A model generated the notes under the pieces. It worked only from the letters and a program-made list of their open reading frames with translations, made no database searches and had not been told where the DNA came from. Below, piece after piece: positions 1 to 64,000 of a stretch of DNA of 64,000 bases. Numbering within the stretch: the first letter of the stretch is position 1; each line of letters starts with the position of its first letter. The stretch is from assembly GCA_963817915.1 (NCBI GenBank), contig CAWFQL010000012.1:1-64000 (forward strand), in the 5' to 3' direction. The DNA is from an uncultured candidate division Zixibacteria bacterium (GTDB lineage Bacteria; Zixibacteria; MSB-5A5; UBA10806). Made by a program: the position numbers and the translations under genes.

Positions 1-106
1 CTGTACCGACAACGGCGCCATGGTGGCGGCCTGTGGGGATTTTCATCTTAACCGCGGCGAGAAATCGGATCTTAGCTTGAATGCAATTCCGTATCTGGAA
101 TTGTAA
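1..106 (+). CDS. tsaD: tRNA N6-adenosine threonylcarbamoyltransferase TsaD, C-terminal end (partial)
   Basis: Frame 2 reads CTDNGAMVAACGDFHL...YLEL* (TAA at 104-106); CTDN(G/A)AM is the hallmark TsaD/Kae1 C-terminal motif. Confidence 0.85.
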   Translation, partial: CTDNGAMVAACGDFHLNRGEKSDLSLNAIPYLEL

Positions 107-134
107 TAAAGAGTTTTTCCCACCAAAATAATAA

Positions 135-168
135 CGGTCGGGCGAGGCCGCCCGACCGCAATAGTTAT
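135..168. repeat. GC-rich hairpin, copy 1 of a 31-bp direct repeat (REP-like element or terminator)
   Basis: CGGTCGGGCG-AGGC-CGCCCGACCG is a perfect 10-bp stem; 138-168 matches 2460-2490 at 27/31 positions. Confidence 0.8.
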
Positions 169-212
169 GTATGTCGCTCTTCTGATTAGACTATTAACAG
201 GTCCATTTCTAT

Positions 213-1853
213 CTAAAACTTGTACGCTTTCCAGAAAGTATCAAGCCAACGAACCGATTCTGATGTAAGTCTATGAGGATAAATAATCAGAAAAAGTACA
301 AATAAGTGTGGGTGCTTTTTTAATAATGCAGGAATACCTTGGCCGGAAGATTCATTTGCTTCTTCCTTGAGTTGTTCCCAATTTTTTGTTCTTTGAGGCC
401 ACGCACTGATATTCTCGGCTCCATCGCTATTTCGCCAGAGATAGGTTCTCCAAGGATAATCGAGTTTTACAGAGCTATTCATTACCCTAGTATAATCCGC
501 CCAAATCATTTTTGCATTTAGTTTCCAATTTCTTCGAACAAATAGATGCATTAAGGCTTCAGAAGCAAAAGATTGCCCGGCAAAATTATCATCTATCAGG
601 CATTTAGGGTCGCCACTCATTGAAAGCAAGACCGATTCAGCATCATAATAAAAATTAGGTATTGCACTATTAGAATCAAAACGATTCAATTTGAGGAGAT
701 CCTCCAAGTTCTTGGCGAGCCAAAAATCCGGCTTTAATGTGCCATCTACTCTTCTTAGAAGCCAATATATGGTAATTAGTTGAGGAACGGCTCCTTCTCC
801 TGAAAGCTGAATTCTTGTATAGTTTTCTTTAATATATTCTTTACAAAATGGGATTAAGTCATCTTGTCTTTTATCTTTATATAGACACCATAGGGCATAT
901 AGGCTACATATTGATTCTAAAAGTGTTACTTTAGTGCGATGAACATAAATTTCCGTTAAAGCTACTCCTTCGTAATTGTCCGGCTCTTGTCTTATTTCAA
1001 CCACTAATTGTTGTAGAAGAAGAAAGATCCAATCTTCTATAAGTGTAACAAATTCCTCCCAATATTTCTCAGGGATATTATTCTTTTCTATCACGGCAAA
1101 AATTGACGACAAATATATTGTCCAAGCCGTGATTTCGGCAAAATAGTTGTTTTTTTTAGTAAAAGATGCCATGGATAGGGAATTGATTAGCGCTAGACTT
1201 GTAATTGTTCGCGAAAATTCTCTAATTTTAGGCTTTTTATTATTTGATATATACGGCAAGCAACTGATATTAAGTTTTGCGAAACGTTCCTTAGGCAAAA
1301 AGGCGCCGCCATCTTCGAGATAGAGTTCAAGTAATAGTCTGAATTCCTCGAGCTCTTGTGGAATCAAATTACCAACCATTTGATTAGAGATATCCAAAAG
1401 CTCCCCTCTTAAAATGAGTTCGATTCTTCTTTCCGGCAATCCCTGCTCTTCGAATCCCTCATTTGTTTTTGCTAGAAGCTCTGATGCTTCTTCTTCAATC
1501 TCGCCATTAAGAACCAAGTAGGATTTATGCCATTTTTTTGCTTTTATTGCAGGATGATTGATTTTGGCGGATACCAATTCTTGCAACTGTGGAAATATTT
1601 CTCGCAGCTTCTCCAAAGATAATTTTTTTCCATTAACCCCTTTAAGTTGATAAGCATGTACCTGTCCCAATTTATCAACTGCAATTATATCTTTGCCGAA
1701 CTCAATTGGTGAATGTCGAGTGCTATGAATAATTCTTTTTCCCTGATGTACAAGCATTTGCGTAAAAGGTATTTGATATGACCTCTCACTTGCACTATCC
1801 AACCAATTTTCTAGAAGCCTCTCTATCACGCCATTCCTGCCTTTTTCTTTCAA
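213..1853 (-). CDS. Putative Mrr-like/PD-(D/E)xK restriction-endonuclease-fold protein with a long helical C-terminal region
   Basis: 546-aa ORF; N-terminal E-FGKDIIA-x9-AYQLK fits the D...(Q/E)xK nuclease motif; AT-rich. True start may be GTG at 1829 (VIERLLENWL). Confidence 0.6.
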   Translation of the reverse strand: MKEKGRNGVIERLLENWLDSASERSYQIPFTQMLVHQGKRIIHSTRHSPIEFGKDIIAVDKLGQVHAYQLKGVNGKKLSLEKLREIFPQLQELVSAKINHPAIKAKKWHKSYLVLNGEIEEEASELLAKTNEGFEEQGLPERRIELILRGELLDISNQMVGNLIPQELEEFRLLLELYLEDGGAFLPKERFAKLNISCLPYISNNKKPKIREFSRTITSLALINSLSMASFTKKNNYFAEITAWTIYLSSIFAVIEKNNIPEKYWEEFVTLIEDWIFLLLQQLVVEIRQEPDNYEGVALTEIYVHRTKVTLLESICSLYALWCLYKDKRQDDLIPFCKEYIKENYTRIQLSGEGAVPQLITIYWLLRRVDGTLKPDFWLAKNLEDLLKLNRFDSNSAIPNFYYDAESVLLSMSGDPKCLIDDNFAGQSFASEALMHLFVRRNWKLNAKMIWADYTRVMNSSVKLDYPWRTYLWRNSDGAENISAWPQRTKNWEQLKEEANESSGQGIPALLKKHPHLFVLFLIIYPHRLTSESVRWLDTFWKAYKF

Positions 1854-2388
1854 TTAATTCGTCATACCGTTTCTTGTATAACGGATCTTTCTCGATATCC
1901 GTTAGGACTGCTTTTGCCCTTTGTTCCATTTGCGGCGGGAAGACGAATTGGGGATGATCAAACCCTCCATCCTCATGAAAATCAAATTGAATCCCTTCAA
2001 GAGCCTTAAAAAATATTTCTGCGTCAAAAGGCCTTCCATCATTGTCCGTGACTTGGCCGGTCTGCGTCGTTATTTTAATAAATTCCTCAATAACGATTTT
2101 TGATTGTTGAAGGGCCTTATCTTTCGCCATTTGATCTACGTAATCTAGCGCTTTATTAAAGTTACCCGATTTTACATCTTCATTTAGTATCTTGACTTCT
2201 CCGGATATTTTTTTTATATCGGTCTTTATTATTGTTCCATCTTCCATCTTTGATACTATTTGTTTTCCTTCGAAAATCCTATACTTTTTAAAATTAAATG
2301 CACCTAAATATCGTCCTGATACGTTTTCGAATCTTTTAAGTAATATTTCCATTATTACATTGCGGCATTTCACATAATCTGGAAGCAT
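1795..2388 (-). CDS. Hypothetical protein, possibly a truncated HK97 capsid-like fold
   Basis: 197-aa ORF with AAAGGAG RBS upstream; its 3' end overlaps the nuclease gene. The fold call rests on by-eye pattern only. Confidence 0.6.
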   Translation of the reverse strand: MLPDYVKCRNVIMEILLKRFENVSGRYLGAFNFKKYRIFEGKQIVSKMEDGTIIKTDIKKISGEVKILNEDVKSGNFNKALDYVDQMAKDKALQQSKIVIEEFIKITTQTGQVTDNDGRPFDAEIFFKALEGIQFDFHEDGGFDHPQFVFPPQMEQRAKAVLTDIEKDPLYKKRYDELIERKRQEWRDREASRKLVG

Positions 2389-2459
2389 TGATTAATCTCC
2401 TTTATAAGACCAATCGGATTTTGTTATTGTCCGGCCCGCATCTGGCAAAAAGGCCATAA

Positions 2460-2490
2460 TCGGGTGAGGCCACCCGACCGCACCAGTTAT
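2460..2490. repeat. Copy 2 of the 31-bp hairpin direct repeat
   Basis: TCGGGTG-AGGC-CACCCGA-CCGCACCAGTTAT; carries a compensatory C-G to T-A stem change relative to copy 1. Confidence 0.8.
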
Positions 2491-2504
2491 TTACATTACC
2501 AATA

Positions 2505-5500
2505 TTATTTCAACAGCACCATCTTGATATTACTGGTTTTGTCGGCGGCGATTAGCTTGGCGAAATAAATACCAGTTGTGGCGTCGATACCGGCTTCGTT
2601 TTTGCCATCCCAGACAATTTCATGATACCCGGCAGGTTTGTCCTGATCTATAAGCAGGCGCACTGAACGGCCAAGGATATCGTAAATACGAATACTCACA
2701 TGCGACTGCGCCGGTAGACCGAATTTGATCGTTGTCGATGGATTGAAGGGATTGGGGTAATTCTGGAATAGCGAGTATTCTTGAGGTAATTGGATTTTGT
2801 TATCATCAACTCCAGTCATACCTAAGAAGCTGCGCAAGATAGTCTCGAAATTAGTGTGCATTGCGGCAAAATCCAGCCTGTAGGGGCGACAGCCGAGATA
2901 CATCAAATTGCCCGAATTAGCAGGATGTGCCCAGAAGCCGGCAACCCATTCAGGATAGCTGTCCGCTCGGTAAAGAACGGAGACAGCTGAAGTATCTACC
3001 TGCACCAGATCCGTAAATGATTGCGAGGAGGTTCTATTTATATTCGTCAGCAATGCATTCTGTGAAACTAAGGTTGTGAAATTGACCCCGGTATTAAATG
3101 ATGTCACATGACCATACTCCATAAGGCCAGGGGATAAAAATGATTGGCCCATTCGACAAACAAGTACAAGATTTCCACCGCTATTGAGATAATTCAGGAG
3201 TTCGTCTTGCACGAGCTGATATTTTTCAAGATCGCCTCCATAGGCATTTCCAACCCATATAATTGTCGCAAAGGGATTGAAATCGGTTGGGCTTATTGCG
3301 CCATCGCCGATGACCGTCTCCGGATAAGGCCGCGATTCAGGCGAAACCTCGAAAAGATCCCAAAGGCTGTAGCCAAGAGTACCCGTGAAAGCCCGGGCGT
3401 TATACATGTCATATACTTGTGGGTTGTATGTAGTCCAATCAACTCCGTTAACAATCAATATTCCTGAACGCTGTTCGGGCGAAACAGGAAATGCGTATAA
3501 TGTATCAGTCGAGTAGCTTTCAGGGCCATAGATACTTAGTGCGGTCATGGAATAGTAATAGCCATGCCCATTTTCTACGCTATTATCGGAAAAAGTAGTC
3601 AAGTTTGCAGGAATTGTATCAATGACTATAAAGCTGTCGGAATCTAATTTTCGATATATTTTTAGACCGGCGAGATCGGTTGTTCCCGTGGAATCCCAGG
3701 AAAGTCTGACAAATCCATCGCCTGCCTCAACCTGGAAACCTGTGAGTGCCGGAGGTCTGCCACCCAGCTCGCTAACCTCACACGAAAATCTCCCCTCTTG
3801 TCCGGCAAAATCGACGCAAGTGAGTTTATAACGATAGGTTGAACCGGGGGAAATATCTGTATCGTTAAATTGGGTTGCGTCACCACTTAATATGAAAAGC
3901 AAATTATAGGATCCATCATCCCTTAACCTGTAGATTTTGATTGTATTAACATCGTTTTCATCGATTCGATCCCAGGTCAATTGAAGATTAGCCGAACCTA
4001 ATGATCTGACCGCCAAATGCCAGGGCGGCAATGGCGCTGGGTTTTCGTAAAATGTACATCCGAATTCATCCCTCAGGACATTGGTAATTGTAGTTTGAAC
4101 ATCATTGTGAGGCATAAAATGCAGATCGAAATTGAAAAGAGATGTTTTAGAAACGCCTCCCGGACGATAAATTATTCCAATCGGTTTTCTGTAACCAGGC
4201 GGTTCCATTCCATCAACATTTAGCCCCATGAGAAAAAGTGAATCTGCTCCCGGTCTTAAAGTATTTATGAATGAAGCGCATCCGCGTTGATTAGGGTTTA
4301 AGGCTACGTCGATTTTCATTGAATCGGGATAACCTGAATGAGTCCCGATCGCCCAAGTAAAATCGTTAGACGAATCCCAGGATGTGGTAGTATCCGGACC
4401 GGTATTAATACCTAGCCATTCATAATCGAAGTCACCCGGCATTGGCGGATTGGTATTAAAGACGTATGATAGAATTTGAGATCCTACTGCAAGCAGGTGG
4501 CCATTTGCTTGAAGATATGTTCGCAATGATCCGCCGCCTATCGCCCCGACATCAAACCACCAATGATAGTTAGGGTCCGCTTGACAATTGGCATCAGCAT
4601 CGGAGGCAAACAAAACCGCCTGATAATTAGATAATACTTCCGCGCTCGGCATACCCTGGAAATCAAGTTTCCAAATATCGTAATCGAAATTATAGACCCC
4701 CCAGCGCTGGTAGAATCTGGTAACATCTCTATTTTCTTTGGCAGTGCCATTCGGATTCATTTCATATCCGTCATCAATTAATAACACGCGGCCATTTCCA
4801 CTGCCATTGGGGATTGCCTGTACTTCGCCAGTATAGGGCGATTCAACTCCCCATTTCACGGTAGTCGCTACATAAAAGTACGGTTGAGCCGGATTGAGTC
4901 CGTAATCCGTAAATGAGCTATCAGGATGTGCCCTTTCCGCAATTTGCGCATATGGGCCGCCGGAAACATTACTTCTATAGATTCTGTACGCTGTGGCATT
5001 TTCAACTGTTGACCAGCTAAGCGCGATAGATTGATTTCCCGGAATTGCTCGAAAATCCGATGGCGGCGGCGGTAAAGTCGATACCATTACGATATCCGAT
5101 GGAATACTTTCAACGCCTTCCGAATCAACAGAAGTCACATAGATATAATAAAGATCGCGAACGGCAGGAGTATAAAGATAATAGTTAGTATCAATTGGAA
5201 CTTGGTTTAGCCATTGGAATGGACCTCCTGGCTCTGTAGCAGAGTAAATAAAATATCCGGATACATCGTCATCGCCGGTATTCGCGTCCCAATTCAATTC
5301 AATATTTTGATCGAGCACGTTTGCGCGCAGATTCTGGGGTGGCTCAGGCGCCAGATTATGATAGACAAAATCATTTAGAAAAAGCATGTGGGCATTATCA
5401 AGGTTAGACCTTAATCCGGTCAGTCCATTGCCAATCCCCAGCGCGAAAACTACTCGAATCGAATCATTAGCACCAATTGCGAAAGGTCCAGTCTTCTGCA

Positions 5501-6461
5501 GAAAACGGAAATCATGCGGAGATGGCGGATCAGGTAGCCATTGTCCATCGCTGATTCTTTGAAAATACTCTGAATCGGAGGCAGGGTCGGAATTCCAATC
5601 CCACCAGCCGTGGCCCGACTGAATCGAATGGTCAGATTCTCCAACTCTTGGAGGGCAATAAAGCAACCTGCTGCCGATATATCCGCGAGACTCTTTCGGG
5701 ATTTTATTTCCACCCTCGTCATCACCGGGCACAGTCGGGTTGTCGCCGTCGTACATATAGGAAATGTATTCCCTGTTAATATCATCTTTTAAATATCCAA
5801 CCAAATCGTCTCTGGAGTAACTTTGATAGCCGGAACCGCCCTCGGCTGCCGAGACATCACAATCGGCATGCAATGCCACATAAACCGAATCGAGCGGAGT
5901 CGAATTGAGATTGACTATCCAATATTGGTAAATAATAAAATCATTGGCATCATGTTCAGACCAGGCATAGGTATTTTGATGAACTGCAACATTAATGCGA
6001 TATTCTGGCGGCACCAGTTCGGATTGATCCGATATATAGAAATGTGTATCGTAATCTGATAATGATTGTGGTGGTAGAGTTTCGTCAACTCCCGGGGAGG
6101 TATCGGTAGAAAGATGAACTATTCGACCATGATATCCGATCCGCAATGAGCCAAGATACAGGTAATCATTGATGGCCGCATAATCCTGGGGTGTATTCCA
6201 GCGCATCGACCCATGTTCAAGAATATCATCACCAAGCATTATCGTCCAATTATTCGTGCCAGTTGCCCGCTCGACAGTTGAATTGGATATATATTGGGTT
6301 AAAGCTCCTACATTACAGACTTTCCAATCGAATACGGCCGGGAGAACATTATCGCCGTTGTCGGGCACTGACAGCAGCGCCGGGTTCTTAGCGCCATAAC
6401 TAATATTGGCCGCCAAAATACAGACAACCGATATGAGCCATATTTTTCTGGTTATCGCCAT
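2505..6461 (-). CDS. Large secreted protein with fibronectin type III repeats and C-terminal T9SS-type-A/FlgD-like sorting domain
   Basis: Signal peptide; four FN3-like repeats (PPQNL..LNW, PPPSDF..LSW, PPWHL..LTW, PPALTG..LSW); QNYPNPFNP...GIYFAKL..KMVLLK. Confidence 0.8.
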   Translation of the reverse strand: MAITRKIWLISVVCILAANISYGAKNPALLSVPDNGDNVLPAVFDWKVCNVGALTQYISNSTVERATGTNNWTIMLGDDILEHGSMRWNTPQDYAAINDYLYLGSLRIGYHGRIVHLSTDTSPGVDETLPPQSLSDYDTHFYISDQSELVPPEYRINVAVHQNTYAWSEHDANDFIIYQYWIVNLNSTPLDSVYVALHADCDVSAAEGGSGYQSYSRDDLVGYLKDDINREYISYMYDGDNPTVPGDDEGGNKIPKESRGYIGSRLLYCPPRVGESDHSIQSGHGWWDWNSDPASDSEYFQRISDGQWLPDPPSPHDFRFLQKTGPFAIGANDSIRVVFALGIGNGLTGLRSNLDNAHMLFLNDFVYHNLAPEPPQNLRANVLDQNIELNWDANTGDDDVSGYFIYSATEPGGPFQWLNQVPIDTNYYLYTPAVRDLYYIYVTSVDSEGVESIPSDIVMVSTLPPPPSDFRAIPGNQSIALSWSTVENATAYRIYRSNVSGGPYAQIAERAHPDSSFTDYGLNPAQPYFYVATTVKWGVESPYTGEVQAIPNGSGNGRVLLIDDGYEMNPNGTAKENRDVTRFYQRWGVYNFDYDIWKLDFQGMPSAEVLSNYQAVLFASDADANCQADPNYHWWFDVGAIGGGSLRTYLQANGHLLAVGSQILSYVFNTNPPMPGDFDYEWLGINTGPDTTTSWDSSNDFTWAIGTHSGYPDSMKIDVALNPNQRGCASFINTLRPGADSLFLMGLNVDGMEPPGYRKPIGIIYRPGGVSKTSLFNFDLHFMPHNDVQTTITNVLRDEFGCTFYENPAPLPPWHLAVRSLGSANLQLTWDRIDENDVNTIKIYRLRDDGSYNLLFILSGDATQFNDTDISPGSTYRYKLTCVDFAGQEGRFSCEVSELGGRPPALTGFQVEAGDGFVRLSWDSTGTTDLAGLKIYRKLDSDSFIVIDTIPANLTTFSDNSVENGHGYYYSMTALSIYGPESYSTDTLYAFPVSPEQRSGILIVNGVDWTTYNPQVYDMYNARAFTGTLGYSLWDLFEVSPESRPYPETVIGDGAISPTDFNPFATIIWVGNAYGGDLEKYQLVQDELLNYLNSGGNLVLVCRMGQSFLSPGLMEYGHVTSFNTGVNFTTLVSQNALLTNINRTSSQSFTDLVQVDTSAVSVLYRADSYPEWVAGFWAHPANSGNLMYLGCRPYRLDFAAMHTNFETILRSFLGMTGVDDNKIQLPQEYSLFQNYPNPFNPSTTIKFGLPAQSHVSIRIYDILGRSVRLLIDQDKPAGYHEIVWDGKNEAGIDATTGIYFAKLIAADKTSNIKMVLLK

Positions 6462-6743
6462 CTATTCCTCCCTTGCTTTAATTATCTTATCATTACTATT
6501 AAATTGCGTATTAATGATACAAACCATGATATCAAAATTGAGGTATTTGTTTTTGAAATCAAAAGTCGGCGTTTTGGGCACCTTTCTTTTATTCGATTTT
6601 GTATGTCTTCATTTAATAATAGATAAAATCGTCCTAAAAAGCAAGAAAAATTTACCAATGAATTTCTGTTTACTATTGGGATCAGTGGAGAAAATGAGTG
6701 GTCATGGCTTCGGGGATTAGTTCACTCGACCACACTAATATTT

Positions 6744-9031
6744 TTACTTCAGCAGCACCATCTTGATATTGCTGGTCTTGTCGGCGGCGGTCAGCTTGGC
6801 GAAGTAGACACCGGATGGCATATTGTCTGGCATTCCAGACTATATTATATTCGCCAGCGTTCTGATTGCCCTCGAATAAAGTGGCCACTTTCTGGCCCAG
6901 TAAATTGAATATCGATATACTCACATCCGACGATTGCGAGAGCGAGTATTTGATAGTTGTAGTTGGATTGAAGGGGTTGGGATAGTTTGACAATATCTGG
7001 GTAGATATGCGGAAGAATGAGGATTATCATCAATATTTGTTTGATTTCTATCGACCGACCAGACCGAATGCTCAGATGTTGCCAGATAGACTCTGTTGGT
7101 ATCTGTTGGCGCAAATGCGATATCGGCCCAGGCATAATGAGTACTCAAGCCTTCATTATAATCTTCCCAGTTATCGCCGCCGTCATATGATACAAAAACA
7201 CCATTATTGGACGAATTAATAAATAGATTTCTATTATTATAGGGATTGATAGCCAGGCCTGATAAATAGGGAAATTGCGGATTTAAAGGAATATTATTTG
7301 TTATTTCTATCCATGAATCACCCATATTGTCGGATTTGAAAACCCCCTCGTTTGCGATAACCGCGTAGACCACATTGGAATCTTCCGGGTCGCTGAGTAT
7401 TTCTGATACTCTATTATTATTCGAAGGATTGGTGATAATATGCCAGCTCTGGCCGCCATCGCTTGTGCGATATAGCAAATGGAACCATTCGCTGACATAG
7501 ATAATATTCGGTGAAACCTGGCTCACTTCCAAGTCTAAATAATATAGCGATGATGGCAATCCGTTAAGGCATAAATTCCAGCTTTCTCCAAGATTATCCG
7601 AATAATATGCGCCCCTCGAAGTCAGATATAGGCGGGTTTGATTTGCGTCCAGATACGCGATATCCATGTCGGATATAAACGGCAATTCAGATAACCCTTC
7701 GCCAAAGTACTGCCAGCTAATTCCGCAATCAGTAGAGCGATAAACATAAGGCTGAAAACTTTCCCAATAGGAATTACAAATGAAGAAAACCAAATTGGGT
7801 TCCCTCATGGAAAAGGCCAGGTCGTCAAAAGCCATATCGTCATATGGTTTGGGGTAAATCAGCCTCTGCCATGTCGCGGCTCCGTCATCAGAACGATAAA
7901 CGCCGCTCATGGTCGTTACAATTACATTGTTCTTGTCTTGGGGATTTATTGCGATTTCGCGGCAGTTAGCATCTTTGATATTATTACTTATTTTCTGCCA
8001 ATGCTCTCCGCGGTCCAGTGAACGATATATGCCGTCATAATATGTTCCGATATAAAATATATCTTCAATCGGATCGATAACGAGGCAGTTGATCTTATGC
8101 CCTCCTAAGCCCTCATTCATTTCTCTCCAATTCAAGCCGCCATCAACGCTTTTAAGCACTCCGTTGGTTTCGGTTGCAGCATAGATAGTATTGTGATCAT
8201 ATGGTGAAATGGTCAGGCTATGTACCATGCCATATTCGAGATTTGGAGGCGAAATATCAAACCAATGCGCGCCGCCATCGGTGGTTTTTTCGACACATAA
8301 ACTATCCCGATGAGGATAAACAAAACCGCAGACATATATTATATTATTATCGACCGAATCGACTTCCAAATCGTAAAGCATCAGGCTTGAATCGAGATCA
8401 TTCTGAATGCTGTACCAATTTTCGCCCAAATCATCGCTTTTTATTACCGATAATCCGTGTGCCCCTGAGTGCGAGAGCGGCGTAGACGATATCGGGCTGG
8501 CTTCTATCGACTTTTATTGAATGTAGGGCCAGCATCGGCGTATTTAATGGATTCCATGTCTGGCCGCCATCAGTGGATTTATAGCTGATTCCGGAAAGAC
8601 CGCCATTAGCGGCAAATATAATGCAATGATTGATTGGATGAATCTCCAAATCCCAATATTCTGAATACGGATCCTCAGGGGGGCTTATTAATCGCCAGTT
8701 AGTACCTTGAGTATTACTTCTATAAATCCCTTTTAGAGAAGCCGCATAGACAGTATCTGGAGCATCGGGATGATAAACAATGTCGCGCAGGCAGGTATTC
8801 AATGTATTATCGACAATATTGTTCCATAATTCGCCGCCATTTGAAGTCTCATAAATACCATTCTCAATTGTTCCAATAAGAATATTTCTTGAGTCAAATG
8901 GATTAATCGCGATAGTAAATACTCTTGCTTCGAATGGCCCATTGGAGACCCAGCTGGGGTTGTCTGCATAGGCGAGGCATTAAGTATTGCATAGTAAAAA
9001 TAATCCTAGCCCAAAAGCGTAAACTATGCAT
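6744..9031 (-). CDS. BNR/Asp-box (VPS10/YCF48-like) beta-propeller secreted protein with CTD; paralog of 9053-11330; interrupted by about 5 frameshifts
   Basis: ORF pieces 8431-8802, 6921-8429 and 6682-6993 are collinear with the neighbouring paralog; S.DGG..W repeats; ATG 9031 after GGAG; shifts at ~8975, 8475, 7019, 7009, 6828; TAA at 6744-6746. Confidence 0.75.
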
Positions 9032-9052
9032 TTAGCTCCATCATAGGAATTT

Positions 9053-11330
9053 CTACTTCAGCAGCACCATCTTGATATTGCTGGTCTTATCGGCGGCGAT
9101 TAGCTTGGCGAAATAGACGCCGGAAGGCATGTCGTCTGGCATTCCAAACGACATTATATTCGCCGGCGTTCTGATTGCCTTCGAATAAAGTGGCCACCTT
9201 CTGTCCCAGTAAATTGAATACCGATAAACTCACATCCGACGATCGCGAGAGCGAGTATTTGATAGTTGTAGTTGGATTGAAGGGGTTGGGGTAATTTGAC
9301 AATATTTGGGTAGATATGGGAAGAATAGCATTATCATCAATATTTGTCTGATTTCTATCGACCGACCAGACCGAATGCTCAGATGTAGCCAGATAGACTC
9401 TGTTGGTATCTGTCGGCGCAAAAGCGATATCAGCCCAGCCATAATGAGTATTTAAGCCTTCGTTATAATCTTCCCAGTTGTCGCCGCCGTCGTATGATAC
9501 AAAAACACCATAAAGATATGAATTGATAAACAGATTGTTATTATTTTGAGGATTAATCGCCAACCCGGATGTGCTATTATAATTGGCATAAAACGGTAGA
9601 TTATTTGTGATATTTTGCCAAGAGTTACCCATATCTGTAGACTTGAAAATGCCTTCCGCATCGCAACTGACATAGACGACATCGGAATCGATCGGATCGG
9701 CCATAATTTCGTACACTCTATTCGTCGTCGATGGCCCATCGAGATACTGCCATGTCTGACCGGCATCTGTCGAACGATGCATCGAGGTATACCATTCACC
9801 TACATAAACGATATTTGAAGATACCTCGCTTACTTCGATGGCGGAATAATACAAGCTTGGCGGGAGGTCATTCCAGAAATAATTCCAATTTTCTCCCAAA
9901 TCGTCCGAGTAATAGACTCCTCTTGATGTCAAGTATAAACGATACGAGCCATCCGGATTATAGGCTATATCGAAATTAGCTATAAACGGCAAATCGGATA
10001 ATCCCTGCCCGAAATACTGCCAATTCGCGCCATTGTCGGTTGAACGATACATATACGGCTGATGAACTTGCCAGTATGAGTCATAGGAAAAAAATATCAG
10101 GTTTGGGTCTCTCCTGGAGAAAGCCATATCAAATGTATGCGCGTCTTCATATGGAGTATCAAATTCCAATTTTTGCCAATTAGCGGCGCCATCGCGTGAC
10201 CTATAGATGCCATTCATAGTAGTTACAAAAAGATCATTCTTATCCTGGGGATTGATTGCTATTGAAATACAATTCGATTCCTTGATGTTCTGGCTTATCT
10301 TCTCCCAGTTCTCGCCTCCGTCAAGCGAGCGATATATGCCATCGTAGAATGTGCCGAGATACATTATGTTATTTTGTGTATCGAAAATTACCGATTCTAC
10401 CTTGCGGCCACCAAAACCATGATTGATTTCACGCCAACTCAAGCCGCCATCTGTGCTTTTGAGAAGACCGTTTGAATCCGTTGCGGCCAATATTGTTTGA
10501 TGGTCATTAGGAGAAATAGTTATGCTATATACCTGGCTATATTGCAGGTTTGGCGGTGAGATGTCGAACCAATGATTGCCGCCGTCGGTTGTTTTTTCGA
10601 TACACAGGGTATCGCGACGATAATATACGAATCCGCAGACATATAAGATATTATTATCTACTGAATCCACGGCCATATCGAGTAGTACCAGACTTGAATC
10701 CAAATCATTATGTATGTAATGCCAATTCTCTCCTAAATCCTCACTTTTCAAAACCGAAAGCCCATGCGATCCGGATTGAGAGGCGGCATAAACAATATTG
10801 GGCTGGCGCTTGTCGATCTTAATTGCGACCAATGCTATGTATTCCATATCTAAAGTAGACCAAGTCGCACCGCCATCAGCTGATTTGTAGCCTCGCCCAT
10901 CAAGGCCATGATTAGCAGCAAATATAATGCTGTGGTTTACCGGATGAATTTCCAAATCATTGATTTCCGAATATGGATTTCCCGGAGGGATCATTAAATG
11001 CCAGGTCGTTCCGCCGTCATTGCTCCTATACATTCCCCGATTCGTTGAAGCATAGACAGTATCGGGCGCGTCGGGGTGATAGATTATATCGCGAAGACTA
11101 GTATTTAAGGTATCATCGATTATTCTATTCCAGTCATCGCCGCCGTTTGTAGTTTTATAGATTCCATTTTCAATCGTGCCTATCAATATCTGCTGGGAAT
11201 TTGATGGATTGATTGCCATTGCGACCACCCTTGCCCCATATGGCCCATTGGAGACCCAACTCGGGTTGTCAGCATAGAGCAATATTGGAGAACATATAAT
11301 TGCTATTATTGCGAAAATTACAAATTTCAT
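9053..11330 (-). CDS. BNR/Asp-box (VPS10/YCF48-like) beta-propeller secreted protein with CTD (one +1 frameshift at 9137)
   Basis: Signal peptide MKFVIFAII.. with AGGAG RBS; about 12 S/T-x-D-G-G-x-x-W repeats; SNYPNPFNP; removing base 9137 gives ...GVYFAKLIAADKTSNIKMVLLK*. Confidence 0.8.
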
Positions 11331-11719
11331 TTTGCTCCTGTATCGCATCATTATTTTTTTAGTCCTGTTATCCGTATCGTTCATACAGATTGCGTTGTCT
11401 CCGGTTCAAATGAGACGATTACACAAGGATGCGTTACAAGCGCTGTCTTAATATTTTCTTAGTCAAAGACAATTTAATATCAATAAAATCAATGTCAATA
11501 AAAAAATGATGTAAATTGAAAATATTTTATATCACAAATTTTAATATTGGATTCGAAAATTTCATCCCCGGACGATAGCCGATAATGTAGCGCAAGACTC
11601 TAAGTGCAATTTGAGCGGGATGGCCCGGCCTGCAAGAATTAATTTTTCTAATTTACTTTGAGGAACATCATTAATTAACTTAGGGTTTGCGATGGTGGAA
11701 GTGAATACTTGAAGACGCT

Positions 11720-12580
11720 ATGATGAAGACGATTAAAAACTACATTCTGCTGACCAAGCCCGCGATAATGCTTTTAGTGCTTGTCACGGGAGCCGCGTCG
11801 CTATTTGTCGAACGATCTTTGCTCGCATTGCCGGGATATTTTATCCTGGTAATGCTTGGCCTTTTGCTTACCGGAGGCTCGGCGAATGCGTTCAACATGT
11901 ATTTCGAACGGGATATCGATGCTCTCATGGAACGGACCCGAGTTAAGCGACCGTTACCGGCCGGTAATATCAAGCCGATTAGAGCATTGATTTTTGCCGT
12001 TATCCTCGGTGTAGCCGCAATAGCATTATTTGCTCTTTTCTTCAATAGCCTAAGCGCGTTGATGTCATTGGGGACTATTGTCTATTATTCATTTTTCTAT
12101 ACGTTATATCTGAAACCGCGAACTCCCTACAATGTCGTTATCGGCAGCGCGGCCGGATCGATGGCTCCTTTAATCGCCTGGGCAGCCGCTCGCGGCGAGA
12201 TCGGGCTTGCCCCTGTTATTCTATCGGCGATAATATTTTTTTGGTCTCCGGCGCATTTTTGGTCGCTGGCATTATTTTTGAAAAAAGACTACGAGCTCAC
12301 CGGCCAGCCTATGATGCCATTGGTCAAAGGGGAAAGCGTGACTCGTCTGCAGATATTGCTCTATTCGTTCTGGACCGTCGCGGTAAGTATTGCATTTTTA
12401 TTTGCCGGAGGCAGGCTTTTCTATCTGATAGTCTCGATATCTCTGGGCATCTATTTTATTATACGATCAGTACTGCTTGTCAATAATAGCTCCGAATTCG
12501 GCGCGAGAAATTTCTTTCGATTTTCTATAATATATCTCTTCTCGCTTTATTCAAGCGTTATCGTCGATAGCCTCATTTAG
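11720..12580 (+). CDS. cyoE: Heme O synthase (protoheme IX farnesyltransferase)
   Basis: LTKP, ANAFNMYFERDIDALMERTRVKRPLPAG, YTLYLKPRT, FWSPAHFWSLA..DY motifs; multi-TM. Confidence 0.92.
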   Translation: MMKTIKNYILLTKPAIMLLVLVTGAASLFVERSLLALPGYFILVMLGLLLTGGSANAFNMYFERDIDALMERTRVKRPLPAGNIKPIRALIFAVILGVAAIALFALFFNSLSALMSLGTIVYYSFFYTLYLKPRTPYNVVIGSAAGSMAPLIAWAAARGEIGLAPVILSAIIFFWSPAHFWSLALFLKKDYELTGQPMMPLVKGESVTRLQILLYSFWTVAVSIAFLFAGGRLFYLIVSISLGIYFIIRSVLLVNNSSEFGARNFFRFSIIYLFSLYSSVIVDSLI

Positions 12581-12794
12581 TTGAATCAAAGTCCAAAATT
12601 GTCAAAATCCCATAAGTCCAGATGGCTCAAGAATATTGCATGGTAATAATCCATATTATGCACGATTTTTCATATCTTGAAAAAACCAGATTTAGCTTGC
12701 TTTGCTCCGAGAAAAGTTTATCTTTAAGTCGTTGAATATATGGGTGTTAAAAATATCAAATCAGTCGGGAAGTTGGAGTTCTATTTTAATCAGG

Positions 12795-12811
12795 CAGGCA
12801 TAGAATTTGCC
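12795..12811 (+). promoter_or_regulatory. Possible sigma-54 (-24/-12) promoter
   Basis: aGGCATAGAATTTGCc has GG-N10-GC spacing, about 25 nt upstream of ATG 12835 and its GAGG RBS. Confidence 0.3.
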
Positions 12812-12834
12812 CTGTTTAGTACCGAGGTGGTTTT

Positions 12835-14088
12835 ATGTTAAGAAAAAGATTAGCGTCTTCAGTGTTATTTTCAGCATTAATGTTTCTATTCGTGTTCAAT
12901 TCCGCATCCGCTCGGTGGAGATTGATAGAAATCGGTTCTACTACGACTCCGGGCAATCCGCATGATGTAGCGGTTTATGGCAATTACGCGTTTGTCGGAG
13001 ATTGGGATTATGGAATGTCAGTAATCAATATTACTGATGCTATCAATCCTCAAAGAATATCATTCTATAATACGCTGGGGCTCGCCAATTCCATTTTTAT
13101 TAGCAATAACATTGCCTATGTCGCCGATTGGACTCGTGGAATCACGCTATTAAATATATATATCCCGGCGTCACCAACCTTTGTTTCGGGCTGGGATTCT
13201 CCCGGTACCGCATATAATGTTTTCGTATTAAACAATTATGCGTATATCGCAGATTTTAATCGCGGCATGGGCGTTGTCAATGTTACCGATACGCATATTC
13301 CGCGTTTTGTACGGTCATACAATATGAGCGGTTTCGCGACCGGAGTCTGGGGCGATGGCAATTATATATATATCGCCGGATCGACCCAGGGTTTGGTAAC
13401 ATTTGATGTGACTCGCCCTGATTCCGCAGTAATGGTCGATGTTTACAATTCAGATGGAGACGCGTTCAATGTCACCGGCGGAAATGGTTATCTCTATTTG
13501 TCCGACGGGCTCAGGGGATTGAAAATATTCAGTCTCTCTAATCCGGCTCATCCGGCGTATGTATCTACAATACCGGCACCCGGCTATGTAAACGACGCGG
13601 CTGTTTCCGATACATTCGTATTTATCGCTGACGATTCGGCGGGCGTAATCGCGGCTTCGATTGCTAATCCGGCGTCTCCTCATATAATCGATACTTATCA
13701 TAGCACGGGGATCGCGAAAGGTATTTGCGCCTCATATCCATTCATATATTTAGGCGACAATACATCATTTAAGATATTGCAATTGGAAGATGTAACCGGA
13801 ATTGATGACAATATAATCACTCCATCTGCATTTGAATTGAAGGGAGTTTATCCTAACCCATTCAATCCGCAAACCAAAATCGAATTTTCTCTGGCCCGGG
13901 CTGGGAATATTAGAATAGACATATATGATATCGCCGGGAGATTAGTATCTCATCTCGCGGATCGCCAGTTTGAAGCGGGCCATAATTCAATCAATTGGGA
14001 CGGCTCCAGCCTGCCATCGGGAATATATTTTGTCCGCCTGACAAATGGAATCGAATCAAGATCGATAAAAGCGACTCTCCTGAAATAA
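12835..14088 (+). CDS. LVIVD-repeat beta-propeller secreted protein with CTD
   Basis: Signal peptide; repeated 'V.v.gnyAYvAD...Gl.vi.i..p..P' units; YPNPFNP...SGIYFVRL..KATLLK. Confidence 0.85.
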   Translation: MLRKRLASSVLFSALMFLFVFNSASARWRLIEIGSTTTPGNPHDVAVYGNYAFVGDWDYGMSVINITDAINPQRISFYNTLGLANSIFISNNIAYVADWTRGITLLNIYIPASPTFVSGWDSPGTAYNVFVLNNYAYIADFNRGMGVVNVTDTHIPRFVRSYNMSGFATGVWGDGNYIYIAGSTQGLVTFDVTRPDSAVMVDVYNSDGDAFNVTGGNGYLYLSDGLRGLKIFSLSNPAHPAYVSTIPAPGYVNDAAVSDTFVFIADDSAGVIAASIANPASPHIIDTYHSTGIAKGICASYPFIYLGDNTSFKILQLEDVTGIDDNIITPSAFELKGVYPNPFNPQTKIEFSLARAGNIRIDIYDIAGRLVSHLADRQFEAGHNSINWDGSSLPSGIYFVRLTNGIESRSIKATLLK

Positions 14089-14411
14089 GAATCTCACAAA
14101 AAGCAATATATACCAATTCGACTATATAAGTGATTGTCGTTCATGTGGATTGTCGGGTTTTCCGTTTTGATTGCTGGTTTCCCCCCCTTCAACTATTTCC
14201 ACCAAATAAGCCGACTGTATTCATCAGGCAATTTTTTCCAAATTTAGCGATAATTTTTCCTCAAAGCGGATAGGCCGCCGTCTTTTTCGATTTCGCGAAA
14301 TACCGTAAGACTATAGATAATAAGATGTTGTGGCTATTTTGATGCACGACAAATCTCTGGCATACGCTTTGATTTATATGAACGCGGAATATGAAAAGGA
14401 GTGAGCTAAAA

Positions 14412-16775
14412 ATGCAGGTAATCAAAACCATAAAATATTCATTACTGATCACTATAATTATTTCAGGAGTCTGTCTGGCTCAGATAACCGACGATCAAAA
14501 GAAGATTATCGATGAATTGATGCAGAAAAAAGGTGAAAAATCGGCTGTTGCCCGTAAGGATGCATCAATCAAATATACCAGCCCTTCGATTTATTCGCTT
14601 CAGGATTCCGGTTTTTATAAAACTACAGAAGGCAGTGTCCCGCCAAAAAGCCTGTTAAATTCAGCGCAAACCGTTGATTCGACAAATCTTATAATGCCCA
14701 TTGAGACCGATAGCCTGAAAAAATACGGTTATGACATGTTCAATGGTTCCCCCGAAAGCTATTCGCCGAATTTGGAGGCTACTCCGCCCGCCGATTATCG
14801 ACTCGGCCCAGGCGATAATATTCTGGTCAATATATGGGGTCGAGTAGATATGGAACTCGATCTCACGGTCGATCGCGATGGAAAAGTATTTATTCCCAAG
14901 GCCGGCGATATAGTGGCCAGCGGCCTTAGTATGGATCAATTTCAAAATCGTCTTAAGGGCGCCCTATCAGCTGTTTATTCGGATTATTCATTATCTGTTA
15001 CACTTGGTAAAATTCGCCAGATAAGGATATTCGTCTATGGCGAGGTTAATCGTCCCGGCGGATATACGTTATCATCCTTATCCACTCTATTTAACGCGCT
15101 TTATCTCGCGGGCGGGCCGTCCGCGCGAGGCAGCATGAGGACGATAAAACATATCAGAAATAATAATATTTTGGCAAGCGTGGACTTATATCAATTCCTG
15201 ATGAAGGGTGATAATAAGCAGGATATCAGGCTCGAATCCGGAGATGTGGTTTTCGTGCCGATAGTCGGGCCGCTAGTGAAAATCGCCGGTCAGGTCAATC
15301 GTCCCGCGATATACGAAATCATGGGCGGAGAGACTGTCGATGATCTTATCGCGCTCGGAGGCGGCTCAACCGCGGACGCGTTGCTGAAAAAAATAAGCAT
15401 TGAAAGAATCGGGAAAGATGATAACAGACTGATTCAAAATATCGACCTTACAATTTCACAACCCAGGTCTGATTCCCTGACAATTCTTCACGACGGCGAT
15501 TATGTAACAGTGCCGTCGATCTGCGACTTGAAAAAGAATACAGTATCAATTACCGGCAATGTAAAGCATCCCGGAATATATGGTCTTCGTGATTCCATGC
15601 GCGTCATGGACATAATAGACGAGGGGAAACAGATCAAGAACGATTCATATCTCAAAAGAGCGAATCTATTTCGGACAATGGATGATCGCAGCCGACGTCT
15701 ATTGCCGATAAATCTCGAGGAAGTCTTTAATGGAGTAGATTCGACCAATTATTATTTGATGGATAACGACAGCCTGGTGATTTATTCGCAGAATGAAATC
15801 AGGCGAAAATCGATCGTTTCGATTTCCGGGGCAGTAAAGAATCCGGGAAAGTATGAGTATTTTGAAAACATGAAACTGTCCGACCTTATATTCCTATCAG
15901 GCAATCCTCTCAGACAAAGTTATTTGCTACAGGCGGAAATAGCCCGAATAAATCCCGGCAAACCCGCACATATATTATATGCCAATCTCGAAGCTGTATT
16001 AAATGAAAGCGACACCACTTCTGATATTTCGCTGAATGAAGATGATAATGTTTATATAAGGACAATCCCTGGCTGGAAACTTGAAGAAAAAGTGACGGTT
16101 GACGGGGAAGTGATGTTTCCCGGTCAATATACTATTTCCAAAGAAGATGAAAAACTTACGGATATCCTGGCACGGTGCGGCGGATTTACTGCGAACGCGT
16201 TTCCGCAGGGGCTGGTTTTTGTTCGCGGATCCATTCAATCCGATCTCGATAAACGCCGGGTTCGTTCGCTTCTCGCCTCGACCGAGCCGATTGTTCTCGA
16301 TAGCCTCGATCAACCAATACCTCAATCGAAAGTCGAAATCGATCTGACACGGGTTAATAGAATTGTCGTGGATATAAACGAGATTACAAAAAACCCGGAT
16401 TCTCCGGAGAATATCAAAATTCAGAGCGGAGATTATATATATATTCCCGGCGCGCCCTCCGGAATACATGTCATCGGAGCGGTCGCCTCTAATGGCACCA
16501 TAGCCTATAGAAACGGCAAAAAGGCCGATTATTTTGTTAAATCCGCCGGCGGTTTTTCTATAAATGCTGACAAGGGGCAGACGAGGCTGATCAAGGCCAA
16601 TGGTATAGTATTTTCCGGCAACAAGGCATTGCAGAGCAAGGTGGAGTCCGGCGATATGATAGTTGTACCTGAAAAGATTACTCGTGAAAAACAGTGGCTT
16701 AAATCCACTACAGCATTAGTTACGATAATAAGCTCTATCGTAACAACCGCGCTGATAGTCGATAGATTAAAATGA
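14412..16775 (+). CDS. Polysaccharide export protein, Wza/KpsD-like with multiple SLBB domains
   Basis: YRLGPGD..VDRDGKVFIP Poly_export motif; repeated GEV.RPG.Y SLBB units; C-terminal helix; AAGGAG RBS. Confidence 0.88.
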   Translation: MQVIKTIKYSLLITIIISGVCLAQITDDQKKIIDELMQKKGEKSAVARKDASIKYTSPSIYSLQDSGFYKTTEGSVPPKSLLNSAQTVDSTNLIMPIETDSLKKYGYDMFNGSPESYSPNLEATPPADYRLGPGDNILVNIWGRVDMELDLTVDRDGKVFIPKAGDIVASGLSMDQFQNRLKGALSAVYSDYSLSVTLGKIRQIRIFVYGEVNRPGGYTLSSLSTLFNALYLAGGPSARGSMRTIKHIRNNNILASVDLYQFLMKGDNKQDIRLESGDVVFVPIVGPLVKIAGQVNRPAIYEIMGGETVDDLIALGGGSTADALLKKISIERIGKDDNRLIQNIDLTISQPRSDSLTILHDGDYVTVPSICDLKKNTVSITGNVKHPGIYGLRDSMRVMDIIDEGKQIKNDSYLKRANLFRTMDDRSRRLLPINLEEVFNGVDSTNYYLMDNDSLVIYSQNEIRRKSIVSISGAVKNPGKYEYFENMKLSDLIFLSGNPLRQSYLLQAEIARINPGKPAHILYANLEAVLNESDTTSDISLNEDDNVYIRTIPGWKLEEKVTVDGEVMFPGQYTISKEDEKLTDILARCGGFTANAFPQGLVFVRGSIQSDLDKRRVRSLLASTEPIVLDSLDQPIPQSKVEIDLTRVNRIVVDINEITKNPDSPENIKIQSGDYIYIPGAPSGIHVIGAVASNGTIAYRNGKKADYFVKSAGGFSINADKGQTRLIKANGIVFSGNKALQSKVESGDMIVVPEKITREKQWLKSTTALVTIISSIVTTALIVDRLK

Positions 16776-16822
16776 GCTTACTTAAAAATGGAAAAAAGAA
16801 ATATCAATAAAATGAGGTTGTT

Positions 16823-18004
16823 ATGAACAAGAAAAACGTCAGAGTAGCCAATTCAATTTTGGATATCAGTCCAAAGATAAAACCATCGCGCGATTATCGC
16901 TCATTTGGGGATATCGGGAATAATCTTCGTCTCGACGCCAATGAATGTACACAATTGCCATCGCCAAAGGCCATCAAGGCAATTTTCTCGCTTCTTCAGA
17001 AGGGAGAGCTGAACCAATATCCTGAAGATGACGCCGAAGGGATGAGACACAAACTTGCCGCCTACACATCACTGCCAGCCGAATACATCGATTGCTTTGC
17101 GGGATCGGATGTGGCATTTGATTTTATTGCCAGAACGTACTTGGAACCTGGAACCGAAGCTTTAATAAATTCACCCGCAGATAATAATGTTGTAATTTCG
17201 GCTGAATCGACCGGCGCGGAGACGATAATCGCCACTCATAATGACCCCTTTGACCATAATATTGAGAATTTGATAAATCTCATCGGGCCAAGGACAAGGA
17301 TACTTCATATAGGCAACCCCAATAACTTTACCGGGACAATGTTTTCCGAGGCCGAAATAGTATTCCTGCTGGCATACGCGGAGAATACGATGATAGTAGT
17401 AGATGAAGGATATTGTGAATTCAACGGCCGCACAGTCGCCGATTTGGTAAAAAGATTCTCAAATCTAATTGTAATTCGCTCGCTGTCAAAGGCGTTTGGG
17501 CTGGCATCATTAAGGTCGAGCTATATTTTGAGCGACCCCGACAATATCGAATTCATAAACCGGATTAAGATAGGTCGTTCGCTAAGCTCAATCGCGCGGG
17601 CGGCGACGATTCATGCTCTTGATGATATCGACCATATGACGAAGTATGTCTCTGAAATCAATGAATCGAAACGATTACTGTCCCAGAATCTGCCGGAATT
17701 AGGTTATGATTTTCGAATGACACATGGAAATTTCTTTCTTTTGAAAGTAGCCGATCCGCCGAAAATGGTAAAACTTTTGGCCGAGGATGGCATTTTTGTC
17801 AAAGATTGTTCCGAAATAACTCAACTCGAAAATTATGTCCGAATCACCATAGGAATTAAGGAGCAGACTGATAGACTGCTAATCTCCTTGGGTAGAATTT
17901 CGGACAAGATGGCGACCGGGATGAACAGGATGCGTATGACCGATGTTGTCAACCGAGTGGCGCTTGGTATTAGAAAAAGTGTTACGGTAGAACAAAATTT
18001 ATAG
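16823..18004 (+). CDS. PLP-dependent aminotransferase class I/II (HisC/CobD-like)
   Basis: LDANE, NPNN.TG, VDEGY.EF, RSLSKAFGLA (PLP lysine), YVRITIG. Confidence 0.82.
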   Translation: MNKKNVRVANSILDISPKIKPSRDYRSFGDIGNNLRLDANECTQLPSPKAIKAIFSLLQKGELNQYPEDDAEGMRHKLAAYTSLPAEYIDCFAGSDVAFDFIARTYLEPGTEALINSPADNNVVISAESTGAETIIATHNDPFDHNIENLINLIGPRTRILHIGNPNNFTGTMFSEAEIVFLLAYAENTMIVVDEGYCEFNGRTVADLVKRFSNLIVIRSLSKAFGLASLRSSYILSDPDNIEFINRIKIGRSLSSIARAATIHALDDIDHMTKYVSEINESKRLLSQNLPELGYDFRMTHGNFFLLKVADPPKMVKLLAEDGIFVKDCSEITQLENYVRITIGIKEQTDRLLISLGRISDKMATGMNRMRMTDVVNRVALGIRKSVTVEQNL

Positions 18005-18007
18005 CGA

Positions 18008-20107
18008 ATGGATTCGAAAATGAATTTGAAGACATACCTTAAAGATATCAAGACACGGTCGTGGAATGTTACCCGCAAAGCCAATAAGCCGATAACCATA
18101 AAGCAATTGGATGAATTTTATCGCGAAAATTGGCGGGGTCCGACTCCGACCGCGAAATATCTTTGCTTAAATAGCAGACCGAAATTCTTTTTCAGGCCCA
18201 ATGACAGAGCCGAATATGCCGCAATTATTGACGAGCGATTTCCGGACTCGAAGCAGCCTATTGTCCAGAGGGCTAATGCTGTTTTGCAAAATAAATTCGA
18301 AATCTTGAATTGCGAATATAAATTCGAGAATGGCCATATCGAATGGTGCCAGGATTTAAGATCGGGAATCAAATGGCCCAATTTACCGTCGTCGACAATC
18401 AACATACATGACCAGGACGGATTGTCTGATATTTTAATTCCCTGGCATCTTTCCCGGCTCCAATTCCTCGCCGACCTTGGACGAGCCTATTGGCTGACAT
18501 CAGATATCAAATATGTCCAGAATTTCAAAGCCCTGATTTCAAATTGGGATTCCGCCAACCCTTATGGAACCGGCATTAATTGGATTAGCGGCAAGGAAAT
18601 CGCTATCAGGACAATCAATCTGATTTGGGGATTGTATTTAATCCTCGGGTCCGGAGAAATCGACAATGCTTTCATAAACAAGACAATCAGGCTTCTATAT
18701 TATCACGGATTACATATACAGAACCAGCTCGACTCTACGGCCAGTGAAAACGATTTTAATACCCGTAATGCATGTTATCTGGCATTATTATATTTAGGAA
18801 TCCTCTTGCCGGAATATGACCGTTCCGAAACCTGGCGAAATCTGGCATTCAATGGCCTCGAAAGCGAAATAAATTCGTCAATCAGCCCTGAAGGGATGAT
18901 CAGAGAATCATCGACCTCCAATCATCGTTTCGCTCTGGAAATCTATCTTTCAGGTTATCAGCTTGCATCGCGCAATAATATCAAATTTTCCGAATCATTC
19001 AAGAATCGGCTTTTTAAGGCAGCGCAATTTTCCGAGGCGGTTACTCCATCCTCTGGAAACGCCCCGTTGATCGGCGATAACAGCAACGATTTCATATTAA
19101 AATTATCAAATCACAATCCGGCAGACCATCGACCTTTAGTTGACATTGCATATTTTATATTCAAGCACGATAAACCGAAAAATATTCCTATAACCGAGGA
19201 CCGTTTGTGGTATCTGGGGCCGGAAAATCTAACCGAGAATTTCACGCAGGAGCCCCCTAAATCAATTTTGTATGCCGAAAGCGGGCTGGCAATTATCAGA
19301 GACAGCAAGTTTCATCTGGCATTCAAGGCGGGGGAGACGACCCAGCCGCGCAATCTGGAGTCGGGACATAACGATATATTATCGCTAACCCTCGAAATCG
19401 ATGGTACTCCGCTTATTATTGACGCCGGCACCCATTGCTATTCCTCAGATCCCAAAATAACCAATCGAATTCGCTCCGCCACTTATCATAATACGGCAAC
19501 TATCGATGACAATGAAATAGACCTGATGGGCAGGAATGTAGTATCCAATTTCAACGATAAAGCCTTGCCGCATATTGATCTCTGGGCGAACCTTAAAAAT
19601 CAGGCGGTCGTTTCGGCCTCATTTAGCGGATACGGAAGATATGATAACAAGATAAGGCACAAAAGGACACTGTTGGCGTCGATTGAGGATAACTCCGTTC
19701 TCATTTTAGATGAATTTACCGGGAACGATTCATCGAATCATAATTATAAATTAAGATTTCTTATGCCATTTGAGAGTGCGTTCAAGCAGAATGATACCAC
19801 AGTCCGAATCAATAGAAATAATGCCCAGTACTTTGTTTTGAAATCATTAAACGTTAGCCCCGGCGCCATTTCTATTAAGCCTTTGGACTATTTTCCATCA
19901 TATGGCCTAAAAAAGGCAGCCTCGATGATCGAATTTTCATACAGCGGAAAATTACCGGCGAAAATTACTACATTAATTTCCATGGAGCAAATCAGCGAGC
20001 CAAAGGTTGAGACGAAATCTGTATTCGTTAATCGAATCGAGAGGCCATTGAAGAATAATGTCTTTGAATATACGGAATTATCCGGAGGGCTTTTCAAGAA
20101 AGTGTAA
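18008..20107 (+). CDS. Heparinase II/III family protein (divergent)
   Basis: D....W.LSR.Q.L..LGRAYWLT, NP.G.GINW...E.A.R, GHND.LS..L..DG.P.IIDAGT..Y...RS..YHNT. Confidence 0.8.
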   Translation: MDSKMNLKTYLKDIKTRSWNVTRKANKPITIKQLDEFYRENWRGPTPTAKYLCLNSRPKFFFRPNDRAEYAAIIDERFPDSKQPIVQRANAVLQNKFEILNCEYKFENGHIEWCQDLRSGIKWPNLPSSTINIHDQDGLSDILIPWHLSRLQFLADLGRAYWLTSDIKYVQNFKALISNWDSANPYGTGINWISGKEIAIRTINLIWGLYLILGSGEIDNAFINKTIRLLYYHGLHIQNQLDSTASENDFNTRNACYLALLYLGILLPEYDRSETWRNLAFNGLESEINSSISPEGMIRESSTSNHRFALEIYLSGYQLASRNNIKFSESFKNRLFKAAQFSEAVTPSSGNAPLIGDNSNDFILKLSNHNPADHRPLVDIAYFIFKHDKPKNIPITEDRLWYLGPENLTENFTQEPPKSILYAESGLAIIRDSKFHLAFKAGETTQPRNLESGHNDILSLTLEIDGTPLIIDAGTHCYSSDPKITNRIRSATYHNTATIDDNEIDLMGRNVVSNFNDKALPHIDLWANLKNQAVVSASFSGYGRYDNKIRHKRTLLASIEDNSVLILDEFTGNDSSNHNYKLRFLMPFESAFKQNDTTVRINRNNAQYFVLKSLNVSPGAISIKPLDYFPSYGLKKAASMIEFSYSGKLPAKITTLISMEQISEPKVETKSVFVNRIERPLKNNVFEYTELSGGLFKKV

Positions 20108-20185
20108 AGTCGGAGACCAAGCGGATTATGAAACAGAATAAATATCGAATAAGAATAACAATAATATTTTGAGTCAGGAGAAAAT

Positions 20186-22354
20186 ATGAAACAGGTACTG
20201 CAATATCCTAAACAACAAACTCCCCGGTTAGAGGAAGTACCGTCGCCTCAACTTAAAGGGCCGGGTTTGTTGGTTTCGAATCGATGTTCTTTGGTGGTTA
20301 ATGGTTTGGAGAGTCAGCAGGCCGAGAATTTGGACGCATCCGCCGCGGAAAAGGCCGAGGATAGAACAGATATCGTCAGGCAATTTATCGAAAAGATTAA
20401 ATCGGAATCGCCTGCCATTACCAACAATAAAACGACCAATAGAATTAAGACTCCGCTGTCATTAGGAATCAGCTCGGCCGGTGTTGTCAAGCAAGTCCAC
20501 GCGTCATTGAGTAAATGGACTCCGGGAGAAAGAGTGGCTTGCGCCGGATATGGTTATGCCAGTCACGCCGAAAAGATATTTGTCCCGACCAATCTCGCCG
20601 CGAAAATCCCCGATAATGTTTCATTTGAGGAGGCCAGCTTCGTTACATTCGGCGCGATTGCCATGCAGGGTGTGAGAATTGCGGATACCAGGCTGGGCGA
20701 AACTGTCGCCGTGATGGGGCTTGGACTATTGGGCCAGATTACTTGCATGCTCCTGGCCGCATCCGGCTGCCGGGTTCTGGGATTGGATACCGACAATTCG
20801 AAATTCAATCTTGCGACTAAATCAGGCGCCGAGGCGACATTCACTCTTGACGGATCTGAGGTTTCACGATTTATGGATTACACAGCCGCAAAAGGTGTTG
20901 ATGCCGTAATAATAACTTCGCCGTCCGATTCTTCGAATTACGTTGAAATTGCCGGCCAGATCTGTCGGGAAAAAGGCAGAGTCGTTGTTGTCGGAACGGG
21001 CAAAATGGAAATATCGCCTAAGGCGTTCTATGAAAAAGAACTTGAACTGAGAATCTCGAGATCGTACGGGCCCGGAAGATTTGATTATAATTACGAAGAG
21101 GCGGGCAGAGACTATCCCTATGGATATGTTAGATTTACGGAAAATCGCAATATGGAATCATTCCTCAGGCTGATTTCATTGGGCAGAATCAATATTAAAG
21201 AATTGATAACCCATCGATTCGATATTTCCGACGCGGATAAGGCTTACGAACTCGTATCTGAACCTACATCGGATAATTTCCTGGGCGTGATATTAAATTA
21301 TCCCGAAAAAGATGATCGCCCGATCGAGTATCCCGCCACGCCTAATATCCAGCCAACAAGACTTAAGCAGTCATCGAAACTCGGTGTAGGTTTGATCGGC
21401 GCGGGCGAATTCGCGACCACCATTTTATTGCCGCACCTGGCTCAGATTAAAAATTTTGAGCCGGTATCTATTTTATCCGGGAGCGGAATCTCGGCGGCGG
21501 CCGCGGCAGAAAAGTATAATTTCAGAAAAACAGCATCGGCATTAAATGAGATAATGGAAGATCCTGAAATTGGATCTGTCTTCATCGCCAATCGCCATGA
21601 CCAGCACGCTGAATTAGTGATGGAATCGATTCTCAATGGCAAGCCGACATTCGTGGAAAAACCACTTTGCGTAAATAGGGATCAATTGGAGCAAATCAAG
21701 CAGGTTTATCGATCGTCATGGATTCCGTTGATGGTTGGTTACAATCGCCGTTTCGCGCCATTTATCGGAAAAATAAAAGAGCATTTCAAGGCCGGCCAGT
21801 ATCCGCTTTCGATGCATTACAGGGTCAACGCTGGATTTGTGCCATCCGGCAATTGGAGACAGGATCAGGAATCCGGAGGCGGACGAGTCATTGGAGAAAT
21901 CTGCCAATTCGTGGATGTGCTCTCGTATATTGCCGGCGCCAGGCCATCGAAAATATACGCCGAAGCCATGTCAATGCCCGATGAAGGATACCGTCCGGAT
22001 GACAATTTGCAGATTATGATGCGATTTGCCAACGGTTCAGTAGGCACGATTAATTATGTCGCATCCGGAAGCAAGTATGCCTCCAAAGAATATCTGGAAG
22101 TCATGGGCAACGGCACAGTTATAAGGATGGATGATTTTAAGACAATGACCATTTGCGATGATAAGGGAATGCGATCCGAAAAAAGCAATGTCGAGGACAA
22201 GGGTCATCGACGAATGCTGGAACTTTGGTGCTATTATCTCGCGACAGGGCTTGGATCACCGATACCATTTGATCAGATAGTAGATACCACCCAGGCAACA
22301 TTCGAAATTCTTGATTCAATGGCAATTGGGGAACCCAAGTGGATTAATCTATAG
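20186..22354 (+). CDS. Bi-domain oxidoreductase (MDR/zinc-ADH-like plus Gfo/Idh/MocA)
   Basis: GAIAMQGVR, GLGLLGQ, YEKEL....RSYGPGR.D..YE..G.DYP.GYVR.TE.RN, GLIGAG.F, FVEKP, VGYNRRF. Confidence 0.88.
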   Translation: MKQVLQYPKQQTPRLEEVPSPQLKGPGLLVSNRCSLVVNGLESQQAENLDASAAEKAEDRTDIVRQFIEKIKSESPAITNNKTTNRIKTPLSLGISSAGVVKQVHASLSKWTPGERVACAGYGYASHAEKIFVPTNLAAKIPDNVSFEEASFVTFGAIAMQGVRIADTRLGETVAVMGLGLLGQITCMLLAASGCRVLGLDTDNSKFNLATKSGAEATFTLDGSEVSRFMDYTAAKGVDAVIITSPSDSSNYVEIAGQICREKGRVVVVGTGKMEISPKAFYEKELELRISRSYGPGRFDYNYEEAGRDYPYGYVRFTENRNMESFLRLISLGRINIKELITHRFDISDADKAYELVSEPTSDNFLGVILNYPEKDDRPIEYPATPNIQPTRLKQSSKLGVGLIGAGEFATTILLPHLAQIKNFEPVSILSGSGISAAAAAEKYNFRKTASALNEIMEDPEIGSVFIANRHDQHAELVMESILNGKPTFVEKPLCVNRDQLEQIKQVYRSSWIPLMVGYNRRFAPFIGKIKEHFKAGQYPLSMHYRVNAGFVPSGNWRQDQESGGGRVIGEICQFVDVLSYIAGARPSKIYAEAMSMPDEGYRPDDNLQIMMRFANGSVGTINYVASGSKYASKEYLEVMGNGTVIRMDDFKTMTICDDKGMRSEKSNVEDKGHRRMLELWCYYLATGLGSPIPFDQIVDTTQATFEILDSMAIGEPKWINL

Positions 22355-22378
22355 ACAACTTACCGCCTTTTATCAAAC

Positions 22379-22414
22379 TGGCCGTCAGAATATTCATCTG
22401 ACGGCCATTTTTTT
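22379..22414 (+). terminator. Rho-independent terminator
   Basis: TGGCCGTCAGA-7nt-TCTGACGGCCA followed by T7. Confidence 0.8.
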
Positions 22415-22561
22415 GCGCGCGCGGATCATTTCAATTTGCAACACTCGACGTTTCGTAACTAAACACTTCAAGTTTTCAGCCGAATTTCATAACAGTGTCC
22501 ATGGAAGGATAAAAGATCAATAGTCCGCCGTTAATTTAACATCGAAACGAAGGAAATAGCG

Positions 22562-23968
22562 TTGCTAAAGGAAAATCTTCGTTTGCTGAAACGCCTGCTT
22601 TTTGTAGCGGATTTAAGCCTGATAGCATTCGGATTTCAGCTATCGGTAATTTTAAATGATATTCGATTTGAAATAAGACCGGATATTTTCCGCGCCGACC
22701 ATCTTATAATTCCAACCTTGATTATTTGGGGTCTGGTATTCTGGTATAAACCAAATTGTTATTATTTCAGACTTAGAAAAACGGCTGAAATCATCGCCTC
22801 GGTATTGAAGGCGTCACTGATCTCGTCCGGAATCTATTTATCCTTTTTATTTGTCCTCGGATATTGGGATGAAAGTCGTCTGCAGGTGATTTTCTTCTTA
22901 AGCTTCGGAACATCATTCGCGATTTTGATTCGATTGGCCATAATTTTATTGCTCAAGCATTATCGGAGCCGCGGATTTAATTACAGGACAATTCTTATCA
23001 TAGGCACTGGCAAAGTGGCGAAAGATTTCGTTGATAAGATTTTCAATAACATGGAGCATGGGCTAAAAATAATCGGCTTTCTTGATTGGGAAAAACGAGC
23101 CGACCTCTGGAGCTATAATGATATTCCATGCCTTGGCCATCTGGATAAATTGTCTGAAATATTGAAGTCTCAGCAGGTCGATATAGTGACATTCGCGGTA
23201 AATAAGAGATATCTCGGGACAATAGAAAAAAGCATGCGAATATGTGAGGAAATGGGAATTCAGGTCGCCGTGCTGGCTGATTTTTTCCCAATGCGGCTGG
23301 CGAAAAAGAGAATAGATACGTTTTTCGGCTCCCCCGTGGTTTATTACAACACAGTTCCGGATTACAATTTTACAATGGTGATTAAGCAAATTGTTGACAG
23401 GGGATTGGCATTTCTCGGACTTATCTTTGCCTCACCTATATTGTTCATTGTTGGTCTCATGGTAAAATTGTCATCGAAAGGGCCAATAATATTCAAACAA
23501 CAAAGATGTGGCCTCAATGGAAAAAAGTTCATGCTTTATAAATTCCGGTCAATGGTTTGTGATGCTGAAGCGAAAAAGAAAGAGCTGATGAAATTTAACG
23601 AAGTTAATGGCGCCGCCTTCAAGATGAAAGATGATCCGAGAATTACACAGCTTGGTAAATTCATGAGGAAGACGTCAATAGATGAACTGCCGCAGCTCTT
23701 TAATGTTCTGAAAGGCGATATGTCTCTGGTGGGGCCAAGGCCGCCTCTTGCCGATGAAGTGGCAAACTACGATTTGTGGCAGCGGCGTAAACTTTCCATG
23801 AAACCGGGACTTACCTGTCTCTGGCAGGTAAGCGGCCGATCGGATATATCATTTGAACAATGGATGAAGCTCGATTTGAAATATATCGATAATTGGTCAT
23901 TATGGCAGGATGCTAAAATCATGGCACGAACCATCCCCGCCTTAATCAAGGGCACGGGCGCTCGTTAA
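22562..23968 (+). CDS. Polyprenyl-phosphate glycosyl-1-phosphate transferase (WcaJ/WbaP/CpsE family)
   Basis: Four N-terminal TMs, IIGTG Rossmann-like region, KFRSM, DDPRIT, SIDELPQLFNVLKGDMSLVGPRP, KPGLT.LWQVSGR. Confidence 0.93.
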   Translation: MLKENLRLLKRLLFVADLSLIAFGFQLSVILNDIRFEIRPDIFRADHLIIPTLIIWGLVFWYKPNCYYFRLRKTAEIIASVLKASLISSGIYLSFLFVLGYWDESRLQVIFFLSFGTSFAILIRLAIILLLKHYRSRGFNYRTILIIGTGKVAKDFVDKIFNNMEHGLKIIGFLDWEKRADLWSYNDIPCLGHLDKLSEILKSQQVDIVTFAVNKRYLGTIEKSMRICEEMGIQVAVLADFFPMRLAKKRIDTFFGSPVVYYNTVPDYNFTMVIKQIVDRGLAFLGLIFASPILFIVGLMVKLSSKGPIIFKQQRCGLNGKKFMLYKFRSMVCDAEAKKKELMKFNEVNGAAFKMKDDPRITQLGKFMRKTSIDELPQLFNVLKGDMSLVGPRPPLADEVANYDLWQRRKLSMKPGLTCLWQVSGRSDISFEQWMKLDLKYIDNWSLWQDAKIMARTIPALIKGTGAR

Positions 23969-23982
23969 ATAAAGGAATCAAG

Positions 23983-25095
23983 ATGGCTAAGATTTTATTG
24001 GTTGATGACGATCCACAGATTCGCAGTCTCATGAAAAAAACGCTCGAGAATATCGGGCATAAAATAACAACAGCATCCGATGGCCTTGAAGCGCTCGGAC
24101 TGATATATGCGAGTAAATATGATCTTGTTTTAATGGATATAGTTTTGCCGAGAATCGATGGGCTGGGGCTTTTGGATGTAATCAAAAAGCGAGAGCCCAG
24201 TACAATGGTCGTAATGATTTCCGGCCAGGCCAATGTCGAATCCGCGACTAAGGCTCTCAAATTGGGCGCGTATGATTTTCTTATGAAACCATTTGAATTG
24301 AAGGATCTGAAGAATATCGTCGCTGGCGCGCTTAATGAAGCCAATTCAATGAAAAAAGCAGGATATATCTACAAAAACAAATCGGAGAAAAACAGTTCTG
24401 CTTTGAAGACTGGAATTTTATCCGGGATATTGGATTCTATCTTATTATCGCTGACTTATCTGGTTTTAATGATGCTATTTCATCCGACTGCGTCATCATC
24501 TACGGTTGCTAATCCAGTTGATACCTTTCAGATGCCCCGTCTGAGCGCGGGTATAGGGTTTTGCTATTTATTGACATATGTTTTTAGAAGACGCTACAAC
24601 ATTTCCGGGTTAGTGTCATTTAAGGAAATATCCGAATTTATATTTAAAAACATTTCCTATACATTCCTGACTTTTATGGCGTTGATGTTTTTGGTTAGAG
24701 AGCCCCTGATGCCATTTAGCAAAATGCTCGTAATACTTAGCTATTTTTCGGGTTTAATAATTCTTGTCGCCGAAAGATCGGTTTTAATCCCTCTAATTTT
24801 CGGCAAATTTGGTAGGGAAGGGACAAAGAATCTAAGGATTATTTCTTCGAGCATGCCTCCCAAAACTGCCAATATGACCATCAACCGTGTGAAGAGCCCG
24901 ATCAATCTGCCTGTCAAGGTGAACTCATCGAATGCTGGTACGGATGATATCGACATCAATGCAAGCTCGGCTGAAATTATCCTCGATGGCCGATCGATTT
25001 CTCCAAATGAAATACTGCAACTTGCCGATAATTTTAAAGGAAAGAAGCTTGACGTCGTAATTGTTGGCGAGCCGGATAAGGCTTTCGGCAGATAG
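23983..25095 (+). CDS. Response-regulator receiver fused to a 4-TM domain resembling the non-catalytic N-terminus of WcaJ-type transferases
   Basis: ILLVDDD..LMDIVLP..GAYDFLMKPF receiver; followed by four hydrophobic segments; no DNA-binding or catalytic domain recognised. Confidence 0.7.
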   Translation: MAKILLVDDDPQIRSLMKKTLENIGHKITTASDGLEALGLIYASKYDLVLMDIVLPRIDGLGLLDVIKKREPSTMVVMISGQANVESATKALKLGAYDFLMKPFELKDLKNIVAGALNEANSMKKAGYIYKNKSEKNSSALKTGILSGILDSILLSLTYLVLMMLFHPTASSSTVANPVDTFQMPRLSAGIGFCYLLTYVFRRRYNISGLVSFKEISEFIFKNISYTFLTFMALMFLVREPLMPFSKMLVILSYFSGLIILVAERSVLIPLIFGKFGREGTKNLRIISSSMPPKTANMTINRVKSPINLPVKVNSSNAGTDDIDINASSAEIILDGRSISPNEILQLADNFKGKKLDVVIVGEPDKAFGR

Positions 25096-25124
25096 GAATC
25101 ATAAACGATTCCCGAGTAATTTGG

Positions 25125-26625
25125 ATGTGTCGATTATTTCATATTTTTTTTGTGCTTATTTTTGTCCCGTCTATAATGGCATCCGAAATTCCATTGGGCA
25201 GCCCGAATGGTGATCTAATATACCCTATAGCCAGGGAATTATATGGCAGGAAGCTAATAGACAATATCGAATATTCCCTTCCGGGTGACAGCATTAGAAC
25301 ATACGGTTCTCCATTCTGGGGAAATGTTTATCAACAATATAAGCATTTATATTCCGCGTACATACAATCCGGCAAAATTCCTGAATTCAAGGGAAACCTC
25401 GCGTGTAGTAAATACAAATTATCAGAAAATAAAAAACAGTAACTACTTGAAGGTATTTCCCGGACTGCGGCTGGATTTCTCATCGCGTTTTTCGTCTACA
25501 GTCGTCTATAGAATTGATCGAGAATTGGCGACAAATCCGAGATATGACGGTGAAAAATGGTCGGGTTTTGCCGGTTTCGCGGAAAATTCTACTATCGAAT
25601 ATAAGACTCATGATTTTGGAATAAGTGCCGGAATCGAACGTCTATCCTGGGGTTTCGGCCGCACCGGCAATCTAATGTTCAGCCGCGAGGCGATGCCGTT
25701 TACCGCGATAACATTGTATTATCGCCGAAAGCTTTTCGAATTCCGCTCGATATCTGGATTTTTGAATCCGATCAAAGAGGAATTAGATCGTACAGGGCAT
25801 GATTCGTCTTATTTTACAGGGCAGCAGCGATATATTTCAGCCCATTCCCTGACTATTTACCCACTTAATGGCCTCTCGATTTCCTTGAGAGAGGGGGTAA
25901 TCTATGGCGGCCCCGGGCGGCGATTTGAGCTTGCATATAGCATTCCGATTCTTTGGTATCATGGCCAGCAGCTTAATTCGAGAATGGATGATAATACCTT
26001 TATGAGCCTTGGTGCCGATTATAGATTCAGGGGGAGATACTGGGTTTATGGCGAATTATTTATCGATGATTATCAAATCGAGAAAAAAAGCAGAAGTGAT
26101 AATGAGCCTAATGAAATCGCATTTATTATTGGCAACGAAATATACGATCCGATAATTCAAAATACGTCCATATCATTGGAGTATGCCAGGGTAAACAATT
26201 GGACCTACAATCAGGCTCATCCGCATAATCGTTATATAAACTACAATTTCCCAATAGGTTATCCTACCGGGCCTGATGCCGACTGGCTTGACTATCGGGC
26301 CACATGGTGGGTTTCACCCAAAATACAGATTTCGTATGTGGGAAATCTCAAAAGACAAGGTGAAGGCCGGATTGATACGCCATGGACCTGGCCCTGGATG
26401 AATGTTGACAATTATTCGGAGAAATTTCCGTCAGGTGTAGTCGAGAAAACTATGCGAAATGGCATAGAGGTTTTGGCCCTTAATAAAAATGGCTTTTGGG
26501 GTAAATTTGGATGTGTTTTCACCGATATTGATAATGTCGGGAATTCTCCCGGAAGGAATCATAGTAACTGGGAGCTAACCCTAAACATAGGATATAATTC
26601 ACCACCTTTTAGCTGGGGGTTTTAA
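25125..26625 (+). CDS. Capsule assembly Wzi-family outer-membrane protein (frameshift near 25400-25440)
   Basis: Signal peptide in the 25125 frame; G.E...WG.G..G.L..S, RYISAH, E..IYGG, YGELFIDD, EY.RV..WTY, IGYP.GPD in the 25285 frame; ends in Phe. Confidence 0.72.
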
Positions 26626-26626
26626 A

Positions 26627-28081
26627 ATGAAGAGGACTTTTATCATTGCGATGCTATTGTTGTCGCTCAGTTCCGGCATACTTGCCGCTGAATTTGGCGC
26701 GGGAGCCAAGGGAAATGGAATGGGATTTTCATATTTTATTTTGGCGGATGACGCCACGGGCGCTCTGTACAACCCATCATCAATAGGTTATATCAAGGGT
26801 TGGCAGACTCAGCTGGTTTATGATAAGCAGGACAATTACGCTTATAAACCCGCCAACGAAAATCCCTATTTAGGTCTATTGGGTGCGGTCTATAATAGGC
26901 CGAATCTCGGCACATTTGCGTTTAATGGAATTCAGAGCGGGTCGCTGACTTCCAATACAGGTATTTCGACCGTCAATCGCGGCGTGCTTTCATTTGGCCG
27001 CGAATTGAGCAACGGAATATCAGTTGGAATATCCGCCAAATATTATATGGAAACCATGTTCGCCGAGCGGAAGGCATTCGATGGCGATCTTGGTGTATCA
27101 TGGCGTTCTCCGTTGGGCTTTGCTGCTTCGGCGACGGCGGAGAATTTATTGCATGCCAAGCTAACTCCGGCCTATCTGGGTATCGAAGAAAAGCTTCCTC
27201 GCCGTGAAAGAATCGGCGCAGCTTACATGCTTGCGAAGCCGACATGGCAGGGTGCGTTAGCAGTCGCAACTCAATTGGAACAATCCGGAATCGCTCAGGA
27301 GCAAACCACAACGCTCATGAATATTGGCACCGAATGGTGGTTCCTTACACAAAATTCATTCTCGATAGGCGCCCGCGGCGGCTATACGGTCGGGAAAGCA
27401 TTACTAAATGATGCCAAAGAGGATTATACGGGGATCAATCTCGGTATATCATTCAACTTCCGAGTTGGAATAAAAGATCTTAGAGTTGATTACGCCTATC
27501 ACGCGTATCCATTCAATACATCCGATGGCTCTACTCCGATGAATCATACGATCGGAATGTCATTCGGATGGGGCGGTGTGCCGGAATATCCGCACAAGGA
27601 TACCGACGAGCAGTTTGCGGAACCGCGTAAAGTAGAAGTTCAATTGAAACAGCCCGGACAGCCTGAAATCTACACACCGCCGCCCGGCTCAGATATCAGA
27701 CCTCCCGAGATAAAGAAGAATGCTGAGCCCAGCGGCCCGGCATTCAGGAAATTCGATGTCATGTTGGATGTTTCCGATTTATCAGGGATCGATTTGAGAA
27801 GAATCGTATTTTATATTCGTCCTCAGCAGATCATTAAAACCAATAGCTGGAAACTTTATATCTTTAAAGAAAAGATAAAACAGTGGAGCGAAACCGAAGC
27901 CAATACCTGGGCATTGAAGGTAATTGAAGGAAAAGGTGTTCCGCCAATTAATGTTATTTGGGATGGGAAATTGCAGGATGACAGACTTCTGCCAAAAGGC
28001 AAATACTATTATATTCTGACAGCAGTCGATGAAAAGGGTATAAATTACGCCACCGAATGGCAGAAATTCAGCTTAGAATAG
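26627..28081 (+). CDS. PorV/PorQ-like beta-barrel protein with Pro-rich linker and C-terminal FlgD/Ig-like domain
   Basis: GAKGNGMG.....ADDATG..YNPS (PorV/FadL-like N-terminus); RVDYAY; then WDGK..D...PKGKYYY.LTAVD. Confidence 0.65.
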   Translation: MKRTFIIAMLLLSLSSGILAAEFGAGAKGNGMGFSYFILADDATGALYNPSSIGYIKGWQTQLVYDKQDNYAYKPANENPYLGLLGAVYNRPNLGTFAFNGIQSGSLTSNTGISTVNRGVLSFGRELSNGISVGISAKYYMETMFAERKAFDGDLGVSWRSPLGFAASATAENLLHAKLTPAYLGIEEKLPRRERIGAAYMLAKPTWQGALAVATQLEQSGIAQEQTTTLMNIGTEWWFLTQNSFSIGARGGYTVGKALLNDAKEDYTGINLGISFNFRVGIKDLRVDYAYHAYPFNTSDGSTPMNHTIGMSFGWGGVPEYPHKDTDEQFAEPRKVEVQLKQPGQPEIYTPPPGSDIRPPEIKKNAEPSGPAFRKFDVMLDVSDLSGIDLRRIVFYIRPQQIIKTNSWKLYIFKEKIKQWSETEANTWALKVIEGKGVPPINVIWDGKLQDDRLLPKGKYYYILTAVDEKGINYATEWQKFSLE

Positions 28082-28099
28082 ATATTTGCGGAGGGGTAG

Positions 28100-28131
28100 C
28101 GCCGGCCAGTTAATGGCCGGCGTTTTTTTTT
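28100..28131 (+). terminator. Rho-independent terminator ending the polysaccharide locus
   Basis: CGCCGGCCA-GTTAA-TGGCCGGCG followed by T9. Confidence 0.85.
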
Positions 28132-28133
28132 GC

Positions 28134-28160
28134 AAAAAAAGGGCGCCGGATGGACGCCCT
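28134..28160 (-). terminator. Probable terminator for the S8 protease gene
   Basis: AGGGCG...CGCCCT stem preceded by an A-run on the plus strand (U-tail on minus). Confidence 0.55.
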
Positions 28161-28185
28161 TAAATATTTCATTTCAGCTTCTAAC

Positions 28186-31100
28186 CTATTTTAGCAATAC
28201 CATTTTGCGGCTGCTTTGATAATCATCGGCCTTAATTTTATAAAAGTATATGCCCGATGAAACCGAATTGCCCATATTGTCTTTACCATCCCAGATTACC
28301 GAATGATATCCCGCTTCCATTCTATCGGATGCCAGCTTCTTAATCTGACGGCCGAGAACATCATATACGTCGATATCGACAACACTGCCTCGCGGCAACG
28401 CGAATTTAATCTCTGTCGCGGGATTGAATGGATTGGGGTAATTTTGCATAAGGGCATAATTAGTTGGCAGAGAGCCAAGATTGTCGTTTATGCTAGTGAC
28501 ACCAACGATAAGTGAGCAGGGAACCGCGATCACAGGCGAATCGGGATCGTTACTTTCGATTCTCAATAATCCCGAATAAATTCCATCCTGTAGCATCGAC
28601 GCATCGAAAGCGACGGTAACATTTGCCGACTCAGACGCGGGGATTTCGCCTGTAGTTGGATTCGCGCTCAGCCATTGCGAAGGCGCGCCAAATTTTACCG
28701 CTAAATCGTTGTTAAGATAGGCAGCGTTGTAGACGACTTGAAGTCCAATGGTGCCATCGCCATTTTCAATTCCGACAGTGCTCGATGTGACATCGCCGTC
28801 CATGTTGTAATATTGAAATAGGATCTTACCGTCTACAGTCAGTATAACTTCGAATGTGAATGAACCGGTGTTATAGTATTTTGGAACTCCTACATACGAT
28901 ACTACGGCGGTATCGGTGTTGTTGGTATAGAAATAGATGTTGCCGGCCGCCGAAGGATTTAAATCATCCCAGAACGGCGCAAGCAGATTATTGGGTTCAG
29001 CGACCGCGGGAATTGCGACATTATTATAGGGATAAGGCGCCGTGCTGGTGAATGATAACCAGCCGTTGGAGCAGATTCGAATGGAATTGAAAGTATTACC
29101 ATAGAATGAAAAATTAAATCCGAGATCAAACGGTCCTTGATTTTGATCGTCTGAGAATGATAGTTCCTGTCCAATACCAGCCAAATCAATCCAATTGAAT
29201 TCCGGTCCCTCCGGTTCATTCGTATCAATCCATCTATATCCAAAGGCATCGGGGCCGCCAAAATCAAGCGTCATGGGCGGATTAAAGCTATCGGATGGCT
29301 GGGGGGGCTTGGGCCCATTGTAAGTAAGATTAAATTTGCCTGCGGTTCGGTTATTGGAAATATATTTTTCCCAATTCGGCACGACGTCCGAGGTTGAATT
29401 TTGGATAGTTGATATCCTGCCAGTGCCAAGCGGGCCATCCATGACCGTGGAAATTGAATAATTCAATGTCCCATTTCCGGCGTTATGTAATACCAAATTG
29501 CGAGTCGTACTTGAACCGGAATTTAATCTTACATTGAATGACTGGGGATCGATATTTATTTGGGGAGTACCGACATCATATGTATGCCCCCCCTGGAGCA
29601 GCACGGCATCGAGATACCATCCCGCCCGCACAACCGATACGTCCGAGCCAAATCTAAACATGAATTTTACTGACATTCCGATATAATCGGTCAAACTGAA
29701 TTGCGCCATTGTCCATCCCGCCGATGTCGATGAATATCCGGGCTGGTTATCAAGACCTGCGATACGATTATCCGGATACCCGCCTTCGGGTGTAATCAAA
29801 TTCCAAGTCCTGCCGCTATCGATTGATATGGATACGTTGCCGCCATCGAATATCGGCTCGAAGTCATACCAGTGATAGAAAGTGAAAATCGCAGGGAGAG
29901 AATCAACCTCATAAAATCCAGTAATCAAAGAATCATCGGCGCTGCTTGGATAGTTCCCTCTTAACGATGTTGCCCATACATTGATTCCATCGAAAGCGGA
30001 ATTAGGTCCCGATGTCGGCTGGCCCCATTGCCAGCAGCCGTCGCCGACCCAGCCACCATTGTTTCGTTCAAATGATTCATAACGAACGAGGGTAAAATTC
30101 AGTTCAACCTGGCCGCCGACCGGTATGAATATGTTTCCCAAGCCTCTTCCGAATCCTGCCGCCAATACTTCGACTTCGTAGCTGGCATTGCCCGGCAACA
30201 TTGAAAATTCATAGTAGCCCGCGCTATCGGTCAATACTGAATCAACTGGCGTATTTAATAGCTTCACCGATGCGCCCGCAATCGGTGTGGAGTCTGTTGC
30301 CATGACTGTCCCGCGCAAGACTCCGGAAGGGGTGGCTTGAAGCGTGATATCGACATGCGTAGTTTCGTTGGCAACAATCGCGACTACCGTATCTACAGGG
30401 AAATATCCGAAGGAAGATATATTCAGCCTATAAGTCGTGTCCGCTGGAAGTCCGATTAGGTAATATCCATATTGATCGGAATTATCATGCGCGGAGTATC
30501 CGGTGACATTAACGAGAGCATTCATGATGGGAATACGATTGGAATCCGTTATATAGCCGTCAACGAGTCCGAAGTCGTTTTGAGCCATCACGCACGCGGC
30601 ATAAAGATCGATTATTCCCCATCCGTAAATATTATCCTCGCCATTGGGATTATTCAACGGCAGGTCACGAGCTGTTCTCAGGAGGATTTCTTTGATAGCA
30701 TCAACAGTTAGATTGGGATTTACTTGTCTGATTACCGCTATGGAGCCGGTAACATGAGGTGATGCCATCGACGTGCCATCCATATTGTAATATCCGCCCC
30801 CGATATAACTTGAACGGATATTAACTCCGGGCGCGACAACTTCAGGCTTTATGACTGTTTCCCCGTTGGGGCCGCAGTTGCTCGGGCCTCTGGATGACCA
30901 GGGAGCGATGGTTAGATAGTTGCTGTTTCCATCAATACCGCCGACCGAAAAACAGTTATATGGCGTTGTTCCTCTGTCAGCTGGGCGTCGAAGCGATGAA
31001 GGCTCCGGGCCTTCGTTACCTGCTGAGAAAACAACTGCCGAACCTGCGGCCTCGCAGTTATCTATCACCTGCCAAAATGTTTGATCGCAGGGAGGATAAC

Positions 31101-32034
31101 CACCTATATTAAGGCTAACTCCCCATGAATTGCCAATGGCATCGGGATTATCCTGTGTATTGGGATCGCCGTCCGGGTCGATCGCCCATTGAAATGACAA
31201 TATGGCATCAGCTACTGTTCGAGATATCGGGCCCCCTCTATCAATCGCACCAGCGGCAATCCATTTGGCATCGATAGCTACTCCAATTGTATCGCCGGCT
31301 TCGCTTCGTCCGCACATCGTGCCCATCGTATGGGTTCCATGGCCCGCAAGGTCTCTTGGTGTTCGATAATTAGAATATGGGTCAAACCAGCTTTCGGAAA
31401 CATTGCCGTCTCCATTGACATCGCCTCTGAATCTGGCAGCAAACGCCGGATGAGTTCCCTCCACTCCGGTATCAATATTCATAACTACCCTGCCAAGCCC
31501 GGTCCAGCCATGAGCCCAGGCTAGAGGAGCATTTATTCTATCCAGGCCACTTTCGTGGCTGAGAATCAAATTTTCTGCAGGGGATGATTTGACGGGAGCA
31601 ATTGTCTCGATCTGATAATCAAGATTTAGATTTTCGATTGTCTGGTCGGTGGCAAGGGTTTCGATTCCGGCTCTATTTGTTTCCACCCAAAACATATTGG
31701 AGATCCAAAACATGCGATAATCTTTTACTGTCCCTGATTGCTTTAGATATTCCAGCTTCGCGGCCATCTCAGGTTGAGTCTGGGAGGCGGCCTCCTGCAG
31801 GGCCAGGATTACGCGGCGATTTCTTTCGGCCAATGTAGCGTGCTCGGCCTTCAACTGAAGATCCAGAGCTTTGATATCGGCCTGTGTTTTCATTGTTACC
31901 AATGCCTGCACGGTTTCGCCGGTGGTGAGTTTATTTATTGATGCCGTTAACGCATCGTCGAGATTAGCCGCCTGCAACCCTGAGAACGCAAGCAGCAGCA
32001 TTCCAGCAATTCCAAACAGAATCCATCTTTTCAT
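28186..32034 (-). CDS. Secreted subtilisin-family (S8) serine protease with carboxypeptidase-regulatory-like domains and CTD
   Basis: IDTGV, GHGTHTMGT, FSAGN, GTSMASPHV catalytic motifs; signal peptide MKRWILF; QNYPNPFNP...SSGIYFYKI..RKMVLLK. Confidence 0.92.
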   Translation of the reverse strand: MKRWILFGIAGMLLLAFSGLQAANLDDALTASINKLTTGETVQALVTMKTQADIKALDLQLKAEHATLAERNRRVILALQEAASQTQPEMAAKLEYLKQSGTVKDYRMFWISNMFWVETNRAGIETLATDQTIENLNLDYQIETIAPVKSSPAENLILSHESGLDRINAPLAWAHGWTGLGRVVMNIDTGVEGTHPAFAARFRGDVNGDGNVSESWFDPYSNYRTPRDLAGHGTHTMGTMCGRSEAGDTIGVAIDAKWIAAGAIDRGGPISRTVADAILSFQWAIDPDGDPNTQDNPDAIGNSWGVSLNIGGYPPCDQTFWQVIDNCEAAGSAVVFSAGNEGPEPSSLRRPADRGTTPYNCFSVGGIDGNSNYLTIAPWSSRGPSNCGPNGETVIKPEVVAPGVNIRSSYIGGGYYNMDGTSMASPHVTGSIAVIRQVNPNLTVDAIKEILLRTARDLPLNNPNGEDNIYGWGIIDLYAACVMAQNDFGLVDGYITDSNRIPIMNALVNVTGYSAHDNSDQYGYYLIGLPADTTYRLNISSFGYFPVDTVVAIVANETTHVDITLQATPSGVLRGTVMATDSTPIAGASVKLLNTPVDSVLTDSAGYYEFSMLPGNASYEVEVLAAGFGRGLGNIFIPVGGQVELNFTLVRYESFERNNGGWVGDGCWQWGQPTSGPNSAFDGINVWATSLRGNYPSSADDSLITGFYEVDSLPAIFTFYHWYDFEPIFDGGNVSISIDSGRTWNLITPEGGYPDNRIAGLDNQPGYSSTSAGWTMAQFSLTDYIGMSVKFMFRFGSDVSVVRAGWYLDAVLLQGGHTYDVGTPQINIDPQSFNVRLNSGSSTTRNLVLHNAGNGTLNYSISTVMDGPLGTGRISTIQNSTSDVVPNWEKYISNNRTAGKFNLTYNGPKPPQPSDSFNPPMTLDFGGPDAFGYRWIDTNEPEGPEFNWIDLAGIGQELSFSDDQNQGPFDLGFNFSFYGNTFNSIRICSNGWLSFTSTAPYPYNNVAIPAVAEPNNLLAPFWDDLNPSAAGNIYFYTNNTDTAVVSYVGVPKYYNTGSFTFEVILTVDGKILFQYYNMDGDVTSSTVGIENGDGTIGLQVVYNAAYLNNDLAVKFGAPSQWLSANPTTGEIPASESANVTVAFDASMLQDGIYSGLLRIESNDPDSPVIAVPCSLIVGVTSINDNLGSLPTNYALMQNYPNPFNPATEIKFALPRGSVVDIDVYDVLGRQIKKLASDRMEAGYHSVIWDGKDNMGNSVSSGIYFYKIKADDYQSSRKMVLLK

Positions 32035-32435
32035 ATTATTTCTCCCGTGAATATTATTTGCTCCAAACATTAATGATTTCAAAAATCCTTTATTCTCCAG
32101 ATGTCAAACTACTCTATCAAGGGCAAATATAATGCCGATTTGGCTTATGGCAAAGCCTGATTTTCATTGCCCAAAATTCATACAAAAGCCAAAGTCTTTT
32201 CTGCCGCGCTATGTGCGCGACCATTATGGCATGTCGTATCCCGGTGTCAATCAATGATTTAGAAAAGCCCCAACTGCCCCATCTTATCAATTAAACAGGC
32301 GGTTATCTCTATGAGTTCCATTATCTTCGCCTTTGCGGACGTGGCTTGAAATCCGCTAAATGAATTGGCTTGCATAGCTTATTTATTGACTTATTTGCCC
32401 CCAATCAGATATTCTTACACCGAAAGGAGATATTT

Positions 32436-32966
32436 ATGAATGACAAAAGTTTACCTGATAAGAAAGCATTGGCGGCTGCCATAGAGATGGAAGAAAAAGG
32501 ACATAAATTTTATATGGAGACCGCGGCCAAAGCCGACAACAAATTGGCCAAAGAGGTTTTCGAGTATCTGGCCAAAGAAGAACTGAATCATATCAACGCC
32601 ATCAAGAAATTCAACTCCGAATTTCTCAAGGGCGGCGCGACCAAGATCGATGCCATCATAGATGATATCAAAAAGGGGAAAGGCACGACCGCATTCGACC
32701 AGCTATTCAAGAGCCTTTCCAAGAACGTGCCGACTGGCGGAAGCGATATCGACGCTTACAAATTCGCCAGCGATTTCGAACGAAAAGGGGAAGCGTTCTA
32801 TAAAAAGGCCGAGGCCGAGGCTGTCGACAAGAATGCCAAAAAGCTGTATGGATTTTTGGTCGGCGAGGAAAAGAAGCATTTCAAGATAGTCGATTCCTGC
32901 CTGCTCTATTTCGATAACTCCGAGGAGTTTTTCCATCAACGGGAGAAATGGCACGTAGAGGGGTAG
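32436..32966 (+). CDS. Ferritin-like/rubrerythrin family protein (no rubredoxin domain)
   Basis: Two A...E..G..FY....A......F..LA.EE..H diiron half-motifs; AAGGAG RBS before ATG 32436. Confidence 0.85.
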   Translation: MNDKSLPDKKALAAAIEMEEKGHKFYMETAAKADNKLAKEVFEYLAKEELNHINAIKKFNSEFLKGGATKIDAIIDDIKKGKGTTAFDQLFKSLSKNVPTGGSDIDAYKFASDFERKGEAFYKKAEAEAVDKNAKKLYGFLVGEEKKHFKIVDSCLLYFDNSEEFFHQREKWHVEG

Positions 32967-32992
32967 AAGTATAATTCAAATGATTTTATTAT

Positions 32993-33017
32993 GAGCGGGG
33001 CTGTCCCGCTCTTTTTT
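32993..33017 (+). terminator. Rho-independent terminator
   Basis: GAGCGGG-GCTGT-CCCGCTC followed by T6. Confidence 0.75.
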
Positions 33018-33106
33018 ATTTATGGCAGAACCTGAACGCTTTTTACATCGTTTATTAAATGGCGAATATAACAATAGTTTCGGAAGTTCATTGAAAGGTA
33101 GTGAAT

Positions 33107-33665
33107 ATGGCAAGAATAGAAGGCATCGAACCGAAACAGACATCGTTCCTGATGCGTCAGGTATTCAAGAAGGTCCGAAAAGTGCTGGGCCGCGATCTTA
33201 CGCCGCAAAAGATCGTGGCAAGGGTGCCGAGGGTATTCTGGGTATCGGCGCTGACCGAATGGTTATTGGGGCAAAAGGCACAAGGTTCCGCAACGGTTGA
33301 GATCGATGATTATGCTGCGGACTGCGGTTCGGATCGGGTGTCCGTTTTGAATAGATTCCAATTCTGCGGGCTGCAGAATATATGGGATGAGCGATGACGA
33401 TGTTACGGCGATTATCGGCGGTGATTTCAACCATTTTGCTCCGCAGGAGGCCGCGCTGATGCGAATGGCGGACGCTATGACCGATACGCCATCGAATGTC
33501 AGCGATGAGCTTTTCGCGGAATTGCGCAAGTATTTTTCAGAGGAACAATTGATCGAGCTTGCCGCCGATGTCGCGCAGGAGAATTTTCGCGCGCGCTGGA
33601 ATCGTGTCTTCGATGTCGGCAGCGATGGAATATATCGGAAAGGCCTTCGATATAAGCAGAGATAG
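33107..33665 (+). CDS. AhpD/carboxymuconolactone decarboxylase-like protein with in-frame TGA (CPFU, probable selenocysteine); +1 frameshift at ~33281
   Basis: Removing base 33281 yields MARIEG...LRTAVRIGCPF-TGA-IDSNSAGC...EAALMRMADAMT.TP..VSDELFAELRKYFSEEQLIEL...ENFRARWN, a complete CMD-family sequence. Confidence 0.75.
33355..33388 (+). promoter_or_regulatory. Bacterial SECIS-like stem-loop
   Basis: Lower stem ATTCCA/TGGGAT, upper stem ATTCTGC/GCAGAAT, apical loop GGGCT starting 17 nt after the TGA (33348-33350). Confidence 0.65.
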
Positions 33666-33718
33666 GCCAGCGAAAGTGCGGACGCGAGACCAGGCACATA
33701 GAAAGGCAGTCATAATAG

Positions 33719-33745
33719 AATGGCGGGACAGATTGCCCCGCCATT
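33719..33745. terminator. Hairpin between convergent genes (possible bidirectional terminator)
   Basis: AATGGCGGG...CCCGCCATT 9-bp stem. Confidence 0.5.
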
Positions 33746-33762
33746 TAGATATTAGAATCCTA

Positions 33763-35196
33763 TTACTTCAGCAGTAAGAGCTTTTTGATCGAAGTCTTAT
33801 CGCTACTCGTTAGTCGGTAGAAGTAGATTCCGCTTGAAATCGAGTTTCCAGCCTTGTTTTTTCCATCCCAAATAAATCGATGTGTTCCCGGCTGCATTTG
33901 TTGATCGATCAACGTATTAATTTTCTGTCCCAGGATATTGTATATGACCAGTTCGACGTTGCCGGGTTCGGCGATATCGAACATGATAGTCGTATGGGAA
34001 TTGAATGGATTAGGATAATTTTGGTATAGGTTGAATTTCTGCGGGAGCATCGCCGGTTCTAATTTGCCTGTGCCGAAGATAATTCTAAATGACTGTATTC
34101 CGGATGAATCGGCCCATAGCTCGCATATATTCATTTCATCGCTGTCGATATAGATATCCGACGGATAATCGAATTGACCCGGCCCGTATCCCTGTTCCCC
34201 ATAGATCGATATTATTCTATCGAGGTTCGGGGCGATAACTGTAATGTGGTGATTGAATTCGTCGAGAATGTAGATATTATCATAGCTATCAGCGTCGATG
34301 GCGGCGATGTATGGATATGGAGTCATAGGAAATGTATATTGTCTTTCGGCATAGATAGGTCCTGATGATTCCGAATAGTATCTGACGACTCTGTGGTTTT
34401 TCGAATCTGTGACATAAAATCTATTAGGCCAATTCAGCGTAGATGCGGCAGTAATTCCTGTGGGGTAACCGAGAGCCCCCATACTCTCGCCTCTTCCCGC
34501 AAATTGAGCCTTAATTACGCCGGCAGAAGAAAATTTGATTATTGCCGGGATGAAACCATCGGTGACAAGAATGTCAAAACCTGGATAACCGATGTCGCCG
34601 TAGTTTGTCACTTCTATCGCCGTCGGAAAACGCAAAATATTCTGCCCGAAAGAATTCAGCCAAATCAAAGAATCAAGAGTAATATCGTATTTCAATTTTA
34701 CAATTCTCTGGTTCTGCCGGTCCAAAACATAAATGAAATCCAATTCCGAGTTGTAAAACCTCCCAGCCGAGGTTACCGCGATGTCGACAGGATGATTGAA
34801 ACATTCAACCGAGTCGCGATAGTTGGGAAAAAACTGAAGCGTATCCTCGGAACCGAAAGAGATTGTGGGGGGAATTAGGTTTTTGCCATAGGTATTAATG
34901 TCAGTTGGCCAGGAGACACCTGCTGAATCCTTTAGAGTAAATATAATGATCCTGTGAAGCGGGGCATCGCAAAAGAGATATTTCCTCTCTTCGTAGTTTC
35001 CTTTATTCAGTCTTAAGAGCGCACCGCCCGACGGCTGGCTGAATAAAATCAGCGAATCGCCTATCTTTTCGGTGACATAATCCCACGTCAACCTTGGCGG
35101 ACCGACGGTATTCAGAAAATCGGTAGTTTCAATTATCGGATCCGCCGATGCCATACCTGCTACCAAGAATAATATTATAATTAGATATCTTTTCAT
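33763..35196 (-). CDS. NHL-repeat beta-propeller secreted protein with CTD
   Basis: Signal peptide MKRYLII; FNHPVDIAV, YPTGI..YVTDSKNHRV, G.GPGQFDYPSDI NHL units; QNYPNPFN...SGIYFYRL..KKLLLLK. Confidence 0.82.
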   Translation of the reverse strand: MKRYLIIILFLVAGMASADPIIETTDFLNTVGPPRLTWDYVTEKIGDSLILFSQPSGGALLRLNKGNYEERKYLFCDAPLHRIIIFTLKDSAGVSWPTDINTYGKNLIPPTISFGSEDTLQFFPNYRDSVECFNHPVDIAVTSAGRFYNSELDFIYVLDRQNQRIVKLKYDITLDSLIWLNSFGQNILRFPTAIEVTNYGDIGYPGFDILVTDGFIPAIIKFSSAGVIKAQFAGRGESMGALGYPTGITAASTLNWPNRFYVTDSKNHRVVRYYSESSGPIYAERQYTFPMTPYPYIAAIDADSYDNIYILDEFNHHITVIAPNLDRIISIYGEQGYGPGQFDYPSDIYIDSDEMNICELWADSSGIQSFRIIFGTGKLEPAMLPQKFNLYQNYPNPFNSHTTIMFDIAEPGNVELVIYNILGQKINTLIDQQMQPGTHRFIWDGKNKAGNSISSGIYFYRLTSSDKTSIKKLLLLK

Positions 35197-35198
35197 TT

Positions 35199-36314
35199 CT
35201 ACCTCCATCCTACTCTTAGCCAGGTAGCTTCGTTGTTGCGAGTGTCGAAGATAAGCAACATGGCAGGAGAAAAATATTCAGTATTTTCTTCCTGAAAAAA
35301 ATAGTAAACAATGAAATCACCGACAACGTCTGCCAATCCGTCGTCATAACCGGGATAATTTCCTTCTGGATAATCGCTTATGGGATGTTGCTCCAGTATT
35401 GCGAGAGTTTCGGGATCGATGACAATCACTTTAGGTTCAATGTGAAATTCCTCCCGTCTTTTGTAAACAGAATCTATACTTGCTCCATGTAATTCGTAGT
35501 TGACTTGCAAGCAGTAGAACTTGTTTCGCGCTGGGTGATAAGCGAAAACTGTATTTGCTCCTCTCTGAGGCCTAAGTTGTATGGAATCAATAATAGACGA
35601 GAGACCGCTATTTAACTTAACAAGCCACCATTGAGAATCATTAAAAATAGTGTAATATAGGCGATTAATAGAATCATTTGGAACCCTAATGAGGAATTCA
35701 TGAGAATCTATATAACGTATGAGTCCTGGCTCGTCAAATGAGTCGAGTCGGTTGCGAAGCCTAAAATTAAGGCCATCATCAATGTTGTATAGACCGAAAG
35801 GCAAAAGAGCAGTTGAATCGCGATCGCTTCTTAATCCGAATCTGAAACCTTGCTCTCCCTGATATTGCCTAAAAATATTAATAATGGCACCTGAAACACT
35901 ATCACTTCGCAATAAAGATAAATGGCCAGCATCTGCACGCAAAACCGAATAAAAAGCTTTATATCGGTTTCCAGACATCGTATTTCTTCCGACTGCACCA
36001 TATTCGCTCATCGTGATTAAAAAATCCCGATTACGCAGGGATATTATCGCAGGCTTTTTAAACCAAATGTTACCTCTATTAGCCAATCTTACCGATTCAT
36101 GAATCGAATGAGTATTCAAATCCACCGATTTGATATAGATATCTGCAAGATTATCTTCTGTAGGATTATCATATACATTGACATAATAGTATTGGGCTGC
36201 CAATCCAATCGGAAAAGCAATTAATATGACGACAGCTAGCGCCAGAATTCTACTTCTTTGTAAATTGCTATCGCCAAGGTTTACGGTACGTGTATTTTCT
36301 GATATCTTGAACAT
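35199..36314 (-). CDS. Secreted hypothetical protein (paralog of 37053-38084)
   Basis: ATG 36314 with GAGG; hydrophobic signal then AQYYYVNVYD; ends ADVVGDFIVYYF...PAMLLIFDTRNNEATWLRVGWR. Confidence 0.7.
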   Translation of the reverse strand: MFKISENTRTVNLGDSNLQRSRILALAVVILIAFPIGLAAQYYYVNVYDNPTEDNLADIYIKSVDLNTHSIHESVRLANRGNIWFKKPAIISLRNRDFLITMSEYGAVGRNTMSGNRYKAFYSVLRADAGHLSLLRSDSVSGAIINIFRQYQGEQGFRFGLRSDRDSTALLPFGLYNIDDGLNFRLRNRLDSFDEPGLIRYIDSHEFLIRVPNDSINRLYYTIFNDSQWWLVKLNSGLSSIIDSIQLRPQRGANTVFAYHPARNKFYCLQVNYELHGASIDSVYKRREEFHIEPKVIVIDPETLAILEQHPISDYPEGNYPGYDDGLADVVGDFIVYYFFQEENTEYFSPAMLLIFDTRNNEATWLRVGWR

Positions 36315-37056
36315 ATTCCGCCTCTTTAGTTGGTGGTGGGGTTGTCCCGATTTTAGTCTTCCAGTCTGCATCACTTAAAATTTGTGCCATCATTGTTTCA
36401 TTTGTATAATACCCATAAGCCTTTAAATCTTCCTTATTCTTTTTGCTTGGGAAAGTATCGCAGTCAGCGAAAGGGCATGAATCTGGAAATAATTTTTGCG
36501 TTGACATGAATCTATTTGGCAAATATACATCATGGATGAATTTGCCATTCCTAATGAGAGCTTGCCAATTCCAGGCTAAACTGTCCCAAGTTGCCCGAAC
36601 ATAGCCAGTATCAGCGGGTATGCGTGGTATAGCGGCAAAGTATGCATGCCACCATTTTCTCATAATCTGCATTATTCCGGTTGCCGTGCTCACTCCATTC
36701 TCACAAGGCGTCTTGGTATCAGGCCAATAATGATTCCATTGATAATAACCATGTTGGTGCGGGGGATAGGGAATGAATCCTGCCGCCTCCTTCCATGCTA
36801 ATGCTCTAATTCTATCTCTTTTTAGAGAGTCAGCGAATAAGCTATTAGATGGATCTTGGTCAATCAAAATTCTCTTCGTTTGGATTGTATCGCCATTTGT
36901 CCCCAAAGTATCTGTAGTGACGTCGAAACTTCCATCCAACCCCCAAAATGTCGTGAACCTTCCTTTGGCTTCTATAGTAAGCAACCCTCCGACGACTGCT
37001 AATGAATCCCTTCTGAAAGTAACGGAATAATTTTGGTCATTGCCATCCCCGATCAT
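36268..37056 (-). CDS. Lytic transglycosylase/lysozyme-like (SLT-fold) protein without signal peptide
   Basis: IRALAWKEA (catalytic Glu), ATGIMQI (GxMQ), ALIRNG, AYGYY and EYVQDIR in SLT motif order; ATGA overlap with the upstream gene. Confidence 0.6.
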   Translation of the reverse strand: MIGDGNDQNYSVTFRRDSLAVVGGLLTIEAKGRFTTFWGLDGSFDVTTDTLGTNGDTIQTKRILIDQDPSNSLFADSLKRDRIRALAWKEAAGFIPYPPHQHGYYQWNHYWPDTKTPCENGVSTATGIMQIMRKWWHAYFAAIPRIPADTGYVRATWDSLAWNWQALIRNGKFIHDVYLPNRFMSTQKLFPDSCPFADCDTFPSKKNKEDLKAYGYYTNETMMAQILSDADWKTKIGTTPPPTKEAEYVQDIRKYTYRKPWR

Positions 37057-38084
37057 TCGTCCTTACTCCAGCCTACGCGGAGCCAGGTGGCCTCGTTTGT
37101 GCGGGTGTCAAAGATGAAAAGCATGGCGGGGTATAACTGACTTATATCGTTTGAATCACCAAAAAAATAAACAATAAATGGTCCCATGACATCGGCGACT
37201 CCTGTCTTACCATTTATGAAATCGCCTCTTGGATAATCTGGGACGGACAACGAATCTCTTAGTGTGAAATCCGTTATATTGTAGATATTAACGTGATTGT
37301 CTATCCATTCATCCCCATAGCCTTTGTTGAATGGCCAGTCCAAATGAGTTTCATAATTAAGCGCAAATACATAAAGCAGACTATCCTTAACTGCGAAAAC
37401 TTGGTTTGCACTGTCATAGTTATGGAATATAAGGCTATCGACATACATATCTCGAAATCCGTCTAATTTGACAATAATGAAATCATTATCTACTATGTCA
37501 TAATATAGTTCATTTCCAATTAATATAGAAAAGCTGTTTGGCGTTAATCCCTTATAGGATCCCGGAAAATAACCGGGAACCACTTGACGTATTTTATTCA
37601 AATTGAAATCAGAATTGAGATTGTATATTCCGTCTAAGGATGAGCTGCTGTCTCCAATTTGATATATTCTCTCGACGAATAATTCGGTTTTGGCATTTTT
37701 CCTGAAATCTATTATTAACTGTCCGGGCAAGTCGTATTGATGCGATAATTGTCTGGTTCGCAGATTTATTATCGATAAATTGGTATTGTAATCACCAGCC
37801 GACGTGTTTTTGCAGATACATTTACTGACAATGGCTGTTATTAATACTGTATCGCCATAAATCGCAAAATCAATGGGTATGGTGTTAATAATCTCACCCT
37901 CATCGACTAAAATAAATTCATCTGTAATAGCTTTCGTTTCTAAATTGACGAATTTAGTTTTTATTTCATAGAACCCGGATGATCCCCTCGTGGTGTCATA
38001 TACATTGACGTAATATTCTTGTGCCCATGAATCGCCCGCAAGTAACATTAATATAAATAGTACCCCAAATCTAATCCTTTTCAT
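37053..38084 (-). CDS. Secreted hypothetical protein (paralog of 35199-36314)
   Basis: Signal peptide then AQEYYVNVYD; ends ADVMGPFIVYFF...PAMLFIFDTRTNEATWLRVGWS. Confidence 0.75.
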   Translation of the reverse strand: MKRIRFGVLFILMLLAGDSWAQEYYVNVYDTTRGSSGFYEIKTKFVNLETKAITDEFILVDEGEIINTIPIDFAIYGDTVLITAIVSKCICKNTSAGDYNTNLSIINLRTRQLSHQYDLPGQLIIDFRKNAKTELFVERIYQIGDSSSSLDGIYNLNSDFNLNKIRQVVPGYFPGSYKGLTPNSFSILIGNELYYDIVDNDFIIVKLDGFRDMYVDSLIFHNYDSANQVFAVKDSLLYVFALNYETHLDWPFNKGYGDEWIDNHVNIYNITDFTLRDSLSVPDYPRGDFINGKTGVADVMGPFIVYFFGDSNDISQLYPAMLFIFDTRTNEATWLRVGWSKDE

Positions 38085-38189
38085 ATTAGTCCCTTTTTCC
38101 CAATCGATCCTGGCCGAAACGATCTAAACAATTAAACTAATGTCATATTATACTCCCGAATATCATTTGTTTCAATTAATAAATAAAAT

Positions 38190-38214
38190 AAAAAAAGGGC
38201 GAGTAGCCTCGCCC
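38190..38214 (-). terminator. Rho-independent terminator of hppA
   Basis: Minus strand GGGCGAG-GCTA-CTCGCCC followed by T7. Confidence 0.8.
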
Positions 38215-38238
38215 CTGCGATAACAATTTAGAAGTCGA

Positions 38239-40474
38239 TTAGATAAACAGCGGCGCTAAGACCAATGTTATAGTCGATAGCAGTTTTATCAAGACATGTA
38301 ATGACGGCCCCGCCGTATCCTTGAAGGGATCGCCGACCGTATCGCCGACCACCGCCGCGCTGTGAGTCGGATTCTTGATCTTTTTACCGTCCGGGCCTGT
38401 TATATACTTGCCGCCATAGGCGCCGGATTCGATATACTTTTTGGCATTGTCCCAGGCTCCGCCGCCATTATTTAGCATGAGCGCCAGAAGAATTCCGGCA
38501 ATCGTACCGACCATCAATAACGCCGCCACCGATTGAGCGGCAATCAGCGGGTCTTCCGGTGTGATGAAGATTTTGAAGACTGTGCCGACTATAATCGGAG
38601 TCAGAACTACCAGCAAGCCCGGCAATATCATCTGCCTTAACGCCGCCTTTGTAACAATATCAACACAGGTGCCGTAATCCGGTTCGAAATTCTTGGGGAA
38701 CTGAATCATATCATTCTCGCGCGGCAATGACGCGTACTGTCTGCGAACTTCGGCGATAATCGCCTGAGCCGCCTTGCCGACCGCGCGTATCGCCATCGAT
38801 GTGAACAAGAACACCAGCATCGCGCCTAATAACGCGCCGACAAACACGACCGGTTTCGACAGATCGACATTGAAGATAAATCCGCTGTCCAGTCCGGCGT
38901 ACTGCTTGACCTCATCCATGTAAGCCTGGAATAACAAAAATGCCGCCAACGCCGCCGAGCCGATGGCATAGCCTTTTGTCAACGCCTTGGTAGTGTTACC
39001 AACAGAATCCAGTCTGTCGGTTTTCTTGCGAATCTCTTCCGGCTGTTGTGACATCTCCACGATGCCGCCGGCGTTATCTGTTATAGGCCCGAATGTATCC
39101 ATTGCCAATATATAGGCCGCGGTCGCGAGCATTCCCATGGTGGCTACCGCTGTGCCGAAAAGTCCCGGCGTTGGGAAGGCCGCTCGATTGTCCGAGAAAA
39201 TATGATGCCAGAAGCGCCGCGCCCATGACCAATGTCGGATAGGCGGTGCATTCGAAACCGACCGCTATGCCTGATATAATATTGGTCGCCGGGCCAGTCT
39301 GCGAAGCCTCCGCAATCGATTTGACTGGACGGTATTTATATTCGGTGTAGTATTGTGTTATATAAACAAATGCCACCGATGTCAGCACTCCCATGATGCC
39401 GCATAAGAAGAAATGCCACCATGCCTGCGGAGCTTGCGGGCTATTCAAAAGCCAATAGGTCGCGCCGCCGAAGGCTATCATCGCCAGGATAACCGCTACA
39501 TAATAGCCGCGGTTCAAGGCTGTCATCGGATCCATTTTCTCCTGCTTGTCCAATTTAACAAACATGATACCAACGATCGAGGCTATGATTCCAAATGCGC
39601 GCGCTACCAATGGGAACATGATCACCCCGATTATGCCCCACGAGAATTCCATGCTCGCCTTCTGGGCTGTTGCCGCAAGCGACGCGCCCAATATCATTGC
39701 GCCGATATTTTCGGCAGCGGTCGACTCAAATAGATCGGCTCCACGACCGGCGCAATCGCCGACATTATCACCGACTAAATCTGCAATTACAGCAGGGTTG
39801 CGAGGATCGTCTTCAGGGATACCAGCTTCGACTTTACCCACGAGATCGGCTCCAACATCAGCGGCCTTGGTATAAATACCGCCGCCAAGCTGGGCAAATA
39901 GCGCTACAAATGACGCGCCGAATCCATAGCCGACAATCAAAAGCGGTATTTTGGTTGGCTCGATTGCGCTTATCCAATGAACAAGAGCATATAAGCCCGA
40001 TACTCCCAGCAAGCTCATCGAAACAACCAATAACCCCGATACCGCGCCGCCGCGAAGGGCGATACGCAAGGCGTCATTCAGGCTCGATAAGGCCGCATGG
40101 GCGGTTCTGATATTGCTTCGTATCGAAATCCACATTCCGACATAGCCCGCGAAGACCGAGCATAACGCCCCGAATACAAATGATATCGTAATCCATGTTG
40201 CCAGTTCCAGCGAGCTGCCGACAGGATCGAAGTCCCGGTGGCTTCGAATAAAACCGTAGCCGATAAACAGCAACGCCGCCAAGACCAACGCCAGCAACAA
40301 AATAGTGCGGTTTTGTCTTCTCAGGAACGCCTCGGCACCGGCTTTGATAGCATTCGAGATTTTTTGCATCGCCTCGCTACCGGTACTGTGCTTGAGTACC
40401 CATCGACTGAGATAATAGGCGAACGCAAGCCCGGCTATACTGATTGCAATGACCAATAAAATCAATTCCTGCAT
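38239..40474 (-). CDS. hppA: Membrane-bound ion-translocating pyrophosphatase, K+-independent type (+1 frameshift at ~39163)
   Basis: GGGIYTKAADVGADLVGKVEAGIPEDDPRN, DTFGPITDNAGGI, GNTTKALTKG (Lys/Thr signature of K+-independent enzymes), GDTVGDPFKDTAGP. Confidence 0.93.
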
Positions 40475-40625
40475 AATTTTAAACTCCTGTCCTTTTTGTC
40501 AAAAGACGATTGATATTATATTTATTTTCCCTATTTTCATTAAATTAAGTTGGCGTGGATGATAATTTCCCTTTGCTCCCCAAATACCTTTGAACCCCCT
40601 GCCATTTGGATAAACATGACTCGAC

Positions 40626-40654
40626 ATCATATTTATATTGGCTATGGTTGTCAA
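40626..40654 (-). promoter_or_regulatory. Sigma-70 promoter for hppA
   Basis: Minus strand TTGACA-17 nt-TATGAT. Confidence 0.7.
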
Positions 40655-40864
40655 TAAAAATATCCACCATTGCGAAGCCAAAATATGTCTCTAAAATAGC
40701 CATTTTTTTATTCTTGAACCAGGCTTATCAGTTGCAATAGTTAAATTCAACTTCATCGTGTTTCAAAAGTAAGCATTTTGGACGCCAAAAAGCTCGTTGG
40801 CTGCTTGAGTATTCAATTTTACCGATACTATGGTAAAAGATTGAATTTATGCGACGGGGATAAT

Positions 40865-41290
40865 ATGGACCTAAAATGGAATGACGATTTGCTGACTGGA
40901 AATGCGGTAATAGATACTCAACATAAAGAGCTTTTTAATAGAATTGCGCTTTTTCATGAAGCCTGCAAAAAGGGGCAGGGAAGAGCTGAGCTTTTTAAAG
41001 CATATATGTTTTTGGGCAACTATGTGTTGGAGCATTTCGCCGATGAAGAAGCATTTCAGAGACAATATTCCTATCCCGAATATGAAATCCATAAGGCACA
41101 TCACGAGCAATTTCTGAAAACTTTTATCGAACATAAGAAAAAACTTGAGGAAAATGGCGCGACTATCAGTGCTGTCAACGACACTATCATTTTAATGGGC
41201 AAATGGATTGACGATCATATTAATAATATGGATAAGAGATTGGCGAATTTCCTCAAAGAGAAGAAAAAAGAGAATTACCAGAATGTATAA
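40865..41290 (+). CDS. Bacteriohemerythrin
   Basis: W...L.TG...ID.QHKELF, HFADEE, Y..H...H..F, W...HI...D. Confidence 0.92.
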   Translation: MDLKWNDDLLTGNAVIDTQHKELFNRIALFHEACKKGQGRAELFKAYMFLGNYVLEHFADEEAFQRQYSYPEYEIHKAHHEQFLKTFIEHKKKLEENGATISAVNDTIILMGKWIDDHINNMDKRLANFLKEKKKENYQNV

Positions 41291-41299
41291 AGGCTGAAT

Positions 41300-42424
41300 T
41301 CAGCAAAGATTAAAAATCGACAACTGTGTTTGATTCATCAGCCTGGTTTTTTCCTCTTTATTCCAAACCAATAAGGCCAGATTTTTCGGTTCAATCTTAT
41401 TCAAATCCAAGTCACCCAGGTGTCGCCATTCTCTTTCGTAGCTCCAATCTACATTTTTTTCGCCCTTATTCTGGAAGAACGGTTTTTCAGATTCGGGAAG
41501 ATCATTGTAATCGTCGGATGTCCCGTAGATTACCGGCTTGATTCCAAGTTGGGTGGCTGCGGTTTTTCGAATCGCAACTCCATAAGGCTCGAAATTGTAA
41601 TTGACTCTATTATGCCGCCATCTAATCTGCCTTGTCATCTCATCGGGTTTGACTTCACTGAATCCTACCACAGATATGCCATCGCGGATTTTTTCCGATG
41701 AGCCATAAATCATCTTATTCTTGATTATATTTAGAAGTGTTTCTAACCCATTCCCCGGATATTGCATTCCAGATTCCAAAAGCCTTTTATAGAAGGCAGA
41801 TGATTTTTCATTCGGCCACGGGCCATGACAGGTTTTGGTCCAATGAACTAGGTAATCCCACGATCCAAAGGCGTCAGGGTTATTGTTAAATTTATATTTC
41901 GGAGGCTGATAAATAGATCTCGAATATTCGATTTTCCATTTAGACTCGATTTTCGTGGATATGCCGCAATCATTCAGGAGGCCTTCTAATCTGCCTCTGG
42001 GCCTTATAGATATCGGCGTAATTAAATTTGCCAATTCGAATGCCGCTTTGTCTCTCTTGGCCCAATTGGATTTCGGCGATCTGGAATGTTCGTCCGGCTT
42101 TATAAAAACCATGGCGGTTTTGGCAGGATCGAGATTGAATTCGAGAATTGCTTGATTATATACATCCAGCCCATTTTTGTCATCGAAGATCGGGCTTATG
42201 ATAATCTGTTTGCCCTTGTTGGTCGCGGTTAGATAGACAGCCAATTCCCAGGTTATCATATCAAGGCTTGTGATAATAGTATGACCTTCATTGACCAATT
42301 CCGAAATGGCATGCGACGTCGCCTTAATCCAGGTATCATCGCCGCAGGGAGTCTTTGATTGGCTGCTATTGAGCACGACAGCCAAATTGCCGTCCAAGAG
42401 GCTCTTGTTGCCTTGAATTATCAT
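41300..42424 (-). CDS. Fusion of a DprA/SLOG-like N-terminal domain and an AbiGi-like (ART-fold) C-terminal domain
   Basis: C-half: YLVHWT..TLLNII...I.GS..VGFSE..EPYGVAIRK..GIKPVIY..WSYEREWR. N-half is Rossmann-like with W.KRD..A..LA...P...G. Confidence 0.55.
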   Translation of the reverse strand: MIIQGNKSLLDGNLAVVLNSSQSKTPCGDDTWIKATSHAISELVNEGHTIITSLDMITWELAVYLTATNKGKQIIISPIFDDKNGLDVYNQAILEFNLDPAKTAMVFIKPDEHSRSPKSNWAKRDKAAFELANLITPISIRPRGRLEGLLNDCGISTKIESKWKIEYSRSIYQPPKYKFNNNPDAFGSWDYLVHWTKTCHGPWPNEKSSAFYKRLLESGMQYPGNGLETLLNIIKNKMIYGSSEKIRDGISVVGFSEVKPDEMTRQIRWRHNRVNYNFEPYGVAIRKTAATQLGIKPVIYGTSDDYNDLPESEKPFFQNKGEKNVDWSYEREWRHLGDLDLNKIEPKNLALLVWNKEEKTRLMNQTQLSIFNLC

Positions 42425-42463
42425 CGATGAATCAAATATAGTAATTTAGGGTGGAGGAAGCAA

Positions 42464-43759
42464 TTAGCTTCTACCGAAACCGATATATCGGAAGCCCGCC
42501 TTGCGAGCCTGTTCAGGCAAATAGATATTGCGCGTATCCAGTAACGCGTCGCCCTTCATCGCCTTTTTCAGCCGGACTAAATCTAATTCGCGGAATTCAT
42601 TCCATTCGGTCATTAAAATCGCGATATCGGCATCATTGCATGCGGAATAAGGATTATCCGCGTATGCTATTTGAGGAAAGATTTTTTTGAAATTATCCGA
42701 GGCCAACGGGTCATATGCTGTAATATTAGCCTTTTGGGCGAGAAGCATCTTGGCAATATATTGTGACGGTGAATTACGAATATCATCTGTATTGCTTTTG
42801 AAGGCCAGCCCCAGCAGGCCGATCTTTTTTCCGTTAAGGGTTCCAAGCAATTTGCGGGCCTTTTCGACCACCAATTCGCGTTGACGGATATTGATCTTTT
42901 TTATTGCTTTGGGAATCTGCATATCCACGCCAGCCTTTTCGCCGATTGAATTCAAGGCCGCGATATCCTTGGGCAGACACGACCCACCGAATCCGGGCGA
43001 CGGGTGCAGGAATTTCGGGCCGATTCTGCCATCCATACCGACAGCCTTGGCGACGGTGACAACATCGGCGCCGAAATAATCGCAAAGCTGTGCCATCTCG
43101 TTGATGAATGATATTTTGGCGGCCAGAAAACAATTGGCAGCGTATTTGATTATTTCGGCCGTATTATTATCCGTAATTATCATCGGGGTTTCGATTAAAT
43201 ATAAGCCTCGATAAACTTCCTTCATAATCTCTTTTGCTTTGTCTGATGAAATCCCGATTACGATTCTATTGGGCAATAGAAAATCATTGACTGCCGAACC
43301 CTCTCGCAGGAATTCAGGATTCGATACTATATCGAAATCTGCATTAGTAACCGACCTGATTTTCTCGCTTATCAGCTTATGAGTCCCCACGGGCACTGTC
43401 GATTTTATCGCAATGACTTTATAATCATTGATATATCGTCCAATCTCGGAGGCGACATCAAGCATATCCGAAAGATCAGGATCGCCGTTATTCCCCTCTG
43501 GAGTGCCAACTGTCAAAAATACTACGAGGCTATTTTCGACAGCCTGCCCCAAATCGCTCGAAAATTTTAGTCTTCCCTTTTCGATATTTCGTTTCATCAG
43601 GTCGGAGAGGCCGATCTCATATATTGGATTGCCGCCGCCATTTAAAAGATTGATCCGATCCTGATCCTTATCGATACAGACCACGTCATTGCCGAAATCA
43701 GCAAGGCCGGCGCCCGCGACCAGTCCGACATACCCGGTCCCTATGACACAGATTTTCAC
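42464..43759 (-). CDS. ugd: UDP-glucose 6-dehydrogenase
   Basis: IGTGYVGL, KSTVPVG, NPEFLREGSA, KYAAN.FLA.KISFINE, GFGGSCLPKD, GLAFK.NTDD.R.SP. Confidence 0.95.
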   Translation of the reverse strand: MKICVIGTGYVGLVAGAGLADFGNDVVCIDKDQDRINLLNGGGNPIYEIGLSDLMKRNIEKGRLKFSSDLGQAVENSLVVFLTVGTPEGNNGDPDLSDMLDVASEIGRYINDYKVIAIKSTVPVGTHKLISEKIRSVTNADFDIVSNPEFLREGSAVNDFLLPNRIVIGISSDKAKEIMKEVYRGLYLIETPMIITDNNTAEIIKYAANCFLAAKISFINEMAQLCDYFGADVVTVAKAVGMDGRIGPKFLHPSPGFGGSCLPKDIAALNSIGEKAGVDMQIPKAIKKINIRQRELVVEKARKLLGTLNGKKIGLLGLAFKSNTDDIRNSPSQYIAKMLLAQKANITAYDPLASDNFKKIFPQIAYADNPYSACNDADIAILMTEWNEFRELDLVRLKKAMKGDALLDTRNIYLPEQARKAGFRYIGFGRS

Positions 43760-44856
43760 GCTTTGATCTCCTCGATTTCGGGCTCATTTGGGGCTTTCTT
43801 CAAGCCTAATGATTTTATTCCCATAAGCGCCAATATAATCGCTCCGGCGGATATGGGAAGATAAAAGGTGAAGAAACGCCAGATTCCTGTGAGGAGCGGT
43901 ATTATCGAGAATGGCAATATGCTGTTATATACTATTCCAAATGCCGCCTCGGCGCCGCCGATTGCTCCCGGTGTCGGTATCAGAGTCATTGCCGTGAATA
44001 CCACCCATTGCATCAGGAAGAATAGAATCGGGTCTACTGGATAACCAAGGCCGAGCACGAGGGCGCTTATTGCCCCGTAACGGCAACACCAGCCAATGCC
44101 CGCCACTACTATGCAGAGAAAAAATGTTCCTTTGCCGTTGTAAGAGGCAAATTTAATCGCGGTTTTAAAATCGTCCTTATAACGGCTAATATAGCTCTTG
44201 AATCTGGACATAAGTGAAATCGATACAGTTTGCCGATCGATTCCATCGGTTTGCCGCTTCCAGCTTTTTAGTCTGCCTATCAATATAGTCGCTAAGGATA
44301 AAATCAGAATAATAGCCACCACCAATGGCCAATGAGAAATAAGACTTTTTATGGCAGTTGCGACATATGGGTTATTCCATGCGCCGCTAAATATTATCGC
44401 GACGGGAATCGCAATTGCGAAAAAGATACCGTCCTCAATGGTTCCGATTATTGTGACCAAAGTAGCTTCGCCCGGCGAAAATCCGTATTTGATTAACATG
44501 GCCAATTTGATATAGCTCCCGCCAATCGCGGTCGGGGTCAATGCGGCGCCTAAATCCGAACCGATCGCCGTTGATAGCGCCTGATTGGGTCTCAATTCTC
44601 TTTTGAAAATCCTATTCCATAGGAGCATTCGTCCCGAATGAGCGAACCAGGGTACGAATACCATTATAGCCGCCAACAACAGGTATCCGATATTAAATCC
44701 GCCCAAATCTTTGAAAAGCCCGGGTTTGCTCGCTACCAGGATATAGATAATATTTCCAGCGATCGCCAATGGGACAATTATAACCAATGGCTTGATGAAT
44801 CGTTGGACTAAATCACCGTTGGAGATATTGTTTTTCTGATTATGATTTTCATCCAT
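43756..44856 (-). CDS. Lysylphosphatidylglycerol-synthase TM/flippase-like membrane protein (UPF0104)
   Basis: ALTPTAIGG, IPTPGAIGGAEAAF, WRFFTFY motifs; about 8 TMs. Confidence 0.8.
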   Translation of the reverse strand: MDENHNQKNNISNGDLVQRFIKPLVIIVPLAIAGNIIYILVASKPGLFKDLGGFNIGYLLLAAIMVFVPWFAHSGRMLLWNRIFKRELRPNQALSTAIGSDLGAALTPTAIGGSYIKLAMLIKYGFSPGEATLVTIIGTIEDGIFFAIAIPVAIIFSGAWNNPYVATAIKSLISHWPLVVAIILILSLATILIGRLKSWKRQTDGIDRQTVSISLMSRFKSYISRYKDDFKTAIKFASYNGKGTFFLCIVVAGIGWCCRYGAISALVLGLGYPVDPILFFLMQWVVFTAMTLIPTPGAIGGAEAAFGIVYNSILPFSIIPLLTGIWRFFTFYLPISAGAIILALMGIKSLGLKKAPNEPEIEEIKA

Positions 44857-44880
44857 GGCTTGGTATCTAATTTATCTCAA

Positions 44881-46031
44881 TTATATTTTCAAAAGCTCCA
44901 AGAAGACTTTTTCATATTGGCTGGAGATTTTTTCGATTGCAAATTGCCTTTGAGTAAACTCCCTGGCATTTTTCCCCAGAGTCGCCAATGATTCGGGATT
45001 ATCCAGAAGCGATCTTATTTGATTAGCCATTCCGGAATAGTCTCCTTCCGGAACACAATAGCCATTCTTGGCCATCGATGACCGCGTCAGTTATGCCCTC
45101 GATTCCAGTGGCGATAACCGGGATACCTCGTATGGCCGCCTCCAACGCCACTATGCCGAACCCCTCCATATCGCCTTCAATAGTTCTATTGGGCATTATA
45201 AAAAGATCGCTGACGGCGAATAGATCATTGCGCAACTCTTCTGAAACTCCGTTGAGATAAAATACTCTCGGATGCTGGCTCAGCCTCACCAGATCATCAT
45301 GCGCTGTGTAGCCGCCCGATGCCATCATCAGTAGGTGCGTATTCTTTTTACCCATAATTGGCCGTAACGGGTTTATCCACGATGGCGGTTTGGGTTTTGG
45401 TCCCGCTACGATATAGACATAATCATCGGGCAGATTAATGAAAACATTGGAGATAAATTGGTCGAATCCTTTCCGCTTCAATGGTCTTCCGAGGCTGAGA
45501 AGTACTTTTTTGCCGCGGAGATTTAATCCAATGATCTTTTCAATTCTAATGTAGAGGTCATCATTTCTAATTGTGGTCGCCGAAATATTTTCAGCCGCAT
45601 TCGGGATTAACTTCAATTTTGTCTGAGTTGATTTCAAGTTTTTGGACTTCTCGCGCGGTAGCCATGGCTTACGCAGACTATCTTATCAATAGCATCTAAT
45701 GATTTCTTGAGTTGTTTTCTATACCATTGAATCGGCAGAATGACATCGAGGCCATGAACTGTCGCGACAACTTTCTTTCCAGTTTTAGTCTTTATTCTTG
45801 AACCGATCAGCGATGTCACGGCATCATCGCAATGAATTAATCTGGCGCTGTTAGGTATAGATTTTCTATAAAATTTAGAAAAATAAAGCGGCGCCGCCCA
45901 TTCCGGTCCGCGCCAGGTCACCTTCTCTATATCAAATTTGCCTGCTAATCCTTCGCATAATCTAGCGCTGTGCCGCTGTACTCCGCCAACGCTATCGGGA
46001 TTTTTTCGTATTAGAAAAAGCAATTTTTCAT
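44881..46031 (-). CDS. GT4 glycosyltransferase, split by several +1 frameshifts (~45665, 45608, 45070); start approximate
   Basis: Pieces read GGVQRHS, TVHGLD, LGR...RKG, EGFGIVALEA..G.PVIA...GI.DAV, NGY..P....MA; ORFs 45634-46128, 45023-45637 and 44881-45075 are collinear. Confidence 0.75.
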
Positions 46032-46213
46032 TTTGCCAGCTATTTTCAATCGAAGTAATGCTTTGGATAGTTCCGGCCGACCGCCATTCGCCGTTGACTC
46101 GATCTGTATTTAGAATCATATAAGGCAAAATTATCCTTCGAACCTCGCAGGCCAGCTCAATCTATATTGAATGTCATCTTAAGAATTCGAATACAAAATA
46201 TCAACGGAATAAA

Positions 46214-47410
46214 TCAGTTGGATTTTTCTACATTGGATACGACTCTAACTGAAGATATGCCTTCCAGGCGGCTATTCACGATTTTAGCGTCTTGCTTCTG
46301 GCGGATTATCGATTCGTAATTTTTCAATAGTCCCTTATTGATATTCTCCCAACTCTTGGATAGGGCGAATTTCAGCGCATTGATCGCAAATTGCTCTCTG
46401 AGATTACTATATTTCAGAAGGAATTCCATTTTCATAGCGAAATCGACCGGATCATGTGGACGGGCCAGATAACCTGTTTCACCATTGACGATCAGATTTT
46501 TCACGCCGCCTTCAGATGCTCCTACAGACGGTATTCCCGATGCTCCGGCTTCGATAATTACGTTGCCGAATGTTTCCGTTGTTGACGGGAATACAAACAT
46601 ATCCGCCGATGCGTAAGCACAAGATAAATCAGTGCCGCTAAGAAATCCAGCGAGAACGCAGTCGGGCAATGCCTTTGCGATCTCATCGCGCATCGGGCCA
46701 TCGCCCACGAACACTAATTTAAAAGGTATATTTCTCTCTTTGAGAATCCAATAAGCCCGTATCAAAATATCGATATCTTTTTCGCGCACCAACCGTCCCA
46801 CAAAAAGCGCGATAGGTCTGCCGTCCGGCGACCAATATTTTCTCAGAGAATAATCTTTAAATCGAGGCGAGAAACGGCTGACATCAATGCCCCGTTCCCA
46901 GAGCGCCAAATTTTTGAAACCCCTGCCGTCTAATTCGGCGATAGTGGCATTGGATGGCACCAGGCTCATCGCGCCACGGTTGTAGAACCACTTCATATAT
47001 TGCCAGCCGCGATTTTCCATCCATCCAAATCCATAATATTTCAAATATGAGACATAGCTGGTATGATATGAATTAACAACTGGAACGCCGCATTCCGCAG
47101 CAAGCTTATAAGCGCTCATGCCGAGCAAGAACGGGCTGACTATATGAATAAGGTCTGGATGAAATTTCTCGACGAATGTTCTTAAATCATGGAACGCCGG
47201 CAGGCTAAGCCTGTAATAACGATATAATGGGAACGGGATAGACGTAATTTTGACTACATTGCCAGCCCATTTTTGCGGATCTGGCGCGAATGGTGAGAAA
47301 AAGATATGGTCAATGTTTTCGGATAATAATGACCGATGAAGATAGGACATCGTTCCGCTGACACCATCCATAACTGGAGGCAAGGATTCTGTAAAATAGG
47401 CTATTCTCAT
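46214..47410 (-). CDS. GT4 glycosyltransferase (glycolipid-synthase-like)
   Basis: FTES.PP..DGV, SYHT, W.RG.D...FSP, VGRL.REK, FVFPSTTETFGNVIIEA.ASG.P. Confidence 0.9.
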   Translation of the reverse strand: MRIAYFTESLPPVMDGVSGTMSYLHRSLLSENIDHIFFSPFAPDPQKWAGNVVKITSIPFPLYRYYRLSLPAFHDLRTFVEKFHPDLIHIVSPFLLGMSAYKLAAECGVPVVNSYHTSYVSYLKYYGFGWMENRGWQYMKWFYNRGAMSLVPSNATIAELDGRGFKNLALWERGIDVSRFSPRFKDYSLRKYWSPDGRPIALFVGRLVREKDIDILIRAYWILKERNIPFKLVFVGDGPMRDEIAKALPDCVLAGFLSGTDLSCAYASADMFVFPSTTETFGNVIIEAGASGIPSVGASEGGVKNLIVNGETGYLARPHDPVDFAMKMEFLLKYSNLREQFAINALKFALSKSWENINKGLLKNYESIIRQKQDAKIVNSRLEGISSVRVVSNVEKSN

Positions 47411-47415
47411 AGATA

Positions 47416-48507
47416 TTATTTGCGCTTCTTCATTTTCTCGATTCTCTGCAAGACGCCTTTAATTAGAAACGGCAACACAACCGTAGCGTCGTCCTTGATT
47501 TCCGCGTAAGCTCCGCCCTCGGATTCGGGGACAAATTTCGCCCAGGACACACCTTCCTTATACGAACATCCTGACAATCCACCCCAATGATCAGGTTCCG
47601 GGCAGATTCTGACACCACGAGAATATTTCTTGGGTACTACGGGTAGCTCTTCGAGATACATGATATCGAAGAATGGCGTGATCTGCTGTGCCCAGTTGCG
47701 CGGAACGCCTCCACCTACTGTAAATATGCTCAATGTGCCATCGTGATTATGCACGCGTTTGGCAAAATCGAAGACGTCGACAAAGGGATTGAATGGCGGC
47801 ACGAAGACTTCATCGAATGGCTTCTTCATGAAGCCTTCACTTGTCCTTAATTTTCGCAACAAGAGATCGAGGCTCATTTCGCAATCGGTAAATGCCGGCA
47901 TATATACCGGGATCCCTGCCTTATATGCGGATGCCAGGATGCTTCTTTGGTCGGGATGAATCTCCAATAAAATCTGCCCGAGGCGATTTAGATAATCGGC
48001 CGAGCCCGCCGGCGGAGTTTTGCCATCGAGAGCTGGGAATAAGCGATCGAAATATTTCGCCATGGTTCTTTGCAGATGTTCAAACGACGTTTCGAGTTCG
48101 ATCGTGTCATAAACCCGGCACATGCCTTCATTGTATAAATCGGCATCATCCTTTACAGGCGCTTTGAAATGGCTTCTTTTCAAGCCTTCGGTCAGGCCAT
48201 GCGTAATCAATGCCCCGGTGCTGACTACGGCATCGACTAATTTTTTATCAATCAGATCGCAGATAATCAAGCCCTGCTTGGCGACAGTCATGGCGCCACT
48301 CAGTGTAAGTACGGTCAGGTCCTTCGGGTCGGTGAACATTCCGGTCAGTATCTTAGCGGCTTCGCCCATTTGACGGCCATTGAACGATGTCTTTTCCATG
48401 GCGGTTAAGGCATCATCAAAATCATCTATTTTGGAAATGTCTATCGGCTCTAACGGTTCCAGCCCCTCGCCATCGGTGAATTTTCTCTTTTGCCTTTTCA
48501 TTTCCAT
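47416..48507 (-). CDS. Deoxyhypusine synthase-like protein (possibly homospermidine synthase)
   Basis: TLSGAM, VSTGA...H, R.YD, PAFTD, GGGVPRNWAQQ, GGLSG..Y.EGVSW.K, DATVVLP. Confidence 0.85.
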   Translation of the reverse strand: MEMKRQKRKFTDGEGLEPLEPIDISKIDDFDDALTAMEKTSFNGRQMGEAAKILTGMFTDPKDLTVLTLSGAMTVAKQGLIICDLIDKKLVDAVVSTGALITHGLTEGLKRSHFKAPVKDDADLYNEGMCRVYDTIELETSFEHLQRTMAKYFDRLFPALDGKTPPAGSADYLNRLGQILLEIHPDQRSILASAYKAGIPVYMPAFTDCEMSLDLLLRKLRTSEGFMKKPFDEVFVPPFNPFVDVFDFAKRVHNHDGTLSIFTVGGGVPRNWAQQITPFFDIMYLEELPVVPKKYSRGVRICPEPDHWGGLSGCSYKEGVSWAKFVPESEGGAYAEIKDDATVVLPFLIKGVLQRIEKMKKRK

Positions 48508-48692
48508 AATTTCATCCAGATTTTTATCGTTAATTATTATTCAGAGGTCATCATAATAATAGAAACCCTGAATACATGATTCTAACCATCGGCATATTAA
48601 ATAAAAATGCATTTTTGAATCAAGCTAAATAATCAATTTCTTTTGCGAGAGATTCAAATAGATGAAAGATAAAATATAATTGACTAAAACGA

Positions 48693-48721
48693 TTGACGAT
48701 TGGCTGCTTCTATTTTACTTT
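48693..48721 (+). promoter_or_regulatory. Sigma-70-like promoter; likely leaderless transcript for the M23 gene
   Basis: TTGACG-17 nt-TACTTT, with ATG 48728 six nt downstream. Confidence 0.45.
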
Positions 48722-48727
48722 CACTGA

Positions 48728-50987
48728 ATGAAGAAATTTATGTTAAAATCAATTATCCTTGCAATTCTATTGGCTTATCCCGCTCAGAGCGGCTGATAAT
48801 TATTCTTGGCCGTTGAAAATCACGCCTGAATTAACCTCGAAATTCTGCGATTTCCGCAATGGTCATTTCCATGCGGGGCTCGATATCAGAACTCAGGGGA
48901 AGACCGGCCTTAGTATTTACGCAATCGATGATGGTTTTATCTATCGTGCCGGAGTCTCATTCAGGGGTTACGGGAAGGCTCTTTATCTGCAAACAAATGA
49001 CGGCCGAATTGCGGTCTACGCCCATCTTTCAGGGTTCGGTGAAAAGCTTGAAGACAGAATCCGTTCAACCCAGATGGAAAAACAAAAATACCGACAGGAT
49101 CTATTTTTTAAATCGAATGAATTCCCCGTAAAAAAGGGCCAAATGATCGGCTACACCGGCGATTCAGGCGGAAGCACACCTCATCTGCATTTTGAAATTC
49201 GGTCAGCCAATAACCGTCCCTTGAATCCGCTCGAATTCGGATTTACGTTACCGGACCGAACGCCTGCGTTTTTCGAGAAGCTGGCGATTCGTTCGTATGA
49301 TAGTAATTTTAATCCGGGCGACCCCTGCCATATTGAGTTTATTCCCGTTGATCGAGGTTTCTCGAAAGGGGAATATGCTATCAGGGATACCATAATCAGT
49401 GATGAAATAATGGCACTGGCAATCTCTGGCGGCGACAGGATTAACGGTTCAGGATTTATATATAGCTTTTTTAAACTTGAACTTTCTATAGATGACAGCC
49501 TGATATTTGTAATGGATTCCGATAGCATTTCCTATGAAACCACTAACCAGATCAGATATATTCGCGATCAAGAATTGGGCTTGATGATAAGTGGTACCGA
49601 AAAGTCAGATGTCGATAAGGATATATTTTATCGTCTCTATGTTCCGCCCGGCAATGATCAATTTTTCTGGAATGGATTGCCATCAGATGCCGGAGTTATC
49701 GCACCGGCATTTATCGGGGGAACGACCAGGACAGTCACGATAACCGCATATGATGAAATTGGGAATAAATCAAAACTGAGCTTCTATGTCAAAACCCCCG
49801 AATTGGCCAAAATCAGGCGTCAGGATGTTTCGTATCTCCGCAGGGGAGATATAATCGATATCAATTTCGCGACCGATGCGTCGATGGCTAATGTCGGAAT
49901 AGAATATAGGGATTCAATTGCCAAGAAGTATATTCCTATTTCAAATAAATCGATTTCCACTATGACCAAAAATGACGTTACTCGATATTATAGTGTCAGC
50001 ATGAATTCCAAAAGTCGCTATCGCGATTATCGCTTGCGATATTTCAATATCGCCGGTAAATCATCGCCATGGATTTATTTTTCTGAAAATCCCAACTCGA
50101 GCAAATTATGCCTGACCGGATCGCCGGATAAACTTAGAATTGAATATAGCGACAGCCATTCCGAGATTATACCAACCATATCCTATTTGTATAATGGTCA
50201 ACAGCAATCGTCAGAAATGTATTCGATTGGACCGAACAAGTATGCGATGGAATTGCTGAATTTAAAACTAAGCGGTCCAATAAATTTTACTATTAGAGAT
50301 AAAGATAAAGCGTTAATCGATACTCAGGTAAATCTTCTGCCGATCTATCGGGGCGAAAAAACTTTCGGATATTCGCCGGATTCGACATTGAAGATAATAT
50401 CAAACAGTTCCTCCGCATTTTACCCTGATTATATTTATCCTACAAATGGACAAACGGAAAAAATCTATGGCGTCAATTCCGTGGTTTACGATATCGAACC
50501 CTACCTGCTTGCCGTAAAGTCGCAATTAGCAATGGTATTCGATATCGACAAATTACGGCTTAGCGGCAGAAAAATCTCCGCCTATGGCCAATCTATAGGA
50601 ACCGATAGCTGGGGATTTATCGGCAGACTGGATAATGGCAACCCGCAGATCGGCGCAATTGGCTTAGGAAGGATTGCATTGCTTGAGGACAATGATGCTC
50701 CATCGATTTCTGATATTCGTCCCAATGGTTTTATTAAGTCAGGTAAGCCGATTCTTTCGTGTAAAATATCGGATAATCTTTCCGGCCTGGCGCTCGATGA
50801 TGGGATCGAGATGACAATCGATAATATCTGGGTCCCGGCCGATTATGATCTCAATACGAAAATATTCAGATACCAGGTTCGAAGTCCGTTAGGTCCCGGT
50901 AAGCACAAGCTTGTCATCAATGCGATCGATAATCAGGGGAATTCGGTCACGAAAAGCGCCATCTTTACCATTATGGGAAAATACTAA
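48728..50987 (+). CDS. M23 family metallopeptidase (signal peptide joined by a +1 frameshift at ~48778)
   Basis: FR.GHFHAGLDIRT, YAHL, GYTGDSG...PHLHFEIR; the upstream frame gives MKKFMLKSIILAILLA. Confidence 0.85.
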
Positions 50988-51674
50988 TTGATACCCTTAA
51001 AAGATGATAATCCCACCCAGCGGATTCCATTTATAACTATCGCGATAATTGCTCTAAATATTCTTGTCTTCTTCTATACAGATATTTTGGGCTTTGGAGA
51101 TGATCGGTTTATACTGCATTTCGCTGCCATTCCCATAAATATCATCTCAATGGGAGATTTCACAGGCGTAAGCTCATTGACAGCATTTTCGACCATAATC
51201 ACCTCGCAATTTTTGCATGGCGGGTTTCTGCATCTGGCAGGCAACATGCTTTTTCTCTGGATTTTCGGCAATAATATCGAAGACAAGCTTGGACCGATAG
51301 TATTCTTGTTCTTTTATTTGATCTGCGGTGTGTTTGCATTTCTGGCGCAGATGGTTGGCGATATGTATTCGCAGATCCCAATGATCGGAGCGTCGGGGGC
51401 GATAGCCGGTGTCATGGGAGCGTACCTGATAGCGTTTCCGAAAGCGCGCGTTTTGACATTGATCTGGATCGTATTTTATATACGATTGATATGGCTACCG
51501 GCGTTTGTCATAATAGTTTATTGGGTATTCCTGCAGATTATCTATCAGATTGGAAGCGGCGGAGAGGGAGGCGGGGTCGCGTATCTGGCTCATATTGGCG
51601 GATTTATTTCAGGACTTTTTATTTTCCTTGTCTTCAAGGGCTTTTCTCAATCGAGACCAAAACAGAATTCATAA
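50988..51674 (+). CDS. Rhomboid intramembrane serine protease
   Basis: MIPLKDDNP, FLHGG.LHL.GNMLFLWIFG.N.ED, GASGAIAGV, GGVAY.AHIGGF. Confidence 0.93.
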   Translation: MIPLKDDNPTQRIPFITIAIIALNILVFFYTDILGFGDDRFILHFAAIPINIISMGDFTGVSSLTAFSTIITSQFLHGGFLHLAGNMLFLWIFGNNIEDKLGPIVFLFFYLICGVFAFLAQMVGDMYSQIPMIGASGAIAGVMGAYLIAFPKARVLTLIWIVFYIRLIWLPAFVIIVYWVFLQIIYQIGSGGEGGGVAYLAHIGGFISGLFIFLVFKGFSQSRPKQNS

Positions 51675-51835
51675 AATCCAAAATAGATATAAATCAACAT
51701 TTTCATTGACAATTGCTCTGTATATGACAATTATATATGCATGAATATTAGTTTTGGATTCATAATATATGTGCATCGCTTGGATAATAAATTCCCTAAG
51801 TCTGGCGTTTGAATAATCCGTTAATGATTGGAGAA

Positions 51836-53533
51836 ATGATGCATAATATTGAAATTAAATTGCGCGATTTATTTTTATTTGGCGCTATGCTATTGGTTTT
51901 GTCATTCAACGTTGCCAGCGCCCAGATACATGATGAATGGACGTCAATATTTGACTCAACAATCATTGGGACTTCGGGCGTCGGAAACGATGTCGTGGTG
52001 GATGAGTCAGGTAATATATACGCGACCGGTTCCGCGGTATTAGATGCGGGCCGCGGCATTGATTGCGTAACATTGAAATATGGTCCCGATGGTCAGTTAA
52101 GCTGGTATCGATATTATGACAGTCCTGTGCACCAATCCGAAGAAGGCAATTATATAAAGCTCGATAGGGATCTGAATATTGTGGTCGGCGGTATCAGCAG
52201 AAATGGCAATGATATTAGTGGATTTATATTGGCAAAATACAGTTCCGACGGTGAACAACAGTGGGTGTCTGCTTATCCGCTCCCGGCCAGCTCCGAAATA
52301 GAATTTTCCGGAATTGGTGTGGACTACAATAATAATATTTATTTGACCGGAGCAGTACCGGGGTCAACGGGGCTAGGCGATTTCGATTATATCACCATTA
52401 AGTATAATTCCAACGGTGAATTGCAGTGGGATGTTCGCTACCTCGGCGATACCGATGCCAGTACTAGGGCTATGGCAATAGCTGTCGACGCGGATGGCAA
52501 TTCCTATGTTACCGGATTTACTCATGGCACCGATGGCCGTCCAAAAATCGCGACAATCAAATACAATACCAGCGGTCAGCAGCAATGGCTGGCCATGTTC
52601 CAAAATCCGGATACTTACAGCAGTATGGGCCATTGCATAACTCTAGACTCTCAAGGCAATGTTTATATTGCCGGAGGGCTTGGTCTCTATGAAGAGATTT
52701 GTAATTATCAAACTCTAAAATACAACATTGACGGTGAATTGCAATGGTCAGATGTATATAATCCCAATTTCAGGCTTGATGGTGAATTGATCAGTTCGCC
52801 AGTAGCAATAGCTATCGATGCTGCAGGCAACACATTGATCACGGGATCGGGATGGATGGGAATAAGGGAAGTTTACAATACAATTAAATATAATACCGGA
52901 GGGGAATTGCAATGGTTTTCCCTATATGACGGCCTTCCTTCGGGTTTCAGTATTGCTTCTGATATTGCGGTTGATTCCCAGGGCAATTCTTATATTACCG
53001 GCGGGAGCGACAATTCAAACCTATACAATTATGATATTGCCACTCTCAGGTACGATAACTCAGGCCGTCAGGAATGGGTGCAACGTTTCAACGGCCCCAC
53101 TAACGGCGACGACAACGGGGAAGCCATCGCAATCGATAATCAGAATAATATTATCGTCACCGGGTCTTGCGGAGATAGAATAAATCACGGAAGCAAAATA
53201 GTCGTAGTTAAATATTCGCAATCCCAGACAAGTATTGTAGATGATGCTCACGACGTCCCATCCTTAATGCAGCTAAATCCGGCATATCCCAATCCATTCA
53301 ATTCCTCTACTATGCTATCTTTCTTCAATCCCGGCGGCAATGAAATGCTAATAGAAATATTCAATATTACTGGACAAAGAATAAGAACTTTCGAAACAAC
53401 CAATTCCATATCAGGTAGCGTTTATTGGAATGCCCAAGATGACTATGGTTCCAATATCGCTTCGGGTGTTTATTATGCCAGAGCCAAAAGCGGCGATAAA
53501 TCCTCGACTGTAAAGCTTGTCTATTTAAAGTAG
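51836..53533 (+). CDS. SBBP-repeat beta-propeller secreted protein with CTD
   Basis: Repeated IAVD..GNSY.TG....D..T.KY...G..QW units; AYPNPFN...SGVYYARA..KLVYLK; GGAG RBS. Confidence 0.85.
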   Translation: MMHNIEIKLRDLFLFGAMLLVLSFNVASAQIHDEWTSIFDSTIIGTSGVGNDVVVDESGNIYATGSAVLDAGRGIDCVTLKYGPDGQLSWYRYYDSPVHQSEEGNYIKLDRDLNIVVGGISRNGNDISGFILAKYSSDGEQQWVSAYPLPASSEIEFSGIGVDYNNNIYLTGAVPGSTGLGDFDYITIKYNSNGELQWDVRYLGDTDASTRAMAIAVDADGNSYVTGFTHGTDGRPKIATIKYNTSGQQQWLAMFQNPDTYSSMGHCITLDSQGNVYIAGGLGLYEEICNYQTLKYNIDGELQWSDVYNPNFRLDGELISSPVAIAIDAAGNTLITGSGWMGIREVYNTIKYNTGGELQWFSLYDGLPSGFSIASDIAVDSQGNSYITGGSDNSNLYNYDIATLRYDNSGRQEWVQRFNGPTNGDDNGEAIAIDNQNNIIVTGSCGDRINHGSKIVVVKYSQSQTSIVDDAHDVPSLMQLNPAYPNPFNSSTMLSFFNPGGNEMLIEIFNITGQRIRTFETTNSISGSVYWNAQDDYGSNIASGVYYARAKSGDKSSTVKLVYLK

Positions 53534-53624
53534 CCTGAGCAGTTTTTATTTGGGATTATCTTTCTATTTTTTGATTCGTATCGTTTTCCCTTGATTGAAG
53601 CATTCAAATTGCTATTATAATCAA

Positions 53625-53909
53625 GTGAACGAAATTTCAAAAAAACGGTGCGCCCGCTGCGGCAAGAGGATCAAAAAAGGGGGAGCCTGCTATCGTTTTT
53701 CCGCCGAAATAATGGCGGATTTCGATGGGTACATTAATATTACTCCAAATAAGGAAATGCGGGATTCGTTAAGGGAAATCGAAATGCGAATGAAAGAATT
53801 ATCGGAAAAGGAACTGCTTGATCAGGTACATAAGGAATTCGAATATCTGGTCTGTCTTTCCTGCCGCGATGATATAGATAATTTTCTTCAACCCGGGGAT
53901 AGTCGATGA
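53625..53909 (+). CDS. Small putative zinc-binding protein (CxxC...CxxC)
   Basis: CARC...CLSC; stop overlaps the dnaE start (ATGA); GTG 53625 lies just after a TATAAT. Confidence 0.6.
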   Translation: MNEISKKRCARCGKRIKKGGACYRFSAEIMADFDGYINITPNKEMRDSLREIEMRMKELSEKELLDQVHKEFEYLVCLSCRDDIDNFLQPGDSR

Positions 53910-56900
53910 GCCTGGCCCAATTTGTCCATCTGCATAACCACACGCAATACTCATTGCTCGATGGCGCCTGCCGTATAGATGATATCCTCGATGCCGCCGA
54001 GAAAATGAAGATGCCGGCTCTGGCAATTACCGACCACGGCAATATGTTCGGAGTAATCGAATTTTATATCAAAGCCAGAAAACATAGAATTAAGCCAATA
54101 ATTGGCATCGAGGCGTATGTCGCGCCCGAAAGCCGCCATACCAAATCGGGTATGAAGGGCTTTACGGAATCCGGATTTCATCTTGTAATACTCGCAAAGA
54201 ACGAAACCGGCTATAAGAACTTGATCAAACTAGCCTCAATCGGATACACCGAAGGTTTCTATCATAAGCCGAGAATCGACAAGGAAGCGTTGAAACAGCA
54301 TGGCGAAGGACTGATGGTCCTTTCCGCTTGCCTGCAGGGAGAGGCCGCGCGATATATTCATAATAATCGTTTCGATGACGCCGAAAAATCAGTCAGAAGC
54401 TATCTCGATATTTTCGGCAAGGATAATTTCTACCTCGAATTGCAGAATCACGGTCTCCCGGAAGAAGCGAAGGTTTCGGCGGCAATCAAGGATATTGCGG
54501 CGAGAATGGAAGTCAATCTCGTAGCCACCAATGATTGCCATTACATGAAGAAAGAACATGCCGCCGCGCATGACGCCCTGCTATGTATCCAGACCGGCAA
54601 ATTCCTTGTCGATACCGACCGAATGAAATACGCGACCGATCAAATATATTTCAAGACGCCCGAGGAGATGATCGATCTTTTCCAAAACACACCCGAAGCG
54701 ATCGAAAACACTCTTCGAATAGCCGAAGCCTGCAGTCTTGATATTGATCTATATAAGAATAGGGTGCCGAAATTCCCGATACCGGATGGATTTTCAACTC
54801 TTGAGGATTATCTTCGTCATCTTTGCGAGATCGGACTCAAAAATAGATATCCTGAAGTGACATCGTTATTGCAGGAACGGTTAAATTACGAACTTAGTGT
54901 AATTAATCGCATGGGATATCCCGGATATTTTCTAATTGTCCAGGATTTTATAAATTTCGCTCGAAGCAATGGCGTGAGAGTCGGCCCGGGAAGAGGATCA
55001 GCCGCTGGTTCTATTGTCAGTTATTGTCTGGGAATCACCAATCTCGACCCGATTGCCTACGGCCTGCTCTTCGAACGATTTCTCAATCCCGAACGAATCA
55101 GCATGCCTGACATTGATATTGATTTCGCCGATCGCGGCCGCGATAAGGTGATTGAATATGTAACCGCTAAATATGGCAGGGAGAATGTCGCCCAAATTAT
55201 CACATTCGGAAGCATGGCGGCACGGGCGGTTGTCAGAGATGTCGGGCGGGTGATGTCGTTGCCATATAGCGATGTTGACGCTATCGCGAAATTGATTCCA
55301 ATGGAAATTGAGATGACGCTCGAAAAGGCGCTTGAAAAGGAGCCGGAGCTCAAAAAGAAGTACGACGAAGAAGAGCGAATAAAAACACTTATCGATTATT
55401 CCCAGGTGCTTGAAGGGCTATCCCGTCACGCCTCTACTCACGCCGCGGGGGTTGTGATAGCGCCGAGCGCCATCACGGATTACGCGCCGTTATACAAATC
55501 GAATAAAGATGAAATCACGACTCAATATGATATGCGCTGGATTGAGGCTATCGGCCTGCTCAAGATGGATTTTCTTGGCCTGAGAACTCTTACAGTCATA
55601 GATGATTGTCTGGATTTGATGAAGAAGAGGGGAATCGAATTAGATATCGACAAGATTCCATTGGATGATCCAAAGATATATAAGCTTTTTACTCGCGGTG
55701 ATACGGTTGGTGTTTTCCAGTTTGAATCATCCGGCATGAGAGAATATCTAAAAAAGCTCAAACCAAATGTCCTGGAAGACCTGACTGTCATGAACGCTCT
55801 ATATCGCCCGGGTCCGTTGGACGCCAAAATGATCGATACTTATATCGAATGCAAAAAGGGCAAGAAGCAGATTAAATTCGATAGCCCCATGCTCGAGCCT
55901 ATACTCAGGGAAACATACGGCGTTATCGTATTTCAGGAACAAGTGCTCAGGATCGCCCGCGAATTGGGCGGATACACTATGGGCGAAGCAGATATTCTCC
56001 GCAAGGCTATGGGGAAAAAACAAGCCGAGGTCATGGCTGAGCAAAAAGGCAAGTTCATCGAAGGAGCCAAAGAACGAAAGATCAGCTCTCAAACAGCGGA
56101 AAAGATTTTCGAGCAAATTGAGACTTTCGGCCGCTACGGATTTGTAAAAGCCCACTCCGCATGCTACGCGTTTGTAGCATATCAAACCGCCTATCTTAAA
56201 GTTCATTACCCTGTCGAATATATGGCAGCGTTGATGACCTCCGAAATGTCCGATACCAATCGAATTATGGAACTCAAAAACGAGTGCAAGCGAATGAATA
56301 TCGAAATCAAGCCGCCCGATATCAATCGCAGCTATGGGAGTTTCTCCGTCGATTCGGGGGCGATTTTATTTGGACTCACGGCGGTAAAGAATGTCGGACA
56401 GAGCGCGGTCGATTCGATAATTGAATCAAGAAACGCGGATGGCCCGTTTAGCGACCTTTTTGAATTTTGCGGACGTGTCGATCTCCGATCGGTCAATCGC
56501 CGAACGATTGAGGGCATGATAATGTCTGGCGCGATGGATATGCTCGGGTCCCATCGCGCATCCCTGCTGGCGGGAATCGAAAATGCGATTAACTGCGGTT
56601 CTAATATACAGAAAGATAAGGAAAGCGGCCAATCGACATTATTTGGCGGCTCCGAACAAACTTCAATTGCCAAGCCTAAATTACCGGACGTGGCTCCCTG
56701 GTCCAAAATGGAAATACTTGCGAAAGAAAAAGAGTCGTTGGGCTACTGGATTTCTGGCCATCCTCTGGATCAGGATAGAGATATTTTTGATTGCTTTATC
56801 GACCTGAAATTAGGCGAGCTCGAAAAAACTCCCGATGGCCGAAAAGTAACTGTCGGCGGAGTGCTCACGAAAGTCAAGATTCAGACCAGCCGCCAAGGCA

Positions 56901-57349
56901 AACCATTCGCCCTTCTCACGCTTGAAGATGATACCGGAGCAGGTGAAGTACTTATCTTTTCCGATGCCATCGAAAAAAGGAGACTGCTTCTAAAGGAAGG
57001 CAATACGATTATAGTATTCGGCCAATCATCGGTGCGCGAGGGGGAAAAGCCCAAAATCAAAGGCGACGATTTTACTCTATTGTCTTCAGCCACGCGCGAA
57101 TTCCCGGTTACGCTGAAGTTGGCTCTTGAAAACGATTTCGATAACGATCTGCCCGAAAAGATATTCGGCGAGCTTTCAAGTAATTCCGGCCAGAGCGAAG
57201 TAAAAATATATTATCGTCAAAACGGTAGACAAGTAATCTTCCGGGCCACCAAAGTCAAAATAGATCCAAACCAGAAGCTATTGAACAATTTGAAAAATAT
57301 AATCGGCCCTGAAAATGTAAAATTAGTCAGGGCGATTGTCCGTAATTAG
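53906..57349 (+). CDS. dnaE: DNA polymerase III alpha subunit
   Basis: FVHLHNHTQYSLLDG PHP domain, GPGRGSAAGS, FERFLNPERISMPDIDIDF, KMDFLGLRTL, OB-fold tail; no intein seen. Confidence 0.97.
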   Translation: MSLAQFVHLHNHTQYSLLDGACRIDDILDAAEKMKMPALAITDHGNMFGVIEFYIKARKHRIKPIIGIEAYVAPESRHTKSGMKGFTESGFHLVILAKNETGYKNLIKLASIGYTEGFYHKPRIDKEALKQHGEGLMVLSACLQGEAARYIHNNRFDDAEKSVRSYLDIFGKDNFYLELQNHGLPEEAKVSAAIKDIAARMEVNLVATNDCHYMKKEHAAAHDALLCIQTGKFLVDTDRMKYATDQIYFKTPEEMIDLFQNTPEAIENTLRIAEACSLDIDLYKNRVPKFPIPDGFSTLEDYLRHLCEIGLKNRYPEVTSLLQERLNYELSVINRMGYPGYFLIVQDFINFARSNGVRVGPGRGSAAGSIVSYCLGITNLDPIAYGLLFERFLNPERISMPDIDIDFADRGRDKVIEYVTAKYGRENVAQIITFGSMAARAVVRDVGRVMSLPYSDVDAIAKLIPMEIEMTLEKALEKEPELKKKYDEEERIKTLIDYSQVLEGLSRHASTHAAGVVIAPSAITDYAPLYKSNKDEITTQYDMRWIEAIGLLKMDFLGLRTLTVIDDCLDLMKKRGIELDIDKIPLDDPKIYKLFTRGDTVGVFQFESSGMREYLKKLKPNVLEDLTVMNALYRPGPLDAKMIDTYIECKKGKKQIKFDSPMLEPILRETYGVIVFQEQVLRIARELGGYTMGEADILRKAMGKKQAEVMAEQKGKFIEGAKERKISSQTAEKIFEQIETFGRYGFVKAHSACYAFVAYQTAYLKVHYPVEYMAALMTSEMSDTNRIMELKNECKRMNIEIKPPDINRSYGSFSVDSGAILFGLTAVKNVGQSAVDSIIESRNADGPFSDLFEFCGRVDLRSVNRRTIEGMIMSGAMDMLGSHRASLLAGIENAINCGSNIQKDKESGQSTLFGGSEQTSIAKPKLPDVAPWSKMEILAKEKESLGYWISGHPLDQDRDIFDCFIDLKLGELEKTPDGRKVTVGGVLTKVKIQTSRQGKPFALLTLEDDTGAGEVLIFSDAIEKRRLLLKEGNTIIVFGQSSVREGEKPKIKGDDFTLLSSATREFPVTLKLALENDFDNDLPEKIFGELSSNSGQSEVKIYYRQNGRQVIFRATKVKIDPNQKLLNNLKNIIGPENVKLVRAIVRN

Positions 57350-57574
57350 TGGAAAGCATGCTCCCCTAATACAGGAACATGATGGATTTATCAAACGTTA
57401 AATAAATAAGTGGTTGAAAAGCCTGATCTAAATAGTGGACAGAACGTAGTAGTAATGCTTCTTTTGGGCAGTCTTGGATCAAAAACAACTTGATAATTTC
57501 AGCCAAATCCCGATATTTAGGATGGGATTATTGGTTTTAACACGACAATAATTGTCTTCAGAACTGGAGAAAAA

Positions 57575-58096
57575 ATGAAATCAGACAGATTTAAATGGTT
57601 TGGAATGATATCAGCTCTTTTTATCATTTTAGCGTCATGCGCCGTGGCCGACGAGACACCCAAATCCGATGGTATTAAGTGGTATAAATATGACGAAGGT
57701 TTGAAATTGGCCGCAGCGGCCAAGAAAACGGTAATTGTTGATTTTTATACCAATTGGTGCGGCTGGTGCAAGAAAATGGATAAAGAGACATTTACTGACA
57801 AAAGAGTTATAGATTATATGAACAAAACTTATATTGCGGTGAAAGTTAATGCCGAATCTAAAGAAACTATCAGCCTGCCGAATGGCCCTACAGATGGTAT
57901 TAAATTGGCCAAATCCTTCGGAGTTAGTGGGTATCCGAATTATACATTTTTAGATTCTGAAGGTAAAAAGATTAATGCTTTGCCAGGCTATAAAAAGGCC
58001 GACGAATTTATTATAATCCTTAAATATATCGGGGACGGCGCCTACAAAACTCAAAATTATAAGGATTATTATAGCAAGAATCAGCCTTCCCAATAA
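57575..58096 (+). CDS. Exported thioredoxin-fold protein (SoxW-like)
   Basis: Signal/lipobox LASC; DFYTNWCGWCKKMD; cis-Pro loop GYP. Confidence 0.85.
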   Translation: MKSDRFKWFGMISALFIILASCAVADETPKSDGIKWYKYDEGLKLAAAAKKTVIVDFYTNWCGWCKKMDKETFTDKRVIDYMNKTYIAVKVNAESKETISLPNGPTDGIKLAKSFGVSGYPNYTFLDSEGKKINALPGYKKADEFIIILKYIGDGAYKTQNYKDYYSKNQPSQ

Positions 58097-58219
58097 TGCC
58101 TGGACTATCGAATATATTGACAAATTAGTCTAATTCAAATTATCAAGTACGAAATGAATGGAACCCTCTGAAAGCAGTAAACTGTTGACTCTTTGGAGTA
58201 GTGAATTATATTTAAGTCA

Positions 58220-59161
58220 ATGAAAAAAATCATTTTAGTAGTTATTCTTATAGTTATTGCGTCTACAATTCCGTCATACTCTGCCAAGTATGCCGGTGAA
58301 TTTCTGTATCTTGGAGTAGGCGGAAGACCCCTGGCGCTTGGCGGGGCTTATGTAGCCGAATCAGGCGATGTGCTTTCAGGATATTACAATCCCGCAGGTC
58401 TTTCAGCTATAGGGAGTCAGCAGGCCATATTTATGCATTCGGAGACATTCGGCGGGCTTCTAAGTCATGATTTTGTAGCGTATGCCCGGCCAATCGGCAA
58501 AATGGAAGATAGTACCGCTATCGGGGTATCGCTTTACCGGCTTGGTGGTGGAGGGATTATTGTCACAGGCGTCGACCAAACTGGGCGTTTTTATAAAGTC
58601 AAGGAAGCCAGCCATGCCGATTATGCCGGTTATTTATCATATAGCAAAATATTCAAAAATTACGTTAGAATTGGCGCATCGGCAAAATTGATTTATCGAA
58701 AGATTATCGATGATTCCGCGTATGGAATCGGGCTCGATTTAGGTGCCTTGTATTCGATCACCGACTGGGCAGATATCGGTCTGAATCTTCAGGATATTAC
58801 GACAACATTGCTATCTTATTCGACGGGAAATAAGGAATCGGTAAATCCCACGGCTAAGATCGGAACCAAATTTCATCGGCAGTTAGGACGATTCGCTGGC
58901 GCTCTTTTTTCCGATTTTGACTTCCGATTTGAAGGCAGACAGTACGCCTCGCAGGCTCATTTCGGCAGAATTTCCATCGATACCCATTTTGGGTTGGAAT
59001 TGTCATATCTCGACAAAATCGCGGCCAGAATCGGCTCCGATGTGGGAAATTTGACCCTTGGCGCCGGACTGCGATTCAATAGATTCACGATAGATATGGC
59101 ACTGAGACAGCATTCCGATCTCGATAATACATTTTTGGGATCCTTAGCCATTAAATTTTAA
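58220..59161 (+). CDS. PorV/PorQ family outer-membrane beta-barrel
   Basis: KYAGEFL.LGVGGRPLALGGAYVA...D...YYNPAGL; amphipathic strands; terminal Phe. Confidence 0.85.
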   Translation: MKKIILVVILIVIASTIPSYSAKYAGEFLYLGVGGRPLALGGAYVAESGDVLSGYYNPAGLSAIGSQQAIFMHSETFGGLLSHDFVAYARPIGKMEDSTAIGVSLYRLGGGGIIVTGVDQTGRFYKVKEASHADYAGYLSYSKIFKNYVRIGASAKLIYRKIIDDSAYGIGLDLGALYSITDWADIGLNLQDITTTLLSYSTGNKESVNPTAKIGTKFHRQLGRFAGALFSDFDFRFEGRQYASQAHFGRISIDTHFGLELSYLDKIAARIGSDVGNLTLGAGLRFNRFTIDMALRQHSDLDNTFLGSLAIKF

Positions 59162-59400
59162 ATCATAGCGTCAAATTTTAATTATTTTTTTATTTTTACA
59201 ACGGTTATCGTTCTTAGAGGAACAAGATTGCCGATAATGAGTAAAATAATATTGTTTCGTGATATGCTTATGATTCGAAATACACCAAAAAGTTCAAATC
59301 ACATAAATTCATTGACGTCACATTCATTTGATATTGACATATTCATGCTCAGGCAATAAGTTATGCTTCTTGGATAATGGAGAGACATGGAGAGGTTAAA

Positions 59401-61185
59401 ATGAAAAAATTTTTCTTATCAGTTTTGCCGTTGGTTACAGTAGCCTGCCTATTTGGAAGTTCAAAGCTTATTAGGCCAGATGCCCAGATTGCCACAGTGG
59501 ATGGCAGAATAATTTCTTACGCCGCTTACGATTCCGCTTATAAATCTCTTGAAGATAAAGTGGAGCCCGAAGTCACTCAGGATAGCCTTAAATCGCAGAC
59601 GCTTGATAGTTTGATCATTGCTAAGCTTATTGATATACGTATGGATAGCATCAAGGCCGCTCTCGATAATGATTGGGATTTTTCGCATAAACGCATTGAC
59701 GATAATACGCAGACAATTTTTAAGGTATTATTCGATAAACAGGTGACAGCCAAGGCGTTTTTAGCGGTGGCGGATACAGCAAGAGTAGTTAAATATTACG
59801 AAGACCATAAAAGCAATTATGTCGAACCCGAGCAGGTCAAGGCGCTTCAAATACTAATAGCCCGGCCCAAACCCGATACGATCGGTGTCAAATCTGAAAA
59901 GAAAAGAAATAAGGCAATAAAAGAGGCCGACTCATTCGCCAAGAAGAGAGCCGATGCTGTCATGAAATTGGCGGTGGCCGGTGATAATTGGGACTCCCTC
60001 GTAACCGCTTATTCAGAAGATAAGAAGACGACCGGCAAAGGCGGCGACATGGGATCATTCGGGCGCGGCAGATTTACACCCCAATTCGACACATTGGTTT
60101 TCGGCGCTCAGCCAGGGACTATTGTCGGCCCCATAGATTCAAAGCTTGGGTATCAAATAATCAAGGTTGTTGAGCATACACCCGAGATTCAAAAGCCGCT
60201 TAACGCCGAGGTTACCAACACCATTCATGGTGATATAATCCGAGAGGAAGAAAATAATATATCCAAGGCTTATCTGGATTCATTGAAAAAAGAAGCTGAA
60301 TATGTCTATAACGATTCGCTAATCGCCTTGAATGACAGCCTGGTCAATCCTCGGGCGTGGATTTTAATAATTAATAAGACCGATACCGTTTATCAAAAGG
60401 TAGTTAGCGAAAATCTTCCACGGTTTATACGTTGGAAAAGAAAACCGGCTGATTCCCTCACTGTCGATGATAAAAAAGAGATGCTCTATATGCTGAGCAC
60501 AACATATATCTTGCGCAATTCCGCGCGGAAATTAGGATATCTCGATAATACTGAAGTCAAGAATGCTTTAAACGAATATACAACTACCGAGGCGAAATTG
60601 CGTCTTGCAGGCATCCTTAATGATCAGGAATATCAGCCGTCGGATTCGGAAGAAGTGGCGTATTTTAATTCGCATCAGGATAAATATACGGTTGATAGAA
60701 AATTGACTGTATATCATATAATTTTCTCAGATTCGATTCTTGCCGAAGCGGTTCGAGATTCTCTGGTAAAGGGCGCTGATTTTAAGGAAATGGCCAAACG
60801 ATATTATCCCGGAGATCCTGAGATTCGCGAAGTAGCTTATAATTTAGGGCAGATTGGCCCCAAAGACATGGGCGATGAATTTTATAGCGTTGCCGATACG
60901 ATGAAGGTCGGGTCAATTTCCCATGCCGTAAAAACCGCATGGGGATATCATCTGATCAAGCTTGTTGAAAGAAAACAGGATAAGACGCTTGATCAGGTGC
61001 GTCCCGGAATCAGGCAGGTTTTAAAAGATCAGCGGGATGCCGCAAAGAAAAATATGATTGTTGCTGAATGGCGCAAGGAAGCTTTAATAAAGGTGAATAG
61101 CAATCTCGTCGCTAAGTATAAACCGATCGAGAAAAAGGTGATTGAAATTGAGCCAACCGCTTCCAAACAAAGTGGCGGCAAATAG
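59401..61185 (+). CDS. Periplasmic parvulin-type peptidyl-prolyl isomerase (SurA/PrsA-like, two PpiC domains)
   Basis: YSED....KGGDMG, GPI.S..GYQIIKV, VKTAWGYHLIKL; signal peptide; GAGG RBS. Confidence 0.85.
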   Translation: MKKFFLSVLPLVTVACLFGSSKLIRPDAQIATVDGRIISYAAYDSAYKSLEDKVEPEVTQDSLKSQTLDSLIIAKLIDIRMDSIKAALDNDWDFSHKRIDDNTQTIFKVLFDKQVTAKAFLAVADTARVVKYYEDHKSNYVEPEQVKALQILIARPKPDTIGVKSEKKRNKAIKEADSFAKKRADAVMKLAVAGDNWDSLVTAYSEDKKTTGKGGDMGSFGRGRFTPQFDTLVFGAQPGTIVGPIDSKLGYQIIKVVEHTPEIQKPLNAEVTNTIHGDIIREEENNISKAYLDSLKKEAEYVYNDSLIALNDSLVNPRAWILIINKTDTVYQKVVSENLPRFIRWKRKPADSLTVDDKKEMLYMLSTTYILRNSARKLGYLDNTEVKNALNEYTTTEAKLRLAGILNDQEYQPSDSEEVAYFNSHQDKYTVDRKLTVYHIIFSDSILAEAVRDSLVKGADFKEMAKRYYPGDPEIREVAYNLGQIGPKDMGDEFYSVADTMKVGSISHAVKTAWGYHLIKLVERKQDKTLDQVRPGIRQVLKDQRDAAKKNMIVAEWRKEALIKVNSNLVAKYKPIEKKVIEIEPTASKQSGGK

Positions 61186-61861
61186 AGTCATTTTACCTCT
61201 GGATGGCCGGGCGGACGGGACCCCGGCTGAATCCGTATTCAGTGACCATCGTCCCGAAAATATCTCCATGGTGGGTGAGGCGTTCCGCAAGCTCACCCAC
61301 ATGGGAGCCCTGGTTATACCGATAGGTTATTATTTTCTTGGATCCGGTATAGTTCAGATTTGTTTGATCTTCGCCTTGCTCTGTGCGCTGGCCGTCGAAT
61401 ATATCCGCCTATTCGGTCAGGAAAAAGCCAAAATTTTTGTATATCGTTTCATGGGAATCATGACCCGTCCCCATGAAAAAAAGAAACTTACCGGAGCTAC
61501 GTATATCTTGTTAGGATCGATTATAACAATAGCCTTATTCGACAAACCTGTCGCGCTGGCGGCGATATCGTTCATAATAGTAGGCGATACTGCCGGGGCT
61601 TTAATTGGCAGAATCTGGGGCAAGGTACGTTATCGAAATAAATCGCTTGAAGGTTCGATCAGTTTTTTTCTGGCTTGTAGTGTGGTAGCGGCGTTAGTGC
61701 CCGGTATTTCATTTTGGGTGAAGATTATTGGCGCAATAGCGGCGACGATTGTTGAGGCAATTACGTTACATATCGACGATAATTTAATTGTCCCGATCAC
61801 GTCAGCGGCTTTAATGCAAGTTATTATCAGTCAACTTGTTGTGTTGGAACATTTCGCTTGA
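61142..61861 (+). CDS. Polyprenol/phytol/diacylglycerol kinase (SEC59/VTE5/CTP_transf family); start uncertain
   Basis: E.FRKL.H, R.HE...LTGATY, GDTAGALIG..WG...KSLEGS, DDNL.VP. Confidence 0.82.
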   Translation: MKLSQPLPNKVAANRVILPLDGRADGTPAESVFSDHRPENISMVGEAFRKLTHMGALVIPIGYYFLGSGIVQICLIFALLCALAVEYIRLFGQEKAKIFVYRFMGIMTRPHEKKKLTGATYILLGSIITIALFDKPVALAAISFIIVGDTAGALIGRIWGKVRYRNKSLEGSISFFLACSVVAALVPGISFWVKIIGAIAATIVEAITLHIDDNLIVPITSAALMQVIISQLVVLEHFA

Positions 61862-61886
61862 CAATGATAGATGACAGGTTTATTCT
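61858..61886 (+). promoter_or_regulatory. Sigma-70 promoter for the cold-shock gene
   Basis: TTGACA-17 nt-TATTCT; the -35 box overlaps the upstream stop codon. Confidence 0.65.
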
Positions 61887-61919
61887 TAAATGAACTTAAA
61901 TCCTTTTTGGGAGGGCCAA

Positions 61920-62126
61920 ATGCCAAAAGGCAAGGTTAAATGGTTCAATGACTTAAAAGGGTATGGATTTATCACTTCAGAAGCAGACTTTTCCGAAATC
62001 TACGTGCATCACTCCGAAATCAAACTCAACGGCTATAAGACCCTTAAGGCGGGGGAAGAAGTAGAATTCGAGATGGCTGATGGACCTGAAGGTCTCAAGG
62101 CCAAAAACGTTGTAGTGTTGAATTAA
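61920..62126 (+). CDS. Cold-shock domain protein
   Basis: GKVKWFN..KGYGFI, YVHHSEI..G.KTL..GE.VEF; GGGAGG RBS. Confidence 0.95.
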   Translation: MPKGKVKWFNDLKGYGFITSEADFSEIYVHHSEIKLNGYKTLKAGEEVEFEMADGPEGLKAKNVVVLN

Positions 62127-62158
62127 TCTAACGCCCCTGCCTAATAGGGGTCATATAT

Positions 62159-63196
62159 ATGAAAATTATCGATCTAAGATCCGATACGGTTACAAGACCA
62201 TCCGCAGAAATGCGAAAAGCCATGGCCGACGCCATTGTGGGCGATGATGTTTTCGAAGATGATCCTACTGTAAAGAAGCTTGAGGAAAAAGTCGCCTCGA
62301 CTTTAGGGCATGAGGCCGCTTTGTATGTGCCATCGGGTACTATGTCCAATCAGATTTCGCTGCGATTGCTTACTCATCCCACCGATGAAATTCTGTGCGA
62401 GTCGGGTGCTCATATTTTCAATTTCGAAGTGGGGGCGGCAGCGGCCCTATCCGGCATCCAGTTGAGACCTATCGACGCGCCCAATGGAATTCTCACGCCC
62501 GAATTATTCGAGCCATTGATCCGCGGAGAAAATATCCACAATCCCAATACAACAGTCCTGGCTCTTGAAAATACCCATAATCGTGCCGGAGGGACTGTCT
62601 ATCCCATGGAGACAATTAAGGCCAATCGCAAATTGGCTGATAAACATGGGTTGAAATTATATCTCGATGGCGCCAGAATCTGGCACGCGGCTATTTATCA
62701 TAAAATTCCACCGTCGGAAATCGCAAAGAATTTTGATTGCTTATCTGTATGTTTTTCAAAGGGGCTGGGGGCGCCTGTTGGCTCGGCGGTGGTTTCTACC
62801 AAAGAAAATATCAAAAAGGCGCGCCGAATTCGCAAAATGTATGGCGGGGGAATGCGGCAGGTTGGGATCATAGCCGCCGGGGCGCTTTACGCGCTCGAAC
62901 ATAATTACGATCGATTGATTGATGACCATCGCCGCGCGGCTAAATTAGTGGATAATCTTTTAGCATGTAAATTGTTCGAATTTAAAAAAGAGAATATTCA
63001 AACGAATATCGTGGTGTTTTCATTAAAACAGCCGCTAAAGGCCGATATTTTGTGTCATAAGCTGGCCGAGAAAAATGTTCTAGCGATTCAGTTCGGTGCC
63101 GGTCGCATCAGGATGGTGCCGCATCTCGATATCAATGATGAAGATATCGAGCGGGCCTCTCAAATAATTTTGGATACAGTAAAATCATTATCATAA
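62159..63196 (+). CDS. ltaE: Low-specificity L-threonine aldolase
   Basis: IDLRSDTVTRP, VGDDV..EDPTV, PSGTM.NQ, LENTHN..GG, DGARI, CFSKGLGAPVGS, GGGMRQ.G. Confidence 0.94.
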   Translation: MKIIDLRSDTVTRPSAEMRKAMADAIVGDDVFEDDPTVKKLEEKVASTLGHEAALYVPSGTMSNQISLRLLTHPTDEILCESGAHIFNFEVGAAAALSGIQLRPIDAPNGILTPELFEPLIRGENIHNPNTTVLALENTHNRAGGTVYPMETIKANRKLADKHGLKLYLDGARIWHAAIYHKIPPSEIAKNFDCLSVCFSKGLGAPVGSAVVSTKENIKKARRIRKMYGGGMRQVGIIAAGALYALEHNYDRLIDDHRRAAKLVDNLLACKLFEFKKENIQTNIVVFSLKQPLKADILCHKLAEKNVLAIQFGAGRIRMVPHLDINDEDIERASQIILDTVKSLS

Positions 63197-63251
63197 ATGC
63201 ATTTCTCAATCGCCTCTTTCTTTCGCCGATATTAGTATTGGGGAAAGTATA

Positions 63252-64000
63252 ATGGCGAAATTCTTTAAGATACGATTCAGATCGGGGCTGACTATTGCCC
63301 TATTTATTGTATGGTCAATTTCCATGTTTCTTGTCTATGATAAAAATTATGCCACGAGCAAAGTTGCCGATTTAACCGATATTCCGCTCGATCAAAGCCT
63401 TACGGGCGGTTATCAAAATTGGATGAATATATACATGGGCAAGGACAAAATCGGCTATTCCATGCAATCATTGAATACTTCTCCGCTCGGATATATTATG
63501 AAAGAATATTCTCTTATTCAGCTTCCATTAGGGGGCACGATCAAGGAAGTCCATCTTGATTCATATTCTGTCCTGAATCTTGATTACTCCCTGAAAAGCT
63601 TCACATTCGGACTGATTTCGGGGGATTATACAACTGACGTGTTCGGTGAAATTAAGAATAACGAGCTACTGATCAAGATGAAATCTCAGGAAAGCGAAAA
63701 CAAAGCCGTATTCGACGCTCCCAACGGAATTTATCTTCCTGGGGCTATTCCGTTGCTTGCCCGCGCGAAAAAATTTCCGCAGGGCAGTTTTATGCTGCCG
63801 ACATTCGATCCGCTATCGAGTCGCGATTAATGACCTGAGTGTGGCATTGGGGCCGAAGGAATCCATTAAAACCGGCGATACCGAATCAAAGGGATATCGA
63901 TTGTCGCTAACATTCGCCGGAGTCGCCACTACGATGTGGATCGATGATACGGGACGGGTGCTTTTGGAAGAAGAGACGGGCGGCATGAGAATGGTCAAAA
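63252..64000 (+). CDS. Membrane-anchored hypothetical protein, N-terminal part (possibly transglutaminase-family); +1 frameshift at ~63819; runs off the window
   Basis: N-terminal TM; W..IY....KIGY motif; the reading continues in the shifted frame (..MWIDDTGRVLLEE..). Confidence 0.5.

Follow-up and report, generated by a model that had tools for sequence, protein, structure and literature searches.

The cassette lies at the start of the window, by which we mean the whole 64,000-nucleotide stretch of Zixibacteria DNA analysed here, and consists of a small gene followed by a large gene on the minus strand (Table 1). Both open reading frames of the AT-rich operon described in the original prediction are present, and GC content is 0.33–0.39 over positions 600–2400, in the cassette, against 0.44–0.48 over 2400–6200. 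The overlap between the two genes had been given as a range, and both of its ends can be traced to a start codon: the large frame is open as far as a TTG at 1853 (213..1853, 546 aa), which gives 59 nt, and the GTG start gives 35 nt. The shorter overlap is the likelier one in the window because related loci show 35 nt in 45 of 59 cases and 44 nt in the other 14 of 59. Start codons of the large gene in these 59 loci are GTG (32), ATG (22) and TTG (5), with purine-rich tracts upstream. In the window, the GTG falls within W-R-D codons of the small gene and is preceded, 5 nt upstream, by a purine-rich AGGA at 1835–1838. This tract and the overlap together suggest that translation of the large gene is coupled to that of the small gene. 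A simple scan gave no sigma-70-like promoter upstream of the small gene.

Table 1. Features of the cassette and its immediate surroundings in the window.
Feature	Coordinates	Strand	Description
Small gene	1795..2388	-	ORF, 197 aa, ATG start
Large gene	213..1829	-	538 aa from GTG 1829; stop codon 213–215; the public protein collection has the 538-aa form (P0001)
PD-(D/E)xK nuclease domain, FokI/Mrr-like (predicted)	1365..1829	-	N-terminal, aa 1–155; D47...Q61-x-K63
All-helical domain, ~380 aa (predicted)	216..1364	-	C-terminal, aa 156–538 of the large protein
Overlap of small and large genes, 35 nt	1795..1829	-	Read from the sequence
AAGGAG Shine-Dalgarno-like motif	2397..2402	-	8 nt before the ATG of the small gene; read from the sequence
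Terminator-like hairpin	134..159	-	11-bp stem with 9 GC pairs and a T-rich tail; 3' of the large gene; terminator scan

The window begins at a contig end, and to the left of the cassette a plus-strand open reading frame ending at 106 is represented by its C-terminal 34 aa, which we take to be tsaD-like. The name is tentative: the fragment matched nothing among PDB sequences. The genes neighbouring the cassette in the window are ordinary ones. A second copy of the hairpin lies at 2460–2481. The 22-nt direct repeats that flank the cassette were considered as att sites and rejected; they belong to a terminator or REP-like element repeated across the genome, with 21 copies at up to 2 mismatches (a control pattern gave 0 copies). 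We also compared the site with two genomes of the same family, in which the orthologue of the neighbouring 1318-aa gene is not followed by a tsaD-like gene. In one of the two it is followed by a 336-aa open reading frame that we took for an integrase from the letters alone, and neither genome provided a clean empty site.

The large protein has a predicted nuclease head

Searches with the two window proteins gave no matches in Pfam (E up to 10), NCBIfam or PADLOC (E up to 1), and noise-level matches only in PHROGs. PDB sequence searches with either protein alone, or with both family profiles, returned nothing meaningful.

The AlphaFold2 model of the large protein is of high confidence (pLDDT 92.8, pTM 0.92). 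Structural matches to the model assign its N-terminal domain an alpha/beta restriction-endonuclease core fold, with FokI and Mrr-like nucleases among the matches. The D...QxK motif that had been picked out at the N-terminus of what was called a Mrr-like nuclease is borne out by the family: D47, Q61 and K63 are invariant in 116 aligned homologues, as are L62, E15, H35, H39, E43 and G45 (538-aa numbering), and the three motif residues are placed at the start of, or within, predicted strands 48–51 and 57–63. The head of the large protein is thus a predicted FokI/Mrr-like PD-(D/E)xK nuclease. No curated family model, such as Mrr_cat, matched the large protein in Pfam at E up to 10 or in NCBIfam. 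The C-terminal helical domain of approximately 380 residues has no convincing known fold, and an ESM Atlas search with it gave no usable match.

The small protein resembles half of an HK97-fold capsid protein

The small protein is also modelled with high confidence (pLDDT 93). The model begins with an N-terminal helix (residues 6–31), continues through a beta-hairpin (43–57) and a long helix (77–110) to a conserved GNVVD-type loop at approximately 111–116, and then passes through short helices to the C-terminal helices (152–196). Residues E40 and G41 are invariant in the family, and the N-terminal MLPD is near-invariant. The N-arm, E-loop hairpin and long spine helix follow one another in the canonical HK97 order and can be superposed on solved members of the fold. 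The model contains just two 5-residue strands and some isolated bridges, ends at residue 197, and lacks both the P-domain sheet and a complete A-domain with its central sheet between two helices. It had been proposed that the protein follows the order of HK97 elements and stops at about half a capsid protein; the model indeed resembles the half made up of N-arm, E-loop, spine helix and early A-domain, and some family members match major-head-protein profiles. The description of the protein as truncated holds for this half-HK97 likeness and fails if it is taken to mean a broken gene, because full-length proteins of approximately 197 residues form a widespread family of 1132 representatives, with listed lengths of mostly about 190–203 aa. 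Because strands are few and the sequence matches cover approximately positions 63–202 of profiles 282–318 long, the small protein is at most a derivative of half the fold and not a full HK97 member.

The top structural matches of the model are capsid and encapsulin proteins. The BFVD structure search ranked two major capsid proteins first (E 0.076 and 0.096), and every one of the nearest named ESM-Atlas clusters is a capsid family, with scores of 0.83–0.84. At the sequence level, the small protein of the window itself matches no capsid family; single family members match four PHROG head-protein families and one Pfam capsid family. P0218 matches phrog_544 (major head protein) at E 3.5e-6, with residues 38–159 aligned to positions 63–180 of the 282-position profile; P0195 matches phrog_1650 at E 1.7e-5; and Phage_capsid_4 is matched by 6 of 124 members, with a best E of 5.2e-4. 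A search of PDB sequences with the small-family profile found no capsid, and phrog_544, the best-matching head family, was not found in 285 genomes and 14 control genomes. When the small-protein alignment (A1) was compared by hhalign with two Phage_capsid_4 proteins and with an alignment of their family (A4), probabilities were 0.5–1.6%, and homology to Phage_capsid_4 in particular is not supported. The two proteins in this comparison were genes taken from genomes, and A4 is low in diversity because the relatives listed were all close ones, with at least 59% identity.

These matches bear on whether the likeness to capsids is convergent. The pair could belong to a defence or conflict module in which a helix, a hairpin and a long helix superpose on the HK97 fold by chance, the small protein being an unrelated adaptor. 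We consider this improbable, as four independent kinds of evidence agree, drawn from two structure aligners run on three libraries, from language-model features and from HMM matches in PHROG and Pfam, and the alignments are collinear, with capsid rows spanning 146–167 residues and unrelated rows at most 90. Overall, the evidence for an HK97-derived fold is coherent and of middling strength.

A sister family carries a caspase head on the same scaffold

The same small protein and the same helical domain occur in a sister family in which a caspase domain takes the place of the nuclease. A 636-aa partner protein of this family matches Peptidase_C14 at its N-terminus (E 1.5e-8), and H84 and C133 of the caspase head are invariant. 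The C-terminal domains of the two types are homologous by hhalign (probability 95.9%, E 5.4e-9). The small gene adjoins the caspase-type gene in 66 of the 67 metagenome loci with room upstream. The caspase-type pair is also found on a Sulfitobacter plasmid. Among the caspase-type copies, one is carried by a plasmid of 350 kb and one belongs to a record submitted as phage. In a small-protein tree, all 41 rows of the caspase type fall into a single clade free of other rows, with support of 0.97, and the effector label changes once in 97 rows. PADLOC covers the sister family with a generic 'caspase' model that matches the head only; the small protein has no match. The enzymatic head is therefore exchangeable between a nuclease and a caspase-like domain; what stays constant is the small protein together with the helical domain. 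This exchange, which is absent from the original prediction and is new here, is the most informative feature of the module.

The gene pair is conserved, rare and patchily distributed

Conservation of the pair and its enrichment near defence genes had been proposed as checks, and both were run. The small gene lies directly upstream of the large gene in 59 of 60 genomic loci spanning many phyla; in the one exception only the last 13 codons of the small gene are left. Among the four nearest genes (two on each side), a defence or mobile-element domain occurs at approximately 25 of 59 loci and a defence-type domain at 18 of 59, both being raw counts without a matched background and based on our own classification of the neighbours. 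The defence-type neighbours include Type I, ISP and III restriction-modification, GmrSD, Cap15, SIR2 with HerA, ApeA, Abi_alpha, AbiJ, NACHT, HEPN and CBASS. Integrases, transposases, a resolvase and plasmid genes adjoin some loci. Many loci, that of the window included, have ordinary neighbours, and UvrB adjoins two. The absence of portal, protease and terminase genes that had been noted in the window extends to related loci, where a scan of 213 + 88 neighbour proteins detected no portal, terminase or prohead-protease family at the thresholds applied. The question of whether the pair already has a name was also put to PADLOC: neither window protein matches PADLOC-DB 2.0.0 at E up to 1, and the pair carries no PADLOC name.

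The pair is present in approximately 0.25–2% of sampled genomes. Of 41 genomes of relatives, 2 gave a match to the profile of the large protein (A2), and none of the 13 other genomes in the same family did. The small-protein profile (A1) gave 5 true matches in 285 genomes of the phylum and 1 in a class-level sample of 400 genomes centred on a carrier; a weak match in one further genome was discarded because it sits in a coiled-coil open reading frame. Searches by tblastn with three versions of the nuclease-type protein found none on 72,556 plasmids or in 50,697 phage records, P0195 matched no phage record, and one C-terminal motif pattern found no nuclease type in IMG/VR. Since the nuclease type is absent from the plasmids, phages and IMG/VR data searched, its mobility is read from patchiness only. 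The module is rare and patchy, and appears to move horizontally.

This distribution makes a housekeeping role, for example in DNA repair or as a small nanocompartment unrelated to conflict, highly improbable and the least probable of the readings we considered. The ordinary neighbours in the window and the two loci next to UvrB would fit such a role, but a gene pair that is this scarce, that is patchy among close relatives, that has a low GC content and whose head can be exchanged between nuclease and caspase would not. Only slightly less remote is a selfish pair belonging to a mobile element or satellite, in which the capsid fragment would disrupt head assembly of a helper or competitor phage for the benefit of the element and not in defence of the host. 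The mobile-element and plasmid genes beside some loci, and the caspase-type copies on the 350-kb plasmid and in the phage record, speak in its favour; against it, across 59 + 67 loci the pair has no conserved third gene beside it (integrase, primase or packaging), and redirection of capsid size needs neither a nuclease nor a caspase effector.

A model for the two-gene module

Our favoured reading is that the module is an anti-phage defence system, as yet without a name, with a domesticated piece of a virus shell at its centre. In the specific form that we propose, the small protein would descend from an HK97-fold capsid protein, of which it represents the first half, retaining the N-terminal helix, the E-loop-like hairpin, the spine helix and the glycine loop that follows, with most of the A- and P-domain sheets gone. 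The translationally coupled effector would consist of a FokI/Mrr-like PD-(D/E)xK head on the helical domain of approximately 380 residues, and would be kept silent by binding of the small protein to the helical domain. During infection, the capsid-like surfaces of the small protein may engage phage capsid-assembly intermediates (capsid protein, scaffold or portal), and clustering on a multivalent lattice would bring the effector heads together. FokI-type nucleases and caspases fire on dimerisation. The resulting cleavage of DNA or protein would abort the infection. We give an even chance to the core of this model, namely a conflict module in which a half-HK97-derived small protein silences a coupled effector and phage capsid intermediates are the trigger. 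More tentative, and rather doubtful at present, is the full version in which bacteria have turned a phage capsid protein, or rather its front half, into an immune recognition subunit. Through homotypic HK97 contacts this subunit would co-assemble with phage intermediates or dock onto them, and their growing lattice would gather FokI-like or caspase heads. Phage protection and the decoy or sensor mechanism are what the model would predict, and the one link between the system and capsid sensing is the predicted fold of the small protein.

The main competitor keeps the effector and dispenses with capsid recognition. The module may be a caged-effector or toxin-antitoxin-like pair, in which the small protein is an inhibitor or an encapsulin-like facet or cage, and the trigger is generic, such as host shut-off or degradation of a labile small protein. 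A coupled order with the small gene upstream and the large gene downstream is the usual antitoxin-toxin layout, encapsulins are the closest structural matches of the small protein, and K183 and E191 in its C-terminal helix are kept with both effector types. The N-terminal helix region of encapsulins binds cargo, which also counts in favour of a cage. There is also a precedent for truncated HK97 proteins with enzyme partners in the Family 4 A-domain encapsulins (PMC8346489). A closed shell is nevertheless hard to build from half the fold with almost no beta-sheet; a structured, highly conserved protein of 197 residues is large for a labile antitoxin; and antitoxin-type DNA-binding families do not recur among members (PhdYeFM in 1 of 124). 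We regard this explanation as unlikely, albeit the strongest of the alternatives, and retain the capsid-triggered defence module as our preferred reading.

We found no description of a sensor or adaptor made from a capsid piece in Pfam, NCBIfam, PADLOC 2.0.0 or full-text literature searches. Should the pair prove protective against phage, the known defence families would gain one in which a piece of virus capsid does the sensing or serves as adaptor. The small protein would also be a second, independent cellular half-HK97 protein after the A-domain encapsulins, built from the complementary half, and would bear on how capsid proteins are exapted. If the full model is true, immunity would here work by mimicking the virus shell at the molecular level, and the effector would be a plug-in part. 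The exchange of nuclease and caspase on a common scaffold offers a ready experimental contrast and, possibly, a programmable effector activated by proximity. The sister family is already annotated as 'caspase family protein' in many Pseudomonas genomes, so a functional assignment would touch many annotations.

Comparison with known systems

HK97 capsid proteins and Family 1 encapsulins (PDB 2e0z, 9i8e and 8rvj, T7 gp10 3j7v and HK97 gp5 1ohg) share the element order of the small protein over approximately 150 residues. They are about 260–400 aa long, compared with 197 aa for the small protein, which lacks most of the A-domain sheet as well as the P-domain strands and carries two additional C-terminal helices. 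Unlike capsids and encapsulins, the small protein has no adjacent portal, protease, terminase or cargo gene at its loci and is partnered by a nuclease or caspase. Judged from the model, it is unlikely to form a shell.

The closest precedent for a cellular half-HK97 protein is provided by the Family 4 'A-domain' encapsulins (DUF1884), which consist of the A-domain only, at approximately 100 aa. Their genes follow those of metabolic enzymes (hydrogenase, OsmC, GAPDH, DeoC), and hyperthermophilic archaea account for most of them (Andreas and Giessen 2021, PMC8346489). Both they and, by its model, the small protein are cellular, heavily truncated HK97-fold proteins, paired with an enzyme in a conserved operon of two genes; the small protein represents the opposite half of the fold, its gene precedes that of a nuclease or caspase, and its carriers come from many bacterial phyla. 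DUF1884 was absent for the small protein of the window (Pfam, E up to 10) and from the 25 families listed of the 173 matched by members.

The nearest known effector nuclease domains are those of FokI (2fok), MspJI (4f0p), the Type ISP enzyme LlaBIII (4xqk), Shedu SduA (8ps4), Hachiman (8zue) and Hna (9yhn). The large protein differs from such FokI/Mrr-type effectors in that it belongs to no Pfam, NCBIfam or PADLOC family, is fused to a helical domain without a recognised fold, and would depend on a capsid-like partner gene.

CapRel SJ46 is a defence system that reportedly senses phage capsid protein (10.1101/2022.05.30.493996). Lit/Gol is another such system. Both share with the module the class of trigger proposed for it, phage head proteins, and the proposed abortive outcome. 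Their sensors are not known to be capsid homologues, whereas in the module it is the host subunit that is capsid-like.

The sister family resembles known immune caspases through its Peptidase_C14 head, in which a His and a Cys are invariant. Caspase-like proteases also act in bacterial immunity as gasdermin-associated proteases. Type IV Thoeris is reported to use a caspase-like effector in bacterial immunity (PMC13069673). The sister family occurs without a TIR, gasdermin or CRISPR partner, and is set apart from these systems by its capsid-like small partner and by a family-specific helical domain of approximately 380 residues.

Organization of the cassette and its flanks

The cassette consists of two minus-strand open reading frames, as the original prediction had described, with the coordinates listed in the table below. 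The large protein is represented in the public protein collection by P0001, a 538-residue form that starts at the GTG codon at 1829, so that the small and large genes overlap by 35 nt. By sequence reading, a Shine-Dalgarno-like AAGGAG lies 8 nt 5' of the small-gene ATG, and AGGA lies 5 nt 5' of the large-gene GTG, within the small-gene coding sequence. The predicted AT-richness holds, with a GC content of 0.33-0.39 versus 0.44-0.48 in the adjoining 1318-residue gene. The start of the window is the contig end, and the genes adjoining the cassette are ordinary ones. To the left is a plus-strand frame ending at 106, which we take to be tsaD; a PDB sequence search with it returned no match.

Coordinates of the cassette, its flanking elements and related loci
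Feature	Location	Strand	Basis
Two-gene cassette	213-2388	minus	
Small gene, 197 aa, ATG start	1795-2388	minus	ORF reading
Large gene, 546 aa counted from TTG 1853	213-1853	minus	ORF reading
Strong hairpin terminator 3' of large gene	159-134	minus	terminator scan
Flanking 22-nt hairpin, one copy	134-159	minus	
Flanking 22-nt hairpin, other copy	2460-2481	minus	
Gene for 1318-aa protein	2505-6461	minus	
336-aa ORF in G006	L065 3363-4370	convergent	
Large gene with small-gene remnant	L024 1-560		
Small gene broken over three frames	L001 5432-6032; G073:C6:124522-125110		
Pair adjoining uvrB	L007 3189-5396		
Pair adjoining uvrB	L043 7722-10670		
Caspase-type locus L071	MT835554.1 12188-20571		

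Two copies of a GC-rich hairpin bracket the cassette and differ by a compensatory pair (GGGCG/CGCCC versus GGGTG/CACCC). The genome holds 21 copies at no more than 2 mismatches (control pattern, 0), which rules out an att site and identifies a host REP-like or terminator repeat family. The last ~105 residues of the 1318-residue protein match 48 other large proteins in its own genome and, across the remaining 13 genomes from the same family, 24-72 per genome. This segment looks like a common C-terminal secretion or sorting domain, possibly a type IX secretion sorting domain. Orthologues of the 1318-residue protein occur in two genomes of the same family (L065 in G006; L064 in G004) with no cassette after them. 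The G006 orthologue is followed by a 336-residue frame that, from its sequence letters alone, reads like a tyrosine integrase, and the G004 orthologue by a similar C-terminal remnant. The frame or remnant in place of the cassette suggests that this site is a variable spot.

The two genes are tightly paired

Scanning one genome per species gave 60 loci that span many phyla by their record titles. The predicted co-occurrence is borne out, since the small gene lies directly upstream of the large gene in 59 of them. The exception, L024 from Desulfovirgula thermocuniculi, is a decayed or rearranged copy that retains an intact large gene and the last 13 small-gene codons. The two genes share 35 nt in 45 of the 59 paired loci and 44 nt in 14, and the large gene starts with GTG (32), ATG (22) or TTG (5), with purine-rich tracts upstream. 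Given this conserved overlap, the conserved C-terminus of the small protein partly reflects a dual-coding constraint; K183 and E191 are nevertheless kept in a caspase-type sister family despite its 4-nt overlap, as read in L071. A genome from the same phylum as the window has its small gene broken over three frames, through either frameshift decay or assembly errors. The large protein was modelled with a pLDDT of 92.8 and a pTM of 0.92.

The effector head is exchangeable

A tblastn search of phage records with the small-family member P0218 matched MT835554.1 (E 4e-4). There a 206-residue frame, homologous to the small family (hhalign against the small-protein alignment A1: probability 98.4%, E 4e-15), overlaps by 4 nt a downstream 636-residue frame, of which residues 8-229 form a Peptidase_C14 caspase domain (E 1.5e-8). 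Among the matches listed, 96 relatives of this protein come from Pseudomonas, Cupriavidus and Mesorhizobium and carry the annotation 'caspase family protein'. H84 and C133, presumably the catalytic dyad, are invariant in the caspase-type proteins. Over their C-terminal ~370 residues they share homology with the nuclease-type helical domain (large-protein alignments A2 and A5 compared by hhalign: probability 95.9%, E 5.4e-9, 353 columns aligned).

On a plasmid from Sulfitobacter the small gene (A1 HMM E 1.2e-22) lies directly upstream of the caspase-type gene, and the same holds in 66/67 metagenome loci with at least 450 nt upstream; of 8 further loci without such room, 3 still show a partial small gene. 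For a small-protein tree, duplicates and any row exceeding 60 gaps were removed, which left 97 of 119 rows. All 41 caspase-type rows group in a single pure clade (support 0.97), and the label changes once on the tree. A generic PADLOC model matches the caspase head only, and PADLOC has no match for the accompanying small protein. Neighbours of 25 caspase-type loci mostly lack a Pfam match, with mobile or conflict domains near a few (integrase, TrbL, DUF927, AAA_15/23, Fic, SLOG). This exchange of effector head, nuclease versus caspase, is a new observation.

L071, whose record describes an unverified bacteriophage sampled from faeces, may be prophage or bacterial DNA. Its caspase-type protein and a multispecies chromosomal protein of Pseudomonas are 100% identical. 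A Metallophos gene beside the pair hits the PADLOC candidate PDC-S10 (E 2.9e-10), and with it lie a DUF6957 gene and a gene resembling an HTH repressor.

The small proteins form a complete family resembling half of a capsid fold

Neither cassette protein matches Pfam (E up to 10), NCBIfam or PADLOC, where the pair also has no name, and both give noise-level matches only in PHROGs; homologues are annotated 'hypothetical protein' in their sources. When 1.84 billion representatives were scanned exhaustively with HMMER, the small protein had 1132 relatives at E up to 1e-3, and 611 remained with the cut-off tightened to 1e-10. Nearly all of the 150 listed are 190-203 residues long and match end to end. 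The small protein had been called truncated: by length it is a complete family and no fragment, but in the model it does correspond to half of the HK97 fold. Across A1 (n=124), E40 and G41 are invariant, and the N-terminal MLPD, G51, G111, F137, G141 and a C-terminal K..W..RE..R.LV are nearly so. The C-terminal helix (~157-195) matches phrog_804, a 72-residue phage family of unknown function, in 20/124 members (best E 1.7e-4; window protein weak, E 0.062), which may be a compositional helix match.

The AlphaFold2 model built from A1 (pLDDT 93, pTM 0.78) has a helix (6-31), a hairpin (43-47/53-57), a 34-residue helix (77-110), short helices and two C-terminal helices (152-196). No PDB structure was matched by Foldseek at E 1e-3 or below; an encapsulin heads the list (E 0.63, probability 0.89), which also includes T7, JBD30 and a second encapsulin. 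The top two BFVD matches are major capsid proteins (E 0.076, 0.096), and capsid families are the nearest named ESM-Atlas clusters (0.83-0.84, graded by the tool as a lead only).

We also scanned the 124 members singly against Pfam and PHROGs. Phage_capsid_4 matches 6 (best E 5.2e-4), and PHROG 'major head protein' families match several: P0218 residues 38-159 (phrog_544 positions 63-180 of 282, E 3.5e-6), P0195 residues 52-157 (phrog_1650 positions 94-202 of 300, E 1.7e-5) and P0261 residues 47-134 (phrog_2522 positions 116-202 of 318, E 0.0033). These three matches are collinear and span the hairpin to the early A-domain, and the best two E values stay below 0.01 after multiplication by 124 queries. 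The predicted half-capsid stands as a half-fold likeness with member matches to head profiles, but the window's own protein matches no capsid family in Pfam (E up to 10) or PHROGs, and when A1 was compared by hhalign with two Phage_capsid_4 proteins and with a low-diversity Phage_capsid_4 alignment, the probabilities were 0.5-1.6%. The A1 profile found no capsid among PDB sequences. Convergent likeness to capsids is the rival reading of these data; we consider it probable that the small protein shares descent with an HK97-fold protein. Lacking most of the A- and P-domain sheet, it is a half-fold and fails full HK97-fold membership.

Distribution and neighbourhood

The distribution of the pair is accessory and island-associated. 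The A2 profile is present in 2/41 relatives' genomes and in 0/13 other genomes of the same family, and A1 has 5 true matches in 285 genomes of the phylum. Of 400 genomes sampled at class level around a carrier, 1 was positive. It is against this pattern that a housekeeping role of the pair has to be weighed.

At 59 loci we scanned the pair's two closest neighbours on either side (213 proteins). By our own classification, and as raw counts uncorrected for background, a defence-type domain lies near 18/59 loci and a defence or mobile-element domain near about 25/59. The expected association with defence islands is seen in these counts, but not among the ordinary neighbours in the window. A selfish-element function of the pair is the rival on which the integrases and transposases bear.

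Defence and mobile-element domains near the pair
Loci	Neighbouring domains
L006	Type I HsdR, YgjP, Schlafen
L009, L028	Type ISP restriction-modification
L027	Type III restriction-modification
L022	Eco57I/MmeI-like methylase, GmrSD
L010, L019	Cap15
L020	SIR2, HerA, integrase
L031	ApeA
L042	Abi_alpha
L048	AbiJ, DUF4365
L056	NACHT
L059	HEPN
L041	PIN, REase-ARP
L023	AAA_21/15, resolvase
L011, L012, L025, L049	Integrases and transposases

The uvrB gene adjoins the pair, on opposite sides, in one locus titled Alphaproteobacteria and one titled Neorhizobium, possibly a recurrent insertion spot.

Proposed mechanism and precedent

The constant parts of the system are the capsid-like small protein and the helical domain, the head is exchangeable, and the genes are tightly coupled. 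FokI-type nucleases and caspases need dimerisation. We propose that the small protein would bind the helical domain and that its capsid-like surfaces would engage phage head-assembly intermediates. Clustering would then dimerise the nuclease or caspase heads, and the outcome would be destruction of the cell or of phage DNA. A caged-toxin or antitoxin logic is a rival reading of the same coupling.

Searches of the main text of open-access papers turned up no capsid-homologue subunit in a defence system. Among cellular proteins, the nearest parallel to a truncated HK97 protein with an enzyme partner is the Family 4 A-domain encapsulins, in which the partners are metabolic enzymes (PMC8346489). 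They retain the opposite half of the fold from the small protein, and the partners here are a nuclease or a caspase.
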